Shown here piece after piece: positions 1-64,000 of a stretch of DNA of 64,000 bases (position 1 is the stretch's first letter; each line of letters opens with the position of its first letter). The DNA is from Guillardia theta CCMP2712. Its lineage: Eukaryota > Protista > Cryptophyta. Made by a program: the position numbers and the translations under genes. The notes below the pieces were generated by a model, which saw only the letters and a program-made list of their open reading frames with translations, was not told the DNA's origin and ran no database searches. Location: assembly GCF_000315625.1 (NCBI RefSeq), contig NW_005434670.1, positions 492,054-556,053 on the forward strand. The letters are read 5' to 3'.

Positions 1-1066
1 TGCGAGGACCCGTTCCGTGCTGCCAAATGCAAATCTCTGCATTGCAATGTCGGCGCTCATTGTCAGTTTCACACGGCTGGGCCTGAGCATGAGAGTTACA
101 TCGCCGAGGAGGGGTCGCAGATATGGCGGGGACACCTTGTTCTTGTCTACAAGACGAACAAAGAGGTTATTCAAGCTGCAAACCGGTTGAGAGATCTAGC
201 GTCCACGGACTTGAAGGGAACAGCCATGACCGTCGAAGATGAAGATGGCGTCCTGCGCGTTACGTGTCCCTTTGGAAACAAATTTATTCTCAGAGAAGCG
301 ACAAGACATGTAGGTGAACACGATCCTGGAGCCGGAGGTTGACTGTTACCCTCCCTTCTAGGAGGCCGAGGGCTTGGACGAGAAGAACGGGAGGAGGAAA
401 GGTTCGGAGGGATCGGAGCCTCTTGGGATCGCATCAGTCGTGCTCCCCTGTCCTGATGGAGCGGCAAAGGTGGAGGAGTGGAGTCGGTTGCTGTCGCCCT
501 GACTTGCTATGACAGGAGGTTGCGGACTTCTACAAGTCCTACCTCAACATGAAGACAAGAGTGGAAGGACGGAAAGCCATCATCGAAGGAGGACTTGCAG
601 GTTGCCAGGTGAGTACGTGCATGAACTTGTGGCTGCAGCTTCTCAGCGGGTGGGGGTTGACCTGCTTTGATGTCAGACCATGGAGTATCATGAAACGCAG
701 GAGATGCCGGCGTACACAGGAGATCACATGTGTATGTACATCTCAGACTTCGAGAGGTGAGGATGGTTGGGAGATGCAGGCGTTTGACCAATGAAAGTTA
801 GCGTGTTCAACAAGTGTCTTGATGCTGGACTCGTGTGGGTGAACCCAAGGTTCGTGCACCTGGACGAGACGCGATCATGGGAGGACGCGGTAGGTCGACC
901 TCAGTAAAGATTCTGGCTGATTATGAGGACGCAGCTCAAGTACAAGCAATTCCGCTTCAAAAGTATCCTCGGGCAGGATGGGAGAGTGATCATGGAGCAG
1001 GAGCATGAGGTTCGCATGGTAGAGCATCCAAGTTTTCCGCTTGGCACATGTGCGGAGAAGCCTTGA
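1..1066 (+). CDS. VOC/glyoxalase-like protein, 5'-partial, multi-exon
   Basis: Spliced reading gives ...SQIWRGHLVLVYK...LRVTCPFGNKFILRE...YTGDHMCMYISDFE...VWVNPRF...QFRFK...EQEHEVRMVEHPSFPLGTCAEKP* (TGA 1064-1066). The VOC fold is inferred from the CPFGNxF and HxCxY motifs. Confidence 0.5.
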
Positions 1067-1372
1067 AGCTATCAGCATATGGCGCGAACATGACTGCCAA
1101 AGCTGAGTTTGATCGAAATGACAATATGAGTGATAGATGTTGCCAATGGATGTCGATCAATTTTCAAAAATATTATGCGAATGTTTGCCCGTACTTTCTG
1201 ATGACACACACTTGCTACTACATGTTCGCTCGACGCTTCAACTTCACTTCGCTTGAGAGCATCCTAGACGTAATCCGGGTCTCATCGTAGTCACCTTGAC
1301 CGTCAGCAGCTGAACGAGGGATGCCGAAAGGAACAGGGGCGCGAGCGAGGGAGTTGTAGCAAGGTCTTTCCT

Positions 1373-2739
1373 TCACCTTACAGCTTTGAGGACCCAAATG
1401 TTAAAGAGCAGCGTAGAGTTTGGAGGGACCTGCCAGCCTTTCAGCCAAGTCGGTCGGCCAGCCACAATTTCTCGAACCTCTCTGATGAAACCTCGTCGTT
1501 TCGGCGATCCCTGTTCGCCGTAGCCGAGCTCCGGAGGGACGATAAAGCTTTTGCGCTCTCCGATCTTTGAATATGAGAGTCATCCAGCAGAGCTCTCCCA
1601 TCCTATCTTACCCGCATGCCCTTGAGACCTTCCCTGAGTCCTGCAGTTGAGGCCGTCAACCTTGATGGGCATCTCAGCAGATAGTTCACCAGGGATGAGT
1701 GTCGACTTGTCCACGTTCACCAAGACAGAATCAAGCTGACATGCCGAGAGCGTCACCATTCTCGCAAGAGAGAGCTCTGCCCAGACCTGAAACAATCGCG
1801 GGTCTCTGTTGCTGACGTCATAGTACTTGCTGGACTTGCTTTGCGGATCAAGGTAATCTTTGATCTGCTGCTCGGTCGCTGCTCCTAGGATGTAGCTGCA
1901 ATCGTTCAATAGGGAGCACTCGAGCTGCCCGTTTATCTCACCCAGCACAGATGATCTGGATGTTGCTAGTCCCCTGAGCTTCGGTGGGGAAAGGAGCCTG
2001 AGTAACTACCTCCTTCATCTCTGACGCATCCACAACAGGCTTCTCAGCTTGTCAGCAGGTCGAGGGCAAGCGCAGACCTTCAAGGGGTGGGAGAGGCTTC
2101 ACTTTGAGGCCTGACGGAGTCGACGTATACCCATCGACAGTCGGAGGGAAGTCGTACCTGAGAGCACGGGCGTTAGACCAGTGACGACCCTTGAAACCCA
2201 TCTGACTCTGGCTCACCACTTGTCCGTAGTCTGCTGCATGCAGGGCTCTGGTGGGAAGCAACTCAGCCTGGGGAGCCACACGTCGCCTGCCTGAGGTGAA
2301 GCATGTCTGTCAGACAGAGTCCCCTCGACCTACCGCTACCTTGATCCTTGCTAGAGTGTCCTTCCTCTTCGACGTCCCAGTCACTATCTCAGTGATTCCA
2401 GCGTGCGCGACCTGAGGGAAACCTTCAGGACCTTTGGAGACACGATGCGATGATGTGAGGATACATCTGGAGATAGAGAGTAGATTATGCTCGCTCCAAG
2501 CAGCGTGCTGAGAGCTCGCCGGGACATCCGATCGCTCTTATCTCCCTCCATCTGCATATTCCACTTTCGCACATGGGCCTGTATGCAGATTTCACTAGAC
2601 ACGTGGGAAGATCGCATGACCAGAGCAGTACCGTCCTGACTCCTGATGAGAAAGAAGGACGAGACAAGAGCTGCGCAAAGCCTGTGGCGCCCGGGGCTCT
2701 CGCCACCAGCACCAGCGCCAGCAGCAAGACGGCCTTCAT
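1373..2739 (-). CDS. FKBP-type peptidyl-prolyl isomerase, predicted plastid thylakoid lumen, multi-exon
   Basis: Spliced C-terminus LIPGLREGLKGMRIGERKSFIVPPELGYGEQG...VPPNSTLLFNIWVL is the FKBP signature, and GYTSTPSGLK lies upstream. N-terminus is signal peptide, then TG-F, then a twin-Arg motif SRRAL...AHA. The middle exons are not fully resolved. Confidence 0.85.
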
Positions 2740-2949
2740 GCTCCAACCTGCGCATCCAGCGTGACTCAAACTCAACGTTCCATTGAGCCCTTGGGACCTC
2801 TACCTCCTACCGCGTGTGACACGTACGCCCTCAACTCTGACACGTGCACTTGTCTACTTTTCCTCTGCGGCTTGTAAAAATTGACAGCAAAACATCCTGA
2901 TCCTCCACGCGATGGTCCCACGATCTTCGCTTCATCCGTGGACATCTTC

Positions 2950-3077
2950 TCTGCTCCTGCCCCTGCTGATACACCTCATCCTGCTCCTGCTCCTTCTCTG
3001 ATGCAACTGCTCCTGCTCCTAAAAGTGCCTTCTGCTCCTGTTGCTTGCCCTGCCCCTGTCCCTGTCCCTGTCCCTGT
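2950..3077. repeat. Degenerate CCTGCT/CCTGTC hexamer low-complexity tract, probably 5' UTR or intron of the FKBP gene
   Basis: Runs of cctgct and cctgtc are directly visible. Confidence 0.6.
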
Positions 3078-3164
3078 CGTTCATCGATATATCCTACTTG
3101 CATTTTCAGTCGGCGGCCACTGTTTGTGGTTGGGTGGGTGGGGGGATGAGGGAGGACATGGAAG

Positions 3165-3600
3165 CGGTGGCCGGGCCCCGGGCCGGGCCCCCGCCTCAGC
3201 CTGCTGCCGCCGATTATAACCTATCGGGCCGGGGCACTAGTACGAAGAGTACGGTAGGCTATCAGGAAGTGACCGTCGGACGGCGGCCGGCCCGCCGAGC
3301 GGCTCACCCCGCGCCCCCCCCGGCGGGGCCCGGCGGCCGGTCACCGGATGATGATGATGATCAGGACCGGCCGCGGATCATGTCTATGTTAGGGGGCCAC
3401 AGTCTGAGTGGCACTGCGGCAAGCCTGGCAGTGGCAACATCCAGAAGCTTCTACGTTGTCGCCACGCAACAACTTGGCAAATCCACCATCAACTTCGGCG
3501 GCTCCGAGGTGCGGCAGTGGCAGCCTGGGTTCTGAGTCCAAGTGCCGCTGAGGGCTGAATCCAGGCAGCCTGATGGCCACCAACGGGGGCACCGCGGCGG
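3165..3600. promoter_or_regulatory. Type A GC-rich palindrome-mosaic island upstream of the FKBP gene
   Basis: CCGG/GGCC dense. The string ccgggccccgggccgggccc recurs at about 7280. A regulatory role is inferred from position only. Confidence 0.45.
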
Positions 3601-3808
3601 TTGGCCAACAGTCGGACCGCCTCTGAGAACCCAGCGCAGTGGATCGATTTCCGTGTCTTGTATTCGTGTTTCTACTGCCTTTAGTCTACTCTAACCAAGT
3701 TTGTTCTTCTCCGTCTTTCTTGAGAGACGTGAGCCGTTGCATAGATCCAGCTGTTGACGGGAGAGTCTTGAAGTTCCTCGTGGAGCAGACCAATCAGACC
3801 TCTTCTAT

Positions 3809-4600
3809 TCAGATGGTCCAGACAACAGTCCCACCGAATATGCCTCCAGGGCTGTACGACAGTGCCTTGACAAAATCGCTCCAGATCGCAGAGTTCTGCC
3901 CAGCCTCCATGTGAGCTGCGCAACCCGCATCACCGCGATATATCTCGACCAGGGAGTAGACCTTGCTCCCGGTCTTGCCCTCCTCCGGATTGACAGGATT
4001 CACCAGCTCCTCTGTCTTGCTCCATGCGAAGTAAAGGAGACGAGGTTCTGTATCACCAGTGATGTGATGGGTCTCGTTCATGAAGTTCGTGTGCTCGACT
4101 ATGAACTTGTCCAGGAAGGTCTCCTCCTCATCGTTCGTCGCCCGGAAGTAGCCATGAAAGCCCATTGTGCCCTTGGTGATCGAACTGTTAATGTTCTGAA
4201 TGGCAACCTCCATAGTTCCGATAACGCCTCCGAACATCAGCGCAACCTTGCAATACGCACTGATCATCTCGACGAGCTCCTTGAACAAGTCTCCGGTCTT
4301 CTGTCCGAGCTCCATGTGCTTGGCACACCCTTCCATACTACGATAAGCTTCCACCATCGAGTACATGGTGAATCCCGTAGTCCCCTGGCTCGGATCCAAA
4401 TTGTTCACCAACTCAGGTGATCGCATCACATGGTACGAGATCACAACTGGCTCTTCAGTGCCAGAGGTTGGGTGAGTTTTTCGCATGAAAGCCTGGTGAC
4501 CATCAAAGAATTTGTCTACCTTATCAGTCGCCGCATTGGGCACTCTGAACAGAACACAGAATCCCTTGCAACCAGGTTTCAGCTCCGGTACACTTTCCAT
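3809..4600 (-). CDS. Intronless 263-aa protein with two tandem copies of a ~120-aa domain (dimeric alpha+beta barrel-like, function unknown)
   Basis: Both halves share GFxxxFR, DKFxxxHxxFMxxTH, EP, ELVN..PxxGxTG, YSxVExYR, GCAxHMExGQ and FGG. The ATG at 4600 follows an AG acceptor-like site. Confidence 0.85.
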   Translation of the reverse strand: MESVPELKPGCKGFCVLFRVPNAATDKVDKFFDGHQAFMRKTHPTSGTEEPVVISYHVMRSPELVNNLDPSQGTTGFTMYSMVEAYRSMEGCAKHMELGQKTGDLFKELVEMISAYCKVALMFGGVIGTMEVAIQNINSSITKGTMGFHGYFRATNDEEETFLDKFIVEHTNFMNETHHITGDTEPRLLYFAWSKTEELVNPVNPEEGKTGSKVYSLVEIYRGDAGCAAHMEAGQNSAIWSDFVKALSYSPGGIFGGTVVWTI

Positions 4601-4723
4601 ATCTAAGAGGAGAGGGACTTGATGTCTCAACAACAAACACGGTGGGCTGACCAGCAAGCAAAGAAGATGCTTGATGAAGCCTGTGCTGCCTCTCACGGTG
4701 GGGACTTGCGCTGCAAGTCTTCC

Positions 4724-4730
4724 TTTTATA
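4724..4730 (-). promoter_or_regulatory. TATA box candidate (TATAAAA) for the 3809-4600 gene
   Basis: TATAAAA on the minus strand, about 125 nt upstream of the ATG. Confidence 0.4.
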
Positions 4731-5004
4731 GTAGCCCATCACGACCCCTCGGATCCTCCGAAACTGGTCACTTTGAACCCCTCCGAGCTACTAGGCTAGT
4801 CACTTCAAGTTGCGACCCTCGGGGTCCGCCGAAATAGCTAAAATGAACTTTGGAAACAAAAGGGGTGCAGTAAGTTGGACTATGACAGTAACAAACATTA
4901 TCCGTAAGAGTCGGAAAGACTTCTTTTCAACTGAGTGTCGGTTGCAAGCTTTCTCCTTGCATCGCTTTACTATCAAAAATCGCGCCTCTTCACTTTCTGT
5001 TGGC

Positions 5005-5240
5005 TTGAGCCCGACTAGGCTGCAGTAGTACTACTGAGCGCCGCTAGGAGTAGGGGGCCGACACCGAGGGCCGCATCGTCCGTACCTGTCACCGTCCATA
5101 TTTCCAGTCCGAAGGTCACGTAGTACCGCAGTACCGTAGTAGTGACTACCGTACGGTATCACTGAGTCATCGACTCTCAGGCTCGCCAGTCACGGCGCGG
5201 CGTACTCCGACCGTACGGATGGCGGTCACTGGGTATAACT
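5005..5240. promoter_or_regulatory. Type A palindrome-mosaic island
   Basis: Perfect palindromes cagtagtactactg (5023-5036) and taccgtacggta (5147-5158), plus ctgagtcatcga shared with about 6830. Confidence 0.45.
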
Positions 5241-5377
5241 TCCTAGTTAGGCTATCTTTATTCGGAGGCCGGGAAAAAGGAAAAATTAAAAATCTGAGGT
5301 TGTCGAAGTTGCACTTTATTCGAGCATTTCAAATTTTCGAAAATTAAAAGGTTCCCGCGCACCAGGGAAGTGGCTCC

Positions 5378-5697
5378 ATGCAGGCACCAGCGGGACCAGG
5401 CAGCATGAAACCCTCACAAGCCAAGCCTTACGGGAGGCTTATTGCATGTCTTACGTTCCTTGATGTGTCAGATGGAGGACTACGGAAAATTACAGAGTTG
5501 CATGTCTTACTTGAAGAAGCATATCCTAAGCATGTTCGTGATTTCCTCCAGCAGCATGGCAGTGAAATACCAGGTTTGACAGAGGAGTTGTTGTTGTACA
5601 AATCAAGAAATCAGCCATGGCCAGGATCCAGTATCATGGAGTTTTACCATGATACTAAAGATTTGATAAACAACCGATACAATCCCGAATTCCTTGT
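5378..5697 (+). pseudogene. Truncated second (convergent) ORF of the Harbinger element
   Basis: Protein-like sequence MQAPAG...INNRYNPEFL starts 130 nt inside the putative TIR and runs into the antisense of the transposase 3' end. Harbingers normally carry a second gene. Confidence 0.4.
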
Positions 5698-5699
5698 GA

Positions 5700-6760
5700 A
5701 TTGCAATCATGTGAATTGCAATACCATCATATTCCTCATCCTCTCTGTTTTCAACTTCAACCTGAACATCGGCGGCTTCTGCATCCTCTCTGTTTTCAAC
5801 TTCAACCTGAACATCGGCGGCTTCTGCACCATCCGACGTCTGTGCATCATGCGCAAGTATGATGTTTTGAAGAATACAACATGTCACGAACATGTTGTCC
5901 ACTTCATCCTTGTACCAAAAGTTGCACGGTATCTTCACACACCTGAAACGCATCTTCAATCTTCCAAAAAAGCATTCCACATCCTTCCGACATGATTCCA
6001 ATGCTCGAGACCACTGTCGTCTATCAATATCGACTATGTAAGGTAAAGGACATTGTAACACCCTCCAACGGTGATAGCCTTGATCGACCATGATCCACAA
6101 TCCTTTGTGAGTTTGTACACGACCTTCACCAACATACAAGACAAACTCTTCTTGCGCATAACGACCTCCCTGATGCACGGATTGCAAGAATGAATCGTAG
6201 CGTGCAATTGTCTTGTCATGGGAATATGTACACAGTCACATGACGCGATACACCCTGGAAAACCTTTCTTGCGGTACATTTCCCTGGTTTTGAAGATTTC
6301 ATCTGGCGTGGTCGGGGGGTATACATACTTGGGATACTGCTTTGCCATGTTTCGACAGAACTTGTGGAAAAAGTTACGATTGGATGCCTCACATGCCCCA
6401 TTCCCTTCACGGATCATTAATTGTTGAAACTGTACCCTCCTCCTAACACACGCAGAACACCAAGAATCATGAGTTCAAGGGGCGGCATGGGCTGCCCACA
6501 CACGGTGGTGGTCTGATCATCATACTCATTTCTCTTCACGAGCCAGTTTGACAATGTCAAGAAAAACAGGATATGGCAAACGAAAGCTCAGTACGTCTGA
6601 ATTCTTTGGCAGCACGTGACGATGGATCAGCAAGTGAAGGATCTTGCAGGAGCACAGCCCACCTGGATTCTGCATAATTCCTTGGGAGCCGAGGCTGCTC
6701 CTCCACCTTTCGCTTCTTTCGAGCTCGTCACAGTGGAAGAGGTTCAGAGTCATGCAGTGC
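5700..6760 (-). pseudogene. PIF/Harbinger (DDE_Tnp_4-like) transposase pseudogene
   Basis: Motifs spread across frames: FRLPYPVFLDIV, PLELMILGVLRVLG, GFPGCIASCDCVHIP, DKTIARYDSF, IMVDQGYHRW, LESCRKDVECFFGRLKMRF. Frameshifts, stops and a deletion at about 6220. Confidence 0.88.
5737..5826. repeat. Perfect 45-bp direct tandem duplication
   Basis: catcctctctgttttcaacttcaacctgaacatcggcggcttctg at 5737-5781 and 5782-5826. Confidence 0.95.
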
Positions 6761-6814
6761 TCGAGCTTGATGAGCGGAGCCTTAGGTAAACCATCTCAGT
6801 TCTTTACGGTCTCT

Positions 6815-7490
6815 CCTTCCCCGGCCCGTCTGAGTCATCGAGTCAGCTGAGCGCCGGGTACCGTTCACCGGGCCTGGGGTATATGACACTGTCACAGTGA
6901 TAGGCCCTCCCTCCCCGGTGAGGTACTCAGCACGCTACTGAGGCGGTCCGAACGGCGGCCGTCGATCGGATCGCTGGACCGCCGATCGGCGCCGCCGGAT
7001 GATGAGGGCCCGAGGCCGCCGAACTTGCCTTAGTTTCGGTGGCAGGTGACCGTTCCGAACGGTATGGAGTCCGCCGGAACTTCGGATGCCCTCGGAGCCT
7101 TCAAGCCGGTTGCCACTGAGTTCCGTCCCCCGAGCGACCGCGGCGAACCGCCGTTCGACACTGAGGCAGGCTGCGGCAAATTAGGCTTGGCGGCAAGTTC
7201 CTGGCCTTGAGTTTCGAGTTCAGATAGGCGCACCCGGGCCGCCCGGCCGACGGCGATGCCGGATCGGACGGTGCCACTCCCCGGGCCCCGGGCCGGGCCC
7301 GCCACGGTGGTGGCGGTGACCGGCGGCCGCCGCGGGCGGCCGGGGCGTGATGGCCGGGCCCGCCGCCGGGCCCTATCTGATCGCCCGGCCCCTACTAGCC
7401 TGATCTGGGCCCTACTAGGCTGTAGATATTTTACTCAAAGCTAGTAGGCTCATGATCCGGGCTGCCAGTCACTGAGCACTGATCGGACCT
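6815..7490. promoter_or_regulatory. Large type A palindrome-mosaic island with AAGTT/AACTT motifs
   Basis: Dense ccgg, ggcc, gatcggatc and cactgag words, with interspersed gaactt/aagtt. Confidence 0.45.
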
Positions 7491-8153
7491 CACCGGGTGG
7501 GTGTTGGTCTGCCAAACCGTGGCATTGAACTTCGGAACCCCCCCGTCTAGCTAGGATTCGCCTTACATTGACCCTACCCTGCTGACCCTACCCACCCCTG
7601 GCACCCTGGTAGCTCCCCGGAGTCCCCCAGGCGGAAAGTTCATGACCCCCTTGTTTCTTCTGGCTCAGTGTCTACCTTGCTCCCTCGCGCAACTCATCGC
7701 GACACGCGCGTCTACTCCACCTTGCAAGCAAGAGTGCTACTGACTCACTTCGTCTCCCTCTTCTCCTCTCCTCGCTTTTTCTCATGAGAGCCTTTTCCGA
7801 GTTCGTGAAGTTATGACAAGAATATGGCATTTCAACCGATGGCAGGCGTATCAAATTCTTTTCCTCAAGCATCAAAAGCAGCTTCTCTTTACCCTCTCCA
7901 TTGAATCATGAATACTCTCCTATCAAATCATGAGAAATCAGACTGAATGTGATCAGAATGCATGCTTCAATCTGAACAATAAGAGATGAATTTTAAGTGG
8001 AAGCTCGTGCGTTATGTTGTCATTTTGAATGCGACCTGTTCCATGTTTTGACATTGCTGCTGACATCTCCCTTGAAAAATCATCGATTCAATATGGCATG
8101 TCAAAACTGTGAACAATCTTGTCATTGACCTGCTTGCTTTCAGAGCCTTCAAA

Positions 8154-8707
8154 ATGTCTAAAGGAGGAACTGCATTGCAGGTCCTGGATGAAACGTGAGT
8201 GCGAGGGAGCGCATTCCTGGTTGCCTTGCTCTGAAGCAGAGTGTACTTGTATCCAGGTGCTTCATCTGCTACTGTTGCTGCCAAGGATGCGGGTGTGCAA
8301 AATGTAGCGAGCCCAACCTCTGCACCTCAGAATCAAAGCTCCTGTGCTACAAGGCTCACTCCACGTGCGATTGCGTTGGCCCCTGTGGTCCGGAGGGATG
8401 CTACTTGTCGAGCGTCAAGTACTGCTGCTGCTACAGCCACTGCCAGTTTCCGCCCAGCCCTTGCTTCGTGGAGCTGTGCGGACTGACGTTGTGCGGCGCG
8501 AAGAAGGGAGAGAGGTTCGCTCTGTCAGGAGCCGGGAAAGTGCACACGACGGCAGGCAACTTTGGGACGGACACGAGCATGGAGGAGATGCGGCGAGAGG
8601 CGGTTGAGGCGATACAGAGCGGCAACTACTCGAAAGCCAAGGAGCTGTCGCTTCTCTTGGAGGCAGAGGAAGCTTCGTTGAGCGCGCCCAACAGCATGTC
8701 AGCGTGA
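8154..8707 (+). CDS. Cysteine-rich protein with C-terminal UVR-like helical hairpin (copy A)
   Basis: MSKGGTALQ, then a 59-nt GT-AG intron, then SVLVSRCFICYCCCQGCGC...MEEMRREAVEAIQSGNYSKAKEL. A near-identical inverted copy lies at 15688-16241. Confidence 0.75.
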
Positions 8708-8934
8708 TGCCTCCCTCTCAGGATCGCGAAGGTGTGCCGCCTGGTCTTGCCAGGGTTGGCGATCGATGGTTGCAGTTGTGACCCCCCGGAGCTTTACAGG
8801 TTGCACAGACGTCTTCAGCGGGTCATCGGTGACTCCACTGGCATCTTCCCTCTCGGCGACACTCAGTGACACACGGCGAGGGTCACCCGTTATAATGCAA
8901 TGTTCTACTTTAAGTTTCCGTTAGCGATGCCATG

Positions 8935-9295
8935 ATGCTAAAATAAGCTGAGCGTGCAATACCGTACCGTGCCGGCGTGAACCGTTGATCGGACACTACA
9001 CGTGACACTGAAGCCGCTGACTGAGCACTGAGAGGCTTGAACTCAGTTGCCACTCGCCCCACTGCCGGCTCCGAGTCGGACGGTCCCTGAACTTAGCCGG
9101 GTGATTTGATCATCCTTACATGATAGCCTCCTGTTACCCAGTGACTGACTCCGTCCGGCGGCGCCGGGCGGCCCGCCGGGCCGGGGCCGGCCGCGCCGTT
9201 CACGGTGGCAAGTTGAACCCAAGTTCGCCGTTTGATACTTTCCGCGGAGGTCGAAAGTTTAAAACTTCGAACGTGCAAAACTTCGAAAGTTCGCT
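8935..9295. promoter_or_regulatory. Type A island plus AAGTT/AACTT cluster directly upstream of the methyltransferase ATG
   Basis: GC palindromic core 9155-9200, tcgaaagtttaaaacttcga near-palindrome 9251-9270, TGAACCGTTGA at 8978. Confidence 0.5.
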
Positions 9296-9321
9296 GTCTG
9301 TGTCGGGACAAGGCGAGCAGA

Positions 9322-11299
9322 ATGGGGAGGGCATGGAAGGCGCTGCTTGCTGCGATGCTGGCAGGTCTGGGCAGTTGGGCGCGTGAGGAAGAGCAGAAGA
9401 TCGGAGTCAAAGTGTTGGCTCCTCCCGACCTGTCGATCGTTCCAGGAAGCTTTCAGGTTGTCATCGAGGTGCTTCCCTGAGACTCTCATGACGAGGTGGA
9501 GTGATCGATGTGATGGGGGGCAGGTGGCAGGAGGAGATCAGCTAGAGCAAGGATGTTTTGCTACTGTCCTCCTCAACAACCAAGAGGCGGCTAACTTTAC
9601 CTTGGCCAACACACCAGTACAGCAGTTCAAGCTGGACATCACCAAGATCAGGCAGATGGTATATGACTGCGTTGTCGTCGTGATCGGTACGTCGATCGCC
9701 TTGAGAGGAGGCATGACAACTGCTGCGCAAAGGCCCTGGCTCGAACTACCTCGGCGTGTTCGACGTTGTCACTATAGGAGGTCTCAAGGCTCCTCGACAG
9801 CTTTCAGATGGATGACTTGAATGCAGTTCTCCAAGACCTTGACGAAGATCCTGCTTCCAACGACAATGGGCGGCAGTGGACAGAAGAGGAGATCAAGGAG
9901 AGCATGCGGAGGGGGAGGGTGGTTAAACAAGGCAGGAGCGAGCATGCAGATGAGATCTTGGGGTCGATGGTAGAGGACGACGCTCTTGATGAGGAGGAGA
10001 TGGAGTGCGGAGTGAGGTCGCAGGACTCGCATTTGAGGTGAAGAGAGCCCGACGGTGAGTTGAAAGCTGGGGATGAATGATACCTGACGGCAGGGCCTTT
10101 GGTGGTCTTTTGAGACTTTGGCAAGGCCGACGCGTTCAAGCAGGTTGCGTCTCTTCACCAGTCGATGCTGTGCTGGCAGGGAAGGATGACAACCGGGCCG
10201 GGTTCACCGAGAAGATGGTTTCCTTGGCACAAGCAGAGTCTGTGAGTGCTAATTCATCCGTCCTTGTCCTCTTGCGTATCTTAGAACCTGATCTCGACTT
10301 GCCGCCTTCCTCCTCGCAGGACCGGAAAAGACTGGAACAAGTCGAACAGATGCATCGCGAGCTGTATCAGGCAATGAGAGCAGCCTCGCCTGATGATCCT
10401 GCGATGGGTGCGTGCCCTCCTCCTACGCTCTCGGGGTGATGACGATGGATCCATCAGGGATGGAAGGAACGAGCGGACAACTCTATGAGCAGACTCTGCT
10501 TTACCACCTCTTGTCCCTCTCCCAAGAGATCCGCACTGTTTGCGAGACGGTTCAGAGTTCTTGCCTCCCTCGCCAAGCGCTGAGCATGGTGCCCAGGGCT
10601 TCGGAGCGGGTCATAGCGCTGTCACATGGCTGTCTGGGCATGGAGACCTTCGCGTCGTCTCGTTCGATCTGGCCAAACTCAAGTGAGGCCTATTGTCTCG
10701 CTTGACTCGCAGCCTGAGAGGTGTGGCCGCAGGGGGCAGGAGGTTGGAGAGCGCTTCCTCGGGTCAAGGTTCCCTGGGAGACTGGAAGTGGTCCACGGGG
10801 ACTCGTCGTGGACGGTCCCGGAGTTTGTCTCTACCCATCCCGACCTAAAGGTCCTGCCCACCCCTTGGATCGCCTGGCCTGACCGGCACCCCCAGTGCGA
10901 CCTGATCCACGTGGACGGCGGACACTTCGACTTCGTGCCTTGGAATGACATGGTGGAGTTCGGAAGGTGAGGACCTGATCACTGTCGGCGTGCTGCCTGT
11001 TTGTGCACTTTGAGCTGAGAGTGTGAGGCCAGGGCAAGCCATCAGTCTACGATTGTTGTCGTGGACGATGCCCCGTCACTTGGCGATGTGGCCCGTGCTG
11101 TGAAGGTGCACGACGGAACTGGACGTGCATCATGTTATTGACGGGAGAGCAGGTGGCGCAAGAGCGCAAAATCATACAAGAGATTGGTTGCTGGAATGCA
11201 GTGGGATTTGACAACAACACAAAAAACCGTCACCTTCGTGGGTTTTGTGCCTACCATTATAACGTGAGAGCAGTTTTGGCGTTCAGAAGAATGGAATAG
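9322..11299 (+). CDS. Secretory-pathway class I SAM-dependent methyltransferase (Methyltransf_24-like), multi-exon
   Basis: Signal peptide MGRAWKALLAAMLAGLGSWA. Spliced motifs IRTVCET-GFGAGHSAVTWL...VVSFDL, VVHGDSSWTVP, CDLIHVDGGH and IVVVDD. Stop TAG 11297-11299. Confidence 0.8.
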
Positions 11300-11335
11300 A
11301 AATGAATGATTCAATTGTTTAATGACACACTATAT

Positions 11336-12394
11336 TTACACTGGAAGCTTGATTGTATCAAGTTTTAACAATTTCGCGACGAAGTCCCATGGCATCTCGG
11401 GTTCCGTCTGTTGACATTTGACAACTTCAGCTATCGGCTCCAAGTTGGACTGCTGAGGCTGAACTGTTTCGACAGATTTTTTCTTTGACATCACCTCATC
11501 TTCAAACCGCACCGAACATCGCTTCTTGACATCGTCAGGCTGCCAGGCCCAATCCTCGTTCTTGGACGCAACAGTTCCAGTCGACAGAGGCGTTGATGCG
11601 TCTGCAGGCTTGGTCGAAGCGCCGGAGGCGATGCTCTGGCTGTCCTGCTGGAGGAGAATACGTGGGCTGGGATACGATGCCGGTTTATAGCAGATAGAAA
11701 CTTCGATGAATCCTCGCACTGCTGTGTTGAAATACTGGCTTTGCGTCAACTTGAATTTGTCGCGGATTGGAGAACGAGAGGGAGTGAGCATATGGATGTT
11801 CAAGATGACTTCGCCTGCGGAAACCTCAGCACACCTGTGGATCATCGACAATCAGTTGCAAACCTAGGAAACGATCCGCGGGATTTGCCGCATTGATGTC
11901 CGATACGCTTAGAATCAACTGTGAATCAGTCAAGGGTTGAACTATGTAGCAAGCCAACAAATGTACCTGAGAGTTTTGAGGATTACGAACGCGGAGCTCA
12001 AACTGCTGACTTTCCCACCTAGAAGCTAATGAGTGAAGAAGGTATTCGATCATGACGACGTACCAAGGGTTACTTGAAGGAGGGCAGGGCTGTGTCCACA
12101 AGGATGTTCCGTAGGAAGGCTGTTGAAGGCGTAAGGGGAAGTGCAAAACGAAACATGCTCAGCTACCTTCTGATCGGAGCCAACTTCACGAATGCATGCT
12201 TGAGCAGCAAGCTGAACAGAAAGCAGGAAGTCAGATCAGGTCGCCAGACTTGGGGCAAAAGCACTCACAGCGCTGTCTTTGCTGGAGGGTAACAGGAGCC
12301 CCTCAGCTCGATGAATTCTGTTGAAAGCGAGTGAATGCAGGAAGAGGCAATAATGCTCGACTTACTTGACTGTGACTACGCTGGATTCCATCAT
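11336..12394 (-). CDS. C2-domain protein, multi-exon
   Basis: MMESSVVTVKIHRAEGL...SSNPW-WESQQFELRV...LILSVSD...DRFL-GEVILNIHML...RGFIEVSICY follows the C2 strand pattern. Confidence 0.75.
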
Positions 12395-12689
12395 TGTATT
12401 TCCAGTTTTTTTTTTTTAACACTGGAGAGCAAATATCAGTGAAGAAAACAAAGGCCGGGGGAGACGTATTCGATAGAGTCAGAAAGGTAGAGTTGAGGGT
12501 GGGCGAGGCATTTCTACTCTTATCGAGCTGAGAGTTCTTGCTCATCGCTCTCTTTCTTATCCTAACGCTGACTGCGCATTTCCTATCACATCTCCCATCA
12601 AATGTCGCTCTTTCTCTCATTCTCCTGCTCGCTCTTATTTTCACTCGTTCACGATGTCGAGCAGCCAGCACCCTGTTTTTGAACCATAT

Positions 12690-13140
12690 CCTTTCATTCC
12701 CCCCCCCCTCCCTACTACCCACCCTACCCTGTTTCCTACAGGTACCCACCCCTTGTCCAATGCAACCGACTTTGACCCCACCCAGCGGTTTGACTCTTGG
12801 ACGAGTTAACCCCACCGACAGCAAGGCAGGACTAAAAGACCCCTTCAATTCCCCCAGTTCCTCCTTCATACCCCTACTTCTCTCGCAAAATCACCCCCAT
12901 TGCAACCAGTCGCAAACCTGCCGTATCACCTCCACCCCACTCGAACTAGAAATTTCGGCCATTAACCCCCCCGAACGACCAGCGTCATGCACCCCTCATC
13001 GTACAATCCTCGCCGAGCCACCCACCCTTGAGATTCTTTACCACAGTGACTCCTTGTACACTACCGGTCCTCACTGTTCTAAACCACCCCACCATCAGTC
13101 CAAACCTGGTTGATCTGTGACCCCACCCGGCCACCGTACC
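12690..13140. promoter_or_regulatory. Type B C-skewed CCCTACCC/GGTACC island upstream of the C2 gene
   Basis: Repeated ctaccc, ccaccc and ggtaccc words. Similar composition occurs at seven other intergenic sites. Confidence 0.4.
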
Positions 13141-13396
13141 GTATCAGCGCACTGCTCCCAAAGAAAAACTCTTTAAAATAATTTAATTGATACACACCTA
13201 TTTCGTACGGAGCCTAGGACCCCTTAGGCAGTGACTGTAGGAATTCAGTCCTAGTGGTTCATTATATCTATAGCTCGCTAGGACTCCAGTAGCACTCTCG
13301 TACAGTTCCTTGATTCCGAGCCTCATTGAAGGAGATATCGCGTCGATCCGGAGGTTAATCGTCAATCTAGGGGGTGGGTACCATGTGCACTAGATA

Positions 13397-14242
13397 TCAC
13401 TGATGGGGGGAGCGTAACTTCGTCAGGGGGGTCTCACAATGAAGTTGTAGTACCCCACCATACATTACCCCTTGGGTCATGAAGGGGTACTGCCACACGG
13501 TGTGGCAACTGGCAGGTGCAGTCCGACGTACTACCCCTCGTGCATCAGCAGCCTGATCCCCCGAATATCTCCGAAGTACCCTACCGTCAAATGTAAAGCA
13601 GCCTATGATCAGGGGGTCCATATAAAGCTGCTTGTAAATTGGGACGGTAAAGTGAACTCCGAGCTTAGGGGTACGGGACGACGGTACTACTGTAGGTTCT
13701 GCGTGCCAAGTTGGGGGTGGAGAGGTACCCCGCGCGCAAAAACGACTCCTACAGTTGGGTGGTTCATAGGGACTGGAAATGGGGTGTGGTAGACCACCCC
13801 CGGAATTTGGGAGAGGAACGCCACAGTAGCGATGATGGGTATGGATGGGTGACTGGGTGATTAATCTAATGTCCCAATTGAAAGATCTGCCCTCTATGCC
13901 CCCCCTGTAACAATTCTTCAGATGGTGGTCCACTGGCCAAGGGGCAAGGGTACAGATTGTGTCAGGGAGGGGGGGTATTGTGGAAGTGCACAAACACCGT
14001 GGGGTGGGTCCTGTTTGACTTGTGACGTCAATACCGTCAGGGTCTGGAGAGGAATCACCAAGAGATGAGGGGGACATGAACGGGGAATCAGACGGGGGAT
14101 GAGGCGGGTCTGCTGACCGCCAGTGTACTCTGTTGAAGATATACGGTCTGACGGGGGGTGGGTGATTTTGACCGGTCACCACCCCCGATGTTCCGAGGTG
14201 ATCGATGAAGGGGAGCTTGAAGGTAGGGTGGGTGGAAGTCAC
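13397..14242 (-). CDS. Intronless 281-codon Pro/Cys/His-rich ORF, unknown (possible mobile-element relic or spurious)
   Basis: ORF length only. A CYNCPGVHSRAC knuckle-like motif lies upstream on the same strand (14391-14678). No recognisable domain. Confidence 0.2.
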   Translation of the reverse strand: MTSTHPTFKLPFIDHLGTSGVVTGQNHPPPVRPYIFNRVHWRSADPPHPPSDSPFMSPSSLGDSSPDPDGIDVTSQTGPTPRCLCTSTIPPLPDTICTLAPWPVDHHLKNCYRGGIEGRSFNWDIRLITQSPIHTHHRYCGVPLPNSGGGLPHPISSPYEPPNCRSRFCARGTSPPPTWHAEPTVVPSSRTPKLGVHFTVPIYKQLYMDPLIIGCFTFDGRVLRRYSGDQAADARGVVRRTAPASCHTVWQYPFMTQGVMYGGVLQLHCETPLTKLRSPHQ

Positions 14243-15687
14243 GACGGCAGTGTGACCCCGGCTCGGGGTTGATTACTCCGACAGACGGAGGGGGAGTGAT
14301 AAGAGCTGGGGAGGGGGATGCGGGGGAATGCTTGTACGGTAGTGGGGTGGTTGGAAGAGGGGTTGGAAGAGGGGTTGGAAGAGGGGTTCTTCAGGCCAAG
14401 GGTAATAGTGGGGATGAGGCTCCTTCAACGGAGATGAGGCCAGAGATGACGCCAAGCCACACAGTCAATGCTAGCTGACAGGCACGGCTGTGGACACCTG
14501 GGCAATTGTAACACCTGGGATTTACACCTGCAAGGCTCCGAGGACCTGATATCGGCTGATTTCCTCCCGCGTCCGTAGCGGATGACCGATGCGCTTTGAC
14601 GCGCAAGCCCAACGAGTCGTTTGGGGGGCAAGTGGTACTAAGGTACCTGAGATACCGGCGCGCGTGCTCCGGCAACATTCTGACTCAGTGAGTCTGTGAC
14701 ATGTTGGTTTGTTTTACCGACTGTTCAGCTGTCTCACATTTGCATGCCACGTTTGTTGCTGTACTGTGAACATGTTTGCCAGAGTGGTAACCGGTAACAA
14801 GGGCATGCATCGACGAACTCCCATAGAATCACTGATGATGTCATGCGCATCTGATACCTGGGTCTAGCGCACAGTACTTTGAGGATTACTGTCGACCAGG
14901 GGAATGAGAATGATGCTACAATCTATTGTAAGAAATAGTTAGAAAATAGACCACACACTTGTAATGAGAGCAGATCTTAATTTGCTACAAGTGGGATGAT
15001 TCCAAGGTATCCAAGCTCTTGGATTTTTGGAGGTCCGATGTCATGCCACTCCGTCTCTGGTGGGTGACGACGACGATGTTTTTGCTTTAGCGCCTAGGCA
15101 TCTGAACTAGAATCTTCGAAAGAGAAACTGGAATACCCGAGAGGACGTCGATTTGTCAGACGTTGAGGATAGCACGGCTCCTCACAATTCTTTGGTAGCT
15201 TAGCTAAGCTATTTCTCCATCTCTCACCTATCCTGTTCATGTACTCAATAACTATGATGCCCTATTTCACTATCCACCATTTCTGCGTCTATTCTCCTGG
15301 ATGCTTGCATCCGGCCTATCCTAATCTCAAACTGTTGCTCCCCATGCTTCTCATGAAGCAACATTTAGCCACATGAGCGTCTACACCACACAAGTCTGGA
15401 CCTCCTCCACCGTGCAGTTGCACTAATCGCTGCCCGTAACCATCTCCAGCTCCTGCTGTGCTAGAAAGTTTCAATTTATTTCACTAATTCTAGCTCAAAC
15501 ACAATGAACAGCCTGATACCACACGGTTGGGAGACGATGAAGGCCCTCACACTCAGCTGATGTGCATCTGAGCAGTTATCTGGCCAGAGAGGAAAGGACA
15601 TGCCCAAGGTTCTGATAGTGTGACTCTGACTCGCCCATCAGAATCATCTATCACGCACAGCGACCTCCTTACAATTCCAGCTCCGCA

Positions 15688-16241
15688 TCACGCGGACATG
15701 CTGTTGGGCGCGCTCAACGAAGCTTCCTCTGCCTCCAGGAGAAGCGACAGCTCCTTGGCTTTCGAGTAGTTGCCGCTCTGTATCGCCTCAACCGCCTCTC
15801 GCCGCATCTCCTCCATGCTCGTGTCCGTCCCAAAGTTGCCTGCCGTCGTGTGCACTTTCCCGGCTCCTGACAGAGCGAACCTCTCTCCCTTCTTCGCGCC
15901 GCACAACGTCAGTCCGCACAGCTCCACGAAGCAAGGGCTGGGCGGAAACTGGCAAATGCTATAGCAGCAGCAGTACTTGACGCTCGACAAGCAGCATCCC
16001 TCCGGACCACAGGGGCCAACGCAATCGCACGTGGAGTGAGCCTTGTAGCACAGGAGCTTTGATTCTGAGGTGCAGAGGTTGGGCTCGCTACATTTTGCAC
16101 ACCCGCATCCTTGGCAGCAACAGTAGCAGATGAAGCACCTGGATGCAAGTACACTCTGCTTCAGAGCAAGGCAACCAGGAATGCGCTCCCTCGCACTCAC
16201 GTTTCATCCAGGACCTGCAATGCAGTTCCTCCTTTAGACAT
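15688..16241 (-). CDS. Cysteine-rich protein (copy B, inverted duplicate of 8154-8707)
   Basis: Three amino-acid differences from copy A (V/A, Y/C, H/I) and an identical intron. Confidence 0.75.
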
Positions 16242-16499
16242 TTTGAAGGCTCTGAAAAAAGGCAGGTCTCATCAAGATTGAGAATCGTCCACAATCGTCT
16301 TTCAGGAAATCATCGCTAATGAGTTTGGAAGACAACAAGGGAGTCATTCAAGGTCTGTGCCTCTTCGCAAGCAACTTCAAGTACCGAGTATCAATCTACC
16401 GGGACAGGGGGAAGGGCGAGGACAAGGCGATGAAAGATGAGACAGAGGACAAGAGCGGTCGACAGTTAAAAACGCTGCATGCCAAACTTAACGGAGGAT

Positions 16500-16965
16500 G
16501 GACTTGAGGGGTTCAGGAGGGAGGGGCGGAACTTTCGAATGTGAGGGGTGGGGTTACCAATCACACTTTGGGCAGACCTACAGAACCCTCTGCACCCACT
16601 GATTCCCCCTGAAACAGTCTATATCTGAAGGGTGGGGTGGGGTTGCGATCCATGCGCACACTAGCCATGGTCTCGAAGTTTCAGAGGGGTGGGGTGGGGT
16701 GGAGGGACCACGAAGTGGGTAGTCTGACTGAGTTCTAGTAGAAATAATAAAGGTTTCCGTTACTTTCTTCCAACGGCCGCGTCAAGAAGTTGGTTACTAC
16801 GGTTACACTGCCGTCGGTTTCAAAACTCCTCATGGTCGTTACAATCCTCACTCTTGTGATAACGGTCAGTACTACTCGAGACCCTGAACACCCGGGCGCA
16901 CCCACCCCCTACCCCCTTATTTCATTGGCAAGAATAGAGACAGGGTAGGGTACCCCGTACCTGAG
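16500..16965. promoter_or_regulatory. Type B island with GTTAC/AACGG cluster between divergent genes
   Basis: gggtggggtgggg repeats, cagggtaggggtaccccgtacctg near-palindrome at 16941, and repeated gttac and aacgg at 16757-16866. Confidence 0.4.
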
Positions 16966-17040
16966 CAAGAAGTGGTGCGTTTAACGTTCGCAATGCGAGC
17001 ATGAAGGAGCCAGAGAGAGGGCGAGAGAAGCTGATAAGAC

Positions 17041-17292
17041 GAGGTTGTGGATGCAACTGATGTGGTTGTGGATGCAACTGATGAGGTTGTGGATGAAACT
17101 GATGTGGTTGTGGATGCAACTGATGAGGTTGTGGATGAAACTGATGTGGTTGTGGATGCAACTGATGTGGTTGTGGATGCAACTGATGTGGTTGTGGATG
17201 CAACTGATGAGGTTGTGGATGAAACTGATGTGGTTGTGGATGCAACTGATGTGGTTGTGGATGCAACTGATGAGGTTGTGGATGCAACTGAT
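17041..17292 (+). repeat. 21-bp minisatellite, 12 units (G[AT]GGTTGTGGATG[CA]AACTGAT)
   Basis: Directly visible. Would encode (V/E)VVD(A/E)TD repeats in the acidic frame. Confidence 0.95.
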
Positions 17293-17504
17293 GAGCTCTG
17301 GGGTTTTCAGAAAGATCAGGACGTGGAAGGAGATGAGTAGCTTGACAAGTCAATATTAGCATGAGACAGATGGAGAACGATTTTGCATACCTGCGATAGG
17401 CTAAATCTCAACATCCATGTGTGAGCGAGCTATTGATAAGATTGTCAACCATACTTGTTGCTTTCCAATGTGTAAAGGTGACCAATCTGTTGACAGGGTG
17501 AAAA

Positions 17505-19557
17505 TTGGTGTATGATCGGTTGGTAAAGAGGTTGGTTCTGCTGCACCTGACCATGCACTGGAGAATGCAGTTGCTCAATAGAGCAGTTTGTCAACGGCCA
17601 GTTATTCTCGAGTCTAAATCGCTCATGGAAACGAAGTCATCCAAGATATCCGAGGGCGAAGTGGACGACCCTAGTCAAAGGTTGATGGTTCATGGAGACC
17701 ACTTCAACAAGCATCATGGTCTGTACTTGAGCTCTAAGTCCGAGACCTCTGAGGACAACAGAAGGGGAGAGCATGCCGATGATTTCCAGGGCAACCCACG
17801 CGGATACTCTCCTAGCACAGCTGATGTCGATCATCGAAATCGATCTTTGACGCTCAAAGCTTCTCGCATTCATGTCTCTTTGCCCTCGTCGAGAGATCCT
17901 GGTGTTACAATCGAACAAATGTTGAAGCCCACAAGTGATCCAAATCTCGCTCACTCATATGCTGGAGAAGCCGAAAACTCAGAGGATAAAGCTTGGGCTG
18001 TTCGAGAGCACAAGTATGCTCAATGATGTCTCCTTTCCTGCATGCTTCTCTCACAACGCAACAGGTCTGGCGATACAGCTATGATGAAAGAAGAGGATGG
18101 GGTTCAGTACAAGTTTCTCATGGCCAAGCCGATTGAAATTCCTGCAAAAGACAGAACAAGAGAAATCAAACGTGCAAACGCTCAAAAACACGACAAGGAC
18201 AAGATGAACTCCCCGGTTGCAACTGAAAACTGGTGGGAGACTCGATTCCTTGAGAGCAGCACAGGAAGAGACTTCAAACCAGTGTATGAACTTAGGTCGA
18301 CAAAATGTTAGTACCTTCGCTCCTCCCATTTCTGCTGCCTTTGACTTGACATGTTGTGGAAGTGGAAGGGGACGGCATCAGAACAAGACCGAGACAAAAC
18401 GTCATGAGAGTTCAGAGCGCGAGAACCCACAATGAGAAACATTTCCCTGTACAAGATGCAGGCCCAGCAAGGCGCAAGAATTTGATGTACGTCAAGTTTA
18501 CTTCCCAAATATTCTTTGTGACACAGGCCTGAGTTCAGATGGACAACAAACCACGATCAAACAAAATGTGGTGTGTTGTTAAGACTGATGCCTCGTTGTT
18601 CAAGACTGAGTGTTTGTTGATCGACGACAGGATGGGAAGCATCAATGAAGAACGACAGATCTGTTGCCCCTCAGACCCACCACAAAGCCGCAACACATGT
18701 TCCCCGCAGACCCCATGAGCCTGTTGCTAATGCTGAAGAGAGCAAAGATGTGGCATGTAAGAAAGTGAATGTCAAGCCGTTTGACTCGAGTCTCGGAGTA
18801 ACCAAGACAGCTAGAAAAGCCTTGAGTGCGCCAGAGAAGAAAGGTAGGATCAGTTCAGGGCTGGAAGCCCTTCCTGTCCGCGCCAATGTTTTGCTGACTG
18901 ATGTGTTCCCTGTCTCAGAGGGAACAGGAAGATCCAAACCTTCGACTCCTAAAGGTACGCAGAGACCTGGAAGCTGTCTGCCTGTTCACTCTTGTTTCAT
19001 CAAGCTTTTATGGCCCTCGCTCCGAACGCTCATGCAACATCAGAGAAGGCTCCATTGCCTATCGCAAGGCGACTTCTCCTCGAGGCTCAAGATATCTTGC
19101 AGGAGCCCATCCTCGCAGGCATTCTGCTTCGCCTTCTCGTGTCAAACCTCCTGACGAGGATGGTCAGAGCTGTGGCTCGAGCGCTTGAGGAGGGAGCCTC
19201 CCCCAGAGCCCACCAGGGATACAAGTAGTCGCCCAAAGTCTGCTGCACAGCAACAATCGCCTATCGTTCGCAAGGTATCTCTGCTAGCTCTCAGGTTCCG
19301 TCTCTTTCTCAAGGATATTACAGATTGGTCGTCCTCGCACGGCATGGCGGTGGGGAGAGAGCAGCAGCAGGCAGGGAGAAGAGAGGACCTTCGAAACCAT
19401 GAAGTGCATGGGGAGCCCTCTCAAGAGAAGGGTGAGAAAGGAAGCGAAAGATCCTGTGCTGACAACGCTGGAGCAACTCGAAGACCTGATGGCCAATTTG
19501 AAGCCGTCGGAGGCTATCAGTATGGCCCCAGGGACGCTGACGTCCCTGAACGAGTAG
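17505..19557 (+). CDS. Hypothetical low-complexity multi-exon protein (start uncertain, may include the minisatellite)
   Basis: Chain of + strand ORFs joinable by short introns, ending ...KDPVLTTLEQLEDLMANLKPSEAISMAPGTLTSLNE*. Confidence 0.55.
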
Positions 19558-20212
19558 CATGAAAGCTGCTCACTCTTGACTCGATCGATTGTAATAAATA
19601 TGTTTACTGTTCACGGTTGCCGGCGACAACCCGGTGAAAGTTGAACAGTGTTCAACCGTCTCGAGGGGCAGCAACCATTGGGCAGCGGCCTTGCAGATTG
19701 CTCGGAGACTGCTGAGGACTCGGAAGCCTTCCGGGCCGGCGGCTTCACAGTAAGTTCCGCATCGCAGACCCGGACCGGCGGGCCGACTCAGTGATGACTA
19801 CAGTACTGTTCCGGATCGACGGTTGCAGACCTGAAACACGGTTTCCGTTACATCAAGTTACGTCATCTAACGGTCAAGGGTGAGGCTCAACAAACGACAA
19901 TGAGAGGGCAGGGAAGACGCGGGTAAGTCGCGAAGGAGGGAGGGGAGGAGGGGAGGAGGGCGCGGGAAGATGGCAGGATGTAGCACGATGAGCACGAGGG
20001 TGGGCAGGTGCAAGAGATGAAGAGAGGGAGAGGGCGGGTGAGGTGGAGGTGAAGCGGCGACCAGGGAGATTTCGATGTAGCCAGATCCGATTATTTCTCT
20101 TCACTTGGCAGTAGTAGGAGTATCATACATCTCCATTTTTCATTCTTATTGAGACCTGTCTGATGTATCCAACAGGAACAAGCCCTAGCTCGTTTGTCTG
20201 CCTCCCTGCAAC

Positions 20213-23200
20213 ATGCGCTCGTTGCCTGCATTTCTCCTTACGTTCTCTGTGCTCATTTTTTGTTCGCATGCTCAAGTTTACCACGATCCTAACGAGCCCA
20301 TCGCCGATCCTCTGACGGGGAAGATCCTCACCTCGCGACCGACGGCCTTCGGGAAGTACCTGAACAGCAAGTTCTTGAATGTTGCTGCGAAGCACAACGG
20401 AGGGACGGCGAAGGCAGCGTACAACCAGGATTTCTACCCCATCGACAGGGCGATCGATGGCGTGACCACGGGGCATGAGGGATGGGCATGGCACGGGAGG
20501 ATCGACAAGGCACTTGCCATGTTCGAGTTCAAGCAGGACTATCGGGTCTCCAGGATCCGCTTGCTGTCTGGGGTTGGGAGGTTCAACGATCACCACGTGA
20601 CCTCCTTCCAGGTCTGGTACACCAACGCGACAGGCTACATGCTCCCTCCTGCTGTCCACTGGTTCCCGCACTACCACTGGCAGCCGATAGTTGACATGCA
20701 GCCAACCACCCTGGACACCGTAGTTGTGGGGAATCGCGTCTACACCAACGGGGAGGAGGAGGTAGTGATCAGGTTCAGCCCCGTTCGAGCTCGAGCCTTC
20801 CTCCTCAAGGTCGACGCGGCTGACTCGGACGCAAACAATGCGGTGGTGACAGAGTTCGAAGTCTTCACGGCAGATGCGGACGAGCCGAACGCGCCGATCC
20901 CTCTCGGGATCCCTGAGTATGTCGACCACAGCTGGGTCGCTCCTCCCCCAAAGGGCATATCGTGGAAGAGCGTCGAGATCGCCGGGGCCCTTCCGGGTGC
21001 TCCGACGACTCTGTTGCTTCCTGCACCCGACACCGAGCGAGGAGGACTTGACGTCGTGCCTTACAGGCTGTGGAACGAGAGGATCTCGACGGCGGGGAAC
21101 AAGTCGAGGGTTCAGTTTGCCTTGACGTACTTGCAAGCCTGCAAGGACCTCGGGTTCGATGCAGCGGGGGAGATGCGAAGGCTGTCCAACGGGCGATGGT
21201 TCACCCCCCTGCATGCTAAGGTTCCCTACCAGCAGTTCCACCTGAAGCCCTCCAAGGCCGCGAGCTACTGCGAGAAGCTCTGCGATCAGACGCCAATAGC
21301 CGTTGAAGGGCAGGGGGTCCACGTGAGCCCCAACTCAACCTGCAAGGCCCTGGAGGGCTCAGAATTTCTCTTCGTGGGAGACAGCCGCATGCGGCACCAC
21401 TTCCTCGCCACCATCGCTTACCTGCGTGACGTGAACCTTCGAGGGTATGTGAACCCCTCCCACCCCCACTTCTACGGCCAGCAGAACCACGAGCACTGGC
21501 ACCCCCCCGGTCGAGCTGAGTCCTGCAGCTCCGGCATGCCGCATGGGTTCGAGCTTGAGTGCGCGGGAGTGACGGGGGGTCAGGTGGGATTGTGCTGGAG
21601 TCATCCTGGCTTGACTCATGGCAGGCGACCCTGTGCGACGGGCGGGTGATCTTGAGGCTGGAGGAGACCGATGATCGACAACGAGCGTTGAAGAGGCTGG
21701 AGGACTGGATGGAGGTGCGACGAACGTGCGAGGCAGCAGGCACCTGCCCCTCCAAGTACTTGTTCGTCATCATGAGCATCGCAATCCCGGGGGTGAGTCG
21801 GCTTGTGCCTTGCTGAAGCATCCTCTGCCTCGTCCTGTTCCTTGCTGTTATTGTCCTTCCGTGCCTTGTTGTCACCACCACATCCACTCCGCTCACTCAG
21901 TCACTCCCTCCCTCTCCTCCCCGGCTCTCCTTCTCCCTCACCCTCCTTCCTCATGTTCTTTCCTTCACCGTTCGGCCTCAATCGCCTAACAATAGCGGCA
22001 GATCCGCAAATTTTCCTCTGCCGAGCCGATCCGCCCCCTCATTCCCCTCCTAGATGTCCCGCAGTACCTCCAAGAGTCGGTAGGGATCGTCGATCGGGCC
22101 TGGCAGGCAGCGAGCGAGAGGAGCGGCTGGTTCTACACAGGAGGAGGAAGGGCAGCGTCTGCAAAGATCTCCCTGATCTGGTCTCTCATCGAGCCCTTCG
22201 CCTTCTCCCAACCCTTGCATGCCGCTCACAACAGGAACATCACGCAGGTCAGCGAGGATGCGAGCAGCTGCCCCCTCTTTCCTTCTCACCCTCTTTCCCT
22301 CCAGCTGAACGCAGAGACGAGGCAACAGCTCGACGTGTCGGGGATACCGGTCATCGATGGGTTTCGTATCGCAATCGACCGTACAGACTGCCATCCTGAC
22401 AATCTGGTGAACCCCCCGCCTCTTCTGCCTCGTCCTCCTCTTGCTGCCGGCTTTCCCTCTTCCTCCGACCCCTGTCCTCCATGTTACAGGAACCTGATTC
22501 TCCTCTCTCCCCACAGCACTGGTGTTCAGTGGTGCAGAACGCTAAAGTCGGGATACTCTTAACATTTGCCAGACAAATGGTAGAAAAGATCAACGAAGAA
22601 GAGCTTCTTGTTCGAACCAGGTGCGCTGTTATCTTTTCTCTTGGGAACCAGCCGACCCCCCCCCCCCCCCCCCCTCATCCTCCTCCTACTCATCCTCCTC
22701 CTCCTCTTGTGCATTCACCTCCTCACCCTCTCGTCCTTGCCTTCCTCTGTCATCCTCCCCTGCTGTCTCAGTCTTGCGCCCACTCTCTGTGCAGGGAGGA
22801 GATGGAGCAGCAGTCTGCGCGCGCACAGCAAGTAGCTCAGGTGAGGCGCTGCTAGCGGCTGCGATTGCGTGACGAGGACATCAGGAAATCCTGAGAGTGG
22901 AAGCTGTGGAGGAGCAGCGGGCGCAGGACGCTGAGAAGAAGAGGAAGAAGGTGGGTCTTTCCTTGTACACTCCCGCAGTGAAGTCACCCTGCCAGGCTGC
23001 TGAGGAGGCTCGGGCGAGGAAGAAGGCCGAAGAAGAGGCGAGACGGTCGGGCGGGACCATGTTGAGGAGACTGACGGTGCAGGCGAGCAGGAGGAGAGGA
23101 GGAGGAAGAAGGAGAAGGTCGCAGAGAAGTTTGCCAAGTTCCAGAAGAAAGCAGCCAAGAGGACGAGCAAGTCACAGGCTGAGACTCCCGAGGAGGAGCA

Positions 23201-23445
23201 GTGCAGGTCCGATGTCGTCTCTGCCTCCTGTACTACCTAACAGAAGTTCCCATAGTGCCCAGAGCCCAGGGGAGTGCAAGGGAGGAGGAGACACAGGCAA
23301 GTCCTCAATTTTCAGGGCAGTCAGGAGCACTGACGAGCCCTCAGCAGGCACATGCAGCAACGGGAGCTGCCGTCCCACTTTCGAGGTCAGCGGGAGCGAA
23401 TCGTTCAAGGGGAGAGACTCGCTCCCTCCCGAGGCTGTCGTTTGA
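20213..23445 (+). CDS. Secreted/Golgi protein: discoidin (F5/8C, CBM32-like) domain + SGNH PC-esterase/TBL-like domain + charged coiled coil
   Basis: Signal peptide, then RAIDG...W...FEFKQDYRVSRIRL...VTSFQVWY...FSPVRARAFLL...VTEFEVF, then FLFVGDSRMR, and spliced DCHPDNL-HWC (DxxH). Confidence 0.78.
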
Positions 23446-23594
23446 GGCTCGGCAGACAACCAGCAATCTCGCGCATTCACGTCTTGGTTTCAGAATGTTC
23501 TTGTTGCTTGCAGCTTATCAACAGAATCTTACAAGCTCAAAATCACAGCAGATTGTAAGGATCAACTACATCCAGTCTTATCCTGCTTAACGGC

Positions 23595-24230
23595 TCAGAA
23601 TCCTTTGGACGCCAACCATTCCCGCATCTCTCTTGTCCGCTTGCCCTTGGCACGTGTACGTCAGATCACGCGGTAGTCGGAGCATCTCACCTTCACTTCC
23701 ACTCGCCCAACCCTCACCGCCACATCGTTCACGCTGTTCACAGAAGGTGAGACGACGGGCCGTCGAGGATAAGCCAGGAAGGTCCCTACCTGACATCAAA
23801 CTCCCTCAAGATGCTCTCCCGAAGCTTCTCCGGGTCTCCAAGGATCTGCGACAGCAGCAGGTGTCAACACGCACTAGCAGCAAGCACTTCCACTACTTTT
23901 CGGATGATTGTCAGCTTGCGAGAGTTGTAGTTTCCTGCAACAAGCGTCAGCTCCCCCTCCCGGTCTGTCCCCCGCAGCAGCTCACTTATGTCAAAGTAGA
24001 CAGGAAGGTTGCCGTTGGCTGAGCGCACAACCCCCCTGATCACAACTTAAGAGGCGGGGTGAGAACCGGTGGTCAGCTCACCATCCCAATTTGCTCTCCA
24101 CTTGGACGTCGTTCTCGTAGAGTTTTGGCGATTTCTGGGCGTGGGGAGGAAGGGTTGAAGCTGCGGATGAAGAGAGGAATCTTGAGACGTTCTGTTGCAG
24201 GCTCACGCCTATGAGTCTACTCCTCAACAT
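23595..24230 (-). CDS. MRPL49: Mitochondrial ribosomal protein L49 (Img2), multi-exon
   Basis: Spliced MLRSRLIG...VVRSANGNLPVYFDIRNYNSRKLTIIRKILGDPEKL...VGRVEVKGKRTREMREWLASKGF* matches the Img2/L49 pattern and has a mitochondrial presequence. Confidence 0.88.
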
Positions 24231-24588
24231 CCCTGAGCAGCCAACAAAACAAAATCAGCAACGAGTTTCGCCGCGTCACTAGTGTCAGCAAGTAAGCGTG
24301 AGTTTGTTGAGCGTGAATGTGGTGGTGAATCAGGACATATCATGTTGAGAGGTTTCATGACTGATGAAGGGGAGTCTTGAGTGCTCGTCAAGGGTTTGAG
24401 CTACGTGCTGCAGCTGTTCACTCTCCTGGAACCCCAAACAGACATCACAGGCATGCAGATCATCGCTACTAATTTCTCTGTTCCCTTGCCAATACGTCTC
24501 TATTCCCCAACTCCTATCTGATGTTCCTTCATCCAGCTTCCTTCTTCTCAGCCTCCTTGTTCTTCCTCTCCATCCTCCTTCAAACTCT

Positions 24589-24624
<36 letters not shown>

Positions 24625-24854
24625 TCTCCTGCTCCTTCTCGTCCTCTCCCTTCCACTGTCAGCTGCATTTCCGCGTGCCCACCGTTACAATTCCAAACAT
24701 CGTAACGGTCTTTAGGCGCAACCGGGCAAGGCCGGGCCTGTCGATAGCAACGTTACTGATCAGTTACAATGGCGGTTTCCCTTGTAACGATCTGACAGCG
24801 CGAGAGGATGCCGGAGGAAAAAAGATGGAACGCAACGAGGAGGAAGTTGAATAG

Positions 24855-24902
<48 letters not shown>

Positions 24903-24923
24903 GGAGGAGGAGGAGGAGGAGGA
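24855..24923. repeat. Compound microsatellite (TGA)16(GGA)7
   Basis: Directly visible. Confidence 0.95.
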
Positions 24924-25660
24924 TAAGGAAGCAGGGAAGCAGAGAAGGGAAATGTAGAGGGAGGGAGGGAGGGAGCCATGACGTAGGGCAGGAAGGGGTT
25001 GTGGGAGGAGTGGCGGGGGGAGGAGTCGAAAGAGAGTTGGAAATAGAAGATTGGGGAAGGATCAGGAGGTGAAAGAGAGGGAGTTAAATCTTGATATGTT
25101 TCAGTGATGTTATAGAGAGGAAGATGCAGGAGCTGGAATGAAATAGTTCAATGTTTGCAATGGAGGGAAGGCCGGTACTTTGCCCCCCCTTGCACCACAA
25201 GGAGCGAGTGAGACAATGAGCTGAATGAAATGAAAGGGTGATGGAAGACATTTGGAGAAGGATGGAACCAGGGGAAGGAGAGAAGAGAATCTCACCAACG
25301 TGGATGGGTCAGTGCTAGGCGATTTCGTCATGAACAAGGGCATTCGTTTTGGGTTGACTTGCGTGGTGACACAGGGAGTACGGGGTGCCAAGATTGTAAC
25401 CGGTGTAGCTACCACTCTGAAGCGGAGTTTGCCCGTAGCTGCATCAACGAGCCTTCTCCTCTTCACAGGTGAGCATCATAAGGGAGGGTTGCAGAAGCAG
25501 GGGGGGGGGCTGAATTGCTGGGAGGGGGGTGCAAGATTTCTTACTTGTTGCACCAGTCCAACTTTGCTGCGCTATCAGCTCCCTTGCTCTTGAACAGGTA
25601 GGCCTGATGAAACATGTTGACATGCAATGATGTGAGCGCAAGGAATCGAACAACTGTACG

Positions 25661-27247
25661 ATGGCTTCACAAGAGTGGAATTACCTGGAGCTGGGAAATA
25701 TCCGCTCGACTTTGATCAGACAGGTGCGTTGACGGGGGCGAGTGCCCGGCTGCTAGGAGGCAGTGCACAGAGCTCTTGACGTGTGACGTGTGCCGTGTGC
25801 TACAGGAAGACACGATCCTCTTTCAGCTGATCGAGAGAGCTCAATTCAAGCGGAATCTCGCCATCTACCAGGACGATGCCGAATTCCTCAAGGTCCACGA
25901 GTTGTGAGATGTGAGATCGACGCCCCAGCTCACCTCGTCGTCTTGCAGGGCACGGGCATCAGTGGGAGTTATGTGAGGAACCTGCTGCAAGAAACTGAGA
26001 ATATCCATGCAAAAGCTAGGAGGTCTATACCGTCTCGTCTCCTCCGGCTCAACTCACTGACCCCCCGTCCAGATACACTTCTCCCGATGAGAAGCCCTTC
26101 ACTTCTCGCAGTCAGGCAAGCGCTTGGCTGACTGTGAATTTCCCATCGTAACGATCTATGTTGATTCAGCTCCCTGATCCTGTTTTGCCTCCTTTGGTTG
26201 TGCCCGAGGAGATGAAGTACCTAAAGGTGCTTGTGTAAGCAGCTGTCCCGGTCTTACTCAAACGATTTTGCTCGTCATAACAGTCGATCGATGTAAATTT
26301 GAACAGCAAGATCTACGAGTTGTACATATCGACAATCCTGCCGTGGGTAACGAAGGTAGGATATCCTTACTAATAGTTTTTGTACACTGTTCTTCTATCC
26401 TTTCCGCCTCATTCTTGATCATTGTTTCCCTCCCTCACTCTGTTTCCTCAACGCTCTTCCAGATCTCCCTTTCGGTGGCTGCGATTGTGCCTGTACTGAC
26501 ATCTCTTGCAGGAAGGCGACGATGGTCAATATGGCTCTTCGTCCGTGTGCGACATCCAAGCGCTCCAGGTGAACTTCCTCGTCAGTCTCCGCAAGACGAT
26601 CCTGACAGGTTTGCTGTTCAGGCTTTGTCGAAGAGGATTCATTACGGCACCTTCGTGGCTGAATCGAAGGTCAGAGCACAGGTCAGGAACACCATGGTGA
26701 ACTCCAACAATCCTTTGCAGTTCCGAAGCCAACCCGAGGAATACACGAAACTCATCAAAGCTGGAGACCGGCAGGTCTGAGGAGTAAGACTGAAAGCAAG
26801 CCCTCTCATGATCATGCAGGGTATCATGGATCTGTTGACGAACAAAGAGGTGGAGGAGAAGGTGAAGGAGGAGGCGGAGCCGAACCTGTGATCGGACCAC
26901 AGGACTAGCTCCTTATCACCTCGCAGGTTATCAAGAGGGTGCAGAACAAGGCCACTGCGTATGGCCAGGAAATAACGGACGAGACTTCATATGTACACGG
27001 GCCAGCGATCCCCGAGGACAGGCTGAAGCTTTTCAAGGTTGTTTGCTCCTCCCCCTTGGGCCTGGACAGCCGCAAGGGAAGCCAAGAGGTGACCAGCTGC
27101 TGCAGGTAAACCCAGAGACTATGGGAAAGATCTACCGGGAGATCATCATTCCCCTCACTAAGGTGGTTCCGTCTAGTGGTGGATGATGTTTCTCCATTCA
27201 CTGGCGCGCAGGAGGTCGAGGTCGACTACCTTCTTCAAAGGGCATGA
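25661..27247 (+). CDS. ARO7: Chorismate mutase, eukaryotic AroQ type, multi-exon
   Basis: [90 protein letters not shown]. Confidence 0.95.
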
Positions 27248-27364
27248 GGCGCGAGGAGACGGAACTTCGGAACCTCATCGTCGAGCTGCGTTTTCTCGAC
27301 TTGATCCTCGAAATTTTGCTGCCAATTTGATTTAAATAGAAGAAGAGCCTCACGAGCTTGGCAC

Positions 27365-27650
27365 CCCTGAACCGTTGAACCCGGCGTGAACTCGGATGCA
27401 AACTTTCCGGGTTCAAGTCCAACTGACTGAGTACTGGTCGGGCCGTCACGGTCGGGCGCCGCCCGGGGCCCCCAGTGACTCTGTGAGGCCGGGGAGCCTC
27501 GGAGCGAGTCACAGGGCCGGGCCCGGCGCCGGGCCGGGCCGCGCATCATCGAGTGAGGCCCGGAGTCCGATATACAAGTGAAGTTCTTGGAGGTTTTGGA
27601 CGTCAACGTTTTAAGTGGATGTCAAAGTTTTAAAGTTCAAAAGTTTCGCC
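27365..27650. promoter_or_regulatory. Type A island with AAGTT flanks upstream of NAA20
   Basis: TGAACCGTTGA at 27368, GC palindromic core 27438-27570, and caaagttttaaagttcaaaagtttcg about 25 nt before the ATG. Confidence 0.5.
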
Positions 27651-27670
27651 TTGTGGGTCTGCGTGCAACC

Positions 27671-28915
27671 ATGACGAGCTTGAGGGCAATGAACATCAAC
27701 GATCTCTTCAGCGTCGCCAACGTGAACCTTGATCACCTCACAGAGACTGTATGCTCCTGCTCCTGCTCCTGCTCCTGCTTGTCTTTGCCGTTGCCCTGCT
27801 CTGCCTCCTCCTCCTCGCTTCCTCCTCCTAGTCATCTTCATTCTCGTCATCTTCTCATCATCCTCACTCTGGGCCTTCCTGCTCCTTCTTCAGCTCCTCC
27901 TTCTCCTGATCCTTCTGCTGCTTTTTGCTCTTGATCTTGCTCCTCCTTTTGACTTACTACCGATCTTCATCCACCCCGGTCCGTGTTCAGTCCTTGGATG
28001 TTTGACTTGTTGATTTTTAACTCCTCACTCCCTCACTCCCTCACTCCCTCCTCCCTCCCTCCCTCCCTCTCTCCCTCTCCTCATCTAGAGCTCCTCATTT
28101 CGAGCTGAGCGCTGACTTGAGACGTGCAGTACAACCTTCCTTTCTACATGCAGTACCTCGTCAAGTGGCCTGAGTACTTCCAGGTTGCCGAGAATCCTTC
28201 GGGCCGGTGACAAACTGCTTTGCAAGCTCGATCGAGTCAGCGCATTGAGACTAGTTCAGGTTTATGGGATACATCATGGGAAAGGCGGAGGGCCTCGGCG
28301 AGAACTGGCACGGACACGTTACAGCCCTCACAGTAGCTCCTGAGTTCCGAAGAATCGGATTAGGTCAGTCCGAACCCCATCCTCCTCGTCACCCCGACGC
28401 CTCCAGCATGTCCCTTCCTCGAGAAAGCATGATTCTACTTTGCAGCCCATCACCTCATGAATGAGTTGGAGGAAATCTCCGAGAAGAAGCACGATGGATA
28501 CTTTGTGGACTTGTTCGTTCGCGTCAGCAACACCCTGGCCATCAACATGTACCAGAAGTTTGGATACTCGATATATCGGTCAGTGCTCTCCCTTCAGCCC
28601 TGTCACGATCCTTGCATCATTTCCTTCCCTCAAGCTTTTTTTCATGCAGGACTGTCATCGGATACTACTCGGGAGAAGAGGATGCGTATGATATGAGAAA
28701 GGTAATCCAGCCATCCTCTCCCGACCCTGCCTTCCTCCCGCTCTTCCTGTCAATCTTCTCTCTCTGTCTTCTCTCTCTGTCTTCTCTCCCCTCCCTTCCC
28801 CTGTCTATCATTCTGATCCTCTTTCATCGCCAAGGCATTACCGCGAGACGTCGACAAGAAATCTATCATACCTCTGAAAGATCCTGTTTACCCGGAAGAC
28901 CTAGAAAGCCCATGA
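27671..28915 (+). CDS. NAA20: N-terminal acetyltransferase B catalytic subunit
   Basis: NVNLDHLTETYNLPFYMQYLVKWPEYF, MGYIMGKAEG, WHGHVTALTVAPEFRRIGLA, YFVDLFVRVSN, YYSGEEDAYDMRKALPRD. Confidence 0.97.
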
Positions 28916-29102
28916 GCCATGGCATGACGGCGGAGAAACGGGCAGGACGATGGCACTTGCTCTTCGGCCTAGCGCTATCACCGTCTCTGCCAAGGTTGCG
29001 AGCAGGAGATAGAGTGATCATGTTGGTAGGACTTACTAGGGGAATCAGGGGGGTTGTCTTAAAGTATTGATTGCTTCCGTGCAATGTAGAAGAGGCTTGT
29101 AT

Positions 29103-29372
29103 TCATTGATCACGCAAATGTTTTGATAGCCCTACCAGCGTCTCCCGCGTCTCCTCTTTAGGATACACGATGTAGTGGGTGGTTGTCACGACATTGTTCA
29201 GGACTTCGGGCCTCTGCGAACGTGTCAGTTCACCATTGCCATCGCCAAATCCCGTAGAGCAAGAGAAATTTCATACCCGGAAAACTAGGACAGCGACACC
29301 TGGGATGGATAGGCAGAGACAGAACTTGAAGAACTCCAAGCCAAACCGTGCCGCCCTCAGGTGTGCAACCAT
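29103..29372 (-). CDS. PET100: PET100-like cytochrome c oxidase assembly factor, 68 aa, one intron (29214-29276)
   Basis: MVAHLRAARFGLEFFKFCLCLSIPGVAVLVFR-RPEVLNNVVTTTHYIVYPKEE... fits the LExxKFxxYxxxP + TM + YVVYP pattern I recall for Pet100. Confidence 0.7.
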
Positions 29373-29707
29373 GTCTGAAGGAGACATCAATGACGGGCGG
29401 TGAAAGAAAAGGTTCGCAGTCAATCCAATGTCTAGTCTCATTTCAAGTTTGGAGAAGACAACAGCATCCTGCCAAAATATCCCTTTCATGTCCCCAATAC
29501 TCCAACATGGTCGAAAAGTCTCAATTAACACAGGTCTGAATCAAGTGGGAACAGGCAGGCGCATATTGAACATGTTCAAAAAACAAACTGACGCGAGACG
29601 ATCGTATTGTCCCAACATTGCTAGACAAGGAGCATGACAAAGAGATTGAACAGATGAGAAACATAACAGACGAAACCCAAGATGTGAGATGAAAGATGCA
29701 AGTTTCA

Positions 29708-30385
<678 letters not shown>

Positions 30386-30565
30386 CATAATTTACTGATT
30401 CGATCGGTGAGGCTGACAGACTGCAAGCCGCCGCGGGCAAAAGGAGCGGCAAAAAACTCAAGGTAGCACTAGGATGATTAGTTGACGGCATGACTATCAC
30501 CATGACGCGCATGGCGATCAGAAGCCACGGAAGCTGCCGAGCAGGGTCACTGGAAAGTTTGACAC

Positions 30566-33500
30566 TCATGTGCAAGAAGCAGCACCAGGCGTGTGGCTCC
30601 TGCCTCGCACGCTCTCCTCCTCCATGTCGTGGACGTCAGTGAGGTCTGCAACCTGCAGGTGCATGCGTCAGGGCGAGGGGCTCGAGGTTGAGGGAGGAAC
30701 TACCTCACTCAACTCGGCGCCATCGGATGGATACTGCGGGACAGGAGGGGGGAGGTGTGCAGGGCTGGGGGCCGCCTGCAGAAAAGTCACACAGAGTCCT
30801 CTCAGATCCCGCCAGCAGCGCTCACTTGCTGGCTGGTTGTGCTGATCTGTGAGTACGTCGACAAGAAGGTCGCCGCCTGGAGCAAGACGTCACAACCCAC
30901 CACTTCGCCGTCGCTCCTCGCATTACCGTTGCCGTGGTAGCGAAACTCGCAGTGGACGCGGCCGTAGCAGCAGTTGCAGCTGTCGATGCTTCACGCGCGT
31001 CAGTCCAAGAGCTGTGCAGCAACGGAGAGCAACCTGTTGCGGCCGTTGACCGCGATGCCTCGCTCGCGGTCTCGTCGTCCTCTCCGCTGGCGCTGAAAAC
31101 GTTCCCTACATCCCCGACATATCCCACGTCACTCGGAGCTCTGCCACCATGCCCTCCAGGGTCGCTGGTCCCACTCACGGACCCGGCCGTGTAGTGGACA
31201 CTGACCACCTGCCGTTGACATGAGAGAGACACCGATCACATCAACCTGTTAAGGTACCGATTGAGTCTCCTCCACCAAGCTCTGGGCATCCCCGGGGGTG
31301 TTCACTTGCCCACCGTCCCCCTCGTCATCTCCCCACGAGCCGGCACCGAAGGATCCTAATGAGAAGGGCATCAGAGACACGTGTGATGAGGGACGGTGGA
31401 TTTCGGTATAAAGAGAATTGGAGGACAAGAGGGTGTCTACTCACTCTCTGATCCTTGTCGGTGCATAGGAGAAACTGCTTCTGGACTAGGAGCACCCAGT
31501 GAGCCAGTCTCTGCCTCGGAGACATCGTCCTTTGGGACTGTTGACTTTCCTTTGCTCTCTGACCTCCTCCCATCATTCCGCCATGATCCTTGGACTTCTT
31601 CAACATCGTGGTTTCCGTTGCCTGGAACACCTTCCCCTGGGTCTGGGTCTCCTCCACGGAGGAGGAGATAGCCCTGCTCTCCATCGTTGACTTTTCTTCG
31701 CTTGTTGCCACCCCTTCCTTGGGAGCTACTCGAGTCGGCCGCCTTGTCACTCTTGGCATTTTCCTTGGGTTCATTTGATTCAGACTGATGAGCATCACCT
31801 TTGAGAATTGATTTCAGCTTCTCCTCATTAACATGAGAGCTCGATCCAGCTCTCGTCTTGGCAGTGCTCCCCTCATTCCTTCCTCTCTCCTTTCCCCCAG
31901 AGTCCACGGATGTTGCGCCGGGCCCGTCCTGCTTATCTGAGTCCGATGCTCTCTTGCCTTGAGACCTGCCCTTGTCTCCACCTTTTGATTCTCTCGAGTT
32001 TCCATCTTGCTTGTGCTTTTTTGAAGATTTGGTTTCGACAACAGCAGCGTTGTCATTTTCAATGTGATTACGTTTCCCAGATTTATCTTCCTCCTCCTCA
32101 TAGCTTTCATCCATAGCATCGGTCAACTGCTCGTGATCACAAAACATATCGTCATCGTCGTCATCGTCTTTGACATGCTGTTGCTTGCGAGAAAGAGTGG
32201 ATGTCCTCCCCTCGTGATACCTCTTGATCAAATTTCCTGAGACCAAAATAGATTCGAAACGATGCTTCCCCAAGTGCAATGACACTGCACCAACGGTTTT
32301 GAACAGGAATTCTGCTATCTCGAGATAGTATCTTTCACTGACAGGCATCCAAAGATTCCAGTCAAATTCGTTGCCACTGACTCCAACGTAGGATGTGCGG
32401 AGAAAGCGACTGTTGCCCAGAACCTTGACTCCATCTATCTTCATTTTCTCGATATCACTGCCCTTATTACTATGCTTTGCAGCATCCTTGCCTGCTTGTG
32501 TACCCCATTTAAAGACGATTCCAGGCACATCGGCCATGTAAGGATGTAAAATTTCTCCCTTGGGAAAAATTCTATTTAGAAAGTCGCAAAGCAGGGCACG
32601 GAATTCTGTACATTGTGGTACCCCCGACAGCCATCGTAGGTGCGACCGGGGTGGTAAAATTATCTTGGTGTTGTGAATCAAGCGAGAGTTGGCTTGCAGT
32701 CCAACATAATGACTGTTGAGCTCCAGAACCTTGGCTAAATTCACACCATAGCGTTTTGCAATGTCCCTGACTCGCTCTCCATCAGTTGCAGTGTATATTC
32801 CACCCGGAGGAAGCTCGATCGACTTGGGATTCTTCTCCTCCTCCTCCCCAAGATGCACCAAATACTCCAATCTTGCGAGTGACCCATCAGTCTTGATGCC
32901 GAGTATACCCTTCACTTTCATCCATGACAAGACATCGTCGTCACCAAAATCCTTCATTTCCTTCAGAGTCAGCTCCTCAGCAAGGTGTGCTGCTTCAAGC
33001 TGCGAACCAGCTTTGACCTTCGATCGCTCTTCCTCACTCAATCGAGCGTGCTCTGTGTTCCAAGGAACCTTGATTTCTTCTCCGCTCTGAAGTTTTACAG
33101 AGAGCAACAGTTCATTGTCATTCCCTGCCCCATCGGTGATGGAGATCACTTCACCTGGGACCCACTTCCTTTTCGTGTTGCCATGCTTGTTCCTGACTTC
33201 AACCATCTCGCCTTTTCTGCCTGACGGTATTTCTCTTTGAAGCCTGATATACTGAGACGCACAAGGAACATGTTCTTCTGTAACTTTGATATCTTGTGAC
33301 TCGTCCATAGAAAGCACGTAAATCCCATTTTCGAACTTTTTGACCTTCGCTCGAAACCAAGAGCTATCGAGCTCTACTTCAACAGGAGTATTCGCACGAA
33401 GCGGGTTGATTGCGGAGACCTTGCAACTCACAACATCTTCATGTAGTTCCATCCTCACTTTCACTTGAGAAAAGTCCCTGCCGATGGGCACCTCGGCAAT

Positions 33501-34699
33501 GCGACCGATTCCCCATGCATTATCATGTTCATCTCGTAATTCAACCAGTGCATTCTCCTGAATAATTCCTGGACAATCGTCTCGAGTAAACAGTTTTAGT
33601 CGTGGAGTCGTCGGCGTCGAGGCTTCCTTGGCAGCGGGAGGCTTCATTCTTGGATACGGGGAGTTGTCGTTAGGCAGTGCACTAGGTTGATTCGGTCCAA
33701 TCCACGGCGTCGTGTAAGAAATCTTTGAGACAGGTTTCCGGGGAGGAGGGTCTATCACTTTGCACAAATACTGCCACTCCCGTACTTCGATCACATCACA
33801 GGTGATGTACTTGCTTCTGAGCAAGTCCATGAATTCCTTGACCACTTGGGTCTCAGTCTCAATCTCCCCTTTGCCGCTGCGGATCTTCTTGTCGACAGCC
33901 GTCCATGTCGATTTGATCATACTCCGCAGGTTGCTGTGTATCGTTTCGTTCATCTCACGTTTGTGAGCATACTCGTCAACGGTTGTCTCTGCATTCTTCT
34001 TGATCCGGGTCAGGGAGTCGATCAGGTCGGATTGCGGTATGTTCAACTTCACATCCGGATCAGGCAACTTGAAATGCTGCCTCTCACCATCGTCAAAGTC
34101 GATGGTGAACTGCTCTTCAACCCTGCCGGTCTCCGTGGGCATGACCTTGAACTCTGCGATGGTCCCGGGGTACCAGATCCCATCATCGAACAGCACCCGG
34201 ACTGGGTTCCCGATCTGCAACAAAGAGTCATCAACCCATCTCGCTGAACCTCTCGACTCAATGGCCCGCCCCACCTGAAAGAATCGATTCCCTGCCGGCT
34301 TTGCTGGCGGTCTGATCCTGTCCCCGTCGATGTCCAGCCATTCGTCATCCTCATCCGTCGCGCCCACATAGCGAACAAGAACCTGACAATTGGACACACT
34401 CAGCCGGTAGCACGCCCGAGGGCTGTGGATCCATCAAATTCGTGTACAAGGCTCACCTTACTGTTCTCACACCTCCTGACGTTGACCTCCCACCACTCGT
34501 TGTCAGCGCATGCCTCGCACGAGATCCCTTCTCTGAAGTCGAAATTTTCCCACCAGTTTGGTGGATAGCTTGGTTGCACCTGCAGTACGACAGGCCCCGT
34601 TACATTCGACGCTCCTTCACAGCAAGCCCAGTCTTGTGATACCTGGGGTGTCTCCGACATTTCGGACGTGGGTCCACTTACACTCACAGATTCCGCCAT
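30566..34699 (-). CDS. Large chromatin-reader-like protein: about five Tudor/Agenet repeats + chromodomain with inserted LysM + disordered C-terminus
   Basis: 986-codon ORF plus flanking exons, with Tudor-like units (EWWEVNV..VLVRYVG..DEW; VRVLFDDGIWYPGTI..IDFDDGE; VELRD..AWGIGRI; VEVELDSSWFRAKV; VEVRN..KWVPGEV) and LysM IYTATDGERVRDIAKRYGVNLAKVLELN. The 3' exons are tentative. Confidence 0.8.
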
Positions 34700-34959
34700 T
34701 TCCAATCAGGGGATCAAATCTTGGAGTCTCGTTTCCACCGAGCGGCTCAAACTCTCCTTCGCGCGTCGTGTTCGTGCTTCTGTCTCCTCCTAGCTCCTCA
34801 ACCAAAGCGCATGTGCTTCCTGGTGTATCTCAAGAAGAAACTGCATCATCAGCTCCTTTCCAGCTTCTTCACTTTAACTCCTCCCCCTTCTTCTACTCTC
34901 TCTGCTCTCCTCCTCTTCTACCCTTCGCTTACTCGCGTCTCCATTCCCGCCCACCATCG

Positions 34960-35560
34960 ACGGATTACCACCCCAATCCAGCCTCACCCTACCCCCTTCA
35001 CCATTACAATGCCAACCCTACCCCTGCCTTCATCATTCATGAGTTTTTGTACCCCTCATTTTCCTGTCTTCAAAGTACTATTTGACCCGTGATGTATCAC
35101 CTCTACCCCTCAATATTCGATTGCTACCCATCCTAAAAGAACTGACAACCCCTACCTTCAAAGGAGTACACCCCACCTATGGTTTACGCCTTATCAAACA
35201 GCATATCGCCCAGGGTAGGCACAAATCTTCCTAGAAAAATTTAAATTCACTCTTCATAATTTGAACAATTATAGTATAATTTAGATTAATCATTACACTC
35301 ACACCTCAATTTCGATGATTCCATCTGTCTGCTGGTACCCTACCCCATACAGGTTTCACTCCACATCCAATCAACCCAAGACTACCCTCACCCCCACATT
35401 ATACATAAACTACCCCTCTTATTCCCAAGTGATTCCAACACCCCACCTCACCATTGTCAACATCTACCCACCAACTCTAAATTCAATACCTTTCACAACA
35501 AGGCTACCCACCCACTTACCCTCATCACCCCCACCCCCTTCAAACAGGCCGATTGCCCCA
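34960..35560. promoter_or_regulatory. Type B C-skewed island, putative bidirectional promoter (Tudor gene / SRP54)
   Basis: Many ctaccc/ccaccc words, ggtaccctacccc at 35334, and an AT-rich core at 35230-35300. Confidence 0.45.
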
Positions 35561-36327
35561 ACCACGTGAGTCGCCTATGGCCTCCCGCAACCTTCGTGTC
35601 CCTGTGCTCATATCCTCCAACATCACCTCCACCACCACCTCCTCCTCCTCCGTGCTCTCCTTACATGACACACGGTCCTTTTGTCCTCTCTCCTGGCCCT
35701 CCTCCTGATTGTTAGGCTGCTCATGCCGCCTGCTTTCCTTCCACATCATCCCATCTCCTTGTGGCTGGTTTAGGCAGCGAAGTGCAAAAGTTGGAGCGCA
35801 GGAGTGTAGCTTTGTCCTCGCCATGCCATGCCATGCCCGTCATCTTATCTCCTCTGGCTTCCTTTTCGATACTTCTATCATGTTCGTGTCTCTCTCTGTC
35901 AACTACTGCTTCCACTTGCATACGATGTTCAGTCAGCTCTACTTGCAGCGCGCAGTCGTGGATCACCTTTCCTTTGCTGGCTGTTTGTAAGCTATAGGGT
36001 CTGTTGACGTGATTGATTCTGCTTGGCTGTTGGTTCAGCATGCTTTCTGATGCAGCATCAGTGGTCTGGTGGCGTTGTTCGATGTTGGTGTTGGTTGACC
36101 CTTGACGAAAGAAGCACACCAGTATACAAGAGACGAGTGATGAGGCATGTACCAGCCCCGATCTCAGCTTTGTTTCTTGTTTCTAGATAGTTATGTCCCA
36201 TCTATACTCTTTGATTCGTACCTCAAAAGTTTTTAGGGGACCCAAGGCATGAAACTTTGTGATTAGGGCATGCCACGCTTGGTGCGCTGCAACTGATTTG
36301 TCCTTCATTCTAGAATCTGATCGAAAC

Positions 36328-38648
<2,321 letters not shown>

Positions 38649-38821
38649 GGTGAAAGGCCTCCGTTCCCTCTAAGGAAGGAAGCTGCAACTTAGATAAGAC
38701 ACACGCATGAAGGCAAGGAGCCATTCTTGCCCCCTCTCCGGCGAAGGATTCTGCAGATCAATTTCTTTTCGCTGCTTTTCGACTGTAAATTTAGCTGATT
38801 CGTGACCTCCACCCCTTGCTT

Positions 38822-40184
38822 TCAGTCCGAGTCGTCCGATTCGTCCGAGTCGTCTCGCATCTCCTCCGGCAGTTTTGCGCCTTGACGGAACAGCGTCAGG
38901 TCGGATAGGATGGAGAGAACGAATGTCACCGGGGGGGGCTGGCGAGTCCGGGTCCCTCTCGATCATTTCCGGGTCTACTCCCTCCTGGGACTGAAACCAA
39001 GTGAGGGGCGAGTAGGAGGGCAGCAACCGCCGCTTTCACCATCTTCATCTTCACAGCAGGCTTCGGGACTCCCATCTTGAGCATCTTGAAGTACTTGGAG
39101 TACCGAGCGTCGTCCTTGAGGAGAATGACGGGCTCTGAGGACCAGACGTGAGCAAGAAAGGAGGTGGGGAGGAAGGGAGAGGGAAGGACGAAGGGCGGGA
39201 AAGGGAGGGAGGGAGGGCAGGTCGGACAGGGAGGGGTTGGACGGAAGGACGTAGTCACGGAGAGGAACGAATTGGGGGACGGCGGGGTGGGAGGGGGGGN
39301 NNNNNNNNNNNNNNNNNNNNNNNNNNNNNNNNNNNNNNNNNNNNNNNNNNNNNNNNNNNNNNNNNNNNNNNNNNNNNNNNNNNNNNNNNNNNNNNNNNNN
39401 NNNNNNNNNNNNNNNNNNNNNNNNNNNNNNNNNNNNNNNNNNNNNNNNNNNNNNNNNNNNNNNNNNNNNNNNNNNNNNNNNNNNNNNNNNNNNNNNNNNN
39501 NNNNNNNNNNNNNNNNNNNNNNNNNNNNNNNNNNNNNNNNNNNNNNNNNNNNNNNNNNNNNNNNNNNNNNNNNNNNNNNNNNNNNNNNNNNNNNNNNNNN
39601 NNNNNNNNNNNNNNNNNNNNNNNNNNNNNNNNNNNNNNNNNNNNNNNNNNNNNNNNNNNNNNNNNNNNNNNNNNNNNNNNNNNNNNNNNNNNNNNNNNNN
39701 NNNNNNNNNNNNNNNNNNNNNNNNNNNNNNNNNNNNNNNNNNNNNNNNNNNNNNNNNNNNNNNNNNNNNNNNNNNNNNNNNNNNNNNNNNNNNNNNNNNN
39801 NNNNNNNNNNNNNNNNNNNNNNNNNNNNNNNNNNNNNNNNNNNNNNNNNNNNNNNNNNNNNNNNNNNNNNNNNNNNNNNNNNNNNNNNNNNNNNNNNNNN
39901 NNNNNNNNNNNNNNNNNNNNNNNNNNNNNNNNNNNNNNNNNNNNNNNNNNNNNNNNNNNNNNNNNNNNNNNNNNNNNNNNNNNNNNNNNNNNNCCGTCAA
40001 GGCTGTCGAACATGTTCACACCTTGTGGCTGAGCTGGTGCTGGAGGAGCAGCCGGAGGTTCAGCGCTGACGTTGGTCACTTGCGCTTCTGGACCTGTATG
40101 AATCTGCGCGGCTGTGGTTGAGCCACTGGGAGCGCTGGAAGTAGAGGAGGAGGGAGCCTCGTTGGGGGGCGCGTTTGTCGCTGC

Positions 40185-40276
<92 letters not shown>

Positions 40277-40546
40277 TGACAAGGAGGCTCCGGGGGATGC
40301 TCTCTAGCTTGGCCTCGAGGATGATGAGGGTCGTCGATATCCTTCCCAAGTCGTACTCCACTTGCTTCAGCTTCTTGTCGCATCGCGACGCAAATCGGTT
40401 GAGGAACTGAGTGGTGGACACGACGAACTGCCAGAGGATCGCTGAGAGGGCGCGAGGAGGAGGTAGGGGCTCACCTGGTTGACCAGACTCGCTGTGACCT
40501 TGTAGTTGACTGCACGGACGTGCGACAGGTTGATCTTGCTCTCCAT
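38822..40546 (-). CDS. WASHC3: WASH complex subunit 3 (CCDC53) with polyQ; interrupted by an assembly gap
   Basis: LVNQFVVSTTQFLNRFASRCDKKL...TTLIILEAKLESIP and KDDARYSKYFKMLKMGVP...EGVDPEMIERDPDSPAP. Confidence 0.92.
39300..39993. other. Assembly gap (694 N)
   Basis: Run of N. Confidence 1.
40188..40274 (-). repeat. (CAG)29 coding polyglutamine tract
   Basis: Pure CAG run in frame with WASHC3. Confidence 0.9.
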
Positions 40547-41029
40547 CTTGACTCCTCCTCCTTCTCTCTATGACTCCATCTTATTCCCGGCCAAAGCGCA
40601 TGAGACTTCAGAAGAACTCCTGCCACATGTCTGAGGAACTATCAGCACAACAGCTCGAGAGAAATTGATGAGGAATCTTTCATTCGACACGGGATGTGTG
40701 CTCCCAACTCTTGCAAGCACATGCTGCACATAAAAACAGCTCCAGGCTCTGCTTCCCGTGTTTGTGGATTTCCAGCTAACCCACGTCGCACCGTCGCACT
40801 TCGGCGCAGACTCAGCAATTCCTACCTTGACGTCGCTATGCCCTACATGCTGTTTCGCTCGCTCCTCTCTCTGCCTGCCCTCTGTCTCTGATACACTCTC
40901 TTGCTTCTTCTTCCTCCTCGCTTCCTCCCCCTTCCTCCCTCCATCCTCGCATCCCTCCCTTCCCTCCCCCTTCTTCCTGCTTCGTCACATGGCGCGCCAT
41001 CGTGCCCGCCTCACTGATCATTCTGTTCC

Positions 41030-41450
41030 CTAGCAGGTTCCCTAGCCAGGCCCGGCCTGAGTCCGAGTGACAGACGGTGCCCGGTCGTACCCGGGCCGGG
41101 CCGGTGCCACGGTGAGTCCGACGGTCGCCCGGGGCCCCTGCAGCCCGGGCCCGGACCCGGCCGCCGCGGGGCCGGCGGCGGATCGGCGCCGAACCGTATT
41201 AACTCAGTCAACGGGACGAGGGCCGCGCCTGACACTCTTTTTTTTTTTGGTCACTGTCGCACAGGCCGCACGGCGAGAAGAGAAAAGACAGCGAGAACCA
41301 AACCTAATCCTGCCAACTGCTGTCCCCCAAACTTAACTGATACCTTCACTTAACTGCGCGCACTGGGACATTTCCCGGCCCGGCTGCGCTATGCCAGCGC
41401 TCGGACCGTCGTGACTCCCGGGTCGGACTATCCGCGGCCCAGGTACGCAT
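41030..41450. promoter_or_regulatory. Type A island upstream of WASHC3
   Basis: cccgggccgggccgg, gcccgggcccgg, ccgcgg and similar words. Confidence 0.45.
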
Positions 41451-42307
41451 ACCGGAAAGGCTTCCGAATGCACCCGCGATGATTTGACGGAATACAAGTT
41501 TGTTAGACTTGTACTAGTCCAAAGTCACGCAGACATCACATCGACCTTAGTTGTAACAAGACAGTTTTTGCTCAAGACCGAGTTTAATGCACACAAAACC
41601 AGAATTGAGGAGCACATGAGAGATAGACTGTATGCTAGGATGTGAAACCCAAGCATCCAGACATGAGAGGACCTTAGCAAGACGGCTAGGAAAGCCCCCT
41701 CTTCGTCCCACACGCTACATTGGCCGCCTCGAAACACGTAAGTCGTCTTGGTTTACAGGAGAGTTTTTGTTAACTCGGCGCTATCTGACTGGCACGGCTG
41801 GCATACGTTCCATCAGATGGCAGCGAAGGACAGGGAGGCCTTGAGCTGACGAAAGATCCTGGACCAGATGCAGTGACCGGCGTGCAGGCTCCGAGTCGCC
41901 GAGTCGCCGGACTGAGTACCGGCGGTAGCACTGCTTGCAGTCAAATTGAGCTTGGAATCATCGCAATGACGAGCGAGCTCAGAGTTCCGAGCGGCAGCGA
42001 TGATCGGACTCGATCGGTTTCAGGCGGCCCGGCAGAAGTTGTAATGGTTCAAGTAATGATGATGGCACAGGGCCCCAGACGGTCACGGTGGCACTCACAG
42101 ACGGTTGCATATTGAGTTCACTGTTCATGCCACGCCGGATTGACGCGCTGCGAGTCTACTTTCAGCCCCCGCAAAACAGTCAGCCAGGTTGAACGACCGC
42201 GAGTTGTGGTGCACACTGTAAGAACTTGTCGGAGTCTCCGTGTGCCTCTTTCACATGCAACTTTACAATAAATTACGATTTCAGATCCAAAAAAGTGATG
42301 CGACGGG

Positions 42308-43371
42308 TTAAATCTTGACGAAAACCCTCTGACGAGAATACAACTTGATAGCCTTGTCCACCTCGTTCAATTTGGTCTGCGCAGAATTCAGGAAAAGTCA
42401 TGAAGGATGGCACGATGAAACGAGTCACCTCGAGCGAAGTTTTCTGCCTGTCGAGGGAGGGCGTGTCGATAATGCAGGGGAGATCTGCTAAAGCGCGCAG
42501 CAGCTTCAGTTTGTGCTCATCGAGCTGCGCAAGAACAGCCTTCCTGTCCTCGTCCTGCATTCTGTTTAGTCGTTCTTGTCTTGAAAAGATCTCACCCTCA
42601 CTTTCATTAGCCGCATGCCTGGCGGACAATCGTCTGGGAATTCGTGCATGTGTTTGATAGTCTCCTCCCTTTTTCTCAGCATCTCTTCTTTGCGCTTGAT
42701 GATGTAGCTCGGAACCTTACCATAGCTCTCATGCCTGTTGAAGGCAGCGACGTCATAAAGTGGTCAATAGGAAGAGGAAAGGTCATACTTGTCGGACGGG
42801 CTCTGGTTGAGGTTCTGCTGCTTGAGGGGAGTCTGGCTGCTGGCTCGAATGACTTCGAGAGCGTTTCGTTTGACGTAGTCGACATCCTTCCTCGCGCTAT
42901 TTGCTTCCACGGACTTGAAGGTCTCACGAGTAGGAACAGGAGGCTTCATCTTCAGCCTCGTTCGCTCTGCCTCGTAATCCTGAGAGCGGCGATCGCAAAC
43001 TCTCTGAACGCCCTCCCCCTTCCGGATGAAAGCATGCCCGGCTGTCGTCGGCCTCTCCAACTCGCTGCGATTCAGGTTCTCTTTCACTTGACTCGTGGCG
43101 TTCTTGAACCGAGCGAGCTTGAAGGGCTCTGGGGCCGTTCTTGGCCTGGCCATCTCCGACTCGGATCGAGCTTGTTGCATCTCCTGTATCCTCCTCACAT
43201 TCTCACGCGCATGATCCTTGGGCTTGATGCCCTGCCGCTTGAGTGCTTCCCGTTCATTCGCAACTGCCGCTCAGTCAGATGTCACCCGGCATCAAGGGAT
43301 CTCTCACTTGGATATAGTATCGCGCGCATGACGCAGCCATCCGACTGCCTCGCTATCCCACCACGGGGCAT
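42308..43371 (-). CDS. ENKD1: Enkurin domain-containing protein (ENKD1-like, ciliary)
   Basis: KPKDHARENVRRIQE, PFKLARFKN, KPPVP, DYVKRNA, YGKVPSYIIKRKEE, CPPGMRLM, and LE-TKLNEVDKAIKLYSRQRVFVKI*. The start codon is tentative. Confidence 0.85.
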
Positions 43372-43581
43372 CTTGATGCTACAGCACTTGCGACCCCCTG
43401 CAGAGAGCCATAAGAATTCCTGGAGTAGCAGAACCTTTTGCGAAAGAATGTACAACATGGCAGCCAATAGCTTGCCCGCTGACGGTCTCCTCCTCCCCCT
43501 CCCCCTCCTCCTCCTTCTCCATATCTACTGACTGGCCCCCACGTCTTCCCTGTCCCCCCCCTCCTCCCTTCCTTCAATTCT

Positions 43582-43821
43582 CCCTCGCTCCCTCGCTCCC
43601 TCGCTCCCTCGCTCCCTCGCTCCCCCGCTCCCCCGCTCCCTCGCTCCCCCGCTCCCCCGCTCCCTCGCTCCCTCGCTCCCCCGCTCCCACGCTCCCCCGC
43701 TCCCTCGCTCCCTCGCTCCCTCGCTCCCACGCTCCCCCGCTCCCTCGCTCCCTCGCTCCCTCGCTCCCTCGCTCCCTCGCTCCCTCGCTCCCTCGCTCCC
43801 TCGCTCCCTCGCTCCCTCGCT
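43582..43821. repeat. Octamer microsatellite (CCCTCGCT)n with CCCCCGCT/CCCACGCT variants, about 30 units
   Basis: Directly visible, next to a 100-N gap. Confidence 0.95.
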
Positions 43822-43837
43822 GACTCTCGTCAGAGGC

Positions 43838-43937
43838 NNNNNNNNNNNNNNNNNNNNNNNNNNNNNNNNNNNNNNNNNNNNNNNNNNNNNNNNNNNNNNN
43901 NNNNNNNNNNNNNNNNNNNNNNNNNNNNNNNNNNNNN
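43838..43937. other. Assembly gap (100 N)
   Basis: Run of N. Confidence 1.
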
Positions 43938-44399
43938 AAAAAAAAACCCCCAGGGTTGGGCAGACTATACGTCGATCCATGCCGCATCGGAAAACAGAAG
44001 GGCAGTGCGCGGGAGAATCTCATCTCCCTCACACACTTTATTTCAGACGTATCCTTGAGGATATCATTGTAGGGCAATTAATATATTTAGCTAATAATAA
44101 GTATTTTAGACAAAAGATACGGACATAGGCTCACCCCCCAGTAAATGGATAGTAGGCCAGGTGGGGTACCTGACTACCTCAGCGGGTACCCACCCTACCC
44201 GGATGTACTGTAATGGGGGATAGGAGGAGGTGGGGTGGGAGCCCCAGCAATCCTTGAGAGAAGGGCAAGCTGGGGTGGTAGTTTCAGGGGAAAAGGAGGG
44301 GTGCATTTGTTTACCTCTGATCTGTGGGGGATCATGGCGGGACCGTAATCCAGAAGGAGGGCAGAGGAGGAGGAGGAGGAGCGAGGAGGATAGGATATC

Positions 44400-47300
44400 A
44401 TGATGAAGGACATGATGGCCATGTTGTCCAAGAGGTCCTCGCGCATCCGCTTGAGTGGAGACCTGAAGAAGATGCTCTTCCACCGCTTCAGGAGGGGCTC
44501 CATCGTGATATGTGCGATTGGACTTGTGGGAATGGCGAGCATTGTGGTGCAGCATTACGGGATCATTCCGCTCATCAAGACCATAGATTCAAAGAAAGGA
44601 ATGCTCTCCCTGAAAGAAAACGCATCGGCTCAAAATGCAGCCAACGCTCTGAAAAACCATACGTGTGCGGGGTTTGCCCTTAAGCGTGACACGGATATAG
44701 CAGGAGGCGATCTGACGAACACGAAAACTGAGAGCATGGAGGAGTGCTGTTCCATCTGTTCCAATCATACAAGCTGCACGGCATGGTCATTCGTTCATTC
44801 GGATTCCCAATGCTGGGTCAAGTCATCAGTGTTCACACCCTCGTCCAAGGTGAACGTGACATCGGGGTTGAAGACGCAGTCCTCTGGTATTGGCGGCCCT
44901 GAAGACTTCGACAGTGAGATTCATCGCCTCAAGGAAGAGAGCAAGGAAGCGAACGCGGTACTTCCCCTTGCCCATGTGTCATCCCACGTTCCTGACGAGT
45001 CTTCAGGTGGACTGTTGCAAAGATGTACGAAATCGCTTCCATCTGATAGACTTCTCTGACCTCTGACGATTTCCTCTCAAGCTGTTTCGTTATGGATCCC
45101 CGACGGCAACGGGAGACAATGAAAGGCCCATCCTTTGGATGGACACTCCTTCGGGAGATTTCTCATCAGGTGCAATTGTAGGTCTTTCAAATCGGAGTTG
45201 ATGTTTTCTTGCTGTAGCATTCCCGATCGGAAATGGAAGGCTGGGTGCCTTGCTGCACTTTGACCCCTGGAAGGATCGCATGGAGCTGAGTTTTGATGCT
45301 GTATCGCTTACTAGCATAGGATCGTCTGCTGAACAATGACGTAGGTTTGGACTGGAAGCCCTTACCACGGAGAGGGTTGCCCAGACAACCTAAAGATGAA
45401 ACCTGTAAGAATCGCCAGCTTCAACGTCGTCTGCTCAATCTGATCTTCTCCACGCAGAGCGAACTTGTGCCTCAGGCGACACCAACCATGAAATGGACAG
45501 GACCTCACCAGGACAAGTTCATCCCAGGGCAGGTGTCCAACCAGAAGTACACGAGCCTTGACGAAGCCAAGAAAGCTTGCATAGAGATGGCAACTTGCGG
45601 TGGCTTGACTTCAGAGGGAGCAGCAGGCACCTCGTGGTTCCTGCGCGGGCCTGGGAGTCAGCTGAATGACTCTCCTAGCAAGGAGATCTCATGGCTGCTT
45701 GAAGGGAGGACCGTGAAAAAAGAAGACGATTTTTTTACATTTCAAAACGCCAGAAAGACCGCTTTTCAAGGGAACTTTGGGGAAACAGAAAAACTGATGG
45801 ATCGACTGACGGCAGGAGCGAAACTAAGCTCGTACGAATACCTCGCGCAGCTGGACATGGATTTTCGGCGCCTTCCATTCTCGGACCTCAAGGCTTACAG
45901 TCGTAGGCTGCAGCTAGATAATGCCGTGGCTACATCGAGCTTCGAGATTGAGCGCAAGCCTTCTGCGAGCGATAACAACGAATCCACTGCAAGAGACTCT
46001 CATTCCATTCAGAGCAAGCATTCAAGGACTGCGTTTGCCAGTAAGCCAGACGAAGTCCTCTGGGTTCGACAAGAATGCGTGGAGAAACAGCAGGGATGCA
46101 TGGCAGTTGACTACATGCTCACCCGGACCAATCAAAATCTCTTCAATGCCTCTCTTCATTCGTTGGTTATTGACAATAAGGACGAGGAATACGGCTTTCT
46201 CAAGCTTCACCCTTTGGACTTGTACGCTAACGGGTACGGAAATGTTGGTTATTTCGCCTGTGCAGCGATTTTGCCCGAGAAGAATCAAGCTGGATTCATG
46301 AAGGCTCTCCCAAACAGAATAAGTGTGGAAGGCTATCAAAGGGTGGACGTTGTGATTGCAGCAGAGACTCGCTATTCGAGAGATGGGGATGCTACCCTTG
46401 TTGACCCTCAGACGCTGGAGGGCTCCTGCAGGGCCAAGCTCACTCGTGCTCTTTCCAAGGGATTCTCGAAAGTTCTAGAGTCCCACAAAGAAGACTATTC
46501 CAAGCTCTTTGGCAGGACTCAGCTGAATCTCGCGACGGCCATGAACGGAAGTATTTCCTCGAGAAGTTGCGATGGGAGCTTGACTACTCCTGAGCGAGTG
46601 GCTCGTTACGACAGATACTGCAAGAAACCCTCCAACTCTCGCAGTACGAAGAAAGAGAGGGTCAGAATGGTCGACACAGGTCTGCAACAACTCTTCTTCG
46701 ACTTCGGCAAATATCTCCTCATCTCCTCGTCGCGCGAAGGGGTAAGCTTACCCGACCCCCTTTCTCCTACTGTGCTCTGACTTACCAGCATTCTGAGACG
46801 TTGATGGACAGGGCCAACCTGCCAACCTAGTGGGGATATGGGCGGAGGGAGAGAGATCGCCTTGGAACGGCGACTATCACTTGAACATCAACATGCAAAT
46901 GATGTACTGGGCTGCCGACATCCTAAACCTCCCCGAGACTGTGGAGCCCCTCTTCCCCTTCATGGCCAAACTTGCTCAGAACGGAAAGATCGCGGCGGAG
47001 TGCATGTACGGCTCCCCTGGCTGGGTGGCGCACGGCTTCACAGACATCTGGATGAACGCTCGGCCACTCGGAGCGCCCGAGTGGTCGATGTGCCCTGTGT
47101 GCGGCGCATGGATGGCATTACACCTGTACGACTCGTATCGGTTCAACAGGGACAAGTCGCAACTGGTCGAGCAGACGCTCCCATTGCTCTCAGGAGCTGT
47201 GGAGTTCTTCCTGCAGTACCTGATCCCTGCTCCCGACGACAGCTGTCTGCTCAGTGGTCCTTCTCACTCCCCAGAGAACAGCTTCAAGATCGACGCGAGT

Positions 47301-49285
47301 GTAAGACGCTCAAGCTGTTGTCACGAATCCTGTTGCTGACCCTCGTTTCTTGTTGGCAGTTCTACCAAATCACCATGTCGCCCGCAATTGACACTGCTGT
47401 GATCTTCGAGCTCTTCTCGGCATACCTGGACGGCTGCCTGTCGTTGGGATGCCATGAAGCCTCTCAGGACGACTGTCAAAGAGCGAAGTGCCACTTAATG
47501 AGCAAGGCAAACATGACCAGGTCGAGGCTGCCCAACAAGGGCTTCCCCACCGTCGATGCCGAGGGGGTTCTACAAGAGTACTACCGCTGGTCCAAGATGC
47601 GGTCTCATTCCGTTGCAGACCAGGGCCACAGGCACTTCTCTCCTCTCTTCAGTTTGTTCCCGGGCGAGCAGATCAACCGGCATGAGTCGCCGGAGCTGAC
47701 GGCTGCTGCAAGGAAACTCCTCGATGTCAAGATGTCTAGCGGCAGTGGACACACTGGGTGGTCGTCCGCCTGGGCAGGGTCCCTTCACGCCAGGCTCGGG
47801 GATGGGAATGGGGTACAGAAGATGGTGGATCGCATGCTCGGTCGGTTTGTGATGGGCAACTTGCTGTCGACTCATCCTCCCCTGACGTCGAGCGTGGCCA
47901 ACTGCAAGACATGCTTCAAGGAGGCTACCATGCCCATCAACGAGATCTACTGGGGGATGACGGGGGGGACGGCAAGGAACTTCATTGCCCGAGACGAATC
48001 GAAGTTTCAGCTGGACGGCAACCTGGGGTATCTGTCCCTGGTGGCAGAGTCGCTGATCCAGAGCAGGGATCGAAGATGCTACTGCAGCCCCAAGGTACTG
48101 CCTCTCTCCTACTTGCGCTGCCCGTTGACCCCGACTTGTAGGCGGCAAGCAGTTCGGCGAACGTGACGTCAGCAGGGGCGCGCCGGGTGCGCAGGCTGCG
48201 GAACCTCCTCAATGACCGCAGGCGGCATCGCACCCGCGCCCTCCTGAATGCGTCCGCGCAAGATGGAGGCAACAGCTCCGACCTTCCGAGCTCAGTCAAC
48301 GTCTCAACTGGTCTCCCGATCGTGAGCCCTCCGAGTGATGTACGAAGGCTGCTGTTTAATCTCCTGCTCTCAATTTCGTCCCCTCTCAGGTCCCTGTGAT
48401 CAATGCCCCCTTCAGCCTTAACTCGACAGCCGAATCGCCGTCGGCGGACAAGACGGCGAAGCAGGCTGGGCTGCACAGCGGCCTCCTCCCCATGTGCGTC
48501 AGAGAGGTCGAGGTTGCGCGGGAGTGACGGTTGGCAGGTTGCTCCTGCCTCCCTGGTCCTTCACCAAGGAGCAGTCCAAGGACCAGTCACAAGTGGAGCA
48601 GCCGAGCTGCAGGTAGTCGCTCTCAGTCGCTCTACCCCCGGGACCACAAGCAAGTGACCTCCTGCGCCAGGTGCTCCCATCCCTCGGAGAGCGTCTGCGA
48701 GATCGACTTGCTCCCAGCAGTTCCGTCGGACTGGAGCGACGGGTCGGTCAGGGGGCTCCGCACCCGCTGCGGCATCTCGGTCCTCAGCGATGGCGCTGGC
48801 GCAGCAGCAGCTGCTGACGTAAGAGCAGGTGGACATGGAATGGAAGCACTACAAGCTGGTCAGCGCCACTGTGAGTGCTCGTTGCTCTCTGCATGCTCGG
48901 GTTGTCTTGTTGACTGTGCGCGGACCAGATCCGCCGCTACGACAAGTCCTCCTCCCCTGTCAAGATCCGATCACGCAACGGACAGCTCGTCCAAGATACG
49001 GTGATTCTTCGCTCCCCTCCGCTCCCCTACCCCTCACTCTCGCTTCATCCCCCGCACCTTCCTCCTCCCCTCCTCGCTCCTCCCTCCTGTTGCTCCACCA
49101 GCGCTGAATCTCCCGGGTGGCAGCACAAAGGATCTTCTCTAGCCAAGGCATTCTCCTGGGGTTGGCGTCAGAAGTCCAACATCCGCATCGTCGGCGACGA
49201 ACAGGACCCGACCGTCACGACCATCCTGGACCTGGGGCAGGAGGCAGGGGACTTGACCCTGATCCCCTCGTTCAAGGCCTCGTAG
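44400..49285 (+). CDS. GH95 alpha-L-fucosidase-like enzyme with type II membrane anchor and PAN/apple module(s), multi-exon
   Basis: FPIGNGRLGA, LFFDFGKYLLISSSREG, PANLVGIW..PWNGDYHLNINMQMMYW, PSHSPEN, GHRHFSPLFSLFPG, GHTGWSSAW, FQLDGNLG, LLPAVPSDWSDGSVRGLRTR. The PAN motif is ECCSICSNHTSCTAWSF..CWVK. Confidence 0.93.
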
Positions 49286-49524
49286 GGCCCCTTGTGCTAT
49301 TTCTTTATTCATTCATCCTGTGCATTAAAAACCTCCGACTAACCCTCCTCCCTCGCACCATCAGCTGCCTCCGCCGCAGCCTGCTCCGTCACTCCCGCTC
49401 TCTCCTTCTCTACCCATTCCTTCCAACTCCGCATCCCCCCGGGGGATCGAATTTCTCCCCTTCCTCCTGGTCCCCCCCTCCCCTTCTCCCTTCCCCTTCG
49501 TCCTCGTCCTCTTCCTCTTCCTCT

Positions 49525-49557
<33 letters not shown>

Positions 49558-49689
49558 CCTCACTTCCCCTCCATGGATCGCCCGGACTGTATCTCATCTG
49601 GGAACCCTCCAACACAAAGAACGCGAAAAGAAACAAAAAATTAAAAAAAACAGAAAGAAAAAGAAAAATGATTTTCTTTTTTCTGTTAA

Positions 49690-50020
49690 AAGTATTGTAG
49701 GTGGTACTCTACCCTGGCACCGACCCAGAGCAGGACCCCCTTGTTTTCTAGCCCTTCCCATATTCTCTGTCCCTCCCTATCCCCTTTCTAGGACCTCCCT
49801 ACGGCATCGTCAAAAAATTTCAGGACCCTATCCCCTGGTCGAAGATGACCCCCCACCTCCGAGATTTCTACTACCCCTACGCCCGAGGAAACTTTAGAGG
49901 ATATAGTACCCCCCCTCATGATCTCCCCTTGTGCTTCTACCAAATCCTAATCTTAGTACCCTACCCCATCTCTAGGACCACCCCATGTATTGTGGATTTG
50001 TACCCCCCACCCCCACCCTC
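49690..50020. promoter_or_regulatory. Type B island upstream of PP4R3
   Basis: Repeated taccc, ggaccc and ccccaccc words. Confidence 0.4.
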
Positions 50021-51042
50021 CCTTGCAGTGAAGCATGCGAGGAAGCGGCGGCGGCGGGATGCAGGAGGGGGAGGAGGGGAGGGAAGCGAAGGAGGAGGAG
50101 GAGGTAGCGATGGCTCGAAACAAGAGGAAGAGTAGGACGAGGAGACTGGGCTGGATGGTCTGAGAAAGCGCTGGATGCGGTTGTCCTTGGGAAGGCGTAA
50201 GAGAGTTCAAATGCACGCAGCAAGCGCAGGAAAGTTAGATCAGGGTGAAAAGGCGACATGGTGGCTTTGTTTGCAGTGAGGGAGGCAGTTCAAGAAGCGT
50301 ATCCGCACAAAATTAACTGTGAGAAGTGGCAAAGTAGAAATGAGGACGCCTATAAAAGGCTGCGCGCTCTCAGACTGCAGAAAAGGACGGTTTCGCTTAG
50401 TTGGCATGGTCTCCGACATGGGCACTAAGTTTTAGTACCATGCTGTGTACTTTTCTCAGTCAGATTGGCATAATGTTTTCACGCTGGAGAGTGAAGGCTG
50501 GATCTCGGTGGCATGTTGTCACGTTATGAGGACAATGGCTCAGTTGCTTGTAGCTGCTACCGAGTACTCGTGATAGTTTCTAGACAGCAGAGGACATTTT
50601 GTTACGATGCCCTTTAATTCAGATACGTGGATGTTTCAACAACGTTGAACTTTAGGCGGAGTAGATTCTTTGAGTCCCAGTCGTATGTCTGCAAACAGTG
50701 GGGTTAGATGGTGCTTGCATGAAAGATCTGAACTTCTCTTTTTCTCCCTCAAATCAAATTTCTGTTGGTCTGCTTTCTTTTAGATAGTAGTATCCTACAA
50801 GGTGTGAGACTCCGATCCGTTCCATAATGGAGGAGTAATTCGTTAGATCCTTGCGCCTTTTTCATTACTTCGCTCCCTCGTTCCTGGATCGATTGCTGAC
50901 AGAAGGTTTTGTGACAGTTGTCTGGGAAGGGAGGGAAGAACATGGCGAGGTGTGTATTTCCTTCTATGAAGGTAGACGCGTGTTGACACTGCTGTGTGGC
51001 AGGTTGTGAGCAGCCAACAAACCCTGTAACCACATTCACAGA

Positions 51043-53865
51043 ATGTCAAACAACAAGGAGGGGGAGTCTAGCACCACCAGCAATTATTTCAAACAGATCA
51101 GACGGGTCAAGCTGTACGTCCTCGGAGGAGATGGGCAGTGGGATGACCGGGGGACTGGCTATGTCTCCTACCAGTTCGTCCAAGGGAACGGGGCTGTTGA
51201 GGGGCTGCGGGTCACCTCGGAGGCAGACGACAGCAAGGATCTTTTGATGACCAAGATCTTCGAGGAGGATGTGTTTCAACGACAGGGTGATACCATTGTG
51301 ACGTGGACGAACCCCGAGACGAGGGAGGATGTGGCATTGAGCTTCCAAGAGGCCGATGGAGCCAAGGAGATCTGGAATATTATTTGTCAGGTGCAGAGCA
51401 GGTTGCGGAAGAATTCCAGCGAAGAGTGCGACACGGAGAATAACTCGGGCAACAACAGCAGCGGAGTGTTGCACAACTCAGACGACTTCTATGAGATGAG
51501 CCTCCCGCAACCCGAGATGGAGAACCTGGAGAAGCTGCAAGAGATCGTCTCGAGCGCAACCAGTGTGACTCGTGACCGCATAGTGGACGGGGTGATGCAG
51601 GATGGGTACCTAGCCAAGATCTATCAGATCTTCAGGACTTGTGAGGACCTTGAGATGGAGCAGTCTTTGCACACGTTGTTCAAGATCTTTAAGGGTCTCA
51701 TAATGCTGAACGAGCCCTCTCTCATAGAGCTGTGCCTCTCCGACCAGAACGTGCTCGACACGATGGGGATTCTGGAGTACGACCCGGAGTATTCCAATCA
51801 CACGGTCAAGCACCGCGAGTACCTCAAGAATCCCAACCTGTTCAAAGAGGCTGTTCCCATCAAGAGTCCAGCCATCCTCTTTAAGATTCATCTCAATTTC
51901 CGGCTCACATACCTGAAGGATGTGGTGATGGCAAGGTATATAGACGATGTGTCTTTCAGCACTATACGAGAATTGATCTTGCTCAACAATGTCGAAATCA
52001 TCGCTCAGATTCAATCCGATTCCGCGATGCTGGAGGAGCTCTTCGAGCTCTGCCGCTCGCCTTCAACCCCCAAGGCAGAAGCCAAGAACGGAATGAACTT
52101 GTCGGAGAAGAAGAGGAATGGCTTCCTGTTCTTGCGTGAACTGCTGGAAATCGCCAAGCCCCTCCAGCTTCCACCTCAGATGGCGTTCTTCAGGTCAATA
52201 TCTTCACACGGCTTGTTCTCGATTCTCCAGAATGGTGTCAACTCGGAAGACAATACGATCGTGTCGGCAAGTACAGATATCATGCTCTGCACTCTCAACC
52301 ACGACCCTCAGCTGCTCCGCTCGTACATCAACAGCGAGGAAGGGGACAACCTGCTGAAGAATCTCATCCAAGGCCTTCTCTTCTTCCAGGACGTTGGGCT
52401 CAAAGCGCAGATCACTGAGATCCTGCGGTGCTTGTTCGACTCGACAACCTTTGGGTGCCCGGTCGAGAGAGACGGGCTCCTGGAGACGTTCTACCTCCAC
52501 CACATGGACACTCTGATGTCTCCCTTCACGTCGGAAGACTCTTTCACTGAGGATGGCGAGCTGGTCCAGAACTCGGCGAGCTCGGGCAAGGACGAGACGA
52601 AATCGAACGAGCGGTCAGTGAACCTCAAAGGGTCTATCTCGAAACGGGAGAGGAAGGAATGCTGGGACTGTGCGAGGAAGCATGTGGTGGAGCTGCTCTC
52701 CTTCTGCATCGAGCATCACGAACCGCGAGTCATGTTGTACATGAAGAGACACGACGTTCTCCACAAGGTCCTCAAACTGTTCCGCCAACCAAACAAGCAC
52801 CTGGTGCTTGCTGCTTTGAAGTTCCTACGGCAGTGCGTCGGTGCCAACAACTCGTTTTACAACAGAAGCATCGTCAAGAACGATCTGTTCTCAGGGGTTG
52901 TACATCTGCTGAAGCAGCATTTGTATCGCAACAATCTTGTCAACTCAGCGATCATTGAGCTGTTTGATCACATCAGAGTGAAAAACATGAAAATTCTGAT
53001 CAAGTACATTGTGGAGAAGTACCGGCAAGTGTTCGAGCACATAGATTACGTCGAGACATTCAAGTTGATAATCATCAAGTACGATCAGAACCAAGAGTTT
53101 GAGAAGGACAAGGCGAATGGGCTGGTGGGATCTGAAGATGGGCATTCTTCATGGTAAGCATTTCAGTTGTTTTCTCCCTGTAGGTTGATCATGGTGACGC
53201 CAATGCCAACAGGAGTGGAAAGGGCAGGGAGAGCTCAAACCCTAGTGGTCGGAGCCGGGGAGGCTTTGGGAGCTTCCGGTAGACCGTCCTCTTGCAGCTC
53301 GGTGGGTCTGAACCTGTTGCTCAGGTCCCGACTAGACGACGACGACGACGAGAGCTACTTCGACGAGGATGACGACAACGATGGGCCTGTCGTGAGCAAG
53401 GAAGTGCTAGAGGAGATGTCAAAGTCAAGCACGAGCCTCAGTCAGGAGTCCTCTGGGTTGGCTGCTGTGTTGAACACGTACGAGGACGTTGACAAGGTTG
53501 ACATGGAGGGGAGGGAAGAGGCAGGAGGGATGCGTGGGGATTTGGAGCGCGAGTCGGCGGCGAAGGAGGAGGAGGTTTCGATGTTGGTGTGTAGCTGATA
53601 GCTGTTGCAGGAGGACGTAGAGATCAATGGTGCAAAGAAGGATGCTTCCAAAGGTAATCATCAGTTCCTGTCCAGACCCTTGTCACTTCGCTACAATTGT
53701 CCCCCATTCCCGGATCTGTCCGTCGATCCACACAGAGCGTTGTGACCTTGTTCCCACACTTCCCCTTCCTCTGTTTTGCATTTTGATCACTGGTCTGACT
53801 TGCACGTTTCAGAAGATAATCACGATGACGAACCCGAGGCGAAGAAGGCTCGAATCTCCTCTTGA
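51043..53865 (+). CDS. PPP4R3: Protein phosphatase 4 regulatory subunit 3 (SMEK/Psy2)
   Basis: EVH1-like RRVKLYVL..QWDDRGTG, QRQGDTIVTW, ALSFQEADG, GILEYDPE, KIHLNFRLTYLKDVV, NLVNSAIIELF. The spliced C-terminus ends in the NLS-like PEAKKARISS*. Confidence 0.96.
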
Positions 53866-54047
53866 AGGGCAGGAGGGTTTTCAGTGTTAACAGTCGCTCA
53901 TGAAATCGCCGAGATGTACGATGATTCAACTGTCTTTGTAAATTGAATAGATTCAAGCTAAAGTTGCCTCTTCTTGCTGTCGGACGTCTCAACAGTTCAG
54001 ACGATTTATCACGTTTTCGTACAAGCACAAGCGCCGTACCATCCTCC

Positions 54048-56194
54048 TCAACTTGTCTCTGAGACGAACTGCGCGTACTCCGAGTCAATCCCTGGTTGAC
54101 CTCTGCCTCCTTCTTGCCCGCCGGCCGGCGCTTGACCCCAGCCCTGCTCACCACCCGGTGCAGGAGGATAGCCATACCCCTGCTGGTACTGGTCATACCC
54201 GGGCATGGGTTGACCATAGTACTGCTGGTAGGGGTCCCCAGCTGGGGGAGGGTATCCAGCTGGAGGCGGAGCACCCCAAGGAGGCATGCCACCTGCAGCA
54301 AGTCAGCTCCATGAACGTGCAGGTCACGTGACGGCAACCTGGAGGAGGAGCCCCCCATGGCGGAGCGGCAGCTGGAGGGGGAGTCAAAGAAGCAACAAGC
54401 CGACAAGATCTCTCTCACCTCCCCATGGCGGCGCACCATAAGGCGCAGGAGCACCCGGCGGGGGCCCATAGCCTCCACCGCCACGACCAGCCCAAGGAGG
54501 TGCTCCAGGAGCACCACCGCCGCTGAAGCCGAGCGGAGCATTGGCGGGAGCTCCTTTCAGTCTCACTTGCAGCGTCTTGCCGTCTACTTGCATGCCGTTC
54601 ATCGACTTGAAAGGTTTGTCAGTGCACCAACATGCGGACGGGGAAACACAAAAAGACCTGGATGGCAGCGTAAGCATCGCCTGGCTTCGTGAAGTGAACA
54701 AAGCCAAAGTTTCTGCTCAGACCAGTGTTCTTGTCCTTGAGCACATTGCAGTTCACGATTTCACCGAATTGTTTGAACAGGTTGCGGAGGTCAAGGTCGT
54801 CATAGCTTGGTGGCAATCCTCCAACATATACATTAGTGTCCGAGATATCTCCACGCCCAGCTCCAGCTCCAGCACCACCTCCACCGCCTCCTGGCGGACC
54901 GTATGGAGATTGTCCTGCCTGTCCAGGTCCACCACCGGGAAGACCGTATGGATTGTCGCTTCGAGGAGGTTTGGGTCCAGAGCCCTTCCCTCCAAGCTCG
55001 TCCATGAACTGTGAATACTCATTATCCATCTCGCCGCCCTGATTGTCTCCTTCTCCGTGAATTCGTGACCAATCTCGCTGCATCTGTTGCTCCTGCTGAT
55101 CAATGTTGAGCCTCCAAGGGGCATCCGCTGTTGCCCCACTACCCAGGCCTGTCTGTTGCGTCCTAGCAAGCTGTCTCATTTCGTCCCTGTCGAACGTAAG
55201 GGTCAGCCGAGACAAGTAGAGAATGGCACCACTCACTTGAAGTAGTCCTGGTCGTCTCTCAAAGTTCCATTAATCAATGCCAACTCTCTGAGCTGCATAC
55301 GCTTCCATTCATTCTCTGCATCTTCCTTGGGAGTCAACAGCTCTGTAATGATCTTGCTAGCAGCGTCGACCTACATCGAAGTCAGGGCTGACATGGAACT
55401 GTGCGGGTCTTGTCACCTGCTCCTGAGTATCTCCGGTGATCAAGACGTGCAAGTCTTCGTCCTCAGAGGGATCATTGCCCTTGAATCCTTTTCTGCCGTC
55501 CTTGACTGAGCCCTTTCCGCGAATAACGATCCTTGCTCCAGTTTCTCTTTCTAACTTCTTCTGAGTGTTTCCACGAGGACCCAGGATGAGGCCGATGAAT
55601 GGATAACCTGGGTACTCCTTAACAGGAATGTAGATCTTATTCGAAGCCTTGCTCATATTCGAGAACTTGAATTGTGTCATGTTGGGAGCATTGGGCTGTA
55701 ATTTCATGAGCTTCTCAACAAGCGCCAACCTCTCTTTCTGCAGCGATTCTCTGAGGCGCATATCCCTGGTGTTCATACGCTTTCCCGTCCTGTCATAAAC
55801 GGGCTCTGGCGAGGGAGATCTTCCTCCTTCGATCACAATCCAATCTCCTTTGTTAGCGTCATATCTTTCGGCCATTTGCGCCGTCTCCAAGCTGTCAAAC
55901 CACAAGTCAGCACCAGAACATCTCAGAGCACTGATGGCTTGTCTCATACTTAGGCATGGCAAGAAGCCTCTGAATCTCGTTCAATCTTTGCTGAACTTTG
56001 AGCTGGTCAGGATTCAATCCTGCCGCAGCTGACAACGCCGAAGACTGGAGAGAGATGGCAGGCGCTTCCTCCTTGGAACCCCACCTGCTCTTCTTCTTGG
56101 GAGCCCCCTCCTCCCCGGCATCGGACTTGCTCCCCCACCTGCTTTTCCTCCTCGGCTCTCCGCTCTCAGAGCCACCGTTCTGGCTTGACGACAT
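54048..56194 (-). CDS. SF1: Splicing factor 1 / branchpoint-binding protein with KH-QUA2 and RRM
   Basis: RRKSRW ULM (twice), [84 protein letters not shown]...NFGFVHF. Confidence 0.96.
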
Positions 56195-57066
56195 GTTCAG
56201 TTGTTCGACCTCTCCCTGGTTCGGTTTTGCACTGATCAAGTGCGTGTAGACGTTGGGCGGCGAGCAAACGGGTTCACTTCCTGCAACACAGGTCAAACGT
56301 GAGCAGCCCTGTGCGTTGTGAGGCGATCAGCATCGAACGTTCATATCACTAACTTCATGCATGGCCCTACTGTACTCATGCTTCAAGTCCCTCTCCTCTT
56401 GTAGCCCCTCATCTACCCAGCAAGTAACTTCCCCCCGCCTTGCGCCCGGTGGCCCCGGAGCGCGGGCCTTTCATTGCCAGCGTTAGCCGCGCACATGGAA
56501 CTCTGGAAACAAGTCGAAGACATGACGTTCATCTCAGACTTCGCTCTTCATCTCCCTCCTCTCCTCTCCCCTCCCTCTCCTCCCTCCCTATCTTGGCTTC
56601 CATAGCGGATTCGCGGCGCGCGGCAGCAGGGTCTACTACCACCCCACCCATCCATTTAGCAATCCATGGTCTAACCACTACCCCTATTTTTTCGACGAGA
56701 GCATGAAGGAGCATGTTACCTACCCCCCACCCATCCACGAAGTGTTTGAGCCTATATGACCCACCCAACGTTTTCTTCACCCTATCTTAAGCCTATTTTT
56801 GGATCTCAAAATACCCCCTTCTTTATAGTATATTTATGTGACTACCCCGTAGTAGATCAAATTTTCTTTCAGCACCTACCGGCTGAGAAATTGACCACCC
56901 CCCTACCCTTCTATTCCGCCTCCCGGATGTCCTCAATGCTTTTTGTACCCCACGCACAAATCTCAGGCTGAACCCCCACCCCGCCTTTCCCCAGAGGCAT
57001 GCGACTCAGGACCACTGCAAAGGCGCATAAGTACCCCTACATATTACTGATAACATGTTATATTAT

Positions 57067-57092
57067 GGGGTAGGGGTAGGTACCCCTACCCC
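57067..57092. repeat. Perfect inverted repeat, 12-bp arms with 2-nt spacer, in a type B island
   Basis: ggggtaggggta-gg-tacccctacccc. Confidence 0.9.
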
Positions 57093-57382
57093 ACCTCTCG
57101 TCATGATACGATTTCTGGAACTTTTGGAGTACGCAAGTTGGAAAGTTCTGAAACATCAAACTATCAGTCAACTCTGGTAGCAGATGATAATCACTTATTT
57201 TACTCAAATTGAACTTGGTACCTTCAAGTGTTATAAATGACTGAAATTGTGTACAAGTTTCAAAATAATCTATTCAAATGATGATCTCAGTCATAGGGGG
57301 TGAGGGTGGTGCAGTCCCGGGAAGAGCCAGGGCCGCCCTGACTCCCGGCCGGGAGGCTCGGCCCGGGCCGTGACACGCCGGT

Positions 57383-57417
57383 CTCAGTGCGGCCGGGCCC
57401 AGCCCGGCCGCACTGAG
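57383..57417. repeat. Perfect hairpin, 16-bp stem and 3-nt loop, in a type A island
   Basis: ctcagtgcggccgggc-cca-gcccggccgcactgag. Confidence 0.92.
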
Positions 57418-57749
57418 CCTGAGCGGCTCCGGGCCTGGCGTGCCGCTCAGCGAGTGGCACCGTACGGTCTGTCGGTCACTACCGTACGGTACGGTGAGCG
57501 GGGTCACTGAACTTGCACACGGTGCCCGCGATGCAGCCTTTTTCAACCGCTGCCTCCTTTTTCCTTGTTCTCTATCTCTGAGGCGGACTGTCTTCTGTTT
57601 GTCCCCTCCAGGTGAGTAAAACGTTTACAGTCGTCAGTTGACTCCTTGATGAAATATGGACATCATTGCGGCGGCGGCGGGAGATTCACATTGAAGGCCC
57701 GGGGAGGAGACTGACAGCGGCCCAGTAAGTGAGGCGTCATGGCAGGAGA

Positions 57750-57804
57750 GAGATAGCTAGATAGATAGATAGATAGCTAGAGAGACAGAGACAGAGACAG
57801 AGAC

Positions 57805-57884
<80 letters not shown>
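57750..57884. repeat. Compound microsatellite (GATA)n(GAGACA)n(GACA)n
   Basis: Directly visible. Confidence 0.92.
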
Positions 57885-57885
<1 letters not shown>

Positions 57886-60017
57886 GCAGGAACGGATACC
57901 TGCCGAAGACTGTTAGCGGTGACTGACGGACTCTGCCAGTCCTCACTTGAACTGAAGGAGTCAAACGTACGGTGAGTGCTCGAAGGTGAGTGGCGGGGGC
58001 TGCCGTTGTATAAGGCCGATGTGATGATCATTCTTCGATTGTCGACGGCCAACAGGGAAGAGCGTCTGTAAGGACTTGCTTACACGACCTCAGGATGAAG
58101 AAGTCGAGGGTTACTCCTTCCTCTCTTCGAAGCAGGACGATGACGAGCGATGCCATTCTTGTAAGCTTCCATGGGTACATTCTCCCTGGTGGACCCTGAG
58201 ACGTTGGACTCAACAGCTCAACCTCGACAACAAGCGTAAGGCTTCTGCAGCAGCCCGGTAACGAGCGGCTGGGCAGCCTTTACGGTTGAAAGCTTCTAAC
58301 AGTTTGAGCAGGAAAGCATTCAACGAACTGTGAGAACACGGGAGGATGCGGAGAGGGTGGTGAGACTGGGAGCAGAGACGCCTCCTCCAACCAGCACGAC
58401 GAGACTGCAGACGTCACGACGTCCTCCCTCGACTTCAGCTTCCATGGCCGCTCGCTCTCTGTCTCTGACTTCCGCGTGGAGGGGAGCAAGACGAAATCCC
58501 TTGCTCCTCCCTCGCAGTCAATTGCCCTGGGCCTTAGGTAGGAGATCTCAACGCAGCGCATGCGATGTAGTAGCGAGGAAGGAACTTTGTTTTGTGGGGG
58601 GGGGGAAGAGGGACGGAGGGAGTTTGCCGTGCTCTACGGCTCCTGTCAGCTGCTATTTGCGCAGCGGGAAGAGGGAGGGATGACGGGAATGCTGCAGGTC
58701 CCAATCAGTTTTCGACATGGGGAAGGAGGAGGAGGAGGAGTTGGTGGGCAGAGAGACGTTCGTGGAGGAGATGATGAACTCGAGCAAGAGGATCGAGAGC
58801 CATCTGGACAAGCTCCAGGTGCTCAACAAGGAGTTCTGCATCCGGCCCATGACAACCAAGAGTAACGACGGTGAGCGGTGGAGGAGTGGGTGCAGCAGAG
58901 CGAGAGAGTTGGATGAAGGGAGGAAGGAGGTGGGATGGATTGGGTACGAGAGGAGGAGGGCATGGAGGTAGGAGGGGAAGAAAGAGGGAGGGAGGGAGGG
59001 AGGGAGGGAGGGAGGGAAGGGAAGGGAAGGAAGCGGGGGTTGAAAGGAGTAGGCTGGGGATAACACCTTTCTTCTTCTTCTTGTTTCAGGCCAGAAAAAG
59101 AAGGGACGGTTCTCATCTCAGGTTTACCTCCCTCACTCACCACCTCCTCCTTCCCCATTCCTCCTCTTCTCCCCCTGTTCCTCCTTCTCTTCATCCCTCC
59201 CTCCCCTCTCCATTTTCGCCTCCCTTTGCTGTCCCTCACGCTAACCCCCTCGTCCTCCTCATCTTGTCATGTCAGGTGGACCCCTGGGTCTTTCAGCCGA
59301 AATGCCAGGCCTGTGTAAGAGAGGTCGCGTTCCTCCGCAAGCAGGTCCTGTACTACTGCTACTGCTGCTGTTGCTCCTCCCTTCCTCCTCCTCCTCCTCC
59401 TCCTCCTGTTCGTCATGCTGCTCGTTTCCGTCTCCTGGTCTTCCTCCTTTATGATCCCTTCATCCATATCCTTCCCTTTCCTCAGCTCTTGTGCTGGTTT
59501 TCGTTTCCTCTCCTTCCTGCCTTCCCTCTCCCTACCTCCCTGATGAATTCGCAGGGTGTGCTTGAGTCAGATATCCTGAAGAAGGACAGCAGGTGGATGG
59601 ATGCAGAATTCACTTCCCTTTCTCTTCCTCCATAATCTCCCTCCTCTCTCCCTCCTCTCTCCCTCCTCTCTCCCTCCTCCCTCCCTCCTCCCCTCCCTCC
59701 TCCCTCCCTCCCCCTCTACTTTGTCCCTTCTTCGAACACCCCGCTCCTCCGTCCCCCTCCTCCCTCCGCTCTCTGCGGTGTTCCACTTTCCTCTCGCCCC
59801 CCTGCCCCTTCTCCGCCTTCCTCGTCCTCGGCTCTGTGCTGCCTTCCATGGTCTGGGCTGACCCCCAGCAGGTGCAGGAAGTGCAACGCGACGCTGCTGG
59901 AGCTGTCGAATCAGTTCGTCAAGATGATGAGGGTGGAGAACTTTCGCTACCTCCATGCAGTGATGAGGGTGAGGAGCAAGGGAGGGGAAGGGGAGGGAGA
60001 GGACGACCAGGTCTGGA

Positions 60018-60051
<34 letters not shown>

Positions 60052-60052
60052 T

Positions 60053-60089
<37 letters not shown>

Positions 60090-62465
60090 GGGAGCAGGAG
60101 CAGGAGCATAGCTTTTGAGGAAGAGACTTGCATCCTGACATGGTGGATGATGCAGACGACTGAGAGTGAAGGAAGGCAAGAGGAAACGAAGACAGAAGGT
60201 TTGTCGTGTCCAGCAACCTGATCTCTGCTGTTTCTGACCCTTCTTGTCCGCCCCCTCTCCCCCTCTTCTCCTCTGTCATTCTACTTTCCCCCTCCCCTTA
60301 CTTTTTCTTCCCTTCCCTCTTCTTCTTTGTACAGCATCACAGTAAGCGGGCCTCATCTCTCTGCCTTTCCCCTTCCTTCCCTCTCCCTCCTCCTTCCTCC
60401 CACCTCCCATCTGCTCCACAATGCCCGTCTTGCCCCCTCCTCTTTCCTCATCTCGTACAGGCAAGTGGAGGAGGAGGCGTTTGCGGGAAGGGAGGAAGTC
60501 GATCCGCTCGAGCACACTAGGAAGTTCCTCCGGGTCTGCTCGCAGCCGCTGCTTCCTATCTCACCACTCGGCAGTCGGAGCTCAGCAGGATAGATGGAGA
60601 TGGAGCCCTTCATATCCCCTCCACCAGCAAGGTCCCTCCTCCTCTCCTCTTCTCCCCTTTCTCCCCTTCCTTCCTTCCTTCCTTCCGTCCTTGCCTCTCC
60701 CCCTCCTTCCCTCTCTCTCTCGCTCGCTTGCTCGCTCCCTCCCTCCCTCTCCTGCCGTACATCGTGATCTGCGTGCACTTCCAACCTTCTCATGACCCGT
60801 CGGCTCCTTCTCTCTCTCACCAGCTGCCCTCCGCACAGAGCGCTCCTTTTCTCCGCTCTTGCCTGGATGCCGTCGAGGACACGTTGAAACTGTACAGAAG
60901 TCAAGACGACGAGAAGACGCGGGTGAGGAAGATCTTGGAGGAAATTTTGAGCAGGACACCCTGGAAGGAGAGCGAGTGCTGCACCAGGGGCATCTGAAGA
61001 GAACAGGAGAGAGGAGAGAGGAGAGAGGAGAGAGGAGAGATGAGAGAGGAGAGAGGAGAGAGGAGAGAGGAGAGAGGAGAGAGGAGAGGAGAGAGGAGAG
61101 AGGAGAGAGGAGAGGAGAAGGGCAAGGAGAGCCGAAGGGAGGAGGAGGATGACGATGCTGCTGCAGGTAGCGCTGAGGAAGAGGTACCTCCTCTTCGAGA
61201 AGGCAATGCACCACTGGACCTATCGAGTCTCAGGTCATCCCTTTCCTACTTGACCTCTCGGCTCCCGCTGCTCCTGCTCCTGCTCCTGCTGCTGATGCTG
61301 CTGATGCTGCTGCTGCTGCTGCTGCTGCTCCTGCTGCTCCTGCTGCTGCTGCTGCTGCTTCTGCTGCTGATGCTGCTGATGCTGCTGCTGCTGCTGCCGC
61401 CAGCGCCGCCTTTGATACTCCCGCCTCTCTGCCATCCCTGAATGTCCCATCCTCATCCTTCCTTAGTTCCTCTTTCTTCTGTTCAGCCTTGATGCGCAGG
61501 AAAAGCTTTCCGCAAGTGGAAGTTGGAGACAGGAGACATCCTCGAGCGAGTGAAAATGTGAGATGGGGGGGACAAGAGGAGGTTGGGTGTAGAAATGGAA
61601 GGAGCATGAGCAGATGGATAGGAAAGAGGGAGAGGAGGACATGGAAGAAGAGGCTAGGAAGTAGAGGGAGCTCAAAGAGGAGGAAGAGGAGGAGGGAGGG
61701 AGGGAGGGAGGGAGGGAGGGAGGTAGGAAGAATGACGAGTAGTCCAGGAGCCAACAGAGGAGGAAGAGCACTCAGCTTCAGTTGCCTCCTGCGGTCAATC
61801 AGCTTGTGCAGGGAGTAAACAAACCGATCGCTGTCCCAAAGGAGGAGAGAGGTACGGTCCCCTGCTCCCTGCTCCCTGCTCCCTGCTCCCTGCTCCTCCC
61901 TCCCTCCTCTCTCTTCCGTCTCCCTCCCTCCTCCTCTGCTCCCCCCTCTCTTCACTTCCTCTCCTCCCTCCCTCTCTCCCTCTGCCTGCTCACTGTTTGC
62001 TCATCTTTCACCTCCTCCTCCATCCTGGATTTCTCCTTCCTTCCTGCTGGAGATGCTCCGACCTGACAGGCTGACAGAAAAGAAGCTTTTGGAGAAGATG
62101 CAGAGGAAGGTAAAACATCGCGAGACCACCACCACCACCTCCTCGTCCTCGTCCTCGTCCTCCTCGTCCTCGTCCTCGACTTCACTGTCATCTTCCTCAT
62201 CCTCGTCCTCTCCTCGTCCTCCTAGTCCTCTTACACCAGCACCAGCACCAGCACCTCCTCCTGCTTCTCCTCCTCGTCTTCCTCCTCCTCATGCTCGTCC
62301 TTGTCCTTGTCCTTGTCCTTGTCCTTGTCCTTGTCCTTGTCCTTGTCCTCACCATCCTGATCACTGAACGTAGACTGAGAAAGAGGAGAAGATTCGGCAG
62401 AGCCTTGAGGTGAGGCCCATACTACCCGTTGCCTTCGCCTCTCTTCCATATCCCTCCTTGTCCTT

Positions 62466-62521
<56 letters not shown>

Positions 62522-63376
62522 TTTCTTTTCTTAATCTTGTTCCTCCCGTTCTCTCCCTCCCCTCCTCCTCTTCCTCCTCTTTCTCACTTTCATTCTCAAC
62601 TTCTTTCAGGCGGCACGCCAACAGCGAGGAAAGCAGGTAGCTGAGAATTGAGGGAGGGGAGAGAGAAGGAGGAGGAGGAGGAGGAGGAGAAGCAGGGATA
62701 GGGGAGGAAGGGAAAAAGGGAAGGGAACGACTAAGGGGAGGATGAAGGATGGGAGGCAGGAGGAAGAGGATGAAGGGGGATGGGGGCGGGAGGAGGGGGA
62801 GGAGGATGAAGAGGAGGAGCAAGGAGCAAGGAGCGAGGAGAGGGAAGGGGAGGATTGGGGAAAGTTTCTCAGCAGCTCCTCCAGGCTCCCCAATATCTTT
62901 CAGACGTTCCTCACCCCAAGGAGAAACCTTCATCCAACAACGGCGTGTCCAAGAGCACGCTAGTGGTGCGGATGCCATCAGTCTTTCCTCCCCCTTAACT
63001 CCTACCTATCCTTCCCTCTCCTCCTCCTCCTCCTCCTCCTCCTCCTCCTCCTCCTCCTCCTCCTCCTCCTCCTCCTTGATCACTCTCTTCTTATTCATCC
63101 TTCCCTCCTCCCTCGTCGTTCTTCCCATCTCTCTCCCATCGCTCCTCTCCTCGATCTCTCCTGGTTGCACCTTCCTCCACCTCCCTGCGTCCTTCCACAC
63201 GCTCCTCCTCTCATATCCCCCTACACCATCATCGCTCTCTCCTGCTTCCGCTGACTCATGCGAGCAGAGAATCATCCGCAACAGTCAGATCCTGAGCCAA
63301 CTCGGCGACTCTGAGCTAGACAAGCTTGCGAAGTCTGTCAAGTTCATCAGGTCCACTCCTCCTTCTCGCCCCCAGT

Positions 63377-63416
<40 letters not shown>

Positions 63417-64000
63417 TCTGCTCCTGCTCCTCCTGCTCTCCTTCACTTACCGCTCCATCCTGCAGCTACCCGCAGAACTTCGCCATCCTCTTGGAGGGAC
63501 AGGAGGGTCAAACCATGCTCTGCGTGTGCGACGGGGAGGTGGACATCTACGTCAAGGGCCACCACGTCACGAGGTTCGGGGAGGGACATATCTTCGGGGA
63601 GATCGCGCTGGTGACGGGAGAGAAGAGAACTGCTTCAGGTGCCTCCTGCCCTCCCCCCCCTCTCCCTCCTTCCGCTCCCGCTCGTTTCTCCCCTACCTCC
63701 CCCACCCCCTTCATCCTCCTCCTCCCACTTCCCCAACTACAATGGGGGGCAAAGATGATTTCATTCTGCCTCCTCCTCCTCCTCGAACTGGCATGTTGCT
63801 TCGTCCACCGACATCTGCCAGGAAATACTCAGCTACACTTCGCAGCAGACTCTTGATTGCCTCTGGGATAATGTCACTGGTCACAAGCCCCTTCAAGATG
63901 GGAAAGATTTGAACTCTCGTTTCAGAGATCTATGACGAGGGAGAGAAATGCCTGCTTACCCTACATCCCATGAAGGATGGCATGGCTCCACCTCAGATGG
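57886..64000 (+). CDS. Cyclic-nucleotide-binding domain protein, many small exons with microsatellite-filled introns; start uncertain, 3'-partial
   Basis: IIRNSQILSQLGDSELDKLAKSV...AILLEGQEGQTMLCVCDGEVDIYVKG..FGEGHIFGEIALVTGEKRTAS (63268-63638) is a canonical cNMP cassette. Upstream exons are bounded by AG/GT. Confidence 0.7.

What the first reader, a model, noticed from the sequence alone, without database searches (positions are those of the whole stretch)
32571..32924. LysM domain apparently inserted inside a chromodomain
Seen: WMKVKGILGIKTDGSLARLEYLVHLG resembles the chromodomain first half (V..I.......EYLV). A complete LysM follows (32653-32798, IYTATDGERVRDIAKRYGVNLAKVLELN...LIHNTKIILP), then SHLRWLSGVPQCTEFRALLCDFL resembles the second half (CHD-like HxxW plus terminal helix), all in one exon. 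Known: LysM binds GlcNAc polymers and chromodomains read methyl-lysine. Inference: a nuclear reader coupling a glycan, O-GlcNAc or nucleic-acid ligand to chromatin, an arrangement I do not know from characterised proteins.
Basis: partly seen in the sequence, partly recalled or inferred. Interest (0 to 1): 0.75.

Follow-up and report, generated by a model that had tools for sequence, protein, structure and literature searches.

The report
LysM domain nested inside a chromodomain
An expressed algal chromatin protein carries a complete LysM (sugar-binding type) domain inserted into a loop of a chromodomain-like fold. The arrangement is real and conserved and I found no description of it, but the chromodomain has lost the residues that normally read methylated histones.

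Summary
The stretch 32571-32924 lies on the minus strand in one 2.77-kb exon of a spliced, transcribed five-exon gene. The CDS is 31249-34699 and encodes 1054 aa.

- **N-terminal part:** the protein starts with an array of Tudor/Agenet domains.
- **Fold of the module:** in an AlphaFold model built with orthologues (pLDDT 80), two strands, a LysM, a third strand and a helix follow in that order.
- **LysM:** it superposes on solved LysM domains (Z up to 7.2, rmsd 1.4-2.2 Å).
- **Flanks:** together they superpose on whole canonical chromodomains across the insertion (CBX1 54/54 residues at 2.0 Å; MPP8 59/60).
- **Sequence support:** a profile of the family with the LysM columns removed matches a chromodomain profile (P 4e-6; 100 shuffles reach at most 14.7 against 31.3).
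- **Further parts:** a second chromo-like domain follows.
- **Conservation:** the nested arrangement is kept in at least four divergent environmental orthologues.

By sequence alignment, the three aromatic-cage positions are Met/Leu/Glu, so canonical methyl-lysine reading is unlikely. The same LysM subtype occurs in bromodomain, ubiquitin/HMG-like and GNAT-like proteins, which points to a nuclear ligand that is still unknown.

Verdict: a new domain architecture made of known folds, of moderate to high interest.

The parts
31249..34699 (-). Coding region of the gene. There are five coding exons (34643-34699, 34457-34579, 34275-34382, 31445-34214, 31249-31355), giving a 1054-aa product. The transcript contigs are about 4.0 kb.
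   Evidence: Spliced contigs in runs X1, X2 and X8 show four joints. All four introns are GT..AG on the minus strand. The start codon has an in-frame stop upstream, and the stop codon is at 31249-31251.
32973..34579 (-). Array of about five Tudor/Agenet-like (royal family) domains, interrupted by introns 34383-34456 and 34215-34274.
   Evidence: Pfam Agenet scores 34.5 bits, E 3e-8, above its cut-off of 27. Tudor_5 is weak. Orthologous contigs are collinear over this part.
32829..32942 (-). Chromo-like domain 1, N-terminal half: strands 1 and 2, with the conserved W-M, I-L-G and E-Y-L-V-H-L motifs.
   Evidence: Model strands 18-26 and 33-39, pLDDT about 87. This half alone against the chromodomain profile gives hhalign score 25.3, P 2e-5.
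32643..32807 (-). LysM domain (strand-helix-helix-strand) inserted in the loop between strands 2 and 3 of chromo-like domain 1.
   Evidence: Pfam LysM 19.9 bits, E 7e-4, full profile length. pLDDT is 90-98. Foldseek probability 0.99 at rmsd 1.4-2.5 Å. VIA-align Z up to 7.2.
32562..32642 (-). Chromo-like domain 1, C-terminal half: strand 3 (the invariant H-L-R-W) and the C-terminal helix.
   Evidence: Model strand 110-113 and helix 122-133, pLDDT 84-94. Whole chromodomains align across model residues 8-138: CBX1 54/54 at 2.0 Å, MPP8 59/60, CDYL 56/57, Rhino 57/58.
32289..32465 (-). Chromo-like domain 2 (three strands and a helix), also present in LysM-less paralogues.
   Evidence: Model strands 175-183, 186-193 and 201-208, and helix 211-225. 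Structural matches: CBX4 and Polycomb chromodomains at Z 3.5-3.6 and the GEN1 chromodomain region at Z 3.5. Profile similarity to chromodomains is not significant by sequence.
32175..32264 (-). Two C-terminal helices that close the conserved module.
   Evidence: Model helices 235-243 and 247-264. They are conserved in orthologues and in the LysM-less paralogues P0041 and P0035.
31249..32174 (-). Low-complexity acidic and Lys/Ser/Gly-rich tail with a K-R-R-K motif, split by intron 31356-31444.
   Evidence: Translations. No Pfam hit.

Best explanation
This is a real, transcribed gene for a 1054-aa chromatin-type protein.

- Architecture (shown): an array of Tudor/Agenet domains is followed by a conserved module of two chromo-like domains and two helices. 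The first chromo-like domain is split. Its first two strands and its third strand plus helix lie on either side of a complete LysM domain inserted in the loop between strands 2 and 3. The two ends of a LysM lie side by side, so it can sit in a loop without breaking the host fold.
- Loss of the cage (inferred from alignment): the host chromodomain lacks the canonical aromatic cage. Like a chromoshadow domain, it more likely serves as a scaffold or protein/nucleic-acid contact than as a methyl-lysine reader.
- Role of the LysM (inferred): it is the most conserved part of the module and belongs to a subtype found in other nuclear proteins (with bromodomains, with ubiquitin/HMG-like domains, with a GNAT-like domain). 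I infer that it binds a nuclear ligand. The Tudor/Agenet array would supply histone-mark binding, making the whole protein a multivalent chromatin adaptor.
- Ligand: unknown.
For: - Gene and expression: spliced contigs with four GT..AG introns in three runs from separate studies.
- Fold: AlphaFold2 with a 23-row alignment gives pLDDT 80 and pTM 0.70, and four of five models score above 75. The order of elements is strand, strand, LysM, strand, helix.
- LysM.
- Chromo fold across the insert: CBX1 6d07 54/54 at 2.0 Å, MPP8 3svm 59/60 with 24% identity, CDYL 7n27, Rhino 4quf, and the HP1 chromoshadow domains 9cea and 3p7j.
- Profile-profile match: probability 87%, P 4e-6, with shuffle and reversal controls.
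- Conservation: the same nesting occurs in P0001, P0002/P0051, P0003 and the L002 exon pair. Most of the 42 invariant columns fall in the LysM, and several of those are polar residues.
- Nuclear LysM subtype: P0007 (two bromodomains), P0010, and in the same genome L062 (two bromodomains) and L058 (ubiquitin and HMG-like).
- Agenet.
Against: - Pfam's Chromo model gives no hit on the flanks, and its LysM model stays just under the cut-off for this protein.
- The structural Z-scores for the chromo fold are only 3.4-3.9, a range in which common small folds can match by chance.
- The model rests on a shallow alignment of about eight distinct lineages, and I could not inspect its coordinates or error map.
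- The C-terminal half alone is not significant against the chromodomain profile (score 12.6).
- An N-half profile searched against PDB sequences found no chromodomain.
- Nuclear localisation, any ligand and any histone binding are untested.
Confidence: 0.68

Rival explanations
1. Dual reader. The split chromodomain still binds methylated lysine, and the nested LysM binds a GlcNAc-type glycan such as O-GlcNAc, so the two marks are read together.
For: The chromo fold and the LysM fold are both present and conserved. A conserved Trp sits one residue before the first cage position, and the LysM surface residues are invariant. The Atlas fold search put first a haptophyte cluster in which 77% of members carry Pfam Chromo and 68% carry LysM.
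Against: Cage positions two and three are Leu and Glu/Thr/Asp in every orthologue. The G-D-T/S loop of classical LysM is replaced by D-G-E-R/K. No binding data exist.
Confidence: 0.12
2. The flanks are not a chromodomain. A LysM simply sits between unrelated linker elements (a hairpin and a helix), and the chromo-like packing is an artefact of a model built on few sequences.
For: There is no Pfam Chromo hit. Z-scores are only 3.4-3.9. The single-sequence model failed at pLDDT 37. The C-terminal half alone is not significant. The N-half profile found no chromodomain in the PDB.
Against: No templates were used, yet four of five models agree with pLDDT 84-94 in the flanks. Whole chromodomains align end to end at 2.0-2.7 Å with 17-24% identity. 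The joined profile scores about 11 standard deviations above shuffled controls, and its alignment crosses the junction in register.
Confidence: 0.12
3. The LysM-like insert is a purely structural or protein-protein element with no small-molecule or glycan ligand, as in the LysM-fold subunits of mitochondrial ribosomes.
For: The structural hits include a LysM-fold subunit of the trypanosome mitoribosome and the potassium-binding protein Kbp, so the fold has non-glycan uses. The ligand loop differs from the classical one.
Against: Invariant polar surface residues in the two loops that form the classical binding groove suggest a defined ligand. The same subtype recurs in several unrelated nuclear architectures.
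Confidence: 0.08

Closest known systems
MoCVNH-LysM of Magnaporthe oryzae (PDB 2l9y, 5c8o)
   Same: A LysM domain is nested inside another small domain. It was the top Foldseek row for the model, and the nesting is described in PMC4392113.
   Different: The host domain there is a cyanovirin-type lectin in a fungal protein expressed during plant infection. Here the host is a chromo-like fold in a Tudor/Agenet chromatin protein.
Canonical chromodomains (CBX1/HP1, MPP8, CDYL, Rhino, Polycomb)
   Same: The fold is the same, three strands plus a C-terminal helix, and aligns end to end at 2.0-2.7 Å. The profile similarity has P 4e-6.
   Different: A 55-residue LysM sits between strands 2 and 3. The aromatic-cage residues are replaced by Met/Leu/Glu, and there is no Pfam Chromo score.
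HP1 chromoshadow domain (9cea, 3p7j, 6fto)
   Same: It is a chromo fold without an aromatic cage, and it matched at Z 3.3-3.4 with 57-58 of 60-66 residues aligned.
   Different: Chromoshadow domains dimerise and bind PxVxL peptides. Neither property was tested here, and there is no insert in chromoshadow domains.
CHD1/CHD4 tandem chromodomains
   Same: Two chromo-like domains lie in tandem with a helical linker. CHD4 matched at Z 3.9 and Chd1 at Z 3.4. From memory, CHD chromodomain 1 also carries an insertion.
   Different: There is no SNF2 ATPase here. The insert is a whole LysM domain, and the second domain is not recognisable by sequence.
Uncharacterised LysM-bromodomain proteins (P0007; same genome, L062)
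   Same: They carry the same LysM subtype, with the P-P-G-G...Y...A.D.E...I-A and L-P-P signatures, in a protein of chromatin type.
   Different: In those proteins the LysM stands free between other regions and is not nested in a chromo fold.

Membership tests
LysM (PF01476) | Score at or above Pfam's gathering cut-off (20.9 bits) | tested here: inconclusive
   This protein scores 16.3-19.9 bits (E 7e-4 on the 118-aa piece, full profile length), just under the cut-off. Orthologue P0003 scores 23.0 bits, which is over, and P0002 scores 20.7.
LysM (PF01476) | Strand-helix-helix-strand fold superposable on solved LysM domains | tested here: met
   pLDDT is 90-98. SleL 4s3j gives Z 7.2, MltD 8rhf 1.4 Å over 45 residues, and the P60 LysM 4uz3 1.6 Å. 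Foldseek probability is 0.99.
LysM (PF01476) | Sequence similarity to proven LysM proteins | tested here: met
   phmmer over 1.84 billion proteins gives P0005 (six Pfam LysM repeats) at E 2.9e-14 and P0006 at E 5.5e-14. The best PDB sequence hits are MltD, intimin and P60 LysM.
LysM (PF01476) | Binding of GlcNAc-containing glycans | not testable with these tools
   The loop before helix 1 reads D-G-E-R/K instead of the classical G-D-T/S.
Chromodomain (PF00385) | Match to the Pfam Chromo profile | tested here: not met
   There is no hit at E up to 10 on the flanks or the whole module. The locus is absent from the 73 Chromo hits in this genome.
Chromodomain (PF00385) | Three-stranded antiparallel sheet packed against a C-terminal helix | tested here: met
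   The element order is seen in the model. CBX1 aligns 54/54 at 2.0 Å, MPP8 59/60 at 2.7 Å and CDYL 56/57 at 2.3 Å, all spanning the insertion. The Z-scores are modest, 3.4-3.6.
Chromodomain (PF00385) | Profile-profile similarity once the insert is removed | tested here: met
   hhalign gives probability 87% and P 4.3e-6 over 50 columns across the junction. Shuffled controls reach at most 14.7 against 31.3.
Chromodomain (PF00385) | Aromatic cage of three residues (Tyr/Trp/Phe or Tyr) for methyl-lysine | tested here: not met
   The aligned positions are Met (with Trp one residue earlier), Leu and Glu. In orthologues they are Leu and Thr/Asp/Gln. This comes from alignment only, because I could not read the model's coordinates.
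CHD-type double chromodomain | Tandem chromodomains attached to an SNF2 ATPase | tested here: not met
   A tandem chromo-like arrangement is present, but no helicase or SNF2 domain appears in the 986-aa frame.
Agenet/Tudor (royal family) | Pfam Agenet at or above its cut-off (27 bits) | tested here: met
   The whole frame scores 34.5 bits, E 3e-8, in two stretches. Single pieces score 18-19 bits, and Tudor_5 scores 20 bits, which is under its cut-off.

The most novel reading that the evidence does not exclude
Cryptophyte- and haptophyte-type algae may have a nucleus-specific LysM subfamily that reads a so far unrecognised chromatin ligand, for example GlcNAc on histones or nuclear proteins, or another acetylated or charged group. 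Nesting it inside a chromo fold, next to Tudor/Agenet, bromo and HMG-like modules, would then create a new class of composite chromatin reader.
Probability: 0.17. Interest if true: 0.85.

Novelty: new variant of a known kind. Interest (0 to 1): 0.6.

Why it matters
LysM is known almost only as an extracellular binder of peptidoglycan and chitin, and chromodomains as histone readers. A conserved, expressed protein with one nested in the other suggests that some algae use the LysM fold inside the nucleus, all the more because relatives combine the same LysM subtype with bromodomains or HMG-like domains. If the ligand is a sugar modification or another new mark, this would add a reader class to chromatin biology and give a direct handle for testing it. 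Even if it is not, this is only the second kind of host domain known to carry a nested LysM, and an example of a chromo fold kept as a scaffold after losing its cage.

Tried and rejected
- **Single-sequence AlphaFold model:** pLDDT 37, unusable.
- **Word-index protein searches:** the whole frame and the alignment found nothing or only near-identical relatives.
- **Pfam on the flanks, the second domain and the LysM-less paralogues:** no family.
- **Protein-atlas feature searches:** only weak LysM leads or nothing.
- **N-half profile against PDB sequences:** no chromodomain. The variable loop dominated the profile.
- **Second domain against the chromodomain profile, and against domain 1:** not significant by sequence.
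- **LysM-less paralogue P0041:** its contiguous segment aligns with the family only over the C-terminal half (score 20.6 against a shuffled maximum of 17.3). My by-eye reading that it is an uninterrupted version of domain 1 is therefore not established.
- **SAP-like helix-loop-helix:** my first idea for the N-terminal flank, dropped once the model showed two strands.
- **Raw RNA reads of run X19:** only three reads, so the evidence for expression rests on assembled contigs that are recorded only as probable RNA. Their splicing shows they are transcripts.
- **Haptophyte Atlas cluster with Chromo plus LysM:** it could not be retrieved for inspection.

Full report
**The gene**

The finding lies on the minus strand in an open frame at 31437-34397. 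Assembled contigs of about 4.0 kb from three runs of separate studies cover the locus with four joints. On the minus strand all four skipped pieces begin with GT and end with AG. They are 31356-31444, 34215-34274, 34383-34456 and 34580-34642. The contigs are therefore spliced transcripts, and the gene is expressed.

Joining the exons inside a script gives a 1054-aa product. The start codon is at 34699 with an in-frame stop upstream, and the stop codon is at 31249-31251. I used that joined sequence only to fix lengths and boundaries. It was not sent to any search or folding tool, and all searches used single exons by reference.

The genome has 87.1 Mb in 669 contigs. From memory these figures fit a cryptophyte such as Guillardia theta. 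I did not verify this.

**LysM**

- Pfam's LysM model covers its full length but scores 16.3-19.9 bits against a cut-off of 20.9.
- The best sequence matches among solved structures are all LysM domains: MltD, intimin and P60.
- An exhaustive search of 1.84 billion proteins found 42 hits. True multi-LysM proteins appear at E 3e-14 and orthologues at E 4e-43 to 6e-15.
- Orthologue P0003 passes the Pfam cut-off at 23.0 bits.
- In the model the segment has pLDDT 90-98. It superposes on solved LysM domains at 1.4-2.5 Å, with Z up to 7.2.

The LysM is real.

**The flanks**

Pfam finds no chromodomain in the flanks, and a single-sequence model failed. I then supplied a 23-row alignment made of orthologues, LysM-less paralogues and LysM-only relatives. 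With it, AlphaFold2 without templates gave pLDDT 80 and pTM 0.70.

The order of elements in the model is as follows.

| Element | Model residues |
|---|---|
| Strand 1 | 18-26 |
| Strand 2 | 33-39 |
| LysM | 54-108 |
| Strand 3 | 110-113 |
| Helix | 122-133 |
| Linker helices | 147-157, 162-165 |
| Second unit, three strands | 175-183, 186-193, 201-208 |
| Second unit, helix | 211-225 |
| Two closing helices | 235-243, 247-264 |

A search of 48,161 representative chains that does not depend on Foldseek listed LysM domains first. For the flanks it then gave the HP1 alpha chromoshadow domain (58 of 60 residues, 2.4 Å, model range 7-135), CHD4, Chd1, Rhino and the Chp2 chromoshadow domain. For the second unit it gave the GEN1 chromodomain region.

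The second look at Foldseek's own list gave whole chromodomains aligned end to end across the insert:

| Chain | Protein | Residues aligned | rmsd | Identity |
|---|---|---|---|---|
| 6d07 | CBX1 | 54/54 | 2.0 Å | 17% |
| 3svm | MPP8 | 59/60 | 2.7 Å | 24% |
| 7n27 | CDYL | 56/57 | 2.3 Å | 20% |
| 4quf | Rhino | 57/58 | 2.7 Å | 23% |

CBX4 and Polycomb chromodomains matched residues 168-225. The Z-scores are only 3.4-3.9, which is weak evidence on its own.

An independent sequence test agrees with the structural result. In a script, working from the stored alignments, I removed the LysM columns from the family alignment. I compared the resulting profile with a profile of 14 chromodomains taken from this genome. 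hhalign gave score 31.3, probability 87% and P 4.3e-6. Fifty columns aligned in register on both sides of the junction. Controls:

- One hundred column shuffles gave mean 8.5, standard deviation 2.0 and maximum 14.7.
- The reversed profile gave 12.1.
- The N-terminal half alone gave 25.3.
- The C-terminal half alone gave 12.6.
- Leaving out the LysM-less rows changed nothing (31.0).

I conclude that the flanks form a divergent chromodomain-like fold with the LysM nested between strands 2 and 3.

**Cage and ligand**

In the hhalign alignment the three aromatic-cage positions of canonical chromodomains correspond to Met (with a conserved Trp one residue earlier), Leu and Glu. Orthologues have Leu and Thr, Asp or Gln at the last two. 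Canonical methyl-lysine reading is therefore unlikely. This rests on alignment, not on coordinates.

Most of the 42 columns that are invariant among four orthologues of 47-48% identity lie in the LysM and in the H-L-R-W strand. They include polar residues in the two loops that form the binding groove of classical LysM domains. The classical G-D-T/S loop reads D-G-E-R/K here. I infer a conserved ligand site whose ligand need not be a GlcNAc polymer.

**Context and relatives**

The N-terminal two fifths of the protein carry Agenet/Tudor domains. Agenet scores 34.5 bits, above its cut-off. Environmental contigs encode collinear orthologues over the whole length. In one lineage an intron lies inside the LysM, so the insert is not bounded by introns.

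A LysM-less paralogue family (P0041, P0035) shares the helix, the second chromo-like domain and the closing helices, and combines them with a bromodomain and a Tudor domain. The window's own genome has such a paralogue on another contig, L015.

The same LysM subtype occurs in several other proteins:

- P0007, with two bromodomains.
- P0010, whose N-terminus looks like the end of a GNAT domain (by eye only).
- In the same genome, an open frame with two bromodomains (L062).
- In the same genome, an open frame with a ubiquitin-like domain and HMG-like stretches (L058).

An earlier first-reader note of this scan, on another piece of this genome, also reports a LysM-like domain in a bromodomain protein.

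The Atlas fold search ranked first a haptophyte cluster of 65 proteins in which 77% carry Pfam Chromo and 68% carry LysM. I could not retrieve it.

**Comparison with the known, and novelty**

A nested LysM is known from the fungal CVNH-LysM lectin, which was also the top Foldseek row. Chromo folds without a cage are known as chromoshadow domains. Tandem chromodomains are known from CHD remodellers.

I found nothing in the searchable literature on a LysM combined with chromo, bromo, Tudor or Agenet domains. This is a new architecture built from known folds, in uncharacterised proteins. The function is inferred, not shown.

Noticed in passing
L062:931-2640 (+), G000 contig C26 around 693659-693820: An open frame in the same genome has two bromodomains (Pfam E 3.8e-32) and a LysM-like segment of the same subtype as the one studied here.
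   Followed up: partly
L058:1-2145 (-), G000 contig C35 around 31350-31505: An open frame of more than 715 aa has a ubiquitin-like domain (E 4.9e-14), a YABBY/HMG-like stretch and a LysM-like segment. It is another probable nuclear LysM protein.
   Followed up: partly
L015:1186-3175 (-), G000 contig C89: A LysM-less paralogue with many short introns: bromodomain, Tudor, then the shared helix, second chromo-like domain and closing helices. It is the counterpart of the environmental family P0041.
   Followed up: partly
G000, many contigs (loci L017-L056): At least 73 Pfam Chromo hits. Most are near-identical copies inside open frames of 1200-2000 aa, which looks like chromodomain-bearing retrotransposon families.
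   Followed up: no
window 34215-34274: A 60-base in-frame intron with no stop codon. Reading the raw open frame adds 20 residues that the transcripts do not contain.
   Followed up: yes
P0002, last 21 residues: The C-terminus of this database protein appears to be a translated sequencing adaptor (from memory of the adaptor sequence). The longer cluster member P0051 continues with real sequence at that point.
   Followed up: partly
L002:5893-6013: In a marine environmental orthologue an intron interrupts the LysM itself. The gene caller therefore split the gene into two proteins, P0013 and P0004.
   Followed up: partly
window 38001-40000 and 40187-40275: G+C drops to 0.37 against about 0.53 elsewhere in the window. 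Just beyond it lies a perfect run of 30 GCT units. Not examined further.
   Followed up: no
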